This document shows positions 1 to 40,151 of a DNA stretch of 40,151 nucleotides, piece by piece. A program made the translations under genes and the position numbers. The notes below the pieces were generated by a model that did not search any database, was not told the origin of the DNA, and saw only the letters and a program-made list of their open reading frames with translations. Source of the DNA: an uncultured Bacteriovoracaceae bacterium (lineage in GTDB: Bacteria > Bdellovibrionota > UBA1018); contig CAYJTX010000001.1 in the NCBI GenBank assembly GCA_964372615.1, positions 1-40,151 of the forward strand, read 5' to 3'. The first letter of the stretch is position 1. Each line of letters starts with the position of its first letter.

Positions 1-37
1 ATAACACACTCTTTCCCTACACGAGCTCTTCCGATCT
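1..37. other. Sequencing-adapter remnant (3' part of the Illumina TruSeq universal adapter) at the contig end
   Basis: Bases 6-37 read ACACTCTTTCCCTACACGA-GCTCTTCCGATCT. This is the Illumina adapter ACACTCTTTCCCTACACGACGCTCTTCCGATCT with one C missing. High-GC coding sequence starts immediately afterwards. Confidence 0.9.
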
Positions 38-810
38 TGCCCCTTTCAGCGCTCCTCTTTCTCGCGGCCGCGCACCCCACCCCGCTGGCTCGGGCGGAAG
101 GCCTTCCGCTGGACCCCTCGCAGTTTCCGGACCCGAACGGCCTGCTCTCGGACTCGGTCGCGAAGTCCTTCACCCAGACGGTTGCGATGGCTGCCGACCA
201 CCGGCCCTACGAACCCGCCACTCCCCTCGGCTCGTCGCTCGGCCTGGACCTCGGCGTCGAGGTCACGCTCATGAAGGTGCCGGAGCATTTCAACAACGCC
301 CTGACGGAGCTGGGCGCCGGCGAGCTTGAGCTTCCGGTTCTCCCGGTCCCGGTCCTCCACGTCCACAAGGGGATCTCGACCTTCGCGGAAATAGGATTGA
401 GCGGCATCGTCTTCCGGACCTTTCGCATTTACGGCGGGAGCTTCAAGGTCGCCGTCTTCCAGCCGACGGAAGGGCCCACGGTCGCGCTTCGCCTCGGGTA
501 CACCTTCGCGAAGATCGAGAGCGTCACGACGAAGACGATCACGCCGGCCATCATCGTCTCCCGCCGCATGGCGTACGCCGATCCCTACGTCAGCCTGGGT
601 GCGCAGATCATGCAAGGAACGGTGACCGTGCCGCTCACCGTGTTTGGCACTCCGCTTGAGGCCACGAAGAGCGCGCGCGCCTACACGGGCTTCGCCAGCC
701 TCGGGGTGAAGTTCCGGATTCCCTACATCGCGCTCGCGCTTACCCTGGAGGGCTCGTACAATTCGGGGGGCGGGCAGACGCTCGGAACGAAGATCGGGCT
801 GACATTCTAG
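37..810 (+). CDS. Putative outer-membrane beta-barrel protein (5' end obscured by the adapter junction)
   Basis: The frame is open up to the adapter, so the TTG 'start' at 37 straddles the junction and is an artefact. The N-terminus LSALLFLAAAHPTPLARAEG looks like the tail of a signal peptide. The sequence has an alternating beta-strand pattern, a C-terminal ...GTKIGLTF with terminal Phe, and strong GC3 bias. Confidence 0.5.
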   Translation: MPLSALLFLAAAHPTPLARAEGLPLDPSQFPDPNGLLSDSVAKSFTQTVAMAADHRPYEPATPLGSSLGLDLGVEVTLMKVPEHFNNALTELGAGELELPVLPVPVLHVHKGISTFAEIGLSGIVFRTFRIYGGSFKVAVFQPTEGPTVALRLGYTFAKIESVTTKTITPAIIVSRRMAYADPYVSLGAQIMQGTVTVPLTVFGTPLEATKSARAYTGFASLGVKFRIPYIALALTLEGSYNSGGGQTLGTKIGLTF

Positions 811-814
811 CAGG

Positions 815-1777
815 GTGCGCTACACTCAGGGTGTGGCGGTTCAGCTCCTCCTGATTTCCGATCGCAGCGACGACGTAGGATTCGCGGAGCTGATTGCCTC
901 GGCCAACGACTTCGATCTCGTGAAGCTCACGTCGGGGGGAGAGGTTCGGGCCCAGCTCGTGGAGCGCCCCCAGTCGGTGGTGCTCTGGAACATCGACGCC
1001 AGAGCGAAGATTGACGGCATCAGCCAGATCCTCCTCAAGTCCATCCAGCCGGTCCGCGTTTTCACGTTGAGCGACCAGCCCCTGAGCCGCTATCGCAGCG
1101 TTTTCAGCCGTCCGGCCTTCGGCCACAACATCCTCCGCCGATTCGGAGACCCGGCGCCGGTGATCTACGCCAAGCTCATGGCGGAGGCGATGACCCCCTA
1201 CCCGCTCGGCACGGCCCGCTACCTGCCCGAAGGCACCCCTATCCAGAAGATCACCCTGAGCCGCTCCACCCAGAAAAACGCCGCGGTCGAAGCCATTCAG
1301 AACCACTTCACCAAGCGCAACATCGTTCCCCGGCTCGCGGCGTTGGTCGCACAGGCGGCGGACGAGCTCATCATGAACGCCATCTTCGACGCCCCCGTCC
1401 TCCCGAACGGGGTTCAGTATCGTCGAAATCTCAGCCGAGCCCAGGATTTCGAGCTCGGTGACAATGAGCGCGTGGAAGTGGAGGTCGGCTCGTCGTCCGA
1501 CTACGTCGCCGTGTCAGTCAGCGACCCGTTCGGCTCGCTTCAGAAGGCGACGCTGCTGCGTTTCCTCAGCAAGTCCTACGAGAAGGAAAGCTACGTCGTG
1601 AAGCGCTCCGATCCGGAAGCGGGCCTGGGTATCCACAGAGTGATCCGGGCGGGCCTGAGCCTGCTCTTCGTCTGCCAGCCGAAGAAAAAGACACAGGTGA
1701 CGGTTCTCTTCCCGATAGCACCGAATTACCGGACCTTTCGCTCGGGATTCCGGTTCATCAGCATGATGACCGAGTGA
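815..1777 (+). CDS. Hypothetical signalling protein: receiver-like N-terminal domain plus RsbW/SpoIIAB-like GHKL (anti-sigma serine kinase-like) domain
   Basis: ORF with strong GC3. The N-terminus VAVQLLLISDRSDD... has a receiver-like layout. The C-terminal half has an N-box-like AADELIMNAIFDAP and a G-box-like EAGLGIHRVIRAGLSLLF. The start is ambiguous (GTG 815 or GTG 833). The call rests on motifs only. Confidence 0.45.
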   Translation: MRYTQGVAVQLLLISDRSDDVGFAELIASANDFDLVKLTSGGEVRAQLVERPQSVVLWNIDARAKIDGISQILLKSIQPVRVFTLSDQPLSRYRSVFSRPAFGHNILRRFGDPAPVIYAKLMAEAMTPYPLGTARYLPEGTPIQKITLSRSTQKNAAVEAIQNHFTKRNIVPRLAALVAQAADELIMNAIFDAPVLPNGVQYRRNLSRAQDFELGDNERVEVEVGSSSDYVAVSVSDPFGSLQKATLLRFLSKSYEKESYVVKRSDPEAGLGIHRVIRAGLSLLFVCQPKKKTQVTVLFPIAPNYRTFRSGFRFISMMTE

Positions 1778-1925
1778 GGGGTATGGGCGGGGAATAGCCC
1801 GCTCACGCCATCCACCCGTCGTCGCGCTGCGCTGTGAGTTTCACTGCGATCGACTGCCCGGTCTTTGGTCACTGTCCAAACGAGAGCGCTCGCCAGACCT
1901 GCTTCCAAACTTCCGTGGAAAACCG

Positions 1926-4028
1926 CTACTTATTCTCCTTTGCGCGCTTCTCCTGATGCTTGCGCGACATCTCTTCCTGGACGTTCCGCGGGACCGCCGA
2001 GTACTTCATGAACTCCATCGTGAACTCGCCCTTGCCCTGGGTGGCCGAACGCAGGTCGGTGGCGTAGCCGAACATCTCGGTCAGGGGCACCTCGGCCTCG
2101 ACGACCGAGAACGCCTCGTGCGTCGCGCTCCCGACGATCATGCCGCGGCGCTGGTTGATCTGAGCCATGACGGAGCCCTGAAACTCCTCGGGCGCCTGCA
2201 CCTCGAGCTTCATGATCGGCTCGAGAACAGCCGCGCCGGCCTTCTCGTACGCCTCGCGAAACGCCATGAGGGCTGCGGTCTTGAACGCCTGCTCGCTCGA
2301 GTCGACCTGGTGGGAGGCGCCGTCGTTGATCACCACCCGCACACCCACGATCGGGAAGCCGATCAGCCGGCCTTCTTTCACCGCCTCCACGAAACCCTTT
2401 TCGCAGGCAGGGATGAACTCGCGCGGGATCGACCCGCCCGTGATCTCGTCGACGAACTCGAAGAGCAGGGCCGAATCCGAAGGCAGCGGCTCGACGTAAC
2501 CCGCGACCCGGCCGTACTGGCCTGAGCCGCCCGTCTGCTTCTTGTGCGTGTAGTTGAACGTGGCCTTCTGGGTGATCGTCTCGCGGAACGCCACCTGCGG
2601 CTTGCCGACGATGACGTCACAGTGGAACTCGCGCTTCATCCGCTCGCAGTAGATCTCGAGGTGCAGCTCGCCCATCCCGCTGATGATCGTCTCGGCGCTC
2701 TCCTCGTCGCGGTGCACCCGGAAGGTCGGATCTTCCTTGGTGAACTTGTTGAGCCCCTTGGAAAAGTGGTTCTGCGAGCTCTTGTCCTTGGGCGCGATCG
2801 CGAGCGAGATGACCGCGTTCGGGATGAACATGGACGTCATCGTGTACTTGATCGTGCCGTCGGTGAACGTGTCGCCGGACGCGCAGTCGACGCCGAAGAG
2901 CGCCACAATGTCGCCCGCCTGCGCCTCCTCCACGTCGTTCATCTCGTCGGCGTGCATGTGCACCAGGCGCGGCACCTTCACCTTGCGATCGTTGGACGAG
3001 TTATAGATGAAGCTGCCCTTGGCGAGCTTGCCCTGGTACATGCGCATGTACGTCAGCTGCCCATACCGGCCCTCGTCGAGCTTGAACGCCAGCCCCACGA
3101 ACGGGAGGTTCGAGTCGGTCTTTAGAACGAGCTTCTCCTCGTTCTTGCGCTGGTCGAGCGCGACGTTCTCCTTCTCCATGGGATTGGGAAGGTAGTAAGT
3201 GACCGCGTCGAGCAGGAGCTGGACTCCCTTGTTCTTGTAGGCCGAGCCGACCATGACGGGCGTGAACTGGAGCGAGAGCGTCGCCTTGCGGATCGCCCGA
3301 CGGAGCTCCTCGACCGAGACCGAGGTCCCCTCGAGGTACTTGATCCCGACCTCCTCGTCGAACTCGCCCACCGCGGCGGTGAGATCTTCGCGATACTTCG
3401 TGCAGTCCGCCAGCATCTCCGGCGGGATCGCCTCTTCGCGGATGATCTCGCCGTTTTCTCCGTCGAAGTAGAAAGCCCGCATCGTGACCAGATCGACCAC
3501 GCCTTTGAACTGGTCCTCGGCCCCGATCGGATAATTGATCAGGTGGGCATTGTGCCGCAGCTTATCGCGCAGCATCTGCACTCCCCGGAAGGGGTTGGCG
3601 CCGGCGCGATCCATCTTGTTGACGAAGCAGATGCGCGGGACTTTGTACCGACGCATCTGGCGGTCGACCGTGATGGACTGCGACTGCACGCCGGCCACGG
3701 AGCAGAGCACGAGCACCGCGCCGTCCAGCACTCGCAGCGACCGCTCGACCTCAATCGTGAAGTCGACGTGGCCGGGCGTGTCGATGAGATTGATGTTGAA
3801 GTCTTTCCAAACGCAGTAGGTCGCCGCCGACTGGATCGTGATGCCCTTTTCGCGCTCGAGGTCCATGAAGTCCATGGTGGCGCCGACCTGGTCCTTGCCC
3901 TTCACCTCGTGAATGGCGTGGATCTTCTTCGTATAGAAGAGAATCCGTTCGGAGAGTGTCGTCTTACCCGAGTCGATGTGGGCGGAAATGCCGATATTGC
4001 GGACTTTGGAACTATCAATACGCGCCAT
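1926..4028 (-). CDS. fusA: Translation elongation factor G
   Basis: 700-aa ORF with GTPase motifs AHIDSGKTT (G1), DTPGHVDF (G3) and NKMD (G4) and a full EF-G-length body. It is not adjacent to rpsL/rpsG/tuf, so it may be an EF-G paralogue. Confidence 0.93.
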
Positions 4029-4079
4029 AACGGAGATCTTTACCCGGGTACTCCCCCCTGGATCAAGGGGAATGATCTG

Positions 4080-4517
4080 TTATCTCGTGGCCTTCGCCCT
4101 TCCATGCTTCAGCGAAGACATCAGGGACTCGACCCGGGTCTGGAGGTCTCGAACCATTTCCTCCCGTTGGCCCGCCAGCTGTATGAGTTTCTTGTACTTC
4201 GCCTGCAAGACGATCTCAGCCGTCGTGTTCCGCATGAAGAGGACCGCGCCCAACACATCGTCCGAATCCGGGTCGGGGATCGGAGATACCTTGAGAATCA
4301 TTCGAAGCTTGGTCTCTCCCAGGGTGGCTGGAAGCTCATCAAATCGCGCGACGGCCTTTCGCTGAATGGCGGCCAGTACCTGGCAGCCCTTGTCGCAAAC
4401 AGATAATTTCAGTCGGTCGCAGAAGACAGGTGAGCTCTTGAGCTCGCGGGCCCGCATTCCCAGAAGGTGTCTAGCTCCTATATCACTGAAAATAATATGA
4501 TTTTCACGATCCACCAC
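4080..4517 (-). CDS. PAS-domain protein with coiled-coil tail (true start unresolved; frame stays open up to 4592)
   Basis: The PAS-like core is ...DPVCVVDRENHIIFSDIGARHLLGMRARELKSS...LGAVLFMRNTT. The tracked start is GTG 4517, but the PAS N-cap (LNRPGLEAAL) is encoded upstream in the same frame. No ATG/GTG/TTG lies between 4518 and 4592. Confidence 0.6.
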   Translation of the reverse strand: MVDRENHIIFSDIGARHLLGMRARELKSSPVFCDRLKLSVCDKGCQVLAAIQRKAVARFDELPATLGETKLRMILKVSPIPDPDSDDVLGAVLFMRNTTAEIVLQAKYKKLIQLAGQREEMVRDLQTRVESLMSSLKHGRAKATR

Positions 4518-4592
4518 ACAGACCGGATCGAGCGCGGCCTCAAGCCCCGGCCGGTTCAGGTGAATCCACTCATCGATTTTCAGCGTCTCTCC

Positions 4593-5210
4593 TCATGACT
4601 GCGGACCCAGTCGCTTCACGAACCCGAAATACTCGTCCGGGACGGAGTCAAAATCCATGGTCGCTTCGCAGCCCGAGCACTTGGGCTTCGGAACCAAAGC
4701 CTCGTCTCCCGCGAACTGCACTTCCTGAGGGAGCAGCAGGACCACTTCGGTCTTCGCGCAGGCCTTGCAGAAGTAGGGGGCCTGAAACGACAGGACCTGG
4801 TGCCCCTTGCCGAACATATTCGGAATCATGTTGGCCTGCTCGACGATCCGCTCACAGACATTGACGTAAAAAACCGCCAGTGCCGGCGGAATCCGCTCCA
4901 GGAAAATGAGCCACTCCCGCACGCCACAGGAGTTCATGTGCGAGATGTGACCCAGATCGAACTCCACGAACTGGAGCGTCAGCGACTGGCGCGCGATCAG
5001 ATCCAGAATGCTCTGGAAGTTGATGTCCTCGTCGAACGTGCCCTGGGGACGCACGACCGCTCCGCCCCTGACGAACTCCACTTCGATCTTCAGCTTACCG
5101 AAATCGGCAAGTAAGGTCGGGGCTGGACACATAGGGTCTTCATCCTCATCGGTAGGCGCTAACGGAACCCTGAGAAACGCGGCGACAGCCCCGAGGATCT
5201 CCTTTCCCAT
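4593..5210 (-). CDS. STAS-domain (anti-sigma-antagonist-like) protein with C-terminal CxxC...CxxC zinc-ribbon-like tail
   Basis: The STAS-like core is GKLKIEVEFVRGGAVVRPQGTFDEDINFQSILDLI...LQFVEFDLGHISHMNSCGVREWLIF. It is followed by FCKACAK...CSGCE. The TGA stop at 4595-4593 is in frame with the downstream PAS ORF. Confidence 0.6.
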   Translation of the reverse strand: MGKEILGAVAAFLRVPLAPTDEDEDPMCPAPTLLADFGKLKIEVEFVRGGAVVRPQGTFDEDINFQSILDLIARQSLTLQFVEFDLGHISHMNSCGVREWLIFLERIPPALAVFYVNVCERIVEQANMIPNMFGKGHQVLSFQAPYFCKACAKTEVVLLLPQEVQFAGDEALVPKPKCSGCEATMDFDSVPDEYFGFVKRLGPQS

Positions 5211-5240
5211 TTTTCATCACCCTGCTAACCCTAGGAAATT

Positions 5241-5774
5241 ATGAAGCGACTGTTCTGGGTCGACCTGGAAATGACCGGTCTCGACGAAGTTCGCGACTCC
5301 ATTCTGGAAGTAGCCGCCATCGTGACGGATCTCGACTTCAAGCCTGTTGAGACCTTTCATCAGATTGTGTTCCAGCCCCTGAGCGTCCTCGAGGCCATGA
5401 GCGCCTGGTGCAAGAAGACTCATGGCGAGAGCGGCCTCACGGCGGCCGTGGCGAAGGGCACTCCCCTCGCCGACGTCGAGCGCGAGCTGCTCCGGCTCCT
5501 CGAGCGGCATTTCGATCCCAAGGAGAGGGTCGTGCTCTGCGGAAACTCGGTGGGCAACGACCGGCGCTTCATCGACCGGTACCTCCCCGAGACTTCGAAG
5601 CGCCTGCACTACCGGCTCATCGACGTGAGCTCGTTCAAGGAGGTCTTCCGCGAAAAGTACGGCGTGAAATTCGAGAAAAAGAGCACCCATCGCGCGGTCG
5701 ACGATATTCTGGAGTCGATTCGAGAGCTCCAGCACTACCTTTCCTTCGTGCACCCGCCCGAGAAGCCGAAGTGA
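5241..5774 (+). CDS. orn: Oligoribonuclease (DEDDh 3'-5' exoribonuclease)
   Basis: 177 aa. The N-terminus is LFWVDLEMTGLD (Exo I motif). It also has ...LCGNSVGNDRRFI... (Exo II) and ...THRAVDDILESIRELQHY (Exo III with His), the typical Orn layout and size. Confidence 0.9.
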   Translation: MKRLFWVDLEMTGLDEVRDSILEVAAIVTDLDFKPVETFHQIVFQPLSVLEAMSAWCKKTHGESGLTAAVAKGTPLADVERELLRLLERHFDPKERVVLCGNSVGNDRRFIDRYLPETSKRLHYRLIDVSSFKEVFREKYGVKFEKKSTHRAVDDILESIRELQHYLSFVHPPEKPK

Positions 5775-6187
5775 CCCGCCCCAGCTTCGAGCAGATCTAC
5801 CTCAGGCTCGCTCTCTCGCTGGCCGAGCGCTCGACCTGCAAGCGGCTACGCGTCGGTACCGTCATCACTTCCACCGATTTCCGGAAGGTTTTGGCCGTGG
5901 GATACAACGGCAACGCCACCGGCCTGCCGAATGCCTGCGACCGCGAGGAAGTCGGCAACTGCGGGTGCCTGCATTCCGAGGAGAACGCGGTCATCAACTG
6001 CGACGCGCCTCGGGATACCCGGAAGATCGTCTTCGTCACCCACCTGCCCTGCGTCGCGTGCGCCAAGCGTCTCATCAACCTGGGAAACGTCGAGGCCGTT
6101 TACTACGCGAACGACTACCGGATCAGGGATTCGGTCGATTTACTGCGATCCGTTGGGATCCGCGTCGAGCTGCGGGTACCGGAATGA
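5771..6187 (+). CDS. dCMP deaminase / CMP-dCMP zinc-binding deaminase (ComEB-type)
   Basis: The GTG start at 5771 overlaps the orn stop (GTGA). Zinc motifs CLHSEENAV (H-x-E) and HLPCVACAK (PCxxC) are present. The N-terminal part of tracked ORF 5408..6187 is Arg/Pro-rich read-through of the orn region, not coding in this frame. Confidence 0.85.
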   Translation: MTRPSFEQIYLRLALSLAERSTCKRLRVGTVITSTDFRKVLAVGYNGNATGLPNACDREEVGNCGCLHSEENAVINCDAPRDTRKIVFVTHLPCVACAKRLINLGNVEAVYYANDYRIRDSVDLLRSVGIRVELRVPE

Positions 6188-9018
6188 AACGCGCGTGCAG
6201 GGCGGCCGCTCTCGCCGCGCTCGCCGCCGGAATCGGCCTCGGGTGCATGAGCGCCCCGAAGCCGCCGGGAGCGGAAAGCGGAGCCCAGGCCCGCCCCGGA
6301 GTCCTGAGCCGCGAGACCGCGTCCCGTCGGGCTCGCCAGATCGGCAGGCTCAGCTACTCCCTCTGGTTCGGGCTGGATCAGGCGGGAGACCCGTCGCAGG
6401 CGAACTTCACGGGCCGTGCGGCCATTCGCTTTGAGCTGAGGGAAAAGGCCGCATCCGTCGGCGACGAGCTCGCGATCGACTTCGAAGGCGGCGAGATCCG
6501 CGCTCTCACGATCAACGGAGCGGCTCAGCCCGAGGCGTTCGTGCGGGAGCGGTACGACGGCCACCTGCTGAAGCTGCGGCTCGCGGAGCTCGCCCAGGGG
6601 GCGAACCGTCTGGAGATCGCTTACACCCACCCCTTCAGTACGACCGGCAACGGCCTCCATCGCGCCCAGGATCCGGTCGACGCCGCCACCTACGTCTACA
6701 CGAACCTGGAGCCGTTCAGCGCGAACAAGGTCTTTCCGTGCTTCGACCAGCCCGACCTCAAGGCCTCGTACGAGGTCACGGTCGAGGCGCCCCGCGACTG
6801 GATCGTCATCGCCAACACCCAGGAGCGCGAGGTGACGACCCTCAACGGCCGGTCGAGCTGGCAGTTCCCGCCGTCGCCGTCGTTCAGCACCTACGTCTTC
6901 GCACTCATGGCCGGCCCGTTCGCCGTCTGGGAGAGCGAGGCCGACGGGATTCCGCTGCGGCTGCTGGCGCGAGAATCCCTGCGGAAGCACGTCGATTACC
7001 GGGAGTGGTTCGACGTCACGCGCGCCGGCCTCGCGTTCTACAATCTCCAGTTCGGCTATCCCTATCCGTACTCGAAGTACGACCAGATCCTGGTGCCCGA
7101 CTTCAACGCGGGCGCCATGGAAAACGTGGGGGCAGTGACCTTCTCCGAGCGCTTCATCTTCCGCTCGCGTGTCACCGAGGACAAGAGACTCGGCCGCGCG
7201 CTCACGATCCTCCACGAGATGGCGCATATGTGGTTCGGGAATCTGGTGACGATGCGCTGGTGGAACGGCCTCTGGCTCAACGAGAGCTTCGCCACCTACA
7301 TCGCCAGCTGGGCGGCGTCCAAGACGCTCGCAGGCAAGGAGTCCCGCGTCTGGCAGACGTTTTTCGGAACGAAACAGTGGGCTTACTGGGAAGACCAGCT
7401 CGTGACGACCCATCCGATCGAGGTCTCGGTGCCCGACACGGATCACGCGTTCTCCAATTTCGACGGCGTGACCTACGGGAAGGGCGCGGCGAGCCTCAAG
7501 CAGCTGGTCTACCTGCTGGGAGAAGACTCGTTCCGCGAGGGCATGCAGCGGTACTTCGAGCGCTTCGCCCACCGGAACACGACGCTCGCGGATTTCATGA
7601 ACACGCTCGCGGAAGCCTCAGACCGGAAGCTCGGCGACTGGCAGAAGGCCTGGCTGCAGACCCCGGGCGTGACGGGGCTGCAGGCCGAATGGAGCTGTGG
7701 CGACGGGCCGCGAGGCGCGCGCGTCGTCGAGCGTTTCGTCCTCCGTCAGAGACCGCCCCCGGGCGGCGACCTCCGCGCCCATCGGGCGAAGGTCGCGCTT
7801 TACCGCTCGCGGGGCTCCCGCCTCGAGATCCTCGACCCGAAGGCGGACGTGATCGAAGTCGAGTACGCTCGAGCCGAGAATTCGGTTGTCTCCGCCCTCG
7901 GACGACCGTGTCCCGACTTCGTCTTCCCGAATCACGAGGACCACGACTACGCGAAGGTCTCCCTCGACGAACGCTCCCTGAGAACGGCGAAGGCGGGCCT
8001 CTCGCGCGTGGCCGATCCACTGGCTCGCCAGATGGTCTGGCACACGCTCTGGGAGATGGTCGTCGACGCGGAGCTTCGGATCCAGGATTACATCGACATC
8101 GTGATCGCGCAGGCCGGAGAAGAGAAGGACACGCAGGTTGTCTCCCGGATTCTCAGGAACGCCGTCTCGGGAGCAAGCCAGATCCTGCCCGCCGGGCCCC
8201 GGCGGGCCGAGGCGTTCGCGCGGCTGGAGACCTTCGCCCGCGGAAGGCTCACGCGCGCGTCGGCGGGCAGCGACCTCCAGCTCGTCTGGTTCGGGGCGTT
8301 TCTCTCGTCCGTAGAATCCGAGGGCGGCCGTCGCTTCGCGCACGACCTCCTGGAAGGAAAGGGGCGCCTCTCGGGCCTCAAGATCGAGCAGGATCGAAGG
8401 TGGGAGCTACTCAAGGCGCTCTCGCGAGCGGGAGGCCCGGAAATCTTCGAGCTCATCGTGCGGGAGATCCGGCGCGACCCGTCCGACCTGGGTAAGAAGG
8501 AATCTATTTCAGCCGAAGCCCGCGCGCCCGACCCGGTCATCAAGAAGAAGTGGCTCGAGCGCATCTTCAAGAGGCCTCCGGGCGACGCCTTCAAGAACTC
8601 CGACCTGGAAGAGGCGATGGCTGGCTTCAATATTCGCAATCAGGAAGCCTTTACTGAAGAGCTGGCGAAGGCCTACTTCGCCGAGCTTCCCGCGCTCGCG
8701 GCGCGCCCCGGCGAGGACGAGGAGTACCTCTCGGAGCTCGCCTCGGACATGTTCCCGCGTCTGTGCTCGGAAGACACCGTTCGGCAGGCGACCGCCCTGC
8801 TGGCTTCCCACTCAGCGCTGCCGGCGCCAGTTGTGAAGGCCCTCAAGATTTCCCGGCAGGAGGAAGAGCGCTGCGTGAAGGGCCGGCGCCTCGCGATGGG
8901 CGCAGCTCCCGCGCCAGCCGCGCCTATTGCGCCAGCCGCGCCTATTGCGCCCGCTGCGCCTATTGCGCCGATCCCCAAGCCCTCGGCGGCCCCGGCCGCC
9001 TCCTGGAATCCCTGGTGA
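6184..9018 (+). CDS. pepN: M1-family aminopeptidase N, lipoprotein form
   Basis: The ATG at 6184 overlaps the deaminase stop (ATGA). The signal peptide plus lipobox is MKRACRAAALAALAAGIGLGC. The GAMEN exopeptidase motif (NAGAMENVGAVTF) and the zincin HEMAHMWFGNLVTMRWWNGLWLNESFA (HExxH-18-E) are present. A long helical C-terminal domain ends in a Pro/Ala repeat tail. Confidence 0.9.
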   Translation: MKRACRAAALAALAAGIGLGCMSAPKPPGAESGAQARPGVLSRETASRRARQIGRLSYSLWFGLDQAGDPSQANFTGRAAIRFELREKAASVGDELAIDFEGGEIRALTINGAAQPEAFVRERYDGHLLKLRLAELAQGANRLEIAYTHPFSTTGNGLHRAQDPVDAATYVYTNLEPFSANKVFPCFDQPDLKASYEVTVEAPRDWIVIANTQEREVTTLNGRSSWQFPPSPSFSTYVFALMAGPFAVWESEADGIPLRLLARESLRKHVDYREWFDVTRAGLAFYNLQFGYPYPYSKYDQILVPDFNAGAMENVGAVTFSERFIFRSRVTEDKRLGRALTILHEMAHMWFGNLVTMRWWNGLWLNESFATYIASWAASKTLAGKESRVWQTFFGTKQWAYWEDQLVTTHPIEVSVPDTDHAFSNFDGVTYGKGAASLKQLVYLLGEDSFREGMQRYFERFAHRNTTLADFMNTLAEASDRKLGDWQKAWLQTPGVTGLQAEWSCGDGPRGARVVERFVLRQRPPPGGDLRAHRAKVALYRSRGSRLEILDPKADVIEVEYARAENSVVSALGRPCPDFVFPNHEDHDYAKVSLDERSLRTAKAGLSRVADPLARQMVWHTLWEMVVDAELRIQDYIDIVIAQAGEEKDTQVVSRILRNAVSGASQILPAGPRRAEAFARLETFARGRLTRASAGSDLQLVWFGAFLSSVESEGGRRFAHDLLEGKGRLSGLKIEQDRRWELLKALSRAGGPEIFELIVREIRRDPSDLGKKESISAEARAPDPVIKKKWLERIFKRPPGDAFKNSDLEEAMAGFNIRNQEAFTEELAKAYFAELPALAARPGEDEEYLSELASDMFPRLCSEDTVRQATALLASHSALPAPVVKALKISRQEEERCVKGRRLAMGAAPAPAAPIAPAAPIAPAAPIAPIPKPSAAPAASWNPW
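8911..8970 (+). repeat. 18-bp tandem repeat (about 3.3 copies) inside the pepN 3' end, encoding (APAAPI)n
   Basis: The units are GCGCCAGCCGCGCCTATT x2, then GCGCCCGCTGCGCCTATT, then a partial GCGCCG. They translate to APAAPIAPAAPIAPAAPIAP. Confidence 0.85.
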
Positions 9019-9106
9019 CGGGGTAACCTCCGGCCCGTCGACGCTTTTAACGCGTTGCGCGCGGATGGCCGCCTGGATAGCAAAAATAACCGGCAAATAC
9101 TAAGAC

Positions 9107-9919
9107 CTACGTCCCATTCCTGAGACGCGGGTCACCCAGACAGAGCGCGCCTGCTGCGAGCGCTCCCGTTGCGAGCGCTCCCGCCTCAGAAATTCGGAGT
9201 GCGCGGCGAACGCCGAATCGACTGATTTCTGCCCGCTCCGCCAGTAGGGTCGCCGACCGCCAACCCTGCTTCCAAGCGAGCCGGATGAAGAGCCGTCGAG
9301 TGGGAGTTCTCCGGGTGATCTGCGAAACATCGGACTCTGTCGCGGCAGCGGCGGCTCGCGCGATCCACTCCAGAGGCACGGTCGACGTGCATCGCTCGGG
9401 TTCAGGCCGCGGGAACGGCGAACCCTTCGACGATACGCTCGGATCGCCGCTGACGTAGGCGTGATGCCTCTCGCGAAACCTCTCCCCTTCCTTCTCAAGC
9501 GCACGCGCAAGCCGGATCGCTGGAACCCACGGATCGACGATCGCGCCCACGACGCCTCGATGCGTGGACCACGGCCACTCGAGCGGATCCCCGCAGAGCC
9601 GAGCTCGGCAGGGGTTCAGCACCACGTAGCGAACCTGCCGGGCGAGATGAAGGGGATCCGGGATACCCTGCGGTTTCCCCACTTCCCAGATGCCTGAGTC
9701 GTCTCCCCTGCACGACATCGCCAGCATTCGGGTCAACCTGGAAGACTGATCTGCCGGCTCCGTCGTCGAGCAGATGAGATGGAGATGGTTGGGCATCAGG
9801 ACTGCCGCGAGCACCTCGGGAAAATTTACCCGCAGGCGCTTCCAGGCCCATCGACAGGCTTGAACGTCCTGGTATGGGCTCAGCCCGTGTCTTGCTCTTG
9901 CGACGAAGTGAAAATACAT
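9107..9919 (-). CDS. REP-associated tyrosine transposase (RAYT; IS200/IS605-like Y1 HUH transposase) with C-terminal DnaA-C-like helix-turn-helix extension
   Basis: The HUH motif is LMPNHLHLI and the catalytic-Tyr motif is VRYVVLNPCRARL. The C-terminal segment SQITRRTPTRRLFIRLAWKQGWRSATLLAERAEISRFGVRRAL resembles the DnaA domain IV HTH. No IS ends or tnpB are seen. A REP doublet lies 30-110 bp upstream of the start. Confidence 0.8.
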   Translation of the reverse strand: MYFHFVARARHGLSPYQDVQACRWAWKRLRVNFPEVLAAVLMPNHLHLICSTTEPADQSSRLTRMLAMSCRGDDSGIWEVGKPQGIPDPLHLARQVRYVVLNPCRARLCGDPLEWPWSTHRGVVGAIVDPWVPAIRLARALEKEGERFRERHHAYVSGDPSVSSKGSPFPRPEPERCTSTVPLEWIARAAAAATESDVSQITRRTPTRRLFIRLAWKQGWRSATLLAERAEISRFGVRRALRISEAGALATGALAAGALCLGDPRLRNGT

Positions 9920-9947
9920 GGGCCGACCTCAAGCAAGCCCCATGCTC

Positions 9948-10029
9948 GAAGCTGAAGGCCACATTCCGTGCACTTGAGAGGGCACCCAGCCCTCGGTCGG
10001 GTCCGGAGTCCACGCAATGTGGACTTGGC
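9948..10029. repeat. REPIN-like doublet, copy L1 (two 21-nt palindromes 51 bp apart)
   Basis: The palindromes are AAGGCCAC-attcc-GTGCACTT (9955-9975) and gAGTCCAC-gcaat-GTGGACTT (10006-10026). The 82-bp unit is about 83% identical (68/82, hand alignment) to 39441-39522. An extra outer inverted repeat GGTCCG/CGGACC lies at 10000-10005 and 10032-10037. Confidence 0.85.
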
Positions 10030-10117
10030 TTCGGACCAACCAACCCGCCAGTGCTGACCGGGCGGCACCTCCACAGCTACGCGGTACAGGCACTTCCGCA
10101 AGAAGCTCTCCTGCACC

Positions 10118-10684
10118 GTGCCCGCGGCGCAGGACGGCGGAGTGGATGCATCAGTACCGGGGGAGTGGGGCCCCGATTGGCTCCCCGGTTCGGCGAGTCC
10201 TTTCGAAAACCTGGGCGCCCTCTTCAAGGCCGGCCAGGGCACGGTACCCGACCTGCCTGACCTCTTCGGCGCAACCACCGGCCGCTGCTTTCACCCCGAC
10301 GAGCCCGCGCGGGCTCTGAACGGGCTGCTCCTCGGCTGGGTGGACAACCACTCCGACCCCCTCGACCCCCGCCCCTTCTTCCTCAAGGGCGCCGCAATCT
10401 CGTACGGAAACGGTGTCGACTGCGGCCCCGCCTGCTTCGACCGGCTGAGCTCCGAGCTCCGGTACTGGATCCCGATCACCCTGGCGGGCCTTCGCGGCGT
10501 CGGAAGGGCGTCGACCGTCGAGCACGGCTCGCGAGTCATCGGAATCCACGAGGAGGACTTCAGCGAGAAGATCTTCGTGCGCAAGCACGCGGGCTATCTC
10601 ATCACCGTGTCCAACGTCGTGCGGGAGAGCGGCCTGGCCGCCCAAGGCGTGCGCTGCTTCTTCTTCCAGCGGGTGCTCCCGTAG
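10118..10684 (+). CDS. Hypothetical protein
   Basis: Very strong GC3 bias across the ORF. No recognisable motif and no signal peptide. The start (GTG 10118) is uncertain. The 202-aa antisense ORF is judged a shadow. Confidence 0.55.
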   Translation: MPAAQDGGVDASVPGEWGPDWLPGSASPFENLGALFKAGQGTVPDLPDLFGATTGRCFHPDEPARALNGLLLGWVDNHSDPLDPRPFFLKGAAISYGNGVDCGPACFDRLSSELRYWIPITLAGLRGVGRASTVEHGSRVIGIHEEDFSEKIFVRKHAGYLITVSNVVRESGLAAQGVRCFFFQRVLP

Positions 10685-10782
10685 CCGCTCACGTGCGGCC
10701 CGGGTCCCTTCGCCATCGCGATCGGTCGACGCCGAGGGGACTGGGGCGACAGGGCACACCCCTTCGAGGACGGGCGCCGATC

Positions 10783-11127
10783 CTATCGCGCCCAGGATGC
10801 CAGGATCATGGAATGGACGAAGTACGCCACGACGAGCAAAGCGGCACCCGCGGCGTAGCAGACCCAGAACTCCAGCTTGAACCTGGGCGCGAGCAGGAAC
10901 GGCACGAAGAAGACGAGCGTCGCGGGAACCGCGACGAAGATGCTGCGCGCGAGCTGGAACGCGGGCTCGGCGCTCCCGCCCTGGAAGCGCGCGAGCGCCA
11001 GCGCGATGAGTGTCGACAGCGGCAGCGAAACCAGGAAACCGCCGAGGGCCGGGCTCGTTCGAGAGAGGTAAACCGCGAGCGAGATCAGCGCCGAGGAGAG
11101 CGCGACGTTGAGTGCGATCGCGCCCAT
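10783..11127 (-). CDS. Small integral membrane protein (about 114 aa, 3-4 hydrophobic helices)
   Basis: The internal ATG at 11127 overlaps the upstream stop by 1 nt (TGATG). The sequence MGAIALNVALSSALISLAVYL...LVFFVPFLLAP...WVCYAAGAALLVVAYFV is almost entirely hydrophobic helices. The upstream part of tracked ORF 10783..11331 is Arg/Gly-rich and overlaps the preceding gene. Confidence 0.6.
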   Translation of the reverse strand: MGAIALNVALSSALISLAVYLSRTSPALGGFLVSLPLSTLIALALARFQGGSAEPAFQLARSIFVAVPATLVFFVPFLLAPRFKLEFWVCYAAGAALLVVAYFVHSMILASWAR

Positions 11128-12185
11128 CAGTAATCGGCCGGAACGGCTCGGGCCGCCGCAGGGGCGACCATCGGCCGAGCGGGCTCGCCTCTCGATGTCG
11201 ACGTGCCTTCGACCTCGAAGTCCGCGCAGGGCGTCGCTCCCTCGACTCCGTCGCAGGCCAGAAGAGCCCTCGCCGCCTGAGTCTGGAAGAGGGGCTTGTA
11301 GAAATCCCTGTAAATGGGGTTCGAGTCGCACGCGGATTCCATTCGGTAGGCGGCGAAGCTCAGCGTCGCCTGCGCGGGGTCCGCGGCGAAGCCCGCCCGG
11401 GGCTCACCGGCCTCACTCCTGCGTCGCAGGTACTCGGCCGTGAGCTGCGCACCCACCGTGTCGGCGTACACCTCCCCGTCGCGTCCGCAGACCGGTGGAG
11501 TACCGCCTCGCTCGATACTCATCGATCCGTCCGTGTTTCGCCGGGCCCGGACCGTACACTCGTGAATCGATCGAAACGGGAAACCCTCGATGTAGCTCGC
11601 GTCGCGGGCGCCGACCCGAGCGGCATCGACCGTGCGCAGATCCGCGTCGCAGAGATCCACTGCGTGCCCCAGCTCGTGCGCGAGCAGGGTGAGCAGCGCC
11701 TCGGGGCTCAGGTGGGAAAGAACCGGACAAATCGATACCGTCGCTACGTGGTCGTAGCTCGCCACGAACGGCGACCGGCTCTCCCGAGTGCAGCGCTCGC
11801 GGGTCTCCACCCGCAGCCGCACTCGCTGGATTCGTCGCACCAGCTCGGCCCGGTAAGGCGCGCTCGCGGGAATCGAGCTCACCCGCTCGAGCAGGATACC
11901 CCTGAGGCCTTCGAACGCGGGCCGGAGCCGCGTGCGAAGATTCACCTGGTTCGCGTTGCCGATCTCGAGGTATCGACGCTGCGCCGCCGGCCAGTCCCTC
12001 GTCGCCGTCAGGGGATTGACTTCGAGCAGTCCGTCCGGACGAGTGGAGATGACTGCAGCCGGTCCCGCACGCAGCTGCGCGCAGGCCGAATTCACCCGCT
12101 CGGTGCAGGTCGTGGCCTGCACGCCTTGCGCCGTGAAGGTCGCGGCGGCGATCAAGAGCCCGATGGAAACCCCTTGAAACCTCAC
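11127..12185 (-). CDS. Exported putative zinc metalloprotease (HExxH), Cys-containing, family unknown
   Basis: GTG start with AGAGG just upstream. The signal peptide is MRFQGVSIGLLIAAATFTAQG. The zincin-like motif is LLAHELGHAVDLCD. GC3 is strong. Confidence 0.6.
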   Translation of the reverse strand: MRFQGVSIGLLIAAATFTAQGVQATTCTERVNSACAQLRAGPAAVISTRPDGLLEVNPLTATRDWPAAQRRYLEIGNANQVNLRTRLRPAFEGLRGILLERVSSIPASAPYRAELVRRIQRVRLRVETRERCTRESRSPFVASYDHVATVSICPVLSHLSPEALLTLLAHELGHAVDLCDADLRTVDAARVGARDASYIEGFPFRSIHECTVRARRNTDGSMSIERGGTPPVCGRDGEVYADTVGAQLTAEYLRRRSEAGEPRAGFAADPAQATLSFAAYRMESACDSNPIYRDFYKPLFQTQAARALLACDGVEGATPCADFEVEGTSTSRGEPARPMVAPAAARAVPADY

Positions 12186-12251
12186 AGCCTCTGATTCTCG
12201 CAGATTGCCAAGGCCGCGGCAACGCGCCCGTCGAAGGCCGGGCGCCCGGAG

Positions 12252-13847
12252 CTAAAGACAGAGCGCTTCGCCGCGGATCGCGCAGTCGCCGCCGTTCTCG
12301 TCGTGCTCCCGGCAGCCGTAAGCGAAGCTCGTGGCCGTGCCGAGCGCCGGGAACGAGTCCTTGATGCCGCTCGAGAGCGAGACGCTCGAGACCCAGCAGC
12401 GGCCATCGCTGACGTTGTCGGATGCCCGAACGACCTGGATCCGGTCCCACGATGTGGCCGCGAGCTCCGCGTCCGAAACCGGACCGTACTCGAGGTTACA
12501 GGCCGTGCGCACCGACATGAGCTGCTTGCCGGCCGGGCAGGCTCTCGTGCCGGAGCAGCCCGCGTTGCTTCCCGTCACCCGGCAGCCGAAGGTGACCTTC
12601 TCCGCCGGCAGGATGCTCGCGCTCACGCGATTGTCGTCGCACGCGTAGAGAACCCCCGTCGTCTCGCTGATCCGGTACGCATAGGTCTCGCCGTGCGAGA
12701 TGAAGGTCTGCCGGCTCCCGCCGAAGCTCAGAAAACATCCGGAAGGCCTGGAAACGCTGATTGCAACGGTCTCGTTGTTGAAGAAGTAGTTTGGGGAGTC
12801 GTCGTTGCGGATCATCTTGCCAACGGAGAGCTTGTAGATCTGGCTCTCGGCGACGACATTGTAGCGGGCGTAGTCCAGGTTGCTCGCGCTGCTTCCAACC
12901 CCGTAGCCCGCGTCGAGGGAGCAGTAGCCGGGAGGATCCTCGTTCCGCGAGCCCAACCAGACGGACGGAAGGTCGCCGTCGTAATGGTTGTAGTAGAAAC
13001 TATTGTTGATGATCTCGTTGCGCCGGGGGGACTGGTGCCGGACCACGCCCTTCTCCCCGCAATTTCGATAAAGGTAGATGCCCCCGTGATTGAGGCCCGA
13101 GAAGAAGTTTCGGAGAATCTTGTTATGAGCGGAACCATCGACCGCCATCTGCTCCCGATGCGAGGTCACAGCGTGGATGTAGTTGTTCTCGATCCGGTTG
13201 TGGCCGGACTCGGCGTCGAGGTAGAGCGGTACTCCGCTGATGGATCCCTTGATCTCGGAATTCAGGATCGACGAGTACGTGGTCCCCGAGCCGATGTAGA
13301 ACGGATCCTTCACGCCTGTTCCGTCGACGACGAGATTGTCGAAGACGATCCCTCTGGGCGAGGCTGCCTGCACCCGCGCCGTGTGCCCGGCGAGGTACGA
13401 GGACTCCGTGTAGATCAGCTCGTCGCCGACGTTTCTCATGCCGCTGGTCTGGACCATCCCCCGGACCCTGCAATTTTTCACCGTGACGTTCACGGGCCGA
13501 GACCAGGTTCCATCGCCGTTGTAATTGGATCGCACGCGGATCGCCTGGTCCTGGTCAGTCGACCCCGCCGCCTCGATGTCCGCAGCGGTGAATTGCTTCG
13601 GCTGGATCAGGGAGCCCGCGCAGTCCAGCGTGATGCCCGAGGCGTCCGCCCCCTGAATGGCGATCTTCTTGGTGATCACGTGGCCGCTTCCATCGAGCGT
13701 GAGGCTGCACTTGAGCGAGACCCGAGGACTGGCTGCCGTCGCCGTGGCCAGAACTTCCTTGACCTCGAGGTCCGTACAGGGAGCCGCGCCGCCCAGGCGG
13801 GGCAGGGTCAGAGCGAGAAGTGAGAAAGTACAAAGTGCTGATCGCAT
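12252..13847 (-). CDS. Exported right-handed parallel beta-helix repeat protein with Cys-rich C-terminal domain
   Basis: The ATG at 13847 is preceded by GGAGGATCT. The signal peptide is MRSALCTFSLLALTLPRLGGAAP. Repeated beta-helix-type turns are present (NCRVRG, FDNLVVDG, LNSEIKG, IENNYIH, ILRNFFSG, IINNSFYY). The last ~130 aa hold multiple Cys. Confidence 0.65.
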   Translation of the reverse strand: MRSALCTFSLLALTLPRLGGAAPCTDLEVKEVLATATAASPRVSLKCSLTLDGSGHVITKKIAIQGADASGITLDCAGSLIQPKQFTAADIEAAGSTDQDQAIRVRSNYNGDGTWSRPVNVTVKNCRVRGMVQTSGMRNVGDELIYTESSYLAGHTARVQAASPRGIVFDNLVVDGTGVKDPFYIGSGTTYSSILNSEIKGSISGVPLYLDAESGHNRIENNYIHAVTSHREQMAVDGSAHNKILRNFFSGLNHGGIYLYRNCGEKGVVRHQSPRRNEIINNSFYYNHYDGDLPSVWLGSRNEDPPGYCSLDAGYGVGSSASNLDYARYNVVAESQIYKLSVGKMIRNDDSPNYFFNNETVAISVSRPSGCFLSFGGSRQTFISHGETYAYRISETTGVLYACDDNRVSASILPAEKVTFGCRVTGSNAGCSGTRACPAGKQLMSVRTACNLEYGPVSDAELAATSWDRIQVVRASDNVSDGRCWVSSVSLSSGIKDSFPALGTATSFAYGCREHDENGGDCAIRGEALCL

Positions 13848-13970
13848 AGATCCTCCAACGTCCATCTGGCTGCCAGGAAGCTCGTGCCTTGAGGGGAGAG
13901 CCAGGACGTATGGCAAGCGTAGGGCCCCCGGACGCGCATGAGAACTTACAGATCCTGATCATCATTCTGC

Positions 13971-13990
13971 CCGTGTCCCGCGCGACACGG
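13971..13990 (-). terminator. Possible stem-loop terminator after sdhB
   Basis: A CCGTGTC-N6-GACACGG hairpin (7-bp stem) lies 29 nt downstream of the sdhB stop. There is no U-tract, so the call is weak. Confidence 0.3.
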
Positions 13991-14018
13991 CCGATCGGAC
14001 ACTCTGTCCTGCCCTCGG

Positions 14019-14765
14019 CTAGTCGCCCGGAAAAAGCCTGCGGACGAGCCCGCCGAGCGGATCGTAGAACCGGTCCACCGCGCGCTCCTTCAGGGGAATG
14101 ATCGCGTTGTCGGTAATCGTGATGTGCTCGGGGCAGACCTGCGTGCAGCACTTGCCGATGTTGCAGTAGCCGACGCCGTGGGCCTGCTTGAGCTCGGGCA
14201 GGCGGTCGACGGTGTCGAGCGGGTGCATCTCGAGCGCCGCGGTGTGGACAAAATAGCGCGGGCCGATGAACTCCTCGTGCTTCTGGTGGTCGCGCAGCAC
14301 GTGGCAGACGTCCTGGCAGAGGAAGCACTCGATGCACTTGCGGAACTCCTGCACGCGGTCGATGTCAGCCTGAGCCATGCGCCAGGTGCCGTCGGGAGCA
14401 TCCGGTTTCCGCGGCGTGAACTTCTTGATCTTCTTCTTCACCCGGAAGTTCCACGAGACGTCGGTCACGAGGTCCTTGATCTTGGGAAAAGCCTTCAGGG
14501 GCTCGATCGTCACGGGCTTCGAGAGGTCGAGCTGGTTGAGCCGGGTCATGCACATGAGCTTGGGGATGCCGTTGATCTCGGCCGAGCACGAGCCGCACTT
14601 GCCGGCCTTGCAGTTCCAGCGCACGGCGAGGTCGTTCGCCTTTTCGGCCTGGATCTGGTGGACGGCGTCGAGCACCACCATCCCCTCCGACACCTGCGTC
14701 GAGAGCTCGTGGTACTGGCCCCCGTCATTGTTCCCACGCCAGATGCGGAACGTCGCGGTGCTCAT
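14019..14765 (-). CDS. sdhB: Succinate dehydrogenase/fumarate reductase iron-sulfur subunit
   Basis: The [2Fe-2S] motif is CKAGKCGSCSAEING...C and the cluster motifs are CIECFLCQDVC and CNIGKCCTQVCP. The start overlaps the sdhA stop (ATGA). Confidence 0.93.
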   Translation of the reverse strand: MSTATFRIWRGNNDGGQYHELSTQVSEGMVVLDAVHQIQAEKANDLAVRWNCKAGKCGSCSAEINGIPKLMCMTRLNQLDLSKPVTIEPLKAFPKIKDLVTDVSWNFRVKKKIKKFTPRKPDAPDGTWRMAQADIDRVQEFRKCIECFLCQDVCHVLRDHQKHEEFIGPRYFVHTAALEMHPLDTVDRLPELKQAHGVGYCNIGKCCTQVCPEHITITDNAIIPLKERAVDRFYDPLGGLVRRLFPGD

Positions 14766-16588
14766 TTTGCCTGTTCCTCGATGATCTGTTTCAAGTCGGG
14801 CCGGAGCTCGGGGATCGGCCTCGCCTCAAGCCGCATCTCCCCATCGGCGCCCTTGCGGATCACGTGGTTGATTTTACCAAAGCTTTCGGACTTGTCGGAA
14901 TTATCCTCGCGAAAGTGCCCGCCTCGGCTCTCCTTGCGTTCAATCGCTGACAGCGCGATCGCTTCGGAGACGACGAGCAGGTTCGGAAGGTCGAGCGCCG
15001 TATGCCAACCGCCATTGTACTCGCGGTTGCCGGGCGCCACCACCTTCTCCGCCTGGCGCTTGAGCGTGCGGACCTCCTCAAGCGTGCGCTTCATCTCCTC
15101 TTCCTTGCGCACGATGCCCACGCCTTCCTGCATCACGTCCTGAAGCGCGTACTGGATCTGGAACGGGCTCACGCCCCCCGCCGACGCCGAGCGCTCGATC
15201 GGGTCAAGCGCCCCGCGCGCGACCTTCTCGATCGCCGCCTCGTCGACCCGGCCCGCGGGGTTCTCCTTCGCGAACTTCGCGGCGTACTCGCCCGCGCGCT
15301 TGCCGAACACGACCAGATCCGAAAGCGAGTTGCCCCCCAGGCGGTTCGCGCCGTGAAGACCCGCGGCCACCTCGCCGGCGGCGAAAAGGCCCGGCACCGT
15401 CGACATCTGGCTGTCGCCGTCCACCCGCACGCCGCCCATGATGTAGTGGGTCGTCGGGCCCACCTCCATCGGCACCTTTGTAATGTCGATGTCGGCCAGC
15501 TGCTTGAACTGGTGGTACATGCTCGGGAGTTTTTTCTTGATGTGCTCCTCCGCGCCCGAGATCTTCTCCTGGATCCACGCGATGTCGAGAAACACGCCCC
15601 CGTGCGGGCTGCCGCGCCCGGCCTTCACCTCGCGCATGATGCAGCGGGCGACGTGATCGCGCGTGAGCAGCTCCGGGGGCCGCCGCGCGTTCTTGTCTCC
15701 GAGCACGTAGCGCCACCCCTCCTCGGGGTTGTCGGCCGTCTGATTCTTGTAGTTGGCCGGAATGTCGTCGAACATGAACCGCTTGCCGTCCTTGTTCTTG
15801 AGCACTCCGCCCTCGCCGCGCACGCCCTCCGTCACGAGGATGCCGCGCACGCTCGGCGGCCAGACCATGCCGGTCGGATGGAACTGGACGAACTCCATGT
15901 CCATGAGCTCCGCGCCCGCGCTGTACGCCAGCGCCTGCCCGTCGCCGGTGTACTCCCAGCTGTTGCTCGTGATCTTGTAAGCGCGGCCGATGCCGCCCGT
16001 CGCGAGCACGACGGCCTTGGCGTTGAATACGCGGAACTGGCCGCGCTCCCGGTCGTAGCCGAAGGCGCCGACGACGCGGTCGCCGTCTTTCAGGAGCGTG
16101 AGCACCGTATGCTCCATGTAAACTTCGATGCCCTGGTGGATGCCGTGGTCCTGGAGCGTTCGAATCATCTCCAGACCTGTGCGGTCGCCCACGTGCGCGA
16201 GCCGCGGGTAGCGGTGGCCGCCGAAGTTGCGCTGCAGGATGCGGCCGTCCTTCGTGCGATCGAAGACCGCGCCCCAGGCCTCGAGCTCCCGCACCCGGTC
16301 GGGCGCCTCCTTCGCGTGAAGCTCCGCCATCCGCGAGTTGTTGAGGTACTGCCCGCCCCGCATCGTGTCGGCGAAATGCACCTTCCAGCCGTCGCGATCG
16401 TCGACGTTCGCCATGGCCGCGGCCATTCCGCCCTCGGCCATCACCGTGTGCGCCTTGCCGAGCAGCGACTTGCAGATCAGACCGACGGAAATCCCGGCCG
16501 CCGACGCCTCGATCGCCGCCCGAAGCCCCGCCCCCCCCGCGCCGATGACGATCACGTCATGCGAATGCGCCTGGAATCTCGAGCTCAT
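14762..16588 (-). CDS. sdhA: Succinate dehydrogenase/fumarate reductase flavoprotein subunit
   Basis: The FAD dinucleotide fold is HDVIVIGAGGAGLRAAIE. HPTG and RLGGNSL motifs are present. 608 aa. Confidence 0.95.
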   Translation of the reverse strand: MSSRFQAHSHDVIVIGAGGAGLRAAIEASAAGISVGLICKSLLGKAHTVMAEGGMAAAMANVDDRDGWKVHFADTMRGGQYLNNSRMAELHAKEAPDRVRELEAWGAVFDRTKDGRILQRNFGGHRYPRLAHVGDRTGLEMIRTLQDHGIHQGIEVYMEHTVLTLLKDGDRVVGAFGYDRERGQFRVFNAKAVVLATGGIGRAYKITSNSWEYTGDGQALAYSAGAELMDMEFVQFHPTGMVWPPSVRGILVTEGVRGEGGVLKNKDGKRFMFDDIPANYKNQTADNPEEGWRYVLGDKNARRPPELLTRDHVARCIMREVKAGRGSPHGGVFLDIAWIQEKISGAEEHIKKKLPSMYHQFKQLADIDITKVPMEVGPTTHYIMGGVRVDGDSQMSTVPGLFAAGEVAAGLHGANRLGGNSLSDLVVFGKRAGEYAAKFAKENPAGRVDEAAIEKVARGALDPIERSASAGGVSPFQIQYALQDVMQEGVGIVRKEEEMKRTLEEVRTLKRQAEKVVAPGNREYNGGWHTALDLPNLLVVSEAIALSAIERKESRGGHFREDNSDKSESFGKINHVIRKGADGEMRLEARPIPELRPDLKQIIEEQAK

Positions 16589-17386
16589 TTAGAAAAGTCT
16601 CCAATCCGTCCAGACGCCTCTCGAGCAGAGCCGGACATACACATCCGTGAACGCGACCCAGAACAGGCTCATCCAGGCCCACTTCATGTGCCAGCGGTTG
16701 TAGCAGCTGACGCAGCCGTAGGCCTTCGACCGGACGGGGTGCTTCGAAAGCTGGTTCAGGTAACCCCCGACAATGTGCCTGAGCGAATGACAGCCGAAGG
16801 TGTAGCTGCTGAGGCAGACCACGTTCACCGCGAGCACGAGCGAGCCGACCGCCACTCCGAAGCCGTCCTCGAACCAGAACGCCTTCCAGGCGTCGTAGGC
16901 CAGGACGGCGATGAAGCCCAGGGCGAGATAGAGGAAGTAGCGGTGCACGTTCTGGAGGATGAGCGGGAGCGAGTTCTCGCCCCGGTAGCCGTTCCTCGGC
17001 TCGCCCACCGCGCAGTTCATGGGATCGGCCCAGAACGCCTTGTAGTAGGCGCCGCGGTAGTAGTAGCAGGTCAGCCGGAACCCGGCGGGCATCCAGAGGA
17101 TCAGGAGCGCCGGCGACCAGGGCAGCCACTCGGGGATCCAGCCGGGCTTCCCCCCGAACCAGGCATGCGGCGAGTCGCCGAAGAGCTCAGGCGAATACAG
17201 CGGCGAGAGGTAGGGACCGAAGTGGTAGTGATCGCCCTGGAACGCCGCCCAGTTGAGGTAGACGAGCGCAGCACCGAGCCCGAGGAACGTGACGAGCGGC
17301 TGAACCCACCAGGCATCCGTTCGGGAGGTTTGGCCGAAGGCGGGGCGCCTATCCAGCCCGGATACAGCGGTTTCTGCCGATGCCAT
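16589..17386 (-). CDS. sdhC: Succinate dehydrogenase membrane-anchor subunit (single large polytopic subunit)
   Basis: 265-aa polytopic hydrophobic protein that directly abuts sdhA (stop 16589, start 16588). The gene order is C-A-B. The call comes from context and hydrophobicity. Confidence 0.7.
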   Translation of the reverse strand: MASAETAVSGLDRRPAFGQTSRTDAWWVQPLVTFLGLGAALVYLNWAAFQGDHYHFGPYLSPLYSPELFGDSPHAWFGGKPGWIPEWLPWSPALLILWMPAGFRLTCYYYRGAYYKAFWADPMNCAVGEPRNGYRGENSLPLILQNVHRYFLYLALGFIAVLAYDAWKAFWFEDGFGVAVGSLVLAVNVVCLSSYTFGCHSLRHIVGGYLNQLSKHPVRSKAYGCVSCYNRWHMKWAWMSLFWVAFTDVYVRLCSRGVWTDWRLF

Positions 17387-17399
17387 GGGGGATGCTCGC

Positions 17400-17429
17400 T
17401 TCCTGTTGTTCTAGGTCTAACAACAGGAA
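17400..17429 (-). promoter_or_regulatory. Perfect 11-bp stem-loop in the sdhC leader that overlaps the likely Shine-Dalgarno
   Basis: The hairpin is TTCCTGTTGTT-ctaggtct-AACAACAGGAA. On the mRNA strand the 3' arm (AACAACAGGAA) runs into AGGAAG, which sits 11 nt before the sdhC ATG. Confidence 0.4.
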
Positions 17430-17484
17430 TAGTCGGAAGAACTCGGGGCAGCAAGGCAGAAGTGCCCGGCGTGAGTCAAGCTGG

Positions 17485-18816
17485 CTACGGTTCGCCGATT
17501 CTCATTTTAGTTCGAGGCACGCGATACTCGGAGCTCTTCCCTCCGAGCGCCCGCTTCAGCGCGAGCTCGAGTCGGATCGTGCGCCCCTTGCGCGTCCATT
17601 CGGGCTTGAGGGGTAGGCGCCCGAGCGCGACGCGAACTCTGTCGGCCTCCACGCTGATGAGCTCCCGAGGGACCTCGCCCACGAAGCGGTCGGGGTAGGA
17701 GAGAAAACTCCTGGACTCGTACCTGAGCCAGACCGAAGTCGTAACGAGCGACGAGACCTTCGCCCTGTCGGAGAACTCCGCCACGAGGCCCTCCCCCGAG
17801 CCGCGGATCCCCTGGAAGTCGAGGGCATTGGATTCTTCCGGGCGGATCGCGGTCAGAACGGCGAACGTCGTCGTTTCGCCTTCGGTCGCGGCTCGAAGGT
17901 CGGTCCAGAGATCGCCTCCGAGCTCAAGCACCGGAGTGTCGCCCTCCAACGAAAGGGAGAGCCCGATTCCAGCGAACTCGGTCGGAGGACGGCTCGCCTC
18001 CCATCGGATGCGGGCGAGGCGTTCGATCGTGCCGGCATAGCTGTGGTAGGTGTCGCCGACCGAGGAGCCCGGCGCGAGAATCGAGCGCGCACCCGTGCGG
18101 CTCTCCCAGGCATGGCGGGAGAGCGGGAACTCCGTGCGCTGCGCCAGCTCCGCCAGATCGACTCGAAGCCACTGCCGGGCAGGCGGAAGCGTCGGCTGCC
18201 CTCGAATGATGCGGAGCTCGCCGGGCCGCCCAGGGGCGCCCCATGCTCCGTGAGCTCCACTGCGCCCCGTGCGACCCTCCGTGCAGTAGAAACGCCTTTC
18301 GAAGCACTCTCGATCGCCCGTGGGTGATTCGCGGTCGCACTCCCTTCCCTCCCAGCTCGGCGTGGTACAGCGGCAACCGAACCCCCCGGGGGCTCCTCCG
18401 CCGGGCCCTCCTCCCCGGCCACCGGCGGCCATGACATGGATGTTCCGCATTTGCTCGATGCGCTCGTAGTAAACCGTGAGATCGCCCCCCCGGCCTCCGC
18501 TGCCGCCGTCGGCCCCCGCCCCTCCGTCGCCGCCGTCAGCGCCCTGGACACTGTAATTGGGGGTCGGCTGATAGCAGCCCGACGCGTCTTCTCCAGGCAT
18601 GCCGCCCGTGCCCGGGTTTCCGTCTGCGCCCGAGAGATTGAGGATCACCTGAGATCCGTCGGCCACGAGCGTGACGTCCTGCCCATCCCTTCCCGAGGAG
18701 CCGTCATCCCCGGACCAGCCATCCGCGCCCGGCGTCCCGAATCCCCATGCCGACTCGACATTCAAGAACGAGCTCGTCGCGGCGGCCAGCGTCAACAGTC
18801 CCAGCAGTGTCTTCAT
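17485..18816 (-). CDS. Exported Gly/Asp-rich (collagen-like GxxGxx) protein with unknown C-terminal domain
   Basis: The ATG at 18816 is preceded by GAGGGG. The signal peptide is MKTLLGLLTLAAATSSFLNVESAWG. Gly-rich stretches follow: GADGWSGDDGSSGRDG, GADGNPGTGGMPG, GADGGDGGAGADGGSGGRGG and AAGGRGGGPGGGAPGG. A ~250-aa non-repetitive C-terminal region comes next. Confidence 0.6.
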   Translation of the reverse strand: MKTLLGLLTLAAATSSFLNVESAWGFGTPGADGWSGDDGSSGRDGQDVTLVADGSQVILNLSGADGNPGTGGMPGEDASGCYQPTPNYSVQGADGGDGGAGADGGSGGRGGDLTVYYERIEQMRNIHVMAAGGRGGGPGGGAPGGFGCRCTTPSWEGRECDRESPTGDRECFERRFYCTEGRTGRSGAHGAWGAPGRPGELRIIRGQPTLPPARQWLRVDLAELAQRTEFPLSRHAWESRTGARSILAPGSSVGDTYHSYAGTIERLARIRWEASRPPTEFAGIGLSLSLEGDTPVLELGGDLWTDLRAATEGETTTFAVLTAIRPEESNALDFQGIRGSGEGLVAEFSDRAKVSSLVTTSVWLRYESRSFLSYPDRFVGEVPRELISVEADRVRVALGRLPLKPEWTRKGRTIRLELALKRALGGKSSEYRVPRTKMRIGEP

Positions 18817-18935
18817 GCACCCCTCGCTTAATTTCCAGACGGTTACTGCAATCGGCGTTCCTTGGAAAGGCCGGTTAAACAGCCTTCTTCGGGGCCGATC
18901 CGACTCCACGGCAGCTTGCGTGACACCCTTGGGGA

Positions 18936-19721
18936 CTATCCCCTGAGCCAGAGTGAAACCGGGCAGTGGTCCGAACCCCTGACCTCCGGATGGATCGCCG
19001 CCGCCGCGAGCCGATCGCGCGAGTCGCCGTCGGCGAAGAAGTAGTCCAGGCGCCACCCGATGTTCTTCTCGCGCACGCCGGGCCGGTAGCTCCACCAGGT
19101 GTAGTTCTCGGGGCCGGGATCGAAGGCGCGGAACGTGTCGACGTAGCCGCCTCCGACGTACTCATCCAGCCAGGCCCGCTCCTCGGGCAGAAAGCCCGCG
19201 TTGTCGACGTTGGTCTTCGGGTTTCTGAGGTCGATCTCCTTATGGGCGATGTTGAAGTCGCCGCACACGAGCACGGTCTTGCCCCTCGAGCGCAGGTCGT
19301 CGCAGAGCCGGCGCATCGCGCGGCAGAATTTCACCTTGAAGCCGAGTCGCGCGTGGTCGCGCTGGCTGTTCGGAAAGTAGGTGTTCACGAGTGTAAAGGT
19401 GGAGAACTCGGTCACGAGCACCCGGCCCTCGGCGTCGAACTCCTCGATGCCGATCCCCTCGCGCACCTCGAGGGGCTCTTCGCGGCTGAAGGTCGCAACG
19501 CCGCTGTAACCGGGTTTCTGAGCCGAGTACCACGAAGCGTGGAAGCCCCCCGGGTGCCTAAGCTCGGGCGCGACCTGCCCTGGAAAGGCCTTGATCTCCT
19601 GTACGCAGACGACGTCTGCCCCGGAAGCGGCGAACCAGTCGAGGAACCCGCCCCGATGCGCCGCCCGAATCCCGTTCACGTTCCAGGAAACCAGCTGAAT
19701 ACCCTTGGATTTCTTGGCCAT
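18936..19721 (-). CDS. xth: Exodeoxyribonuclease III (AP endonuclease, EEP fold)
   Basis: The N-terminus is MAKKSKGIQLVSWNVNGIRAA. It also has ...DVVCVQEIK... and ...SDHCPV at the C-terminus. The ATG at 19721 is preceded by GGGAG. Confidence 0.9.
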   Translation of the reverse strand: MAKKSKGIQLVSWNVNGIRAAHRGGFLDWFAASGADVVCVQEIKAFPGQVAPELRHPGGFHASWYSAQKPGYSGVATFSREEPLEVREGIGIEEFDAEGRVLVTEFSTFTLVNTYFPNSQRDHARLGFKVKFCRAMRRLCDDLRSRGKTVLVCGDFNIAHKEIDLRNPKTNVDNAGFLPEERAWLDEYVGGGYVDTFRAFDPGPENYTWWSYRPGVREKNIGWRLDYFFADGDSRDRLAAAAIHPEVRGSDHCPVSLWLRG

Positions 19722-19864
19722 CTCCCGACCTATGGCCTGACCCGCTTCGACGGGCAACTCCTATCAGGATTTAATTGTTGATGATTTACTTCCTTGCCTA
19801 TTCTACGACCGGCGGATCGTGGGCGTGAGCAGGCCTGGCCTGCGGGTTTTTAAAAGGAGGAGTC

Positions 19865-20815
19865 ATGCGCGTAGCCGTCCTGGTCCTCGGAGCATTGACA
19901 GCCGCGGTCCCCGCAGCGGCCGAGTTCCGCAATCCATCGGCCGTCCGCGCCACCCAGGAAGAGCTCTCGAGGCTTCTGCTGGAAACTCAGTCCCTACCCT
20001 ATGCGGGAAAGCTGGACCGTGTCTCCGCCCACTTCCTGGGCCGCGACTACAAGCTGGAGGCTCTCGGCGAAGGAGAGGGCGGAAAGTACGACCGCGACCC
20101 CCTCTACCGCGTCGACGCGTTTGACTGCACGACTTACGTCGAGACGGTCATGGCGCTCGCGATGTCAGCCGACTTTCCAGCCTTCGAGAGTAATCTCCTC
20201 CGCATCCGGTACCTTCACGCCGAGGCGTCCTTCACCACCCGCAACCATTTTCCCGAGATCGACTGGACCCCGAACAACTCAGCCCAGGGCTTTCTTCGCG
20301 ACGTGACAAGCGATGTCGCAGGCGTTGACGGAGCCCACTCAGTCACGAAGATCTTCGACAAGCGCGGCTGGTATCTCAAGATGCCGCTGGAGCGGGTCAA
20401 CGTCCCGGGCCTGGATCCGACCGCCCGCGACCGGCTCCTGGTCGAGCTGCGCAGCGAGGGCGCCCGCTTTGACACGCGCGAGGCGACCGTGCCCTACGTG
20501 CACCTGGATTCCTTTTTCCCGACGGACCCTCAGACGGGCGAGCGGCGCCCGAACGCGGAGCTCTTCGCCCGAGTCGCCTCCGGCACGGTCATGAACGTCG
20601 TGCGGCCCGACTGGAACGTCGACGATGAACTCGGCACGCCTCTCGTCGTCTCGCACCAGGGACTGATCCTTCGCCTGGCCGGCCGGCTCGTGGTGCGCCA
20701 CGCGTCCAGCGGGGACGCCAGGCAGGTGGTCGAAGCGGACCTCACGGACTTCCTGCGCCGCCACCTCGCCCACCCAACCGTGCGCGGCGTGCAGCTCCTG
20801 CTGCTGACTCCCTAG
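19865..20815 (+). CDS. Exported DUF1460-like (amidase-like) protein
   Basis: The SD is AAGGAGGAGTC-ATG. The signal peptide is MRVAVLVLGALTAAVPAAAE. The segment FLGRDYKLEALGEG...VDAFDCTTYVETVMALA matches my recollection of the DUF1460 / N-acetylmuramoyl-L-alanine amidase-like signature. Recollection only. Confidence 0.5.
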   Translation: MRVAVLVLGALTAAVPAAAEFRNPSAVRATQEELSRLLLETQSLPYAGKLDRVSAHFLGRDYKLEALGEGEGGKYDRDPLYRVDAFDCTTYVETVMALAMSADFPAFESNLLRIRYLHAEASFTTRNHFPEIDWTPNNSAQGFLRDVTSDVAGVDGAHSVTKIFDKRGWYLKMPLERVNVPGLDPTARDRLLVELRSEGARFDTREATVPYVHLDSFFPTDPQTGERRPNAELFARVASGTVMNVVRPDWNVDDELGTPLVVSHQGLILRLAGRLVVRHASSGDARQVVEADLTDFLRRHLAHPTVRGVQLLLLTP

Positions 20816-20881
20816 TCCGCATTTGGACTAGGCATTTCCCAGAACGAGGGATATGAGGACCGGCCACCTCGGAGGTCACCT

Positions 20882-21290
20882 GTGAGCGCTTTGAAGCAAG
20901 TGTTTTGGGCTGTCGGAATCTGCGCGGCTGTTCTCGCCGTTCCTGGGGACGGCCGGACCGACCCGCCCGTCTATTCCGGTGAGCTCATCGAGATCGCGAC
21001 CGAGAGCGGCCCTCTCGTCGTGTGGAGTGCTCGCGACGCTTCTCGACAACGCCGGCTGGTTCACCAGCGCGCCCGCGTTCGAGACCTGGATCGCGACCGT
21101 GGAGTTCACGACGCGTCTGCTTGAACCGGTCTCCCGTGCCGGCCTGCGCTCGATCGGCCGGGTGATCCGCCTGGGTAAATCGATCTCGACCGCGGAGATG
21201 GAAGTTCGGACGCCCGATGGCAAGCTCATCGCCATCGGCTCAGGGACTTTCGCCGCTACTTCCGTGCCCTTCCACATACCACCCGTCTGA
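20882..21290 (+). pseudogene. PaaI/hotdog-fold thioesterase, reading frame broken once near 21015-21025 (frameshift or assembly indel)
   Basis: The 3' ORF 20979..21290 encodes a hotdog core: CGVLATLLDNAG...TVEFTTRLLEPV...GRVIRLGKSISTAEMEVRTPDGKLIAIGSGTF. The 5' part (GELIEIATESGPLVV) lies in the frame starting at 20882. GC3 bias switches frames at about 21020. The combined length of about 136 aa is the normal size for this family. Confidence 0.55.
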
Positions 21291-21355
21291 CGTGAACCGC
21301 CCCCTCAATCCTCGATTCCTTGGCGGAGCTGAGCCGCGCGCGAGCATGCCGGAAG

Positions 21356-22219
21356 TCAGGGGCAGGCAGACGTCAAGTAGTACTGCTTGAGCGCGTCGTA
21401 GTTCTGCTGGATTTCGGAAGCGGTCAACACCAGATTGTAAACCGCGACCCAGCCGATCGAGCCGCTGAACAGCCCGTCCCCGTTGATTCCGCGCCCGATC
21501 CGACCGGTATTCACCGTGAAGTCGGGAGAGAGCGAAGACGAACCGCCCGACGACGCTCCCTCGAGATAGTGCTGAAACGTGCCAGCGCTGTTCACGATCG
21601 TCACGTGGTGCCAGGTCCCGTCGGCGACGGTCGCCGCCGAGCTCGGGCCGCCGGTGCCGCTCAGGTCCGTGTTCAGCAAGTTGGACGTATGGACCCGGAA
21701 GTACACGCCCTGGTTCGTGGTGTCCCACTTGCCCCACGACGCAATCGTCTTGTCGGTCCCGGTGACCGAGGTCTTGATCCACGCCTGCGCGGTGAAGGAT
21801 CCGGTTCCGAGCGTGGGGGCCGCCCCGAGCTGAACATGGTCGTCGGTTCCGTCGAAATCCAGGCGAAAGGGGTCGGACGGAACACCTGTCCCGTTCCAGC
21901 CGGAGGAGCTGCCGCAGGACGAGAACGAGGTCAGCGTCCCCGAGTTGCCGGTGGAGGAAAGGTCGGTCCAGCTCGTCTGAGAGCAGCCGCTCCCGGCGTT
22001 CGTGCTGCCGGTATTCCTCGGCGCGTCCAGGTGAAGCACGAGTCCCGTCGTGACGACCGCCGGCGCGTAACCGCAGCCGGCCGCCTGCCCGCAGGCGCAG
22101 ACACCCGACGCCTCGCTCGCGCCGGCCCCTGGGCTCGAGCCGGCGAGCTTTCCGCAGCCGGCGCCGGCCAGCGCGATCGACAAGATCCACGTGAGAAGTC
22201 TCGGGTCGGCTTGGCGCAC
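21356..22219 (-). CDS. LamG (concanavalin A-like lectin, Laminin_G_3-type) domain lipoprotein
   Basis: The likely GTG start at 22219 gives MRQADPRLLTWILSIALAGAGC (lipobox). The LamG_3-type signature is FRLDFDGTDDHVQLG...GSFTAQAWIK...DGTWHHVTIV...GRIGRG...FSGSIGWVAVYNLVLTASEIQQNY. Confidence 0.7.
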   Translation of the reverse strand: MRQADPRLLTWILSIALAGAGCGKLAGSSPGAGASEASGVCACGQAAGCGYAPAVVTTGLVLHLDAPRNTGSTNAGSGCSQTSWTDLSSTGNSGTLTSFSSCGSSSGWNGTGVPSDPFRLDFDGTDDHVQLGAAPTLGTGSFTAQAWIKTSVTGTDKTIASWGKWDTTNQGVYFRVHTSNLLNTDLSGTGGPSSAATVADGTWHHVTIVNSAGTFQHYLEGASSGGSSSLSPDFTVNTGRIGRGINGDGLFSGSIGWVAVYNLVLTASEIQQNYDALKQYYLTSACP

Positions 22220-22277
22220 GCGCTCATGGTAGGGTCCGCAATTGGCCTTTGCAATAATCCGATCTAGACTTCTTCCT

Positions 22278-22856
22278 ATGCGCCTCCGGACTCTTCTGCC
22301 CGCGATCGCCGCCCTGTACTTCCCGGCCGCCACCGCCGCCGGTCTGGGACTGCACCTGGGCGCCGAGGGGGGTTGGGGCCAGTCGGCCAACGGCAGCGGA
22401 GGCATCCCCACCCGCGCCTTGAGCACCTATTCCGCTTACGCTGCGCCCGGGCTCAGGCTCGGCAACTTCTTTGTCGGTGCGTTCGGCGAATACTTCATCG
22501 CCGAGCAGCTCACGGAGCCGGCCGAGGTAGGCAATCAAAACCTGCGCGGCTCAGGTTACCTTGCAGGACCCGCGCTCGGAACCCGCTGGCAGCGCGTGTC
22601 GCTGCTTGCAGGCGCCCCCCTCCTCGGCCGCCATGCCTTCCGACTGGGCGATGCCTCGGGCAACGTGAACGCCTTCGAAAAGCCGCTCGGCGCCCGGATC
22701 ACCGTGGGCTACGCGGTCTACTGGCGGGCGCACCTGACCCTGTCCGCCGAGTGGATTGCCTTCCGGAGCCAGTCGCTGGGCGCGTCCACGATCGACGTTT
22801 CGGGCGACCCGCTCCGTCGCTATTCGGCCCGGCTGGGACTGGCGCTCGTGCTCTAG
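22278..22856 (+). CDS. Putative small outer-membrane beta-barrel protein
   Basis: The signal peptide is MRLRTLLPAIAALYFPAATAAG. Amphipathic strands alternate (GNFFVGAFGEYFIAE, RITVGYAVYWRAHLTLSAEWIAF, YSARLGLALVL). Confidence 0.45.
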   Translation: MRLRTLLPAIAALYFPAATAAGLGLHLGAEGGWGQSANGSGGIPTRALSTYSAYAAPGLRLGNFFVGAFGEYFIAEQLTEPAEVGNQNLRGSGYLAGPALGTRWQRVSLLAGAPLLGRHAFRLGDASGNVNAFEKPLGARITVGYAVYWRAHLTLSAEWIAFRSQSLGASTIDVSGDPLRRYSARLGLALVL

Positions 22857-22884
22857 TGTACTACGGCCCGGTTGGCCGCCGGAA

Positions 22885-24942
22885 CTACTCGCGGATCGCG
22901 CCTGCGATCGCCGACCGCTCGGCGCTCGAGAGCGCCTTCGGCGCCAGGCGGAACACCCACTCCGGCATGAAGATCTTGTAGTAGTTGCCGTCCAGCGCAC
23001 GCGTGTCGCGGTTGGTCGGCCGCACGGCGCGGTTGCCGCCGGTGCCCACCCACCCCTTCGTCTGGACCGGCAGGTCCAGGCGCGCGATCGACGTCAGCTT
23101 ATCGGAGTAGCTTGTCCGGGCGGTCATGCCCGAGTCCGCTCTCAGCCCCGCGTCCTTGAGCTCCTTAAGCGCTCCGGACCAGCTGCTCTCGAAGCCGCTG
23201 GCGCCGGGGGCGCTCATCTTCACGACCCTCACGCTGCCCAGCTCCAGGGCGTCGACGGCCGCCTGGGCGACCGGTCCGACCGCGAGCACGGCCTCGGTCT
23301 TACCTTCGGCCAGCACGCGCTTGACGATCTCCTGGCGAACCTTCTTCACCTGAGCGTTGAGGGCGATGTCCCTCACCTTTTCCTCGCTGAGGTCCGACGT
23401 GTCGACCGGAAGAGTCCGGAGAATCGCGTAAGAGGCGCTCAGACCCGCCTGGTTCAGGAACGTCTGCAGGCGCTGTCCGCCCGCGCCGGTGAGGGCGCGG
23501 CCGGTGAAGATGTCGTCGACCGACTCCTGGTCGGCCACGACGAGCAGCCGGGCCTTGTCGAGCCGGCCGCGGTATACCTGGGTGGTCCCGAAAGACTCGT
23601 GCTGGGTCACGCCCAGAGTCTCGAACTTCGGGTACGCGAAGCCGCGCTCGCCGCCCATGAGGACCTTGGCGAACTTGCCGGGGCCTTCGTCATACTCGGT
23701 GGCGTTCTTGCGGGGCGCTTCCCACTCGAGGTCGCCCGCGGGCATTTCCGGGATCGACGTGGTCGCGTCGCGGACCGCGGCATAGCTGAGCGGCACGCGC
23801 TGAGGGGCTTCGGGAGTGCCGCAGTCGGCGTTGTAGCAGCCGTCGGCGGAGAACACCTGGATGCTCTTCTGGTCGTCCTTGCGGTTGGACGAAGTCCCGC
23901 CGCGGCCGAGACGCCACATCGTGCCGAACGCGAAGTCGCGGTACGGAATGGCCGAGCTGGCGTAGTTGTAAGGCTTGCTCAGGTCGCGTCGGGCGCCCGT
24001 GTCGGCTGGCAGCCAGCCGTCGGTCCGGGCCCACTCGGCCACCTTCTTCGCCGCGTCGGCGAACGCCTTGCGGAGCGCGGCTCCGGCGGCGTCGCCGCCG
24101 TTGCGGGGGCTCGCGGCGCCCGGGTGCGGAACGGACAGCACGCGCACCTTGCGGCCGAGCACGGTCGCGTCGCAGCTGGTGCCGATCGAGCGGCACTCGC
24201 CGCCCTTGTGGCGAATCCAGGCGCGGAGCGAGTCCTGCGCGGCGCCGCCCACGGCGATCACGAGTGCCAGGGTGTTCTTGTTCTGCTCGAGCATGTAGTC
24301 GAACATCTCATGGCGATGCTTCACGACCGGGCTGCCTTCGGCCTGGGCCAGCCAGCAAAGCGGGGCCGGTGTGGCGCCCGAGCACACGCCCGGAAGCACG
24401 CTGTTCGTGTGCTCGCGGATCGCGTCGCGGTCGTCTTCGAAGCTCGTGTACTGTCCGTTGATCGTATAAACGAACGTATTCATGAAGAGGTAGCTCTGGG
24501 TGATGCCCAGGTGCTTCAGGAAGGCCTGCATCTTGGCGCCCGTGCCGCCTGTAAAGGAGCGGTTGGAGACCGACTCGTCCTGCGCGCCTTCCTGGCCGAT
24601 CACGAAGACCTTCACCGAGTTCGGCGTCAGCCGTCCGCGGTAGAACATGGGGCCGAAGGTCCAGCGGTACTTCTCGTCGCGATTCGGCGTGCCGCCCAGC
24701 ACTTCGATGCCGATCTTGCGGTAATTCGGGGTCGCGGCGAAGAGCGACGCCCAGCGGGAGCTCTTCGGCGGGCCCGGATCGTACTCGTAGGGCTGGCCGC
24801 GGTCGCGAAGCGCGGTCCCGCTGACCTCGCCGGTGTCTTCGTCATCGGCGAAAACACTTTGGGGAAGCGTGGGAGCCGCGAGCGAGATCAGCATCGCGGG
24901 AAGGAGGGAAAACCTGGCCGTACGATTCATCGGGAACTTCAT
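22885..24942 (-). CDS. Exported protein with two tandem uracil-DNA-glycosylase-superfamily (family 4/5-like) domains
   Basis: The ATG at 24942 has GGAGAA 9 nt upstream. The signal peptide is MKFPMNRTARFSLLPAMLISLAAPTLPQSVFA. Domain 1 is VFVIGQEGAQDE..NRSFTGGTGAKMQAFLKHLGITQSYLFMNTFV...AVGGAAQ...VPHPGAASPRN. Family-4 UDGs have GEAPG..E..G.PFvG.aG.lL...L...Gl....yitN.v...HPS/A. Domain 2 is LLVVADQESVDD..GRALTGAGGQRLQTFLNQAGLSASYAILRT...AVGPVAQ. Confidence 0.6.
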   Translation of the reverse strand: MKFPMNRTARFSLLPAMLISLAAPTLPQSVFADDEDTGEVSGTALRDRGQPYEYDPGPPKSSRWASLFAATPNYRKIGIEVLGGTPNRDEKYRWTFGPMFYRGRLTPNSVKVFVIGQEGAQDESVSNRSFTGGTGAKMQAFLKHLGITQSYLFMNTFVYTINGQYTSFEDDRDAIREHTNSVLPGVCSGATPAPLCWLAQAEGSPVVKHRHEMFDYMLEQNKNTLALVIAVGGAAQDSLRAWIRHKGGECRSIGTSCDATVLGRKVRVLSVPHPGAASPRNGGDAAGAALRKAFADAAKKVAEWARTDGWLPADTGARRDLSKPYNYASSAIPYRDFAFGTMWRLGRGGTSSNRKDDQKSIQVFSADGCYNADCGTPEAPQRVPLSYAAVRDATTSIPEMPAGDLEWEAPRKNATEYDEGPGKFAKVLMGGERGFAYPKFETLGVTQHESFGTTQVYRGRLDKARLLVVADQESVDDIFTGRALTGAGGQRLQTFLNQAGLSASYAILRTLPVDTSDLSEEKVRDIALNAQVKKVRQEIVKRVLAEGKTEAVLAVGPVAQAAVDALELGSVRVVKMSAPGASGFESSWSGALKELKDAGLRADSGMTARTSYSDKLTSIARLDLPVQTKGWVGTGGNRAVRPTNRDTRALDGNYYKIFMPEWVFRLAPKALSSAERSAIAGAIRE

Positions 24943-25033
24943 GGGGTCACTTCTCCGTTACATGCGAGCCTTCGGCTCGACATAGTTCGACGCGAGGGAG
25001 TCTCACGCCAGATTCACAGCAACCGAAAGGGAA

Positions 25034-25070
25034 CGTCACAAGCCGGCGGACAGTACTCCAGCTTGTGACG
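25034..25070. promoter_or_regulatory. 10-bp perfect inverted repeat in the divergent intergenic region (candidate operator)
   Basis: The repeat is CGTCACAAGC-N17-GCTTGTGACG. It lies between the divergent starts at 24942 (-) and 25277 (+). Confidence 0.35.
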
Positions 25071-25188
25071 CGCCGCAACTTAAAATTCCCGTGCAATGCA
25101 GTATAGTTTTCCTGCCCCTTCGACCCGATTTGTTTCAGGGAGTTACCTCTTTACACGGATTCGCCTGAAACATTATTGACGCATTGAG

Positions 25189-25217
25189 TCGACAACTCGT
25201 CCGGAGTCGTCTATAAG
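25189..25217 (+). promoter_or_regulatory. Candidate sigma70-type promoter for the amidohydrolase gene
   Basis: TCGACA-17 nt-TATAAG lies about 60 nt upstream of the ATG at 25277. This is a by-eye match only. Confidence 0.25.
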
Positions 25218-25276
25218 CCACCACCGTGACGGTACTCTGGTCGGCTCCCTCAACCTCCCTCAGAGGCGGAAACACA

Positions 25277-27361
25277 ATGAAGCTCATTTCTCGGAAACTC
25301 GGTGCAGGTCTTTCTCTGGCGGCGTTCCTGGCCGCACAACTCACGGCTTTCGCCCCCTCGGCCCTGGCTGATGTCGGGCCCAGGCGCTGGGTGCTCGGCG
25401 GCTACCTGCCGTCTGCGCCGACCCAGAAGGTCTACGTGACGATCGAAGGCAAGAGGATCAAGTCCGTCGACCGAGCGGCGCCCGCCTCGGGCACCACGCT
25501 CGTCGACACGAACGACCTCATCTTCCCGGGCCTCGTCGACATGCACAGCCACGTGAAATACAATATCCTGCCCCTCTGGGACCTGGCCCTCGGCCAGTTC
25601 ACGAACCGCTTCGAGTGGCGCCAGAAGTTCGCGGCATATAAGGACGCCGTGAGCTTCAACATGAAGCCCATCAAGGGCGACACGGTCTGCGCGGCCGTGC
25701 GCTGGGCGGAAGTGAAGGCCCTTACCGGCGGCGTGACCGCCATCCAGGGCATCGGCGGCGACGCCAAGTGCGCCAAGGACTTCGGTATCCACAACCTCGA
25801 GATCCCAGGCGAGTTCGAGAACCGCCAGAAGATCCGCGGCATGACCGACATGATCATGCCCGGGCTGATCGGCTCGGTCTTCGAACCCATGATCGCCCCC
25901 CACATGCGCGGAGCCGTGACCTACGAACAAGCCTACGGACGCATGCTCGAGGAGCAGGGCGTGACGGACTGGGTGGAGTCGTTCAAGAGCAAGTCGCACA
26001 CCGTCAAGAACGGCATCGACCTCATGATCGGAAAGACCGTGAACGTCTCGGGCGACACGGTCGCCGCGTTCGACGGCGTGAAGGGCAACCTCGCGACGCT
26101 CCTCGCGGCCGCCCCTTTCAACCTCAACGAGAAGGCCATCGACAAGCAGATCGAAAACATGAAGATATGGCTCTTCGGCAAGGCCGGAGCCCCGGGCTTC
26201 CTGCGCGCCGCCCAGACGGACGCGAAGGCCTACGAGTTCCTCTCCAAGGGCGGCGTCCTCACGGTCGCAAGCTCCGTTCGCCGCTACATCGGCATGTTCG
26301 AGGACTCGGTCCGCAAGAGCGCGCTCGAGTACTTCGCCCAGCCCGACAAGCTCGCGATCGTCGCTCACCTCTCCGAGGGGATGCGCACGGACGCCTACAA
26401 CAAGGCCGAGTTCCAGTACGCGAAGAAGTACGGCCTGGTGCAAGACGGCCTCGTGATCATCCACGGCGTCGGAATGGACGCCGCGGACCTCCGCGAAGCC
26501 AAGCGCCAGAACGTGTCAGTCGTCTGGTCGCCGTTCTCGAACCTGCTGCTCTACGGCGAGACGCTCGACGTCGCGGCCGCCAAGACCGCGGGCGTGAACC
26601 TGGCCATCGGAGCCGACTGGACGCCGACCGGCAGCAAGACCCTGCTCGACGAGCTCGGCCTCGCCAAGCGCTACCTCAAGAAGAAGAACATCCGCGGCAT
26701 CACCGACCAGAACCTGGTCGAGATGGCCACGGTCAACGCGGCCAAGGCGCTCAAGCGCGAGAGCGTGATCGGCCGGGTGGCCGAGAACTTCCAGGCCGAC
26801 CTCATGCTCGTGAAGAAGAAGGCCGGCAAGAACGCCTACACCACGCTCGTCACGGCGACTCAGGGCGAAGTGACCCTCACCGTCGTGCAGGGCGAGCCCC
26901 TCTACGGCGACAAGGCCACGATCGAGAGCGTCGCGGCCTCCTTCGGCGACTCGCGCCGGCCCGAGACGCTTCCGCGCGGAGCGGGCGCCTCGAGCTGCCG
27001 GTTCCAGAAGGCGATCCGCCTGCCGTTCAACAGCGATTATGACGAGTCGCTGGGCAGCCGCCTCGACCTGCTCACGGTCGCCGGCATCCAATCCGAGCTC
27101 GAGACGAAGATGGGCGCCTACGCCGACGACGTCCGGACCCGCGGCAACCCGCGCGAGATCCGGAACCTCGCGACGCTGGACACCCTCTACACCTGCCAGG
27201 ACAGCAAGTACGCCTCGCGCTTCGCGGAGTTCATCGAGAAGGAAATCGACGAGAACGCCGCCAACCGCGCGACCGTTCGCACGGACGCCCGGCTCTTCAG
27301 TACGTGGAGCCCGGTCACCGGCAGCGTCGAAGAGGAAGGCGACGGGCACGAGAACGAGTAG
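25277..27361 (+). CDS. Exported metal-dependent amidohydrolase-superfamily protein (694 aa)
   Basis: The signal peptide is MKLISRKLGAGLSLAAFLAAQLTAFAPSALA. The HxH metal motif is GLVDMHSHV. Later ligand-like positions are VAHLSEG, VIIHGVG and LAIGADWT. A long C-terminal extension follows. Confidence 0.7.
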   Translation: MKLISRKLGAGLSLAAFLAAQLTAFAPSALADVGPRRWVLGGYLPSAPTQKVYVTIEGKRIKSVDRAAPASGTTLVDTNDLIFPGLVDMHSHVKYNILPLWDLALGQFTNRFEWRQKFAAYKDAVSFNMKPIKGDTVCAAVRWAEVKALTGGVTAIQGIGGDAKCAKDFGIHNLEIPGEFENRQKIRGMTDMIMPGLIGSVFEPMIAPHMRGAVTYEQAYGRMLEEQGVTDWVESFKSKSHTVKNGIDLMIGKTVNVSGDTVAAFDGVKGNLATLLAAAPFNLNEKAIDKQIENMKIWLFGKAGAPGFLRAAQTDAKAYEFLSKGGVLTVASSVRRYIGMFEDSVRKSALEYFAQPDKLAIVAHLSEGMRTDAYNKAEFQYAKKYGLVQDGLVIIHGVGMDAADLREAKRQNVSVVWSPFSNLLLYGETLDVAAAKTAGVNLAIGADWTPTGSKTLLDELGLAKRYLKKKNIRGITDQNLVEMATVNAAKALKRESVIGRVAENFQADLMLVKKKAGKNAYTTLVTATQGEVTLTVVQGEPLYGDKATIESVAASFGDSRRPETLPRGAGASSCRFQKAIRLPFNSDYDESLGSRLDLLTVAGIQSELETKMGAYADDVRTRGNPREIRNLATLDTLYTCQDSKYASRFAEFIEKEIDENAANRATVRTDARLFSTWSPVTGSVEEEGDGHENE

Positions 27362-27396
27362 CGCCAGGGCTGTAAATACATAATATATATAATAAT

Positions 27397-27428
27397 AAGG
27401 CCCCACAGCGATGTGGGGCCTTTCTCTT
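27397..27428 (+). terminator. Rho-independent-type terminator after the amidohydrolase gene
   Basis: AAGGCCCCAC-agcgat-GTGGGGCCTT is a 10-bp perfect stem followed by TCTCTT. A striking AT-only tract lies just upstream (27371-27396). Confidence 0.65.
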
Positions 27429-27561
27429 GAACCTGAACTTGACTAATTCAATCAACAACTGATAAGGTCCCACCCGGTCGTCGAGGGATGGCCAGCCCGA
27501 TCTGCCCACCGGGCCGAACCCTGCCGAACCGAAAGGTTCGCCGGAAGAAGAGGTAGCAGTC

Positions 27562-30000
27562 ATGAAACGGTCTGGGCAGATTTTGGCTTCAGTGAGTATT
27601 GCCGGCGCGCTTGCCGCGGTCGCGGCCTGCGGACAAAACCCCCACCTCCTTCAGGATCCGGCGGCCCTCGAGGAGGCGCAGCAGGGATCCATTCCGAGAG
27701 GGAGCGAAATTCCTCCCGTCCGCATCCCCGAACCAGCGCCAGGCCCCGATCAGCCCGCGCCCGTCCCCGCCCCGACCGGCGAAACTCCCGCGAGCGAACC
27801 GCGCGTGATCGTCTCGCCCGTCTACATCGACGTTCCGGGCCCGACGATCATCGTCTACCAGCCGTCTCCCGTTCCCATCGAAGTTCCAGTCATCGTGACC
27901 GTTCCCGGACCCGGCGTCACCGGCCCGACCGGCCCGACCGGCGCGTCGGCCGCTCCGGCCATCGACGGAACCGACGGCCAGGTCGGCGCGACAGGCCTGG
28001 CCTGCGCCGACGACGAGACCGCGTACTACGAGGCGAGCGCCCGCGTGCGCCCTCTCTACACGGATGAAGCGGCCGCCATCGTACTCCCGTACCGGACGAC
28101 GCACGATCGGCGTGACGTTCCCTCCAGTCGCCGCAAGCGCCTCTACACGCGCCCGCTCGGAGAACTCCGCAAGATGGACTCGACCGACAACAAGTTCGGC
28201 CTCGTGACGGACGCCTCCGGCCAGAACCGCTATCCCTGGGTCCAGAACTCCCAGGTGCCGTTCGCGGTCGAGCTGACAGACATCCCCCCGCACGAGACGC
28301 TCGTGAACAACGGGCTCGAGTACATGGACCTCGCCATCGAGCTCACGAAAGTCGGCAAGGAGCGCAATTATCTCGAAACCGAGATCCTCTGCCTCCTGAA
28401 CGAGAAGATCTGCTCGGGCTACCGCGTCGGCGAATCTCGCGCAGTGGCACACCGGGACGCGAGCTGGTCGAGCACCTTCAACCCCGACTTCTGGGGCGCG
28501 CGCGGCCCGGCGAATCCGTACTTCGGCGACAACCTCGCCGCCCGCGAGGTCGGACGCGTGAGCGGAGGCGACAAGGTGTTCTTCCTGGAAGGGCGCCTGC
28601 CGTTCGCCGAGCTCATCCGCGGATCGGACGTCAGTCACCCGCTCGACCTGATCTACGTCAGCACGCCGCCGGCCGGCGCCGGCTGGATCGAGAAGAAGAT
28701 CCTCTACTTCGCGGTCGGCGACGACACGATCATCGACAGCCTCGACACGAAGCTCGAGATCAAGTTCCGGTACCAGTCGTGCCGGGCCCGAAAGCTGCGC
28801 CACCCCGCGCTTCGCCCAGCGCCCGTCGTGGCACCGCCGGTCGAAGTGCCGCCGGTCGCCGCGCTCGCGCGCGGTCCCGCGTCCGTCAGCCTGCAGACCC
28901 TGCAGCCGACGGCCAACTCGAGCTACGTGCTGACGGAGGACGCCCTCCTGCGCACGGCCCCGATGAATCCGTCGTGGACCGGCCCGAGGCTCCTGCTCGG
29001 CGTGCAGTACAACCTGCTTGACGACGCCCTCGTCGAGCTGAACGCGAAGCGCACGGAACGCACGGCCGTCGTCGTCGACGCGATCCACACGCTCGACATC
29101 TCGGCCGCGGTCTCGGTGCGGCGCCAGCTGACTCTCGCGCTCCTCGCGCCTCTCAACCTCCAGAAGGCGACTGGCAGTGCCGAGCGATTTGGCCTCGGTG
29201 ACTTCCGGGTGCTCACCAAGTGGCGCCTCTCGGACGACGACGCGCTCGTCGCCTGGACCCTGATTCCGGAGGTCCGGCTCCCCACGGGAAGCCGCGAGCT
29301 TCTGCTCTCCAACGGATCCTGGGGAGCGGGGCTGCTCGTGGCCGTGGAACGGGACTTCGGCGACCTGATCGCCTCGGCGAATTTCGGATACCGCCACACG
29401 CCCGGAGCCAGGATGGGTGGAATGGACTTCCGCAACCAGATTCCGCTCGCGCTTGGCGCATACCTGCCTTTCAGCGACACCTGGGCCATGAACGTCGAGG
29501 CCGGCGGAGCCATCAGCTTTCCGATCGACCAGTACAACAATCCCGGTGAGCTCTACCTCGGAGCCCGCCACCAGGCCTCGCGCGAAGTCTCGCTCGTCGC
29601 TGGATTCAGCATCGGAAGTCTGAGTGACCGAGGCAGCGGCGACGTCCGCTTCGTCGCCGGCGTGCGCTTCGCACCCACTCCCGAGCCCGCGCTGCCGGAT
29701 GTGAGACCGGTCGCCCCGGTGGTCGTGGCGCCCATCGCTGCGCCCGTGGTCCAGGATAAAATCCAGTCGCACCGCGCGGCGCCCGTCAAGATCGCGAAAC
29801 AGGCCCCCAAGAAGAAGCTCGGCAAGAAGCGCCAGAAGAAGGCGCTCGCCCTACGAGCGGAGCGGCCGGAGCGTCACGCCCCGATCACCATCCAGATCCA
29901 GAACGTGAACCAGGCTGCGTCGCACTCGGCCGCCGCCCACGCGCCGGACTCAGCCGCGCCCGCGCAGCCCGCTCCAGCTCCTACCTCCGCACTTCGCTAA
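27562..30000 (+). CDS. Large lipoprotein: Pro-rich/collagen-like linker, unknown central domain, C-terminal beta-barrel-like domain, Pro/Lys-rich tail
   Basis: The lipobox is SIAGALAAVAAC. The linker is Pro-rich with GVTGPTGPTG. The C-terminal region carries FGLGDFRVLTKWRL...EVRLPTGS...GYRH..., which resembles the outer-membrane MetA-type (Phenol_MetA_deg-like) beta-barrel signature GlGD...k...lPTG. The terminal tail is KIAKQAPKKKLGKKRQKK. Confidence 0.6.
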   Translation: MKRSGQILASVSIAGALAAVAACGQNPHLLQDPAALEEAQQGSIPRGSEIPPVRIPEPAPGPDQPAPVPAPTGETPASEPRVIVSPVYIDVPGPTIIVYQPSPVPIEVPVIVTVPGPGVTGPTGPTGASAAPAIDGTDGQVGATGLACADDETAYYEASARVRPLYTDEAAAIVLPYRTTHDRRDVPSSRRKRLYTRPLGELRKMDSTDNKFGLVTDASGQNRYPWVQNSQVPFAVELTDIPPHETLVNNGLEYMDLAIELTKVGKERNYLETEILCLLNEKICSGYRVGESRAVAHRDASWSSTFNPDFWGARGPANPYFGDNLAAREVGRVSGGDKVFFLEGRLPFAELIRGSDVSHPLDLIYVSTPPAGAGWIEKKILYFAVGDDTIIDSLDTKLEIKFRYQSCRARKLRHPALRPAPVVAPPVEVPPVAALARGPASVSLQTLQPTANSSYVLTEDALLRTAPMNPSWTGPRLLLGVQYNLLDDALVELNAKRTERTAVVVDAIHTLDISAAVSVRRQLTLALLAPLNLQKATGSAERFGLGDFRVLTKWRLSDDDALVAWTLIPEVRLPTGSRELLLSNGSWGAGLLVAVERDFGDLIASANFGYRHTPGARMGGMDFRNQIPLALGAYLPFSDTWAMNVEAGGAISFPIDQYNNPGELYLGARHQASREVSLVAGFSIGSLSDRGSGDVRFVAGVRFAPTPEPALPDVRPVAPVVVAPIAAPVVQDKIQSHRAAPVKIAKQAPKKKLGKKRQKKALALRAERPERHAPITIQIQNVNQAASHSAAAHAPDSAAPAQPAPAPTSALR

Positions 30001-30073
30001 ACGTTTTCGACGGCCGTAACGACGACCCTTTCGATTGCCTTGCCACGTGTTATCTTGGGCTGGGAGAAATCCT

Positions 30074-30328
30074 ATGATCCACAAAAGAACCGTGTCGTAC
30101 TCGGGAAAAACTTACGAGGTGAGAAGGCTCTACAGCTCGGGCGTTGGGGAACAGTTCTCAGCGCATTTCCGTGACGGCTCGGGCGCCGAGAAGACGCTTC
30201 ATCTCACGGATGCGTCCGAGAAGGGTTCGCCGCTCGAAGCCGGTCTATTCGAGGCCTGCCGGAGCGCCTTTGCGAACTTCAACTCACTGAACAAGACTTT
30301 AAACCACCCAGGCCAGGATTCGGGATAG
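30074..30328 (+). CDS. Small hypothetical protein (84 aa)
   Basis: The ATG at 30074 has GGGAGA 7 nt upstream. GC3 is high. It overlaps the 3' end of the convergent RCC1 ORF by 130 bp. The third codon positions of the two frames coincide, so GC3 cannot discriminate between them. Confidence 0.4.
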   Translation: MIHKRTVSYSGKTYEVRRLYSSGVGEQFSAHFRDGSGAEKTLHLTDASEKGSPLEAGLFEACRSAFANFNSLNKTLNHPGQDSG

Positions 30329-31332
30329 ACCCGGACCTCGAGGGCGCCGGAGATGCCCTCGACGAGAGCAGGCTCCCCCAGCCCCGAACGGCAGGCGACC
30401 CGAGCCTCTACGACGGCGCAGGCCGATCGCGGGCCGATGTCGACTCCCTCGGATCCGATCCAGTCCAGACCGAGGCCGAAATCCTGCAGGCGGTTCGAGC
30501 CCCAGCAGCGAACCGCCGGCCCGCCCGCGGTTCGCATTCCGGCCGCGCACGACGCCCCATCGATCATTCGTAGCGAAGCTGTCTCACCGAGGCCCGTCGA
30601 TATTCTGAGAAAGCGGCCCGAATCGCCGCTCCCGCCTGAGACGAGTCCTCCTGTCGCGAGAGCCGGACGGCCCCAGCAGATGAGGTCGGGAGCCGCTCCG
30701 CTCCGAATCACGCATGTAGACGTTTCACCTGCGGACAGGTGCGCAAGCCCTTCGGCCTTCTTGTCCGCGACAGACCAGGGAATCTCGACCGCCACCGATA
30801 CCGGCTCGGTCGGAGACGTGCCGAGCACCGATCCCGTCACCTGCCACGAAAGGTTCTGGCCCCAGCACCAAACGCGCGAACCCGAGGCCGCACAGGCGTG
30901 CCTGGCTCCCACCGCGATGCGATCCACCGCCGCAAGTACCTGACCCTCTGATCCCAGCACCCGACGAGGCTCAGGCTGCGAGCCGGCATCGCCAGTGCCC
31001 AGGCGTCCATCATCCGCTGAGCCCCAGCACGCGACGGTCCCGTCGCCGAGAAGCGCGCATGCGTGGGTGTCTCCCACTCCGATCTCGGTCGCTCGATCCG
31101 GCAGCGCGATGGCGCGGGCGCTCCAGGCGGTTCCCGATTCCCCGCCCCAGTAGCTCAGGTCGTCGCCCCAGCAAAGTACCGTGCCGTCCAAACGCAGAGC
31201 GCAGGTTCGAAAACGGCCGGCGTCGAGCTCCGGTTGCAGAGAGTGAGCCGGGGCAGACTGCTGACCATCCTTGAAGTCCACAGTGTGTGGATTTGAGGCC
31301 CGACCAGAGGACTGCTCAGAGGCGAAGTCCAC
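30199..31332 (-). CDS. RCC1-repeat (beta-propeller) protein; both ends uncertain
   Basis: The blade signatures repeat: CALRLDGTVLCWGDD, HACALLGDGTVACWGSADDGRLG, HACAASGSRVWCWGQN, TCVIRSGAAPDLICWG, CAAGMRTAGGPAVRCWGSN. The tracked GTG start at 31332 lies inside a REP palindrome, and no signal peptide is present. Confidence 0.65.
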   Translation of the reverse strand: MDFASEQSSGRASNPHTVDFKDGQQSAPAHSLQPELDAGRFRTCALRLDGTVLCWGDDLSYWGGESGTAWSARAIALPDRATEIGVGDTHACALLGDGTVACWGSADDGRLGTGDAGSQPEPRRVLGSEGQVLAAVDRIAVGARHACAASGSRVWCWGQNLSWQVTGSVLGTSPTEPVSVAVEIPWSVADKKAEGLAHLSAGETSTCVIRSGAAPDLICWGRPALATGGLVSGGSGDSGRFLRISTGLGETASLRMIDGASCAAGMRTAGGPAVRCWGSNRLQDFGLGLDWIGSEGVDIGPRSACAVVEARVACRSGLGEPALVEGISGALEVRVYPESWPGWFKVLFSELKFAKALRQASNRPASSGEPFSDASVR

Positions 31333-31345
31333 GTAATGTGGACTT
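31274..31345. repeat. REPIN-like doublet, copy L2
   Basis: The palindromes are AAGTCCAC-agtgt-GTGGATTT (31274-31294) and AAGTCCAC-gtaat-GTGGACTT (31325-31345). They are offset by exactly 51 bp, as in L1 and L3. Confidence 0.85.
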
Positions 31346-31471
31346 CAGACGTTGGCTCTTACCTGGATCTGTTCTCAATCCAGCCGAGAGTAGACAGGTG
31401 AAGCGCGCCTCCGCCGCGATATGCGCCGATCTTTTAGGAGTACTCAGGAGGCCTTCCAGGCCCGGCCCCAC

Positions 31472-32773
31472 ATGGCAGGGTACATCAAGCGAGCGGCCCT
31501 GCGCGCCGAGGAGCACAACCGGCCGATGCAGACTTTCAAGTCCGGGGGCGAGCTGACGGTCGACTCCATGAAAGTGACCGAGACCGCGCTGCTCGAGCGC
31601 GCGCTCGCCGAGCACCGCACCGGCGCGAAGTACGCCAACTCGAAGTGGTACGACAAGGTCGGCCGCTTCGTCCTTCCTGACTACCCGTACGTGAAGCGCA
31701 TCGTGGAATTCAACGAGGACCCGCGCAAGATCGTCCACCTTTCGGAGCAGGCCGACTCCCCCTTCTGCGACGCGCTCAAATGGGACAAGGGCAGGCTCGA
31801 CCCCGAGGCCGAGGCCGCGCTGACCGAGGCGATCGCCGACACGGGCGACAAGCTCAAGAAGACCCGCAAGGAGCTGCTGCGGGTGTACGGCTGGGAGGTC
31901 TCCGTCAACGAACCGCTCAAGGTTGGCGACTTTCGCGTACGCGAGGTCGCGGGAAGGCTCGAGGGCCTGGAACCCGACCATCGGTTTGCGGGCGTCGCGC
32001 GCGAATCCGAGAAGGCCATGGACGTGCTCGACGGGCAGCTCGAGCGCGTGCGCGGCGGCAAGCGCCCTAGGGAGGAGTGCCACAGCTATTACCCCAGCCT
32101 TCCGACGGCCACGCGGTGCCGGAGCCGGAGCGTCCCAAGAAAAAGTGGAAGAAGTAGCGGACGAATTGAATTCCCGCCGCGCCTGGGCTTTGATGGGGCG
32201 ATGGCACTCCTCGAATCGAAGAAGCTTGAGCTCGGAATGATCGCGCCGGATTTCGACCTGCCGAGTACCGACGGAAAGAGCTATCGTATCTCTTCCTTCA
32301 GCGACGCGAAGGCTCTCGTCGTGATCTTCATGTGCAACCACTGCCCCTACGTCGTCGCCGTCCAGGGCAGGATCGCGGCGCTTGCGAAGGAGTACCAGGC
32401 GCGCGGGGTGCGGCTCGTCGGAATCAACCCGAACGACTCGGTGAAGTACCCCGACGACAGCTTCGATGCGATGAAAGGTCGCGCGAAGGAGCAGGGATAT
32501 GTCTTCCCGTACCTTCGCGACGAGAGCCAGGACGTCGCCCGCGCCTACGACGCGGTCTGTACTCCCGACATCTACGCCTTTGAGAACGCGGGCTCGAATG
32601 CGGGCCGCTTTCTGCTCCGCTATCACGGGCGCCTCGACGACAGCTGGAAGGACCCGGCGGCGGTAAAGCGCCGCGAGCTCGCGCTGGCGCTCGACGCGAT
32701 CCTCGCGGGCATGCCCGTTCCGCAGGAGCAGATACCCTCCATGGGCTGCAGCATCAAGTGGCTGCAGCAGTAA
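31472..32773 (+). CDS. As assembled, one uninterrupted ORF: unknown ~200-aa N-terminal protein, low-GC3 linker, then thioredoxin-like domain (probably two genes merged by an indel)
   Basis: There is no stop in this frame from 31421 to 32773. GC3 is strong for 31472-~32060 and again from 32201. It collapses in 32130-32170 (cca aga aaa agt gga aga agt), while the +2 frame there reads ccc aag aaa aag tgg aag aag TAG (stop 32155-32157). The start is ambiguous (31421, 31472 or 31526). Confidence 0.45.
   Translation: MAGYIKRAALRAEEHNRPMQTFKSGGELTVDSMKVTETALLERALAEHRTGAKYANSKWYDKVGRFVLPDYPYVKRIVEFNEDPRKIVHLSEQADSPFCDALKWDKGRLDPEAEAALTEAIADTGDKLKKTRKELLRVYGWEVSVNEPLKVGDFRVREVAGRLEGLEPDHRFAGVARESEKAMDVLDGQLERVRGGKRPREECHSYYPSLPTATRCRSRSVPRKSGRSSGRIEFPPRLGFDGAMALLESKKLELGMIAPDFDLPSTDGKSYRISSFSDAKALVVIFMCNHCPYVVAVQGRIAALAKEYQARGVRLVGINPNDSVKYPDDSFDAMKGRAKEQGYVFPYLRDESQDVARAYDAVCTPDIYAFENAGSNAGRFLLRYHGRLDDSWKDPAAVKRRELALALDAILAGMPVPQEQIPSMGCSIKWLQQ
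32201..32773 (+). CDS. Thioredoxin-fold protein of the AhpC/TSA-redoxin type (CNHC active site); alternative stand-alone gene model
   Basis: The sequence is MALLESKKLELGMIAPDFDLPSTDGKSYRISSFSDAKALVVIFMCNHCPYV...VRLVGINPND...YVFPYLRDESQDVARAYDAVCTPDIY. This is a typical thiol-disulfide oxidoreductase layout of 190 aa. Confidence 0.75.
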   Translation: MALLESKKLELGMIAPDFDLPSTDGKSYRISSFSDAKALVVIFMCNHCPYVVAVQGRIAALAKEYQARGVRLVGINPNDSVKYPDDSFDAMKGRAKEQGYVFPYLRDESQDVARAYDAVCTPDIYAFENAGSNAGRFLLRYHGRLDDSWKDPAAVKRRELALALDAILAGMPVPQEQIPSMGCSIKWLQQ

Positions 32774-33006
32774 AAACCCGGCTCGACCGGCTCCACGAGC
32801 TCAAGACCGTCCACGCGGACTTCGCGATCATCGCGCGCCTCGCGGGTGACGGCTACCGCTTCGACGACGCCGACGCGCCCGCGGTCCGCGAGCAGCTTCG
32901 GAAAGCGGTGCGGCTCCTGGGCGAGGAGATCGACCGCCTGGAGGCGGAGTGGAGAGCCGACCCGAAGGCGGCGCTCATGACGAAGCCCAGAGCTCCCACA
33001 AAGTGA
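32758..33006 (+). CDS. Small hypothetical protein (82 aa, helical)
   Basis: The GTG start overlaps the end of the previous gene. GC3 is very high. The stop overlaps the next start (GTGA). Confidence 0.45.
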   Translation: MAAAVKTRLDRLHELKTVHADFAIIARLAGDGYRFDDADAPAVREQLRKAVRLLGEEIDRLEAEWRADPKAALMTKPRAPTK

Positions 33007-33548
33007 CGCGCGAGCATCCCTTGAAGGACCGCCTTCGCGCTGCCCTCGGCGACATCACCCGAGAGCAGGTCGACGCGATCGTCAACGCCGCGAACACCAC
33101 CCTGCTCGGGGGCGGGGGCGTGGACGGCGCCATCCACCGGGCGGCGGGCCCCGAGCTGCTCGCCGAGTGCCGCACGCTCGGGGGCTGCCCGACCGGGGAG
33201 GCACGCGCCACTTCTGGATACCGCCTGAGCACCCGCTGGGTCATTCACACCGCTGGGCCAGTCTGGTCGGGCGGCCGCCGCGACGAGGCCGCGCTGCTCG
33301 CCTCCTGCTACCGCAGCTCGCTCGAGGCGGCCGTCGCGAAGGGCGCCCGCTCCGTCGCGTTCCCGTCGATCAGCACCGGCGCGTACCGCTTTCCCGTCGA
33401 GCTCGCGGCGCCGATCGCGGTCGAGACCGTGGGAGCGTTCCTCCTCAATCAGGCGCCGATCGAGCTCGTGAAGTTCGTCTGCTTCGACTCCGACACCCTT
33501 TTTCATTATGAGCGGGCCCTGAAAGAGCTGCTGACGCGTCGAACCTGA
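33003..33548 (+). CDS. Macro-domain protein (O-acetyl-ADP-ribose deacetylase / ADP-ribose-binding, YmdB-like)
   Basis: The GTG start is at 33003. The motifs are GDITREQVDAIVNAANTTLLGGGGVDGAIHRAAG, ...WVIHTAGPVW... and ...SVAFPSISTGAYRFP. Confidence 0.85.
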   Translation: MTREHPLKDRLRAALGDITREQVDAIVNAANTTLLGGGGVDGAIHRAAGPELLAECRTLGGCPTGEARATSGYRLSTRWVIHTAGPVWSGGRRDEAALLASCYRSSLEAAVAKGARSVAFPSISTGAYRFPVELAAPIAVETVGAFLLNQAPIELVKFVCFDSDTLFHYERALKELLTRRT

Positions 33549-33610
33549 GTGTCTCAGCTGACACATTCCCAGGACCGTCCAGGCCACGTATTCTGACGGA
33601 TACTCAGTTC

Positions 33611-34750
33611 ATGAGGCGGACTTGTGTTCCCGGAAGCGCCTTTTCAAAGGCTCTGCTGTCGCTATCGGCGCTCGCGCTGCTGGCCCTTCCATCGACGGGG
33701 GAGGCCGGCTGCCGATGTGAGGGCGAGATTTCGATCACGTTATTCCTCGACAACGCGGCCTGCGAGCGGAACTGCCGGGACCGCAGCCGGAGCGTCGCGG
33801 ACTGGCCCGATCCCACAAACGCCCTGGGGCGCGCGCTTGAGGCGCCAGGCGGCATGCTGGGCGCAACGAAAGGGACGACCGTCCCACCGACGACGGCGGG
33901 AGGAACCTGTCCGACCCCAGCCCCCCCGACTCCGCTCTTCCGGGAACGGGTCACTGTCGGAGGGGTGCCTTTCACGATCCGCGGCACCCGGGCGAAGATC
34001 GACTCGTTCAAGGCGCTGCTCGAGAGGTTTCGCTCCGACTGCCTCGGAAAGACGATATGGAAATCACTCGCAGGGCGCTTCGGCGGCGGCGATTACGAAG
34101 ACGGAATGCAGGTCTTTCTGGACGGAGGATCCACCCACGCCGCTTGCCAGTCGAACCCGTCGGACCGCGACACGTTCAGCGGCGGGGCAGCCGGAGCGTA
34201 TGACGGATACGGCATGATGTACGACGCCTGGACCAGAACCTGTGAGTACACGTCAAGCGCCCTCTGGCTCCGGACCACCTCCGCCGACAGCCTGGACAGC
34301 CCGGACTCCATGGAGACCTTCGCCCACGAGCTGACCCATGCCTCCTACGACATGGAAGACGGCATGGGCCTCCGTGAGGGCGAGTACTGCGCGCACCTGG
34401 CCGGCTGGATGGTGGGAAGCCGCCTCGCACCTTTTCCACGGGCGCCTATGAGGCTGGAGCGGACGCTCTTCGGCCCACTGGTCGAAGAGGGTTCCTGCGG
34501 GATCGGATACTCCTGGCGGACCACGCTCAGCCGAATTCCCACGATCGAGGGGACGAACGGACGGCTCGAGACCTACCTGAGAAGCTGTGCGCGTTACCCG
34601 GCCGACGCGCTCTTCCCCTCGCGACACGACTCGGCCGCTTGCGGCGGGACAAACTCCTCCTGCTGCCCTTTCGAGCCGCAAACCGCCGACTGCCGAAGAG
34701 AGTGGACCTCCAGGGTTGTCACCTCCCCTCCCGCCGCAAGCACACCCTAA
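33611..34750 (+). CDS. Exported Cys-rich putative metalloprotease-like protein (HExxH)
   Basis: The signal peptide is MRRTCVPGSAFSKALLSLSALALLALPSTGEA. The motif is ETFAHELTHASYD. Many Cys residues are present. No family is recognised. Confidence 0.55.
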   Translation: MRRTCVPGSAFSKALLSLSALALLALPSTGEAGCRCEGEISITLFLDNAACERNCRDRSRSVADWPDPTNALGRALEAPGGMLGATKGTTVPPTTAGGTCPTPAPPTPLFRERVTVGGVPFTIRGTRAKIDSFKALLERFRSDCLGKTIWKSLAGRFGGGDYEDGMQVFLDGGSTHAACQSNPSDRDTFSGGAAGAYDGYGMMYDAWTRTCEYTSSALWLRTTSADSLDSPDSMETFAHELTHASYDMEDGMGLREGEYCAHLAGWMVGSRLAPFPRAPMRLERTLFGPLVEEGSCGIGYSWRTTLSRIPTIEGTNGRLETYLRSCARYPADALFPSRHDSAACGGTNSSCCPFEPQTADCRREWTSRVVTSPPAASTP

Positions 34751-34791
34751 CCTCTTGCGTAACCGAGCCCTCCCCTTCATCATCTGCAGAC

Positions 34792-35208
34792 ATGTCCGAA
34801 ACCATCTTCGCGAAGATCATCTCAGGACAGATCCCCTGCCACCGGGTGTACGAAGACGCGCACGTGCTCGCGTTCCTTGATGTCAACCCGCTGAGCGCTG
34901 GACACACGCTCGTCGTACCGAAGGAAGCGGCCGAGACCCTCGACCGCCTCTCCGACGACGCAGCCGCGGCCGTCGGGCGAGTCCTTCCCCGGATCTGCCG
35001 AGCCGTGATGCGAGCGACGAGCACGACAGCCTACAACGTGCTGATGAACAACGGGCAGGGGGCGCACCAGGCCGTGTTCCACGTGCATTTCCACATCATT
35101 CCCAAGCCCGACCCTGAGCACGGCCTCGGGATCCGCTGGCCGGCGGGCTCACTCGCGAATGACGAAGCCAAGGCCCTCGCGGAGCGGATCGCCGGGGAGC
35201 TCCGCTGA
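34792..35208 (+). CDS. HIT-family (histidine triad) nucleotide hydrolase/transferase
   Basis: The N-terminus is MSETIFAKIISGQIPCHRVYEDAHVLAFLDVNPLSAGHTLVVPK. The histidine triad is HVHFHIIP. Confidence 0.9.
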   Translation: MSETIFAKIISGQIPCHRVYEDAHVLAFLDVNPLSAGHTLVVPKEAAETLDRLSDDAAAAVGRVLPRICRAVMRATSTTAYNVLMNNGQGAHQAVFHVHFHIIPKPDPEHGLGIRWPAGSLANDEAKALAERIAGELR

Positions 35209-36456
35209 CTTCTCCTTCAGCGCGATCCAGCGGGAGAAGTACTCGGTGCTTCGCAGGGTCTGGTGCCAGAGGACCGCGCCGACGCGGTTTCGGGAGCGGA
35301 GCTCCTCGCGGTGAAGCAGGCGCCCGCGCAGGTCCGCGGCGATAGCGGGCAAAACCACTTTGGCGGAAAAATTCTGCCGGATCGTGCAAGTCCCCGCGTC
35401 GCTGGAGGCCTTCCAGGCAGCGGCGTCCTCGTGCAAACCCGCAGCGGCCCGGGAGAGGGCGGCTGGCTCGCAGGCCGAAACGCCGCCGGGCGTCTCAAGG
35501 CCGCACATGCCTTCGAAAGCGATCGGCGTCCCGACGACGGGGGTCCCCGCCCGCCAGGCGTCCGCCACCTTGCCCTTGATCCCGGCTCCGTACCGAAGCG
35601 GAGCGAGCGCGACCCGATACCGGGAGAGTGTCTGGACCGCATCGCGCGCGGGCCCCAGCACGCGAAAGCCGCTCGCCGGGTCATCTAATGCCATCAGCTC
35701 GCGAGGTGGGTACGCTCCGTAGACGTGCAGCTCCGCTTCGGGAAGCAGCCCGCGCAGGAGGGGCCAGATCTCTCTCCGAGTCCAAAGAACGGAATCGGTG
35801 TTCGGCGGATGCCGGAAGTTGCCGATCATGGCGAAGTGGCACCTGGCCTCGAACGGAGCCGCCGGCGCTGGCGGCTCGTACGCGAAAGGAAAGACCTCAA
35901 CCCGCTCCCCTGCAAGACCCAGCCGGTCCACAAGCAGATCCCGCTCGACCGGCGAAACCACCCACGCGAGGTCGGATCGATGGAGCGACGCGAGCTCCCG
36001 GTGCAGCACCTCGCCGGCGGCCTCCTCCCAGTTGAAATCCAGGGCCGAGACGCTCACGACCTCGAGGCCGCGCTCGACGCCCACCTCGCGCGCCCGCCGC
36101 AGGGAGGCGAAGTCGGACGTGGCGACGACCCGGAGCGCCTCGGGTCGCCCCTCGCGGACGCGCCAGCCGAAGCGCTCCTCGGAGATGAAGCGCTCGAAGA
36201 TGACGATGTCGGGAGCAAGCTCTTTCAGGAGCTCGTCGTATTCGTCGCGGTTGGGCAGAGCGCGCTCGCAGCGCACACTCCGCTCGCGCTCGAGCCTGAG
36301 CGCGGGCTCGCGGATCTCGCCCGGGGCGCTGCAGGTCACCTTCCAACCGTTCGACCGGCACGCGTCGACGATATTGAGCACATGCAGCCCCGCGGCTGAG
36401 GACTCCGGCTCTGGCCAGACGCAGCAGTGGACCAGGACGCGTATTGAATCCGCCAT
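35149..36456 (-). CDS. GT-B fold glycosyltransferase (GT1/GT4-like)
   Basis: The internal ATG at 36456 gives MADSIRVLVHCCVWP... The C-terminal GT-B signature is LAPLRYGAGIKGKVADAWRAGTPVVGTPIAFEGM. The 3' end overlaps the convergent HIT gene by 60 nt. Confidence 0.65.
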   Translation of the reverse strand: MADSIRVLVHCCVWPEPESSAAGLHVLNIVDACRSNGWKVTCSAPGEIREPALRLERERSVRCERALPNRDEYDELLKELAPDIVIFERFISEERFGWRVREGRPEALRVVATSDFASLRRAREVGVERGLEVVSVSALDFNWEEAAGEVLHRELASLHRSDLAWVVSPVERDLLVDRLGLAGERVEVFPFAYEPPAPAAPFEARCHFAMIGNFRHPPNTDSVLWTRREIWPLLRGLLPEAELHVYGAYPPRELMALDDPASGFRVLGPARDAVQTLSRYRVALAPLRYGAGIKGKVADAWRAGTPVVGTPIAFEGMCGLETPGGVSACEPAALSRAAAGLHEDAAAWKASSDAGTCTIRQNFSAKVVLPAIAADLRGRLLHREELRSRNRVGAVLWHQTLRSTEYFSRWIALKEKSAELPGDPLREGLGFVIRE

Positions 36457-36556
36457 TGCCTGGGGCTTACCGCGCGGCCGGTGGACCACGCAAGCTCGGG
36501 ATTCCCAATGCGCTCCACGACTTGCCTCGCCCCCGGAGCCACTGCAGACTTGAGAG

Positions 36557-37801
36557 ATGTCCTCCTTCGCCCTCCTCGCCGCGCTCATCGTGCTGGAGCT
36601 CCTGATCGGGACACTGATCGACGCGCAGCAGATTCGAGCGCTCGCCGGGGCTGTTCCCGAAAGACTTCGGCCCTGGATCAGCGAAGAGGCCGCCGCTCGC
36701 ACGCGCCGGTATCACGCCGAACGCTTTCGGCTCGTGACCCTGAACCGCTTCGTGCTCGCACCGGTCACGCTCGCCTTCGCCGGTCTGGGTGGCCTGGCCT
36801 GGATGGCCAGCGTGGCAAGCGCCTGGACCGAGAGCCCGCTCGCGCAAGGTCTCATCTTCTTCGCTCTCTGGGGCCTGCTTCGACTCGCGGTCAACCTTCC
36901 GTTTTCGGCCGCCTTCGTCTTCGGCCTCGAGGCGCGCTTCGGCTTCAACCGAACGACGCCCGCTACCTTCGCGCGGGATCTCGCGCTCGGGGTCGCGCTG
37001 GGCGCCGCGCTCGGTGGCGCCCTCCTGGCCGCGGTCCTGGCGCTCCTGGGAACAGGAAGCCCGTGGGCCTGGACCTGGGCATGGGCCGCGGTCACCGCGT
37101 TTCAGCTGGCCGTCACCTACGCCGCGCCGGCGTGGATCCTTCCGCTCTTCAACCGCTACGAGCCGCTGCAGCCGGGGCCGGTCAGGGAGCGCATCTCCGC
37201 CCTCGCCTCGCGCCTCGGCTTTCGCCTCGCTGGCACCTTTACAATGGACGGCTCCCGCCGCAGCACCAAGGCGAACGCGTTTTTCACGGGGTTCGGCTCG
37301 ACCCGCAAGCTCGTGCTCCTCGATACGCTTCTCGGAAGGCTCGAGGAGGACGAGGTCGTCGGAGTTTTCGCACACGAGGCCGGCCACTTCCGGCTCGGGC
37401 ACATCCTTCTGGGCACGGCGATTTCGATCGCCGGTACGGGCGCGGCGCTCGCGATCGCACAGGCCTTGCTGGGCCTGACGTGGTTGACGGAGGGCTTCGA
37501 CCTTCCGGCGGGCACCCTGCACGGGCCGCTCCTCGCGCTTTCGCTCCTCTCGAATCCGCTCGGCCGCTGGCTTTCCCTCGCCTCGACCGCCCTCTCCCGC
37601 ACCTTCGAACGGCAAGCCGACGCCTACGCCGCCCGTGCGACGGGCGACCCCGAGGCGCTCGCGCGGGGGCTGCTCAAGCTCAACGTCGATCACCTCGCGC
37701 ACTGGGCTCCCACGCGCCTCAAGGTCCTCTTCGACTACACCCACCCGCCGGTGCTCGAGCGCGTCGAGGCCCTCACCAGGAAATCGGCTTCCGATCCCTG
37801 A
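36557..37801 (+). CDS. M48-family (Ste24/HtpX-like) integral-membrane zinc metalloprotease
   Basis: There are multiple N-terminal TM helices. The motifs are the HExxH VFAHEAGHFRLGH and the downstream ...ERQADAYA... Confidence 0.8.
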   Translation: MSSFALLAALIVLELLIGTLIDAQQIRALAGAVPERLRPWISEEAAARTRRYHAERFRLVTLNRFVLAPVTLAFAGLGGLAWMASVASAWTESPLAQGLIFFALWGLLRLAVNLPFSAAFVFGLEARFGFNRTTPATFARDLALGVALGAALGGALLAAVLALLGTGSPWAWTWAWAAVTAFQLAVTYAAPAWILPLFNRYEPLQPGPVRERISALASRLGFRLAGTFTMDGSRRSTKANAFFTGFGSTRKLVLLDTLLGRLEEDEVVGVFAHEAGHFRLGHILLGTAISIAGTGAALAIAQALLGLTWLTEGFDLPAGTLHGPLLALSLLSNPLGRWLSLASTALSRTFERQADAYAARATGDPEALARGLLKLNVDHLAHWAPTRLKVLFDYTHPPVLERVEALTRKSASDP

Positions 37802-38504
37802 AGAAACCCCCGGTAGGGCCACCCTCCGGAAGCGTCGCGAGCCAGACGATCGTGTCGGCCCCCTCTTCGATGGACCGCTCGGCGCCCGGCCCGCCCATGT
37901 CCGTCTTCACCCAGCCCGGACAAACCGAGTTCACGAGCACGTTCTCACCCTCGGTCTCGTCAGCGAAGATCCGCGTCACCGCGTTCAGGGCCGCCTTCGA
38001 AAGCCGGTAGGCGGGGTAGCTCCCGTTCATCTCGGTGAGCTGCCCCATGCCGCTCGAAACGTTCACGACCCGCCCGTAACGCCTCTTTCTCATCGCCGGG
38101 ATGAGCCTCTGGCTGAGTCCGTAGGCGCCGTAGGTATTCGACTCCAGAGTCACTCGAATCACGTCGATCGGGATCTCGAACGCAGAGGGCGATCGCCCCC
38201 CCCGGTCCTGGGAGGCTTCGAGAAAAACTCCCGCGTTGTTCACGAGCACGTCGGCGCCGCCGAATTTCTCCTCCACGAAGCGGGCGAGCTCGGCCCCCCG
38301 AGCGAAGTCCGTCACGTCGAGCGCGAAGGGGACCGGCTTCGGGCCCCCCGCCGGTACCGCGGCCTCGAGCCACCGGGCGACTTCGGCCGCCTTCGCCTCG
38401 TCCCGCGCGCAGGCCACGACGCGCAGGCCCTTCGCTACGAGCGAGCGCGCGACCTCGCGGCCGATTCCCCGGTTCGTTCCCGTCACCACCGCTGTACGTA
38501 TCAT
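37773..38504 (-). CDS. Short-chain dehydrogenase/reductase (SDR) family oxidoreductase
   Basis: The cofactor motif is AVVTGTNRGIGREVA (TGxxxGIG). NNAG and the catalytic YRLSK (YxxxK) are also present. Confidence 0.9.
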   Translation of the reverse strand: MIRTAVVTGTNRGIGREVARSLVAKGLRVVACARDEAKAAEVARWLEAAVPAGGPKPVPFALDVTDFARGAELARFVEEKFGGADVLVNNAGVFLEASQDRGGRSPSAFEIPIDVIRVTLESNTYGAYGLSQRLIPAMRKRRYGRVVNVSSGMGQLTEMNGSYPAYRLSKAALNAVTRIFADETEGENVLVNSVCPGWVKTDMGGPGAERSIEEGADTIVWLATLPEGGPTGGFFRDRKPISW

Positions 38505-38567
38505 TGCGAGGGCCCCCTTCGAGGCCCCGAGTCTAGCGGAAGTCCTCGAGGCCGCGAAGCCGGATTC

Positions 38568-38583
38568 ACTCCGACGTCGGAGT
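38568..38583. repeat. Perfect 16-bp palindrome in an intergenic spacer
   Basis: ACTCCGACGTCGGAGT lies between the stop at 38588 and the SDR start at 38504. It could be a hairpin terminator or an operator. Confidence 0.4.
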
Positions 38584-38587
38584 CGGG

Positions 38588-39160
38588 TCAGAGCGCGACC
38601 CGGGAGGATGAGCCCTCAGCGCCATCCGCGCGTCCGTCGAGAGAAAGCTCCCGGCGCTCCTTCTCGGCTCGACCGCTCACCGAAAGCCTGCCCAGGATTG
38701 CGAGCTGCTCAGGCGCCGCCTCGAGACCCATCCGGCTTCCGAAGGAGCGCTTGAGGTCCGCCACGGTGGGCCGCGCCTGCGCACGTACGCAGGTAACCGA
38801 GCGCACCGTGAAGTCGTCCACGCCGAAGCGGACGCCCTGGTATCCATCCACCTGAGAGAATCGAACTCTCGCAATCGCGAGGGACCGAGGTTGGAGCACC
38901 CTGCCCTCTTCGTCCGCCTGGAGAATCACGAGCCGGCAGCTCACCCGATCCGGCGCGGCCAATCCGCTCTCGTCGACCGATCCCTTCACGAAGGTGACCG
39001 AAGTAGCGCCTAGGGGAAGATAGATGGGTTCGCGGATGACGAGGGTACTTCCGCTGAGAATCTCATTGAGGGGCATCTCGTCGGGCACTGCCACCGCCCA
39101 GGAGAAGGCGGGCGCCAGCAGGACGAGGACAGCTGCGAGGGGCGAGAGTTTTCGATTCAT
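38588..39160 (-). CDS. Exported hypothetical protein (190 aa)
   Basis: The ATG at 39160 is preceded by GGGAGG. The signal peptide is MNRKLSPLAAVLVLLAPAFSWA. Confidence 0.6.
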   Translation of the reverse strand: MNRKLSPLAAVLVLLAPAFSWAVAVPDEMPLNEILSGSTLVIREPIYLPLGATSVTFVKGSVDESGLAAPDRVSCRLVILQADEEGRVLQPRSLAIARVRFSQVDGYQGVRFGVDDFTVRSVTCVRAQARPTVADLKRSFGSRMGLEAAPEQLAILGRLSVSGRAEKERRELSLDGRADGAEGSSSRVAL

Positions 39161-39440
39161 GGGGCCTCCCTGAAAATTCTGAGTGCGATGCCACCCTGAA
39201 TTGCAGGAGCGATGCCTAGAAGACGCTCCAGGTGACGCGAACGGCGTCACCATATATCCTTGTAATCAAATGACTTTACTGGACACATCGACCCGATGGA
39301 CTCGAAAACGGTGTTCGAAGGCACGGACCGGTCAACTACCGGAAACTGTCCACCGGCTAGAAGTTGGCGTGAAGACGACGCTCGAGTACTCGACGCCCGA
39401 AGGGACGAAGAAGATGGGCACGGCCCGCGGCAGGTGCCAA

Positions 39441-39522
39441 GAAGCCGAAATCCACAATCCGTGCACTTGACGGGGTACCGGGGCCTCGGTCGGATCCGAA
39501 GTCCACGCATCGTGGACTTGGC
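39441..39522. repeat. REPIN-like doublet, copy L3
   Basis: The palindromes are AAATCCAC-aatcc-GTGCACTT (39448-39468) and AAGTCCAC-gcatc-GTGGACTT (39499-39519), 51 bp apart. The unit is about 83% identical to L1 over 82 bp. It ends 3 nt from the stop codon of the gene at 39525. Confidence 0.85.
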
Positions 39523-39524
39523 GA

Positions 39525-39959
39525 TCAGGCTTTCAAGTTCATTGCGATGTCGTGACGGGCTTTCGCGGCATTCGAAAGGCTCCGGAAGCTCTGCGACTGC
39601 AGCTGCACCGCCTGCTGAAGAGCCAGGAACTGCATGTTCATCGCGGCCATCCGCTGCAGAGCCAGCTCGGCGGTTTCGACATCGACGATGCCTTCGCTGA
39701 GCGCCGCGCGGGCCGGCGCAAGAAGATTGCTCTCGTGGATCAGCAGGCTGGTGAAGTCGTCGAGAAACCGGCGCTCCGACCCGGTCGCGTTCGCGCGCAG
39801 GGCCTCGGCCTCCGCGAAGAGCGCCTTGGACTGATTGTCGAACTCGGCCAGATCCGCGGTCAAGCTCTGGGTCTGGACCCTTCCGAGCGGGGGGCGCTCA
39901 AGGCCGGCCATGACATGTACTTTCGAGACGACGCTGGCCTGGGTGGGCTTGGAAGAGAT
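39525..39959 (-). CDS. Hypothetical helical, Gln-rich protein
   Basis: The ORF is open to 40061. I prefer the GTG at 39959, which overlaps the stop of the upstream partial ORF (GTGA), matching the coupling style seen elsewhere in the window. ATG 39911 is an alternative start. Confidence 0.45.
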   Translation of the reverse strand: MSSKPTQASVVSKVHVMAGLERPPLGRVQTQSLTADLAEFDNQSKALFAEAEALRANATGSERRFLDDFTSLLIHESNLLAPARAALSEGIVDVETAELALQRMAAMNMQFLALQQAVQLQSQSFRSLSNAAKARHDIAMNLKA

Positions 39960-40150
39960 CACAAGAACTCCGATCCGAAAACGCCGCTCGGCCGTGAACG
40001 AAGCGACGGCTGAGCCCGTTCCGGAAGCCTCGGCCAGCGTACTTCCGTGGCTGGGTCCCACGCTATTTCGTCGAGCTCCAGCTTCTCGCGAAGCAGGACG
40101 AGCCTGCGCACGACGGCGGGCGCGAGCTTCTCGTCGGACTTACCGCGGTA
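39959..40150 (-). CDS. 3' end of an unknown gene running off the window
   Basis: The frame is open from the window edge (YRGKSDEKLAPAVVRRLVLLREKLELDEIA...) with good GC3, and the TGA stop is at 39961-39959. It is absent from the ORF track because its start lies outside the window. Confidence 0.4.
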   Translation of the reverse strand, partial: YRGKSDEKLAPAVVRRLVLLREKLELDEIAWDPATEVRWPRLPERAQPSLRSRPSGVFGSEFL

Positions 40151-40151
40151 G

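Follow-up and report, generated by a model that had tools for sequence, protein, structure and literature searches.

The RAYT-like gene and its product

Among domesticated transposases that coexist with non-autonomous repeats of their own, the RAYT/REP systems are the best known, and to our knowledge nearly all that has been learned about them comes from the enterobacterial and pseudomonad groups 2 and 3. In a stretch of 40,151 nucleotides from an uncultured Bacteriovoracaceae bacterium (the window), a gene for a protein with Y1 HUH motifs lies next to a doublet of short palindromes, which raised the question of whether the gene and the palindromes belong to such a system. The reading that we favor, with a probability of about 0.6, is a RAYT/REP-type system composed of a single-copy domesticated Y1 HUH endonuclease and its own short palindromic repeat family. 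The system is of a known kind, this form of it is undescribed, and its domain architecture is not new. The gene and the parts of its product are as follows.

9107..9919, minus strand: RAYT-like gene, stop codon included, 270-aa product, single copy in the window
9530..9919, minus strand: N-terminal HUH/Y1 nuclease domain, residues 1 to ~130, with H45, H47, W78 and R97-Y98-x3-N102-P103
9410..9463, minus strand: inter-domain motif, H153-x-Y155-V-S-G-D159-P160...G166-T-x-x-P170
9110..9388, minus strand: C-terminal helical domain, residues ~178-270, predicted DnaA domain IV fold, ending in the invariant LCLGD-x-RL

Translation of the open reading frame showed that the H45/H47 HUH motif (in the string MPNHLHLI) and the catalytic-type Y98 (in RYVVLNP) are intact, as the initial annotation had read them. 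Residues H45, H47, W78, R97-Y98, and N102-P103 were invariant in an alignment of 31 family sequences, and so were H153, Y155, D159, P160, and G166 of the inter-domain motif. The whole protein was modelled by AF2 with a pLDDT of 94, and the inter-domain motif from H153 to P170 was modelled as coil with high pLDDT.

The 270-aa protein is of the RAYT type and carries the TnpA-REP fold and catalytic residues. This identity, proposed at the outset, was borne out by the NCBIfam profile NF047646 (REP_Tyr_transpos), which matched the protein with an E of 1.3e-10 and 41.3 bits; the score lies below the cutoff of 80, so the protein is a divergent relative rather than an equivalog. The PDB search with the family profile found TnpA-REP (4er8) at 6.9e-9 as compared to 0.38 for ISDra2 TnpA, and in the profile alignment the HUH histidines, the Trp, and the Tyr corresponded to H59/H61, W94, and Y115 of 4er8. 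The full model gave 4er8_A (E 6.7e-5, TMt 0.59) as the sole Foldseek match below 1e-3, and hhalign of the family against a YIELNP-type Y1 protein gave 98% probability (E 7.6e-14). Pfam Y1_Tnp gave nothing at E≤1 for the 270-aa protein and reached only E ~0.2 in 2 of the 31 family members. Neither a second copy of the gene nor a tnpB-sized neighbour was found within the 40-kb window, in line with the missing tnpB described earlier and with a single-copy gene. The GC3 of the gene was 0.70, as compared to 0.82-0.92 for its neighbours.

For the C-terminal domain, a DnaA-C-like HTH had been suggested; the suggestion stood for the predicted fold and not for the sequence. The isolated domain was modelled with a pLDDT of 92, and its top three Foldseek matches were the DnaA DNA-binding domains 3pvp and 1j1v (TM 0.65-0.74), while the lower-ranked matches had TMq values below 0.4, except for the full-length DnaA complex 8btg (0.54). 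Pfam Bac_DnaA_C (PF08299) matched none of the 31 family members, the 270-aa protein included, and HTH_23 and HTH_29 matched 1 and 4 of the 31, respectively, at E ~0.004. The C-terminal profile had no match among PDB sequences, and hhalign against an approximate version of the E. coli DnaA-IV sequence gave a probability of 1.9%. Judged from the model, the DnaA likeness of this domain is at the level of the fold only, not of the sequence.

Palindrome doublets in the window

Three copies of the repeat were found in the window.

9947..10033, plus strand: repeat copy 1, between the start codon of the RAYT-like gene and the plus-strand gene at 10118; imperfect palindrome 9955-9975, G+C-rich central palindrome 9978-9994, palindrome 10006-10026
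31272..31347, plus strand: repeat copy 2, palindromes 31274-31294 and 31325-31345
39441..39522, plus strand: repeat copy 3, palindromes 39448-39468 and 39499-39519

The pattern AGTCCAC-N5-GTGGACT with at most 2 mismatches occurred at six sites (9956/10007, 31275/31326, and 39449/39500), which all share one orientation and are exactly 51 bp apart within each pair; 0.10 sites were expected from shuffled sequence, and none of 100 shuffles reached six. The same six sites were recovered by the 21-nt form AAGTCCAC-N5-GTGGACTT with at most 3 mismatches, against 0.05 expected. The second and third pairs are the two further doublets in the same register that the initial annotation had reported. Counted from the start codon at 9919, the first palindrome begins 36 bp away and the second ends 107 bp away, so that the position (30-110 bp) and the 51-bp spacing given earlier were correct, but the gene-proximal palindrome is imperfect. 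Only 6 of 8 stem pairs are formed in the gene-proximal palindromes of copies 1 and 3 (AAGGCCAC..GTGCACTT and AAATCCAC..GTGCACTT). The palindromes of copy 1 are enclosed by an outer inverted repeat, CGAAGC/GCTTCG.

Copies 1 and 3 were 83% identical over 82 bp (9948-10029 and 39441-39522), and copy 2 has only the palindromes in common with copy 1. The similarity to copy 3 that was thought to reach almost to the ATG of the RAYT-like gene proved weak and was not recovered by BLAST. No repeat was found between the stop codon of the RAYT-like gene and the neighbouring aminopeptidase gene, so the flank at this locus is one-sided, as had been noted. Copy 2 lies between an RCC1-repeat gene on the minus strand and an AhpC/TSA-domain gene on the plus strand (start 31421). 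The stop codon (39525-39527) of the minus-strand gene 39525-40061 is 5 bp from the end of copy 3, which is located ~290 bp upstream of another minus-strand gene starting at 39161. The genes beside the three copies showed no functional theme.

As single-stranded DNA, copy 1 was predicted to fold into one long hairpin, with z values of -4.1 for the plus strand and -5.0 for the minus strand; the values for copy 2 were -2.9 and -4.05. The long hairpin was the predicted minimum-energy fold of both strands of copy 1, the plus strand of copy 2, and the minus strand of copy 3. The direct and inverted identities of the paired palindromes were nearly tied in the three copies (16/18, 19/19, and 20/18 of 27 positions). 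No Rfam family or tRNA was found in the window, the hairpins matched no described RNA element, no T-run followed them, and the promoter scan of the doublet region, a weak test, found no site. When genome contigs were scanned with AGTCCAC-N5-GTGGACTT, the matches listed were mostly from Nostoc and other cyanobacteria, and the doublet occurred in none of them; the doublet pattern had no match in the JGI metagenomes.

Association of the repeats with the gene family

The protein family contained at least 580 clusters at 50% identity (E≤1e-30), found in Myxococcota, Bdellovibrionota, and 'Deltaproteobacteria' MAGs; full-length homologs numbered more than 430, with 40-52% identity. Palindromic repeats of lineage-specific sequence often bordered the genes of these relatives, on one side or on both; they formed doublets or tandem arrays of as many as 14 units, and their spacing was almost always 50-53 bp. 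Gene-adjacent arrays of 51/52 bp were present at ~15 loci. Lags of 51-52 were seen in 12 of 24 flank matches as compared to 1 of 884 control windows, and 51 of the 55 pairs of similar hairpins in the flanks, from 22 of 79 loci, were spaced 50-53 bp. At ~30 loci, repeats of 50-315 bp were common to the upstream and downstream flanks. The closest homolog had the same hairpin, G+C palindrome, and hairpin layout as the window, with a spacing of 52 bp and a different sequence.

The 51-52 bp spacing held for both palindrome orientations: in 12 related flanks neighbouring palindromes were clearly inverted, and in 14 they were clearly direct. The recurrence of repeats beside the family genes makes the gene-repeat link a family trait and thereby supports a RAYT/REP(IN)-type system. 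Of the REPIN-like architecture put forward in the initial annotation, the doublets and their link to the gene were retained, with the link extending over the family, while the palindrome orientation was ambiguous in the window.

Distant repeat copies, as arrays or singles, were seen at 7 of 35 long related loci, and in the other 28 none lay within ~10 kb. At one locus (L131) a second array, with 12.5 units, lay at a distance of 8.5 kb from the gene, and at another (L121) the 20 kb surrounding the gene contained no further copy. Compared with classical REPs, these repeats may be much less frequent. Clusters of the family at 90% identity held 1-6 sequences on 1-6 contigs, and where two family genes were located on one contig they were only ~50% identical. 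No gene neighbourhood was conserved among four of the related loci (L121, L123, L124, and L207) and the window. The flanks of relatives contained neither a GTAG- or CGTC-type tag nor a motif common to all lineages, and many stems began with A-rich outer pairs. The enriched k-mers GACACT and CGAAAC, which were confined to subsets of relatives, may reflect intergenic composition, and a GGGGWSAS-like motif was absent among the enriched flank k-mers.

Two other identities of the repeats were considered and rejected. A CRISPR-like nature of the arrays was ruled out by the conservation of the inter-palindrome segments from unit to unit. In the window, the arm of the palindrome (AAATCCACA / AAGTCCACA) is similar to the TTATCCACA box of DnaA, but GTCCAC and GTCCGC were not enriched in the flanks of relatives (0.6-1.0x), and the resemblance is no general feature of the family.

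Comparison with known systems

The closest structure, PDB 4er8, is E. coli TnpA-REP, a member of Bertels group 2 and Quentin subclass 2.2 that forms the REPtron together with REP-BIME sequences. The two proteins are alike in the HUH/Y1 fold, the conserved Trp, and the catalytic Tyr in Y-x3-N-P. Both genes are single-copy (here within the window) and flanked by their own short palindromes, which also occur clustered and at dispersed extragenic sites. However, the proteins are only 22% identical over 132 aligned columns, and the one studied here has ~100 extra residues that are predicted to form the DnaA-IV-like domain. The palindromes differ from E. coli REPs as well, since they have neither the GTAG tag nor the bulge and are set in a fixed 51-52 bp register and in head-to-tail arrays, with flanking repeats that are mostly direct rather than inverted.

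The doublets resemble Pseudomonas REPINs (Bertels & Rainey 2011, PMC3116915) in that two palindromes separated by a spacer can be folded into one long hairpin, and in being extragenic and tied to a single-copy RAYT; the clearly inverted palindromes of the 12 related flanks fit this likeness. On the other hand, the ambiguous orientation in the window and the direct, tandemly arrayed palindromes of the 14 other flanks set them apart, and three doublets in 40 kb contrast with populations of hundreds of copies. The likeness to IS200/IS605 TnpA (IS608, ISDra2) lies in the predicted HUH/Y1 chemistry and, by analogy, in a probable recognition of subterminal hairpins on one strand, and many genes of relatives are located between two like-oriented hairpin-bearing repeats. 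The similarity is weak (E 0.38 for the sequence and 0.09-0.4 for the fold), the Tyr motif is Y-x3-N-P instead of Y-x3-Q, an extra DNA-binding domain is present, and the 40-kb window contains neither a multicopy gene nor tnpB.

The nearest described subclass is TnpA-REP subclass 2.1 (Quentin et al. 2018, PMC6006769), which corresponds to the group 1 RAYTs of Bertels and to most TIRYT/TIRtron genes (Di Nocera et al. 2013, PMC3733652). Its members are long Y1 proteins with N-H-u-H, W[EQ], and Y[IV]xLNP followed by D-P-x-x-[WY]-x-W-S-[ST], and with a C-terminal Bac_DnaA_C / HTH_23-like domain; they have low copy numbers and are prevalent in delta-proteobacteria (PMC6006769). The extra DNA-binding domain, which the initial annotation regarded as new, has therefore already been described in subclass 2.1 / TIRYT proteins (PMC6006769, PMC3733652). 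The family consensus (PNHxHLI, W-[QE]-P, RYVaLNP, and DPLEWxWST) agrees with the motifs of this subclass in Table 1 of PMC6006769, with the central HUH residue being mostly L. The family differs from the subclass in its length (270-300 aa vs a median of 238), in scores below the Pfam Y1_Tnp and Bac_DnaA_C thresholds, and in the invariant HxYVSGDP linker and LCLGDxRL tail, which are particular to it. The survey of subclass 2.1 found no REPs (PMC6006769), and the flanks of subclass 2.1 / TIRYT genes were reported to have no REP-like sequences or to have terminal inverted repeats, often with GGGGWSAS (PMC6006769, PMC3733652), whereas here the flanks consist of palindromes in doublets or in arrays that repeat every 51-52 bp, mostly as direct repeats.

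The cognate palindromes at a fixed 51-52 bp in this sizeable Myxococcota/Bdellovibrionota clade provide a concrete candidate DNA substrate for the DnaA-tailed RAYT-like class, and they suggest phased binding of duplex DNA as a role for the extra domain. The gene together with the 51-52 bp palindrome register also gives a simple search rule for other genomes. The overall picture of how RAYT/REP systems work is unchanged.

Proposed mechanism and alternative explanations

In vitro, TnpA-REP cuts and joins REPs that are folded as single strands (PMC8266576). If the protein works like E. coli TnpA-REP and IS200/IS605 TnpA, its N-terminal domain would recognise the palindromes when they are folded as single-stranded hairpins, for example at replication forks, and cleave beside them, forming a covalent 5'-phosphotyrosine link at Y98 while H45/H47 hold the metal, before the strands are rejoined. 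On the same analogy, units of one or two palindromes would be copied or moved, giving rise to the dispersed doublets and the local tandem arrays. The most likely role of the DnaA-IV-like domain is to tether the enzyme to duplex DNA, either at the repeats themselves or next to them. A spacing of roughly five helical turns agrees with copies of the protein bound on one face of the helix; because it is independent of palindrome orientation, it points to binding of duplex DNA and is not obviously explained by a purely single-strand hairpin mechanism. Since the doublet sits between the gene and its upstream region, the gene may also regulate itself via the DnaA-IV-like domain.

The strongest rival, which we consider unlikely, is that the protein, a domesticated regulator or architectural factor that binds DNA but no longer moves it, recognises the palindromes through its DnaA-IV-like domain as phased duplex operators and thereby controls its own promoter and a small number of other loci. 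The repeats would then be binding sites instead of mobile elements. The 8-N5-8 palindromes lie close to the start codon (36-107 bp), their 50-53 bp spacing is conserved across lineages with unrelated sequences in either palindrome orientation, the C-terminal domain has the predicted fold of a duplex-DNA-binding domain, and the density of dispersed copies in relatives is low. However, the invariance of the HUH, Tyr, and N-P residues across the family argues for retained catalysis, and the repeats also occur downstream of the gene and in arrays of up to 14 units. Copy 3 adjoins the 3' end of a gene and is distant from any start codon, the genes beside the three copies share no functional theme, and no promoter-like site was found in the doublet region, although this last test is a weak one. 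DnaA domain IV, moreover, binds as a monomer to an asymmetric 9-mer rather than to a palindrome.

Somewhat less probable still, and speculative, is a mechanism in which the protein forms a phased oligomer on duplex arrays, much as DnaA does on its boxes or Rep initiators on iterons, then nicks extruded hairpins and amplifies the 51-52-nt units locally by a replicative (Rep-like) or mini-circle route. It is suggested by the roughly five-turn spacing, which ignores both orientation and sequence, and by the fusion of a domain of DnaA-IV fold to an HUH nuclease. If true, it would be an undescribed way to build and maintain REP arrays, and the array itself would be a functional chromosomal structure.

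We consider it improbable that the gene and bracketing repeats together form an autonomous IS200-like insertion sequence, of which the doublets elsewhere would be miniature derivatives. The related loci in which the gene is bracketed by repeats (~30, with repeats of 50-315 bp) do recall the one-strand hairpin ends of IS200/IS605, and the GC3 of the gene is lower than that of its neighbours, but the window has one gene copy with the repeat on one side only and no tnpB. In addition, the 90%-identity clusters are small, paralogs on the same contig are only about 50% identical, and both the sequence and the fold of the protein place it nearer to TnpA-REP than to IS200/ISDra2 TnpA.

Least probable of all is that the palindromes are ordinary intergenic hairpins, either terminators or RNA elements, functionally unconnected to the gene: copy 3 ends near a stop codon as a terminator would and REP-like hairpins are frequent in intergenic DNA, but neither an Rfam match nor a T-run was found, and the layout recurs beside homologous genes at no fewer than 22 independent loci, with different sequences and the same spacing, and is almost absent from control DNA.

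Sequence and fold of the RAYT-like protein

The open reading frame at 9107..9919 of the minus strand encoded 270 residues, the length given in the initial annotation, starting with MYFHFVARA and containing the MPNHLHLI and RYVVLNP motifs. The protein had no match in a Pfam search, and the RAYT (REP-associated tyrosine transposase) model of NCBIfam matched it with an E value of 1.3e-10, scoring under the cutoff of the model. Full-length homologs at 40-52% identity numbered more than 430, most of them unnamed and a few carrying the JGI label RayT; they came from Deltaproteobacteria, Nannocystaceae, Polyangiaceae and Bdellovibrionota MAGs. Searching 1.84 billion representatives with a profile gave 580 clusters at E<=1e-30. 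In a 31-member alignment, the HUH histidines H45 and H47, R97-Y98 and N102-P103 were invariant, as were the HxYVSGDP motif of the linker and the C-terminal LCLGDxRL motif. The family profile matched the E. coli TnpA-REP structure 4er8 at 6.9e-9, with the HUH motif, Trp94 and Tyr115 aligned, and ISDra2 TnpA, of the IS200/IS605 type, at only 0.38. The AlphaFold model (pLDDT 94) likewise had 4er8 as its sole Foldseek match below 1e-3. Between the two domains, the family-invariant motif H-x-Y-V-S-G-D-P...G-T-x-x-P (residues 153-170, nucleotides 9410-9463), modelled as a high-confidence coil, held a second invariant tyrosine (Y155) and a histidine (H153).

The C-terminal 99 residues, modelled separately with a pLDDT of 92, matched, across the entire domain, domain IV of DnaA in complex with a DnaA box (3pvp, 1j1v) at TM scores of 0.65-0.74. 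Beyond the three top DnaA matches, the full-length DnaA complex 8btg reached a TMq of 0.54 and all others stayed below 0.4. The DnaA likeness was a fold-level match only, undetected by any sequence method applied.

Palindrome doublets in the window

With two mismatches at most, the palindrome AGTCCAC-N5-GTGGACT occurred at six sites of the 40,151-bp window, against 0.10 expected from shuffles, and its 21-nt form with three mismatches returned the identical six sites and no others (0.05 expected). The sites formed three doublets in the same register, so that the two further copies of the initial annotation were recovered:

Palindrome doublets, all in the same orientation, with the two palindromes of each 51 bp apart
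Copy 1, 9956/10007: between divergent genes
Copy 2, 31275/31326: flanked by an RCC1-repeat gene and an AhpC/TSA-domain gene
Copy 3, 39449/39500: with its end 5 bp away from a stop codon

Each of the three copies lay in intergenic DNA or at the end of a gene. Copy 1 spanned 36-107 bp from the start codon of the RAYT-like gene, and the one-sidedness noted previously held, with no similar repeat between the stop codon and the aminopeptidase N gene, which ends at 9018. Copies 1 and 3 were 83% identical across 82 bp, and the gene-proximal palindrome was imperfect in both, with the same two stem positions mismatched; copy 2 had only the palindromes in common. As to the REPIN-like pairing originally proposed, the elements were predicted to fold as single-stranded DNA into one long hairpin (z down to -5), and the relative orientation of the paired palindromes in the window was ambiguous between direct and inverted.

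The only in-frame 5' starts of the RCC1-repeat ORF (30199-31332, minus strand), GTG at 31332 and GTG about 50 bp further in, both fell within the copy 2 palindromes (31274-31345), and the Pfam match began at about residue 36. Copy 2 may have been inserted into, or have replaced, the true 5' end of this gene, or the gene start may be miscalled. GC skew was negative in every 4-kb block of the window (-0.02 to -0.07), which together with the common orientation of the repeat copies (n=3) would fit a bias for one strand with respect to replication. In a scan of genome contigs, the palindrome AGTCCAC-N5-GTGGACTT was common, among the matches listed, in Nostoc and other cyanobacterial genomes (L003, L014, L016, L019, L030, L069, L074, L078 and others), where some were paired in opposite orientation 33 bp apart; these are probably an unrelated repeat family.

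Flanking repeats of related genes

Flanking repeats were examined in 84 loci encoding family members. Tandem Repeats Finder detected arrays of 51- or 52-bp period adjoining the gene in about 15 of the 84, with 2 to 14 units on one or both sides and a sequence that differed by lineage. A lag scan of the 500 bp around the gene gave 24 strong self-similarities, 12 of them at lags 51-52, compared with 1 of 884 control windows. Where two short hairpins within 400 bp of the gene resembled each other, the pair was spaced 50-53 bp in 51 of 55 cases (22 of 79 non-redundant loci). Neighbouring palindromes were direct in 14 flanks, forming tandem arrays, and inverted in 12, forming REPIN-like doublets; about 30 loci had repeats of 50-315 bp in common between the two sides of the gene, most of them direct. 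At 52% identity, the closest homolog had the layout of copy 1, hairpin, G+C-rich central palindrome and hairpin 52 bp apart, in an unrelated sequence. Because they were seen beside homologs in many loci, the gene-repeat association and its spacing are traits of the family and not an accident of the window. The 51-52 bp register, which the present analysis adds, is family-wide and independent of sequence.

Long head-to-tail arrays of 51-52 bp units in the loci of homologous genes
L131, 9515-9929: 8 units
L131, 18527-19168: second array, 12.5 units, 8.5 kb from the gene
L144, 158-471 and 1387-1889: 6 and 9.7 units in the same orientation, flanking the gene on both sides
L140, 1221-1928: 13.9 units, reaching the contig end

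Each unit of these arrays carried two different short hairpins, and the L140 array at the contig end suggests that arrays break assemblies. A different layout was seen in L207, the locus of a relative with 48% identity: at 5110-5330, upstream of the gene, three units of about 31 bp (GCATGCCCC..GAAGTTGTCG) preceded three inverted ones (CGTCAACTTCGG.CCCCCAT), and together they made up a large composite palindrome in place of the 51-52 bp register. Near-perfect hairpins with 4-nt loops and stems of 34 and 25 bp, about 170 and 103 bp upstream of the genes of L153 and L171, respectively, look like fully symmetric REPIN-type elements.

Comparison with described systems and possible mechanism

RAYTs accompanied by REPs or REPINs have been well documented (PMC3116915, PMC5581495). 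The initial observation was correct, and its reading, in which a RAYT with a DnaA-like tail is accompanied by cognate palindrome doublets, was largely right, given the TnpA-REP fold, the family-wide gene-repeat link and the DnaA-IV fold, but the architecture is not new. TnpA-REP subclass 2.1 of Quentin et al. 2018, with Bertels group 1 and the majority of the "TIRYTs" described by Di Nocera et al. 2013 (PMC3733652) as its counterparts, comprises long proteins with the motifs N-H-u-H, W[EQ], Y[IV]xLNP and a Ser motif and a C-terminal Bac_DnaA_C / HTH_23-like domain, prevalent in delta-proteobacteria (PMC6006769). The present family has the same motifs, and it aligned with a YIELNP-type Y1 protein of a Rhodospirillum plasmid at 98% probability. 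Unlike subclass 2.1, it falls under Pfam thresholds and has its own invariant linker and tail. TIRYTs are reported to have terminal inverted repeats, often GGGGWSAS (PMC3733652), and no REP-like sequences were reported near subclass 2.1 genes (PMC6006769), whereas the present family has hairpin repeats at fixed spacing. Our literature search, which reached few subscription journals, found no paper describing this clade or the 51-52 bp register.

A RAYT/REP-type system is the best-supported reading (probability about 0.6), resting on the protein fold and its catalytic residues, on flanking palindromes that co-vary and on a degree of dispersal. E. coli TnpA-REP cleaves and joins folded single-stranded REPs (PMC8266576); by analogy with it and with IS200/IS605 TnpA, the N-terminal domain would cut beside the hairpins via Y98 and rejoin the strands, which could spread or amplify the repeat units. 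The spacing of about five helical turns, whatever the sequence or relative orientation of the palindromes, is not well explained by a single-strand mechanism alone and suggests phased binding of duplex DNA by the DnaA-IV-like domain. Therefore the view of the protein as a regulator or architectural DNA-binding protein keeps its weight, unlikely as we consider it. On the same grounds, phased protein assembly combined with local, Rep-like amplification of the units is a possible reading, though a more doubtful one still.

Dispersal, copy number and genomic context

In 7 of 35 long related loci, the repeat of the flank recurred at a distance of more than about 650 bp from the gene, and the window itself had two doublets distant from the gene; L121, another homolog locus, had no other copy of its flank repeat in 20 kb. 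The RAYT-like gene appears to behave as a low-copy gene: clusters of the family at 90% identity held 1-6 sequences each, and two paralogs (L183 and L187) on contig JACCDG011772562.1, about 46 kb apart, were only about 50% identical. The tail of the L183 paralog had diverged, with SWLLSDFGRF where others have LCLGDxRL. No conserved gene neighbourhood was found when loci of relatives (L121, L123, L124 and L207) were compared with the window.

The window is an entire NCBI contig with a G+C content of 65%. No other protein of the searched collection was more than 85% identical to its EF-G, and the named near-relatives by EF-G were Bdellovibrionia and Oligoflexia MAGs. GC3 of the RAYT-like gene (9110-9919) was 0.70 compared with 0.82-0.92 in its neighbours, which means that its codons are weakly adapted, its expression is low or its origin is foreign. 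In the M1 aminopeptidase gene (5965-9018), an 18-bp unit (GCGCCAGCCGCGCCTATT) was repeated three times in tandem at 8905-8965, encoding the APAAPI repeats of the C-terminal tail just upstream of the 3' end of the RAYT-like gene.

Follow-up and report, generated by a model that had tools for sequence, protein, structure and literature searches.

We found that a single gene of an uncultured Bacteriovoracaceae bacterium encodes two complete UDG-fold units of the BdiUng class, which are fused head to tail (Table 1). The protein is predicted to be exported by the Sec pathway, and to be either secreted or periplasmic. It belongs to a widespread family of tandem proteins. Our comparisons show that the ancestral form of this family is cytoplasmic, and that its gene shares an operon with that of a deaminase-type amidohydrolase and, in most cases, with an S41 peptidase gene. 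The gene studied here falls in a single monophyletic clade of Bdellovibrionota/Oligoflexia, in which both the glycosylase and the amidohydrolase have apparently acquired export signals. The gene lies in a 40,151-nucleotide stretch of DNA (assembly GCA_964372615.1, contig CAYJTX010000001.1, positions 1 to 40,151), hereafter called the window, with a G+C content of 65%, which is unusually high for Bdellovibrionota, the group to which the best hits point.

Table 1. Features of the tandem UDG-fold gene and its surroundings, in window coordinates
Feature	Position	Strand	Description	Basis
Tandem UDG-fold protein gene	22885..24942	-	685 aa; stop codon 22885-22887	ORF list
Shine-Dalgarno-like GGAGA	24952..24956	-	9 nt 5' of ATG	read from sequence
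Sec signal peptide (SPase I type), predicted	24847..24942	-	residues 1-32, MKFPMNRTAR-FSLLPAMLISLAAP-TLPQSVFA↓DD	n/h/c layout by sequence inspection
Acidic disordered linker, mature N-terminus	24811..24846	-	residues 33-44, DDEDTGEVSGTA	pLDDT <50 (AF2, residues 1-43)
Domain 1	23746..24810	-	residues 45-399, complete BdiUng-like unit	phmmer, Foldseek, invariant columns
Domain 1 motif A	24574..24597	-	G116-Q-E-G-A-Q-D-E123	alignment to 5gn2
Domain 1 base-pocket strand	24472..24492	-	Y151-L-F153-M-N155-T-F157	alignment to 5gn2
Domain 1 H273-P-G	24118..24126	-		invariant in 118/118 sequences
Cysteine pair C369...C374 (GCYNADC)	23821..23838	-	domain 1 C-terminal hairpin	exported-clade-specific
Domain 2	22888..23745	-	residues 400-685, complete BdiUng-like unit, remodelled pocket	phmmer, AF2, Foldseek, hhalign
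Domain 2 motif A counterpart	23512..23535	-	A470-D471-Q472-E-S474-V-D476-D477	118-sequence conservation
Domain 2 pocket strand	23401..23430	-	Y505-A-I-L-R509-T-L-P512-V-D514	118-sequence conservation
Divergent intergenic region, UDG gene/partner amidohydrolase	24943..25276		334 bp	
Partner amidohydrolase	25277..27361	+	694 aa, own signal peptide MKLISRKLGAGLSLAAFLAAQLTAFAPSALA	Pfam Amidohydro_1, E=2.8e-20

Two fused BdiUng-class units

BdiUng (Blr0248) of Bradyrhizobium diazoefficiens was described as a 'new class' of UDG (PDB 5GN2; Chembazhi et al. 2017, PMC5449639). It is a cytoplasmic single-domain protein of 272 aa and an obligate homodimer, in which an N-terminal segment and a C-terminal beta-hairpin form the interface. 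The enzyme excises U, hmU and xanthine, prefers ssDNA and is insensitive to Ugi, and the residue roles used below (D57, A59, M92, N94 and H168) are taken from the same work (PMC5449639).

Both halves of the window protein, which is identical to P0001 in our NCBI-derived collection, led to this enzyme. A full-length phmmer query matched 5gn2 with E=2e-16 over residues 90-165, i.e., in domain 1, and domain 2 alone did so with E=9e-6. With the full-length AF2 model (pLDDT 90.2, pTM 0.90), Foldseek returned 5gn2_A first (E=3.6e-13), and the top 44 matches were all UDG-superfamily chains; the model of domain 2 alone (pLDDT 87.3) gave the same first match (E=6.2e-16, TM 0.71/0.75, 284 columns). A four-stranded parallel sheet with flanking helices is superposable on solved UDGs in each half. 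The two domains also recognize each other, both in BLASTP (E=7e-11) and in profile-profile alignment by hhalign (99.7% probability, E=2.3e-26, 227 columns). Domain 1 consists of an N-terminal RG..EYDPGP..PNYR segment, a four-stranded alpha/beta/alpha core and a C-terminal beta-hairpin, and the hhalign coverage places the dimer-interface elements of BdiUng, the N-terminal segment and the hairpin, in both halves. The pTM of the full-length model suggests that the packing between the domains is fixed.

A sequence-only reading of this DNA had already proposed a UDG fold for both halves, and profile and structure searches bear this out: Pfam PF03167 matched the full protein in two stretches with 39 bits (cut-off 24.3, E=1e-9), with 27 bits for domain 1 alone and 15.5 bits, under the cut-off, for domain 2 alone, and 5gn2_A led the structural matches. 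The motif strings quoted in that reading are all present, at residues 112-123 (VFVIGQEGAQDE), 466-477 (LLVVADQESVDD) and 271-281 (VPHPGAASPRN), as well as 128-158 of domain 1 (RSFTGG...NTFV) and 482-510 of domain 2 (RALTGAGG...ILRT). Its assignment to UDG family 4/5, however, has to be given up. Motif A reads GQEGA, the Fe-S cluster cysteines are missing, unlike in family 4, and the family profiles stay below their cut-offs (TIGR00758, 15 bits against 125; NF040953, 14 against 250; TIGR03914, 20 against 190), which together rule out membership and leave BdiUng as the nearest relative.

Domain 1 appears to retain the catalytic positions of BdiUng, namely GQ[E/D]GAQDE, F153, N155 and H273-P-G. 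Its motif A aligns with G55-Q-D57-P-A59-Q-H-E62 of BdiUng, which places E118 at the position of the catalytic Asp, and fits the GQDPA type with Asp-to-Glu and Pro-to-Gly variation. Over 118 sequences, the G, Q, G, Q, D and E of this motif are invariant; at position 118, 114 of the sequences have E and four have D, and 115 have A at position 120. The strand 151-157 aligns with YVMVN (90-94) of BdiUng, with F153 at the stacking M92 and N155 at N94, and here Y151, N155, T156 and F157 are invariant and F153 is found in 114/118 sequences. We propose H273 as the counterpart of the catalytic H168, judging from its place after beta-4 rather than from residue-wise alignment. C250/C257 is the only Cys pair that is conserved family-wide.

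Domain 2 had been called degenerate, but the replaced residues turned out to be invariant across phyla over the same 118 sequences. At the motif A counterpart, D471 and Q472 are invariant and A470, S474, D476 and D477 at least 90% conserved. R509 stands where the base-reading Asn would be and occurs in 117/118 sequences, and Y505 and P512 of the same strand are invariant. The conserved His after beta-4 is absent, with positions 577-581 variable in this set. By its ADQES at motif A, R509 in place of Asn and missing His, the second pocket departs from the BdiUng pattern; domain 2 is conserved and remodelled, with a set of its own (ADQ[EQ]S..DD and R509) kept across phyla.

Predicted export and the amidohydrolase partner

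The Sec signal peptide behind a Shine-Dalgarno sequence, another element of the sequence-only reading, holds up. The predicted peptide has an n-region MKFPMNRTAR of charge +3, a 14-residue h-region, and V-F-A followed by D at -3 to -1 and +1. Upstream of the GGAGA, an in-frame TAA at 24958-24960 (-), 18 nt 5' of the ATG, closes the frame. Residues 1-43 are disordered in the AF2 model, and the linker residues 33-44 are not conserved among homologues. M1, M5 and M17 are the only in-frame ATG, GTG or TTG codons before residue 99, and M99 falls within the invariant RG..EYDPGP..PNYR..FRW core. No alternative start, including the internal Met considered earlier, can therefore drop the signal peptide, because this core would be lost. 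A mis-called or internal start is thus ruled out by the in-frame stop, the Shine-Dalgarno sequence and the positions of the start codons.

At E<=1e-10, 218 or more species-level genomes, and 315 or more clusters at 50% identity, have the tandem architecture. Most members are apparently cytoplasmic, and only the exported form appears to be restricted to a clade. A signal peptide or lipobox was predicted in 25/25 Bdellovibrionota-type orthologous loci, where it is kept despite sequence divergence, as opposed to 0/54 loci from other phyla, and the exported forms make up a single clade (UPGMA, 563 core columns). Exactly two Cys are present in the C369...C374 segment in 62/68 exported-type and 0/50 cytoplasmic-type sequences, and this pair is probably a disulfide. 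Start analysis, profile and fold searches, export signals of orthologues, co-export of the partner and the Cys pair all agree with the exported tandem UDG-fold protein first proposed. The sequence-only reading knew of no described duplicated, exported version; we likewise found no description of a tandem or exported UDG in the literature searched, but the duplication as such is widespread and mostly cytoplasmic.

A conserved amidohydrolase, overlooked in the sequence-only reading, is encoded divergently next to the UDG-fold gene. It belongs to the deaminase/chlorohydrolase branch (guanine deaminase, 8-oxoG deaminase, TRZ/ATZ); its neighbours in NCBIfam and the PDB are without exception deaminases or chlorohydrolases, none at equivalog level. 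The invariant HxH, HLSE, His and Asp are kept, and WSPxSNLLLYG and GSDWxPxGSK are common to partners elsewhere. The intergenic region holds one weak sigma-70-like match at 25080-25107 (+), which does not count as evidence of function.

An orthologous amidohydrolase gene lies within 2.1 kb in 49/54 cytoplasmic-type loci, in 43 of these directly downstream on the same strand. Of the exported-type genome loci, 14 have the partner, and each of these 14 partners, like that of the window, bears a signal peptide or lipobox, as opposed to none in the cytoplasmic-type loci; the partner is absent from the available flanks of 11/25 exported-type loci. Five Chloroflexia partners flagged by a crude hydrophobicity filter were discarded as false positives: their hydrophobic stretch is where the conserved beta-sandwich begins, and they have no N-terminal extension. 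In the cytoplasmic class, the amidohydrolase is often fused to, or precedes, an S41 peptidase, and an S41 match was found downstream in 38 loci. This operon spans Actinomycetota, Chloroflexota, Acidobacteriota, Bacteroidota and other phyla, and the S41 module is absent in the window and the Bdellovibrionota loci within the flanks available. A 282-aa ORF between the two genes at three loci (L001, L078, L081) has neither a homologue in the window nor a Pfam/NCBIfam match. Among long family members we found no Rosetta-stone fusion of a UDG unit with the amidohydrolase; these proteins carry HhH or LTD modules.

Such modules mark distant exported relatives. Those of Myxococcota are lipoproteins that carry, as fusions, HhH modules of the ComEA type or lamin-tail modules: P0281 has four ComEA-type HhH repeats and its gene adjoins that of an exported Exo_endo_phos nuclease, and P0287 and P0290 (Myxococcota) have lamin-tail domains. 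These fused relatives are only 33-36% identical to the window protein, which itself has no HhH or LTD module. LTD is known as a module of secreted nucleases (PMC6085458; PMC8289736), and Bdellovibrio secretes nucleases onto prey DNA (PMC7925074). The core pI of the tandem UDG is about 9.

Possible substrates and roles

Two hypotheses lead: the exported protein may act on extracellular or prey DNA, or its fold may have been repurposed for a non-DNA substrate. For the former, we propose an exported glycosylase-amidohydrolase pair, in which domain 1 would excise bases from foreign DNA outside the cytoplasm, coupled to deamination; we regard the chances of this proposal as evenly balanced. The fusion would probably hard-wire a BdiUng-type homodimer into a pseudo-heterodimer, an idea which builds on the obligate dimerisation of BdiUng. 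Domain 1 would be the catalytic N-glycosylase, with Glu118 at the Asp57 position activating water, Asn155, the stacking Phe153 and His273, and the small Ala120 may leave space in the pocket for substituted or larger bases. Domain 2 would most likely be a non-catalytic half for substrate binding or scaffolding. The pair could act in the periplasm, on the cell surface or inside invaded prey, where domain 1 would clip bases from foreign DNA, probably single-stranded or partly degraded, and the amidohydrolase would deaminate the bases or nucleosides involved. Its role would thus be nucleic-acid scavenging or degradation, as opposed to genome repair.

DNA as substrate of the exported forms is suggested by the HhH/LTD fusions, the adjoining EEP nuclease, the specificity of BdiUng (the one relative that has been characterised), the basic pI and the nucleases of Bdellovibrio, and functional coupling by the linkage to the amidohydrolase in the cytoplasmic-type loci. 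However, the known substrates of amidohydrolase-fold deaminases are free bases, nucleosides and small molecules as opposed to polymeric DNA, and the S41 peptidase of the ancestral operon has no obvious part in DNA degradation. Both points speak for a small-molecule substrate and against the DNA proposal. Uracil, hmU and xanthine are also rare in normal DNA, so that a BdiUng-like specificity would add little to bulk DNA digestion. The 11/25 exported-type loci with no amidohydrolase in their available flanks, and the low identity (33-36%) of the relatives that provide the fusions, also count against the proposal.

It is therefore possible, as a tentative alternative, that the UDG fold has been repurposed as a catabolic or detoxifying N-glycosidase of nucleosides, nucleotides or nucleoside-peptide conjugates (e.g., peptidyl-nucleoside antibiotics), which would form a three-step pathway with the deaminase and the S41 peptidase. 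Bdellovibrionota would then have moved the first two steps to the periplasm for prey-derived or environmental nucleosides. The ancestral order of glycosylase, amidohydrolase and S41 peptidase, fused or adjacent, fits this alternative, as does the absence of AP endonuclease and other BER genes from these operons. So do the HxH/HxxE/H/D signature of the amidohydrolase, whose nearest relatives act on free bases, nucleosides and triazines, and the Ala at the 5-substituent gate of domain 1, which would enlarge the pocket. On the other hand, every characterised UDG-fold enzyme that we know of, including the closest relative BdiUng, acts on DNA. The HhH/LTD fusions and the exported EEP nuclease beside distant exported members likewise favour DNA, the basic core suits nucleic-acid binding, and we saw no consistent linkage to transporter or nucleoside-catabolic genes.

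The protein could also be a pseudo-enzyme, i.e., an exported DNA- or ligand-binding protein or scaffold without glycosidic cleavage, for instance a binding subunit or chaperone of the amidohydrolase, the tight gene linkage mirroring a physical complex. The catalytic Asp/Glu, Asn and His are indeed gone from domain 2, and domain 1 has Glu where BdiUng and family 1 have Asp. We consider this improbable: across phyla, the catalytic and pocket positions of domain 1 vary little or not at all, with Asp at position 118 in the four sequences mentioned, and active sites typically show constraint of this degree. Glu in motif A has precedent in family 4 and UdgX (GEAPG/GEQPG).

Two further readings appear very unlikely. 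UDGs are normally cytoplasmic and most tandem-family members lack a signal peptide, but an ordinary cytoplasmic DNA-repair UDG with a mis-called start conflicts with the start-site evidence given above, the export signals in 25 orthologous loci, the co-exported partner and the Cys pair of the exported clade. The other reading is an anti-phage or mobile-element-borne glycosylase like the Brig1-type enzymes that excise modified phage bases; phage defence has recruited glycosylases of the UDG fold, and an enlarged pocket could take modified bases. Yet an exported enzyme could not attack phage DNA injected into the cytoplasm, and the neighbouring genes in the window are housekeeping and envelope genes. 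PADLOC-DB models matched neither the window protein nor its partner nor the amidohydrolase-S41 fusion, and a tblastn search of 72,556 plasmids and 50,697 phage records found no tandem-UDG homologues; we thus rejected both a defence-system identity and an origin from mobile elements.

Returning to the proposed glycosylase-amidohydrolase pair, a broader and rather speculative view is that the tandem glycosylase and the amidohydrolase, joined in the ancestral form by the S41 peptidase, constitute an unrecognised, widespread hydrolytic pathway, with the UDG fold put to catabolic use instead of genome maintenance. Predators (Bdellovibrionota, and Myxococcota with HhH/LTD fusions) may have exported this pathway for stripping bases from prey or environmental DNA. 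If true, base excision would be a further way, beside secreted nucleases, to degrade extracellular DNA and to scavenge nitrogen. UDG-fold enzymes are textbook genome-maintenance proteins of the cytoplasm or nucleus, and an exported, duplicated UDG travelling with a deaminase would take the biology of this fold into the extracytoplasmic space. The glycosylase-amidohydrolase-S41 operon defines an uncharacterised pathway. Base-editing and sequencing chemistry have a practical interest in DNA glycosylases of broad specificity and in new deaminases.

Comparison with known systems

For both halves of the window protein, BdiUng gave the best match in sequence and in fold. The motif A type (GQDPA versus GQEGA), the Asn and the His are common to the two, and so is the lack of a four-Cys Fe-S site; domain 1 also has, like BdiUng, a small Ala as 5-substituent gate. 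The window protein, whose gene is linked to that of an amidohydrolase, differs by its two fused units in a 685-aa chain and its predicted export, and, at residue level, by Glu for the catalytic Asp, Phe for Met92 and a second unit without the catalytic set. The fused pseudo-dimer of a putatively catalytic and a non-catalytic half could serve as a natural experiment on the reason for BdiUng-type dimerisation.

Family 4 UDG (UdgA) and UdgX (1UI0, 1L9G, 4ZBY, 6AIL) have the alpha/beta/alpha UDG fold in common with the window protein, but form a second tier in Foldseek (E about 1e-4 to 1e-5) with weak NCBIfam matches. Their motif A reads GE[AQ]PG and they hold a 4Fe-4S cluster; the window protein has neither. 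Family 1 UNG (E. coli Ung, human UNG2) and domain 1 share the acidic residue at position 3 of GQ(D/E), the base-reading Asn, the stacking Phe and the His after beta-4. In contrast to family 1, the window protein is tandem, lacks the HPSPLS Leu-intercalation loop and has Ala for the Tyr that excludes 5-substituents, and the sequences show very low similarity. The partner has the HxH, HxxE, His and Asp signature of guanine deaminase, 8-oxoguanine deaminase, MTA/SAH deaminase and AtzA/TrzN, which also give its best PDB and NCBIfam matches. It reaches at most 72 bits against equivalog cut-offs of 294-779, and differs by its 694 aa, its predicted signal peptide and an insertion of about 170 aa in window-type exported forms.

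No exported base-excising enzyme was found described in the literature searched. Bd0934 and Bd3507 of Bdellovibrio (PMC7925074) and ExeM/NucH with LTD and EEP (PMC6085458) are, like the window protein, exported in organisms that digest foreign DNA, and distant tandem-UDG relatives have LTD as ExeM/NucH do, one of the relatives adjoining an exported EEP nuclease. These nucleases, however, cut phosphodiester bonds and have folds unrelated to UDG. A base-excising enzyme would join the arsenal of predators against prey DNA and eDNA, which so far is taken to consist of phosphodiesterases.

Architecture, fold and predicted export of the tandem protein

Two UDG-fold domains stand in tandem in the protein studied here (domain 1, residues 45-399; domain 2, residues 400-685). 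Pfam PF03167 matches it above threshold in two stretches, and a phmmer search of PDB sequences returned a single significant relative, BdiUng (Blr0248 of Bradyrhizobium diazoefficiens, PDB 5GN2). The full-length protein matched it through a stretch of domain 1 (E=2e-16), and domain 2 searched by itself gave E=9e-6. Domain 1 and domain 2 are themselves homologous (BLASTP, E=7e-11, 25% identity across the whole unit; profile-profile hhalign, 99.7% probability, E=2.3e-26, 227 columns). An AlphaFold2 model based on a 118-sequence alignment (pLDDT 90.2, pTM 0.90) had 5gn2_A as its top Foldseek match in the PDB (E=3.6e-13); next came UdgX, family-4 UDGs, SMUG1 and MUG. When domain 2 was modelled separately (pLDDT 87.3), it could be superposed on BdiUng along the whole chain (E=6.2e-16, TM 0.71/0.75, 284 columns). 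The sequence-only reading, whose quoted motif strings are all found in the protein, was thus right about the tandem UDG fold, but its assignment to families 4/5 has to be revised: the family-4, family-5 and UdgX profiles score far under their cut-offs on this protein and BdiUng is the best match, which places it in the BdiUng class.

Export had likewise been proposed, and the gene start agrees with it. Residues 1-32 display, on inspection, a textbook n/h/c signal-peptide layout ending in V-F-A before D, and the acidic residues 33-44 are disordered in the AlphaFold2 model, as are those of the signal peptide. The ATG is preceded by a GGAGA box 9 nt upstream and an in-frame TAA 18 nt upstream. 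The only candidate in-frame starts (ATG/GTG/TTG) ahead of residue 99 are M1, M5 and M17, and M99 itself lies within the conserved core, so that no internal start could explain the predicted signal peptide away.

Predicted envelope and secreted proteins are frequent in the immediate neighbourhood of the gene. They include a LamG/ConA-like protein and two proteins with signal peptides, an AmiA-like amidase and a Pro-rich protein of 812 aa that matches no family. A 204-aa ORF, also without family match, overlaps the LamG ORF by 185 nt, and one of these two calls may therefore be wrong.

Coordinates of the tandem-UDG gene, its neighbours and related features in other loci
Feature	Locus	Position (nt)	Strand	Remarks
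Tandem-UDG protein	window	22885-24942	-	685 aa
Cysteine pair C250/C257	window	24172-24195	-	GGxC...SxC
Partner amidohydrolase	window	25277-27361	+	694 aa, own signal peptide; divergent from the tandem-UDG gene across 334 bp
Neighbour ORF	window	19865-20815	+
Neighbour ORF	window	21356-22426	-
Neighbour ORF	window	22242-22856	+
Neighbour ORF	window	27562-30000	+
P0281 (relative)	L086	6639-9740
P0287 (relative)	L087	8001-11447
Amidohydrolase-S41 fusion	L044	7832-11437		non-predatory phyla; also L026, L035, L043, L051, L056, L058, L062, L072, L076, L077 and others
~282-aa conserved ORF	L001	10027-10875
~282-aa conserved ORF	L078	~8141-8968
~282-aa conserved ORF	L081	~6948-7673

Spread of the family and its two N-terminal classes

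The duplicated architecture is not peculiar to this bacterium but is widespread over many phyla. Among clusters at 90% identity, over 980 match it, with coverage above 90% in most of the top 120, as do 515 50%-identity representatives at E<=1e-3 (315 at E<=1e-10, 126 at E<=1e-30), and it occurs in 218 species-level genomes. The best 80 of these 218 genomic loci all belong to metagenome-assembled genomes, with no cultured isolate among them, which may be why the family is uncharacterised. The searchable literature yielded no description of a tandem or exported UDG form, in keeping with the earlier statement that no duplicated, exported version was known.

Relatives fall into two types. Cytoplasmic-type proteins (~583-612 aa; 54 loci, none with a signal peptide) start at most ~8 residues from the conserved RG.PWEYDPGPP core and are found in Acidobacteriota, Chloroflexota, Actinomycetota, Gemmatimonadota, Bacteroidota, Syntrophales, Campylobacterales and Woeseiaceae. 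Exported-type proteins (~650-770 aa; 25 loci) have either a type-I signal peptide or a lipobox, and their loci are labelled Bdellovibrionota/Oligoflexia or bear older or uninformative names such as Deltaproteobacteria, Proteobacteria or 'uncultured bacterium'. Clustering on 563 core columns separates the two types cleanly (68 and 49 sequences) apart from one over-called start, which suggests that export was a single innovation. Export is independently supported by two cysteines in the C-terminal hairpin of domain 1 (GCYN...C; C369/C374 in our protein): 62 of 68 exported-type sequences have this pair and 0 of 50 cytoplasmic-type sequences do, a distribution to be expected if a disulfide was acquired in an oxidising compartment. 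Another pair, C250/C257, is conserved in both classes.

Best-hit similarity is what assigns the window to Bdellovibrionota. The sequences nearest to our protein (49-57%) are from Bdellovibrionota/Oligoflexales. The window's SdhA shares 82% identity with SdhA of Bdellovibrionia and Bdellovibrionales MAGs, and its G+C content is ~65% throughout (1-40151), which is high for Bdellovibrionota. More distantly related (27-30% identity) is a subfamily of P0313 and ~30 further representatives of 800-900 aa, which have a signal peptide, a motif A of the GQD type (FIGQDATH) and, separating the two UDG units, a large insertion.

A linked amidohydrolase and S41 peptidase

The tandem-UDG gene is linked to an amidohydrolase gene, its partner. 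The window partner has only deaminases and chlorohydrolases as its closest PDB and NCBIfam relatives (AtzA, MTA/SAH deaminase, guanine deaminase, 8-oxoguanine deaminase), none of whose NCBIfam models reached equivalog level. Its orthologues have in common the catalytic signature HxH, HLSE (HxxE), His, Asp and the private motifs WSPxSNLLLYG and GSDWxPxGSK. In 49 of the 54 cytoplasmic-type loci, an orthologue is no more than 2.1 kb away from the tandem-UDG gene, and in 43 of these it is directly downstream on the same strand, often overlapping. Orthologues are also present in 14 of the 25 exported-type loci and in L001. Among linked partners, a signal peptide or lipobox occurs without exception only where the glycosylase has one. 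A ~170-aa insertion between HxH and HxxE in the window partner is common to its closest exported orthologues (L006, L037), partial in L001 and missing from cytoplasmic orthologues. One Bdellovibrionota subgroup has a ~282-aa conserved ORF between the two genes, which has no Pfam or NCBIfam match and no homologue in the window.

Amidohydrolase ORFs of the cytoplasmic class often reach ~1100-1200 aa because they include a fused S41 peptidase (Pfam PF03572, E=1.9e-16); others are followed by a separate S41 gene, as in the two adjacent genes of L003. With S41 matches in 38 loci in total, tandem UDG, amidohydrolase and S41 make up a conserved three-hydrolase cluster in non-predatory phyla; no S41 module was seen in the window or in the flanks of Bdellovibrionota loci. 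PADLOC defence-system models matched neither the tandem protein, the partner nor the amidohydrolase-S41 fusion, and tblastn found the tandem-UDG family absent from 72,556 plasmids and 50,697 phage records. Two points count against DNA as the substrate: amidohydrolase deaminases are known to act on small molecules, and an S41 peptidase has no obvious part in breaking DNA down. A nucleoside-type or nucleoside-peptide compound may thus be the target of the ancestral cytoplasmic pathway.

Substrate, active site and comparison with BdiUng

For the exported forms, two clues point to DNA. BdiUng, the only characterised relative of the tandem family, is a DNA glycosylase preferring ssDNA (PMC5449639), and distant exported members of Myxococcota type (33-36% identity) carry DNA-associated modules. 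P0281, a predicted lipoprotein, has four ComEA-type HhH repeats N-terminal to its tandem UDG unit, and its neighbours include other lipoproteins and a predicted exported Exo_endo_phos nuclease. P0287 and P0290 (Myxococcota/Myxococcales), also predicted lipoproteins, end in one or two lamin-tail domains (LTD), which also occur in secreted nucleases such as ExeM and in eDNA-degradation loci (PMC6085458, PMC8289736). Also encoded at the P0281 locus are a SprT-like protein, SbcCD and, directly upstream, a Cys-rich lipoprotein of 913 aa.

The catalytic residues of BdiUng are H168 and the Asp of its GQDPA motif A, D57; its pocket is lined by N94 and M92, and A59 leaves space there for 5-substituted and purine bases (PMC5449639). 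The domain 1 counterparts (G116-Q-E118-G-A120-Q-D-E123, F153, N155 and, as the proposed equivalent of H168 by its position, H273-P-G) are invariant or nearly so in 118 family members from many phyla, position 118 being Glu in 114 and Asp in four, and domain 1 would be the catalytic unit. Domain 2 reads ADQ[E/Q]S.DD at the motif A position, has Arg509 in place of Asn and lacks a conserved His. It had been called degenerate, but D471, Q472, R482, Y505, R509, P512 and D514 vary hardly or not at all in the same alignment, which argues for a remodelled, constrained pocket and not for a decaying copy.

In the best-supported account, to which we give an even chance, foreign nucleic-acid material would be the joint target of an exported pseudo-dimeric BdiUng-type glycosylase and a co-exported deaminase of a predatory bacterium. 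Of this account, the sequence and model analyses show the architecture, the fold, the conservation, the export signals and the gene linkage, while the geometry of the pseudo-dimer, the catalytic competence, DNA as substrate and the role in the cell are inferred. The pseudo-dimer is suggested by the comparison with BdiUng, a homodimer held together via an N-terminal segment and a C-terminal hairpin (PMC5449639). Both interface elements are duplicated in our protein, so that the fusion most likely fixes the dimer as a pseudo-heterodimer, in which one catalytic and one non-catalytic domain would mimic the two subunits of BdiUng.
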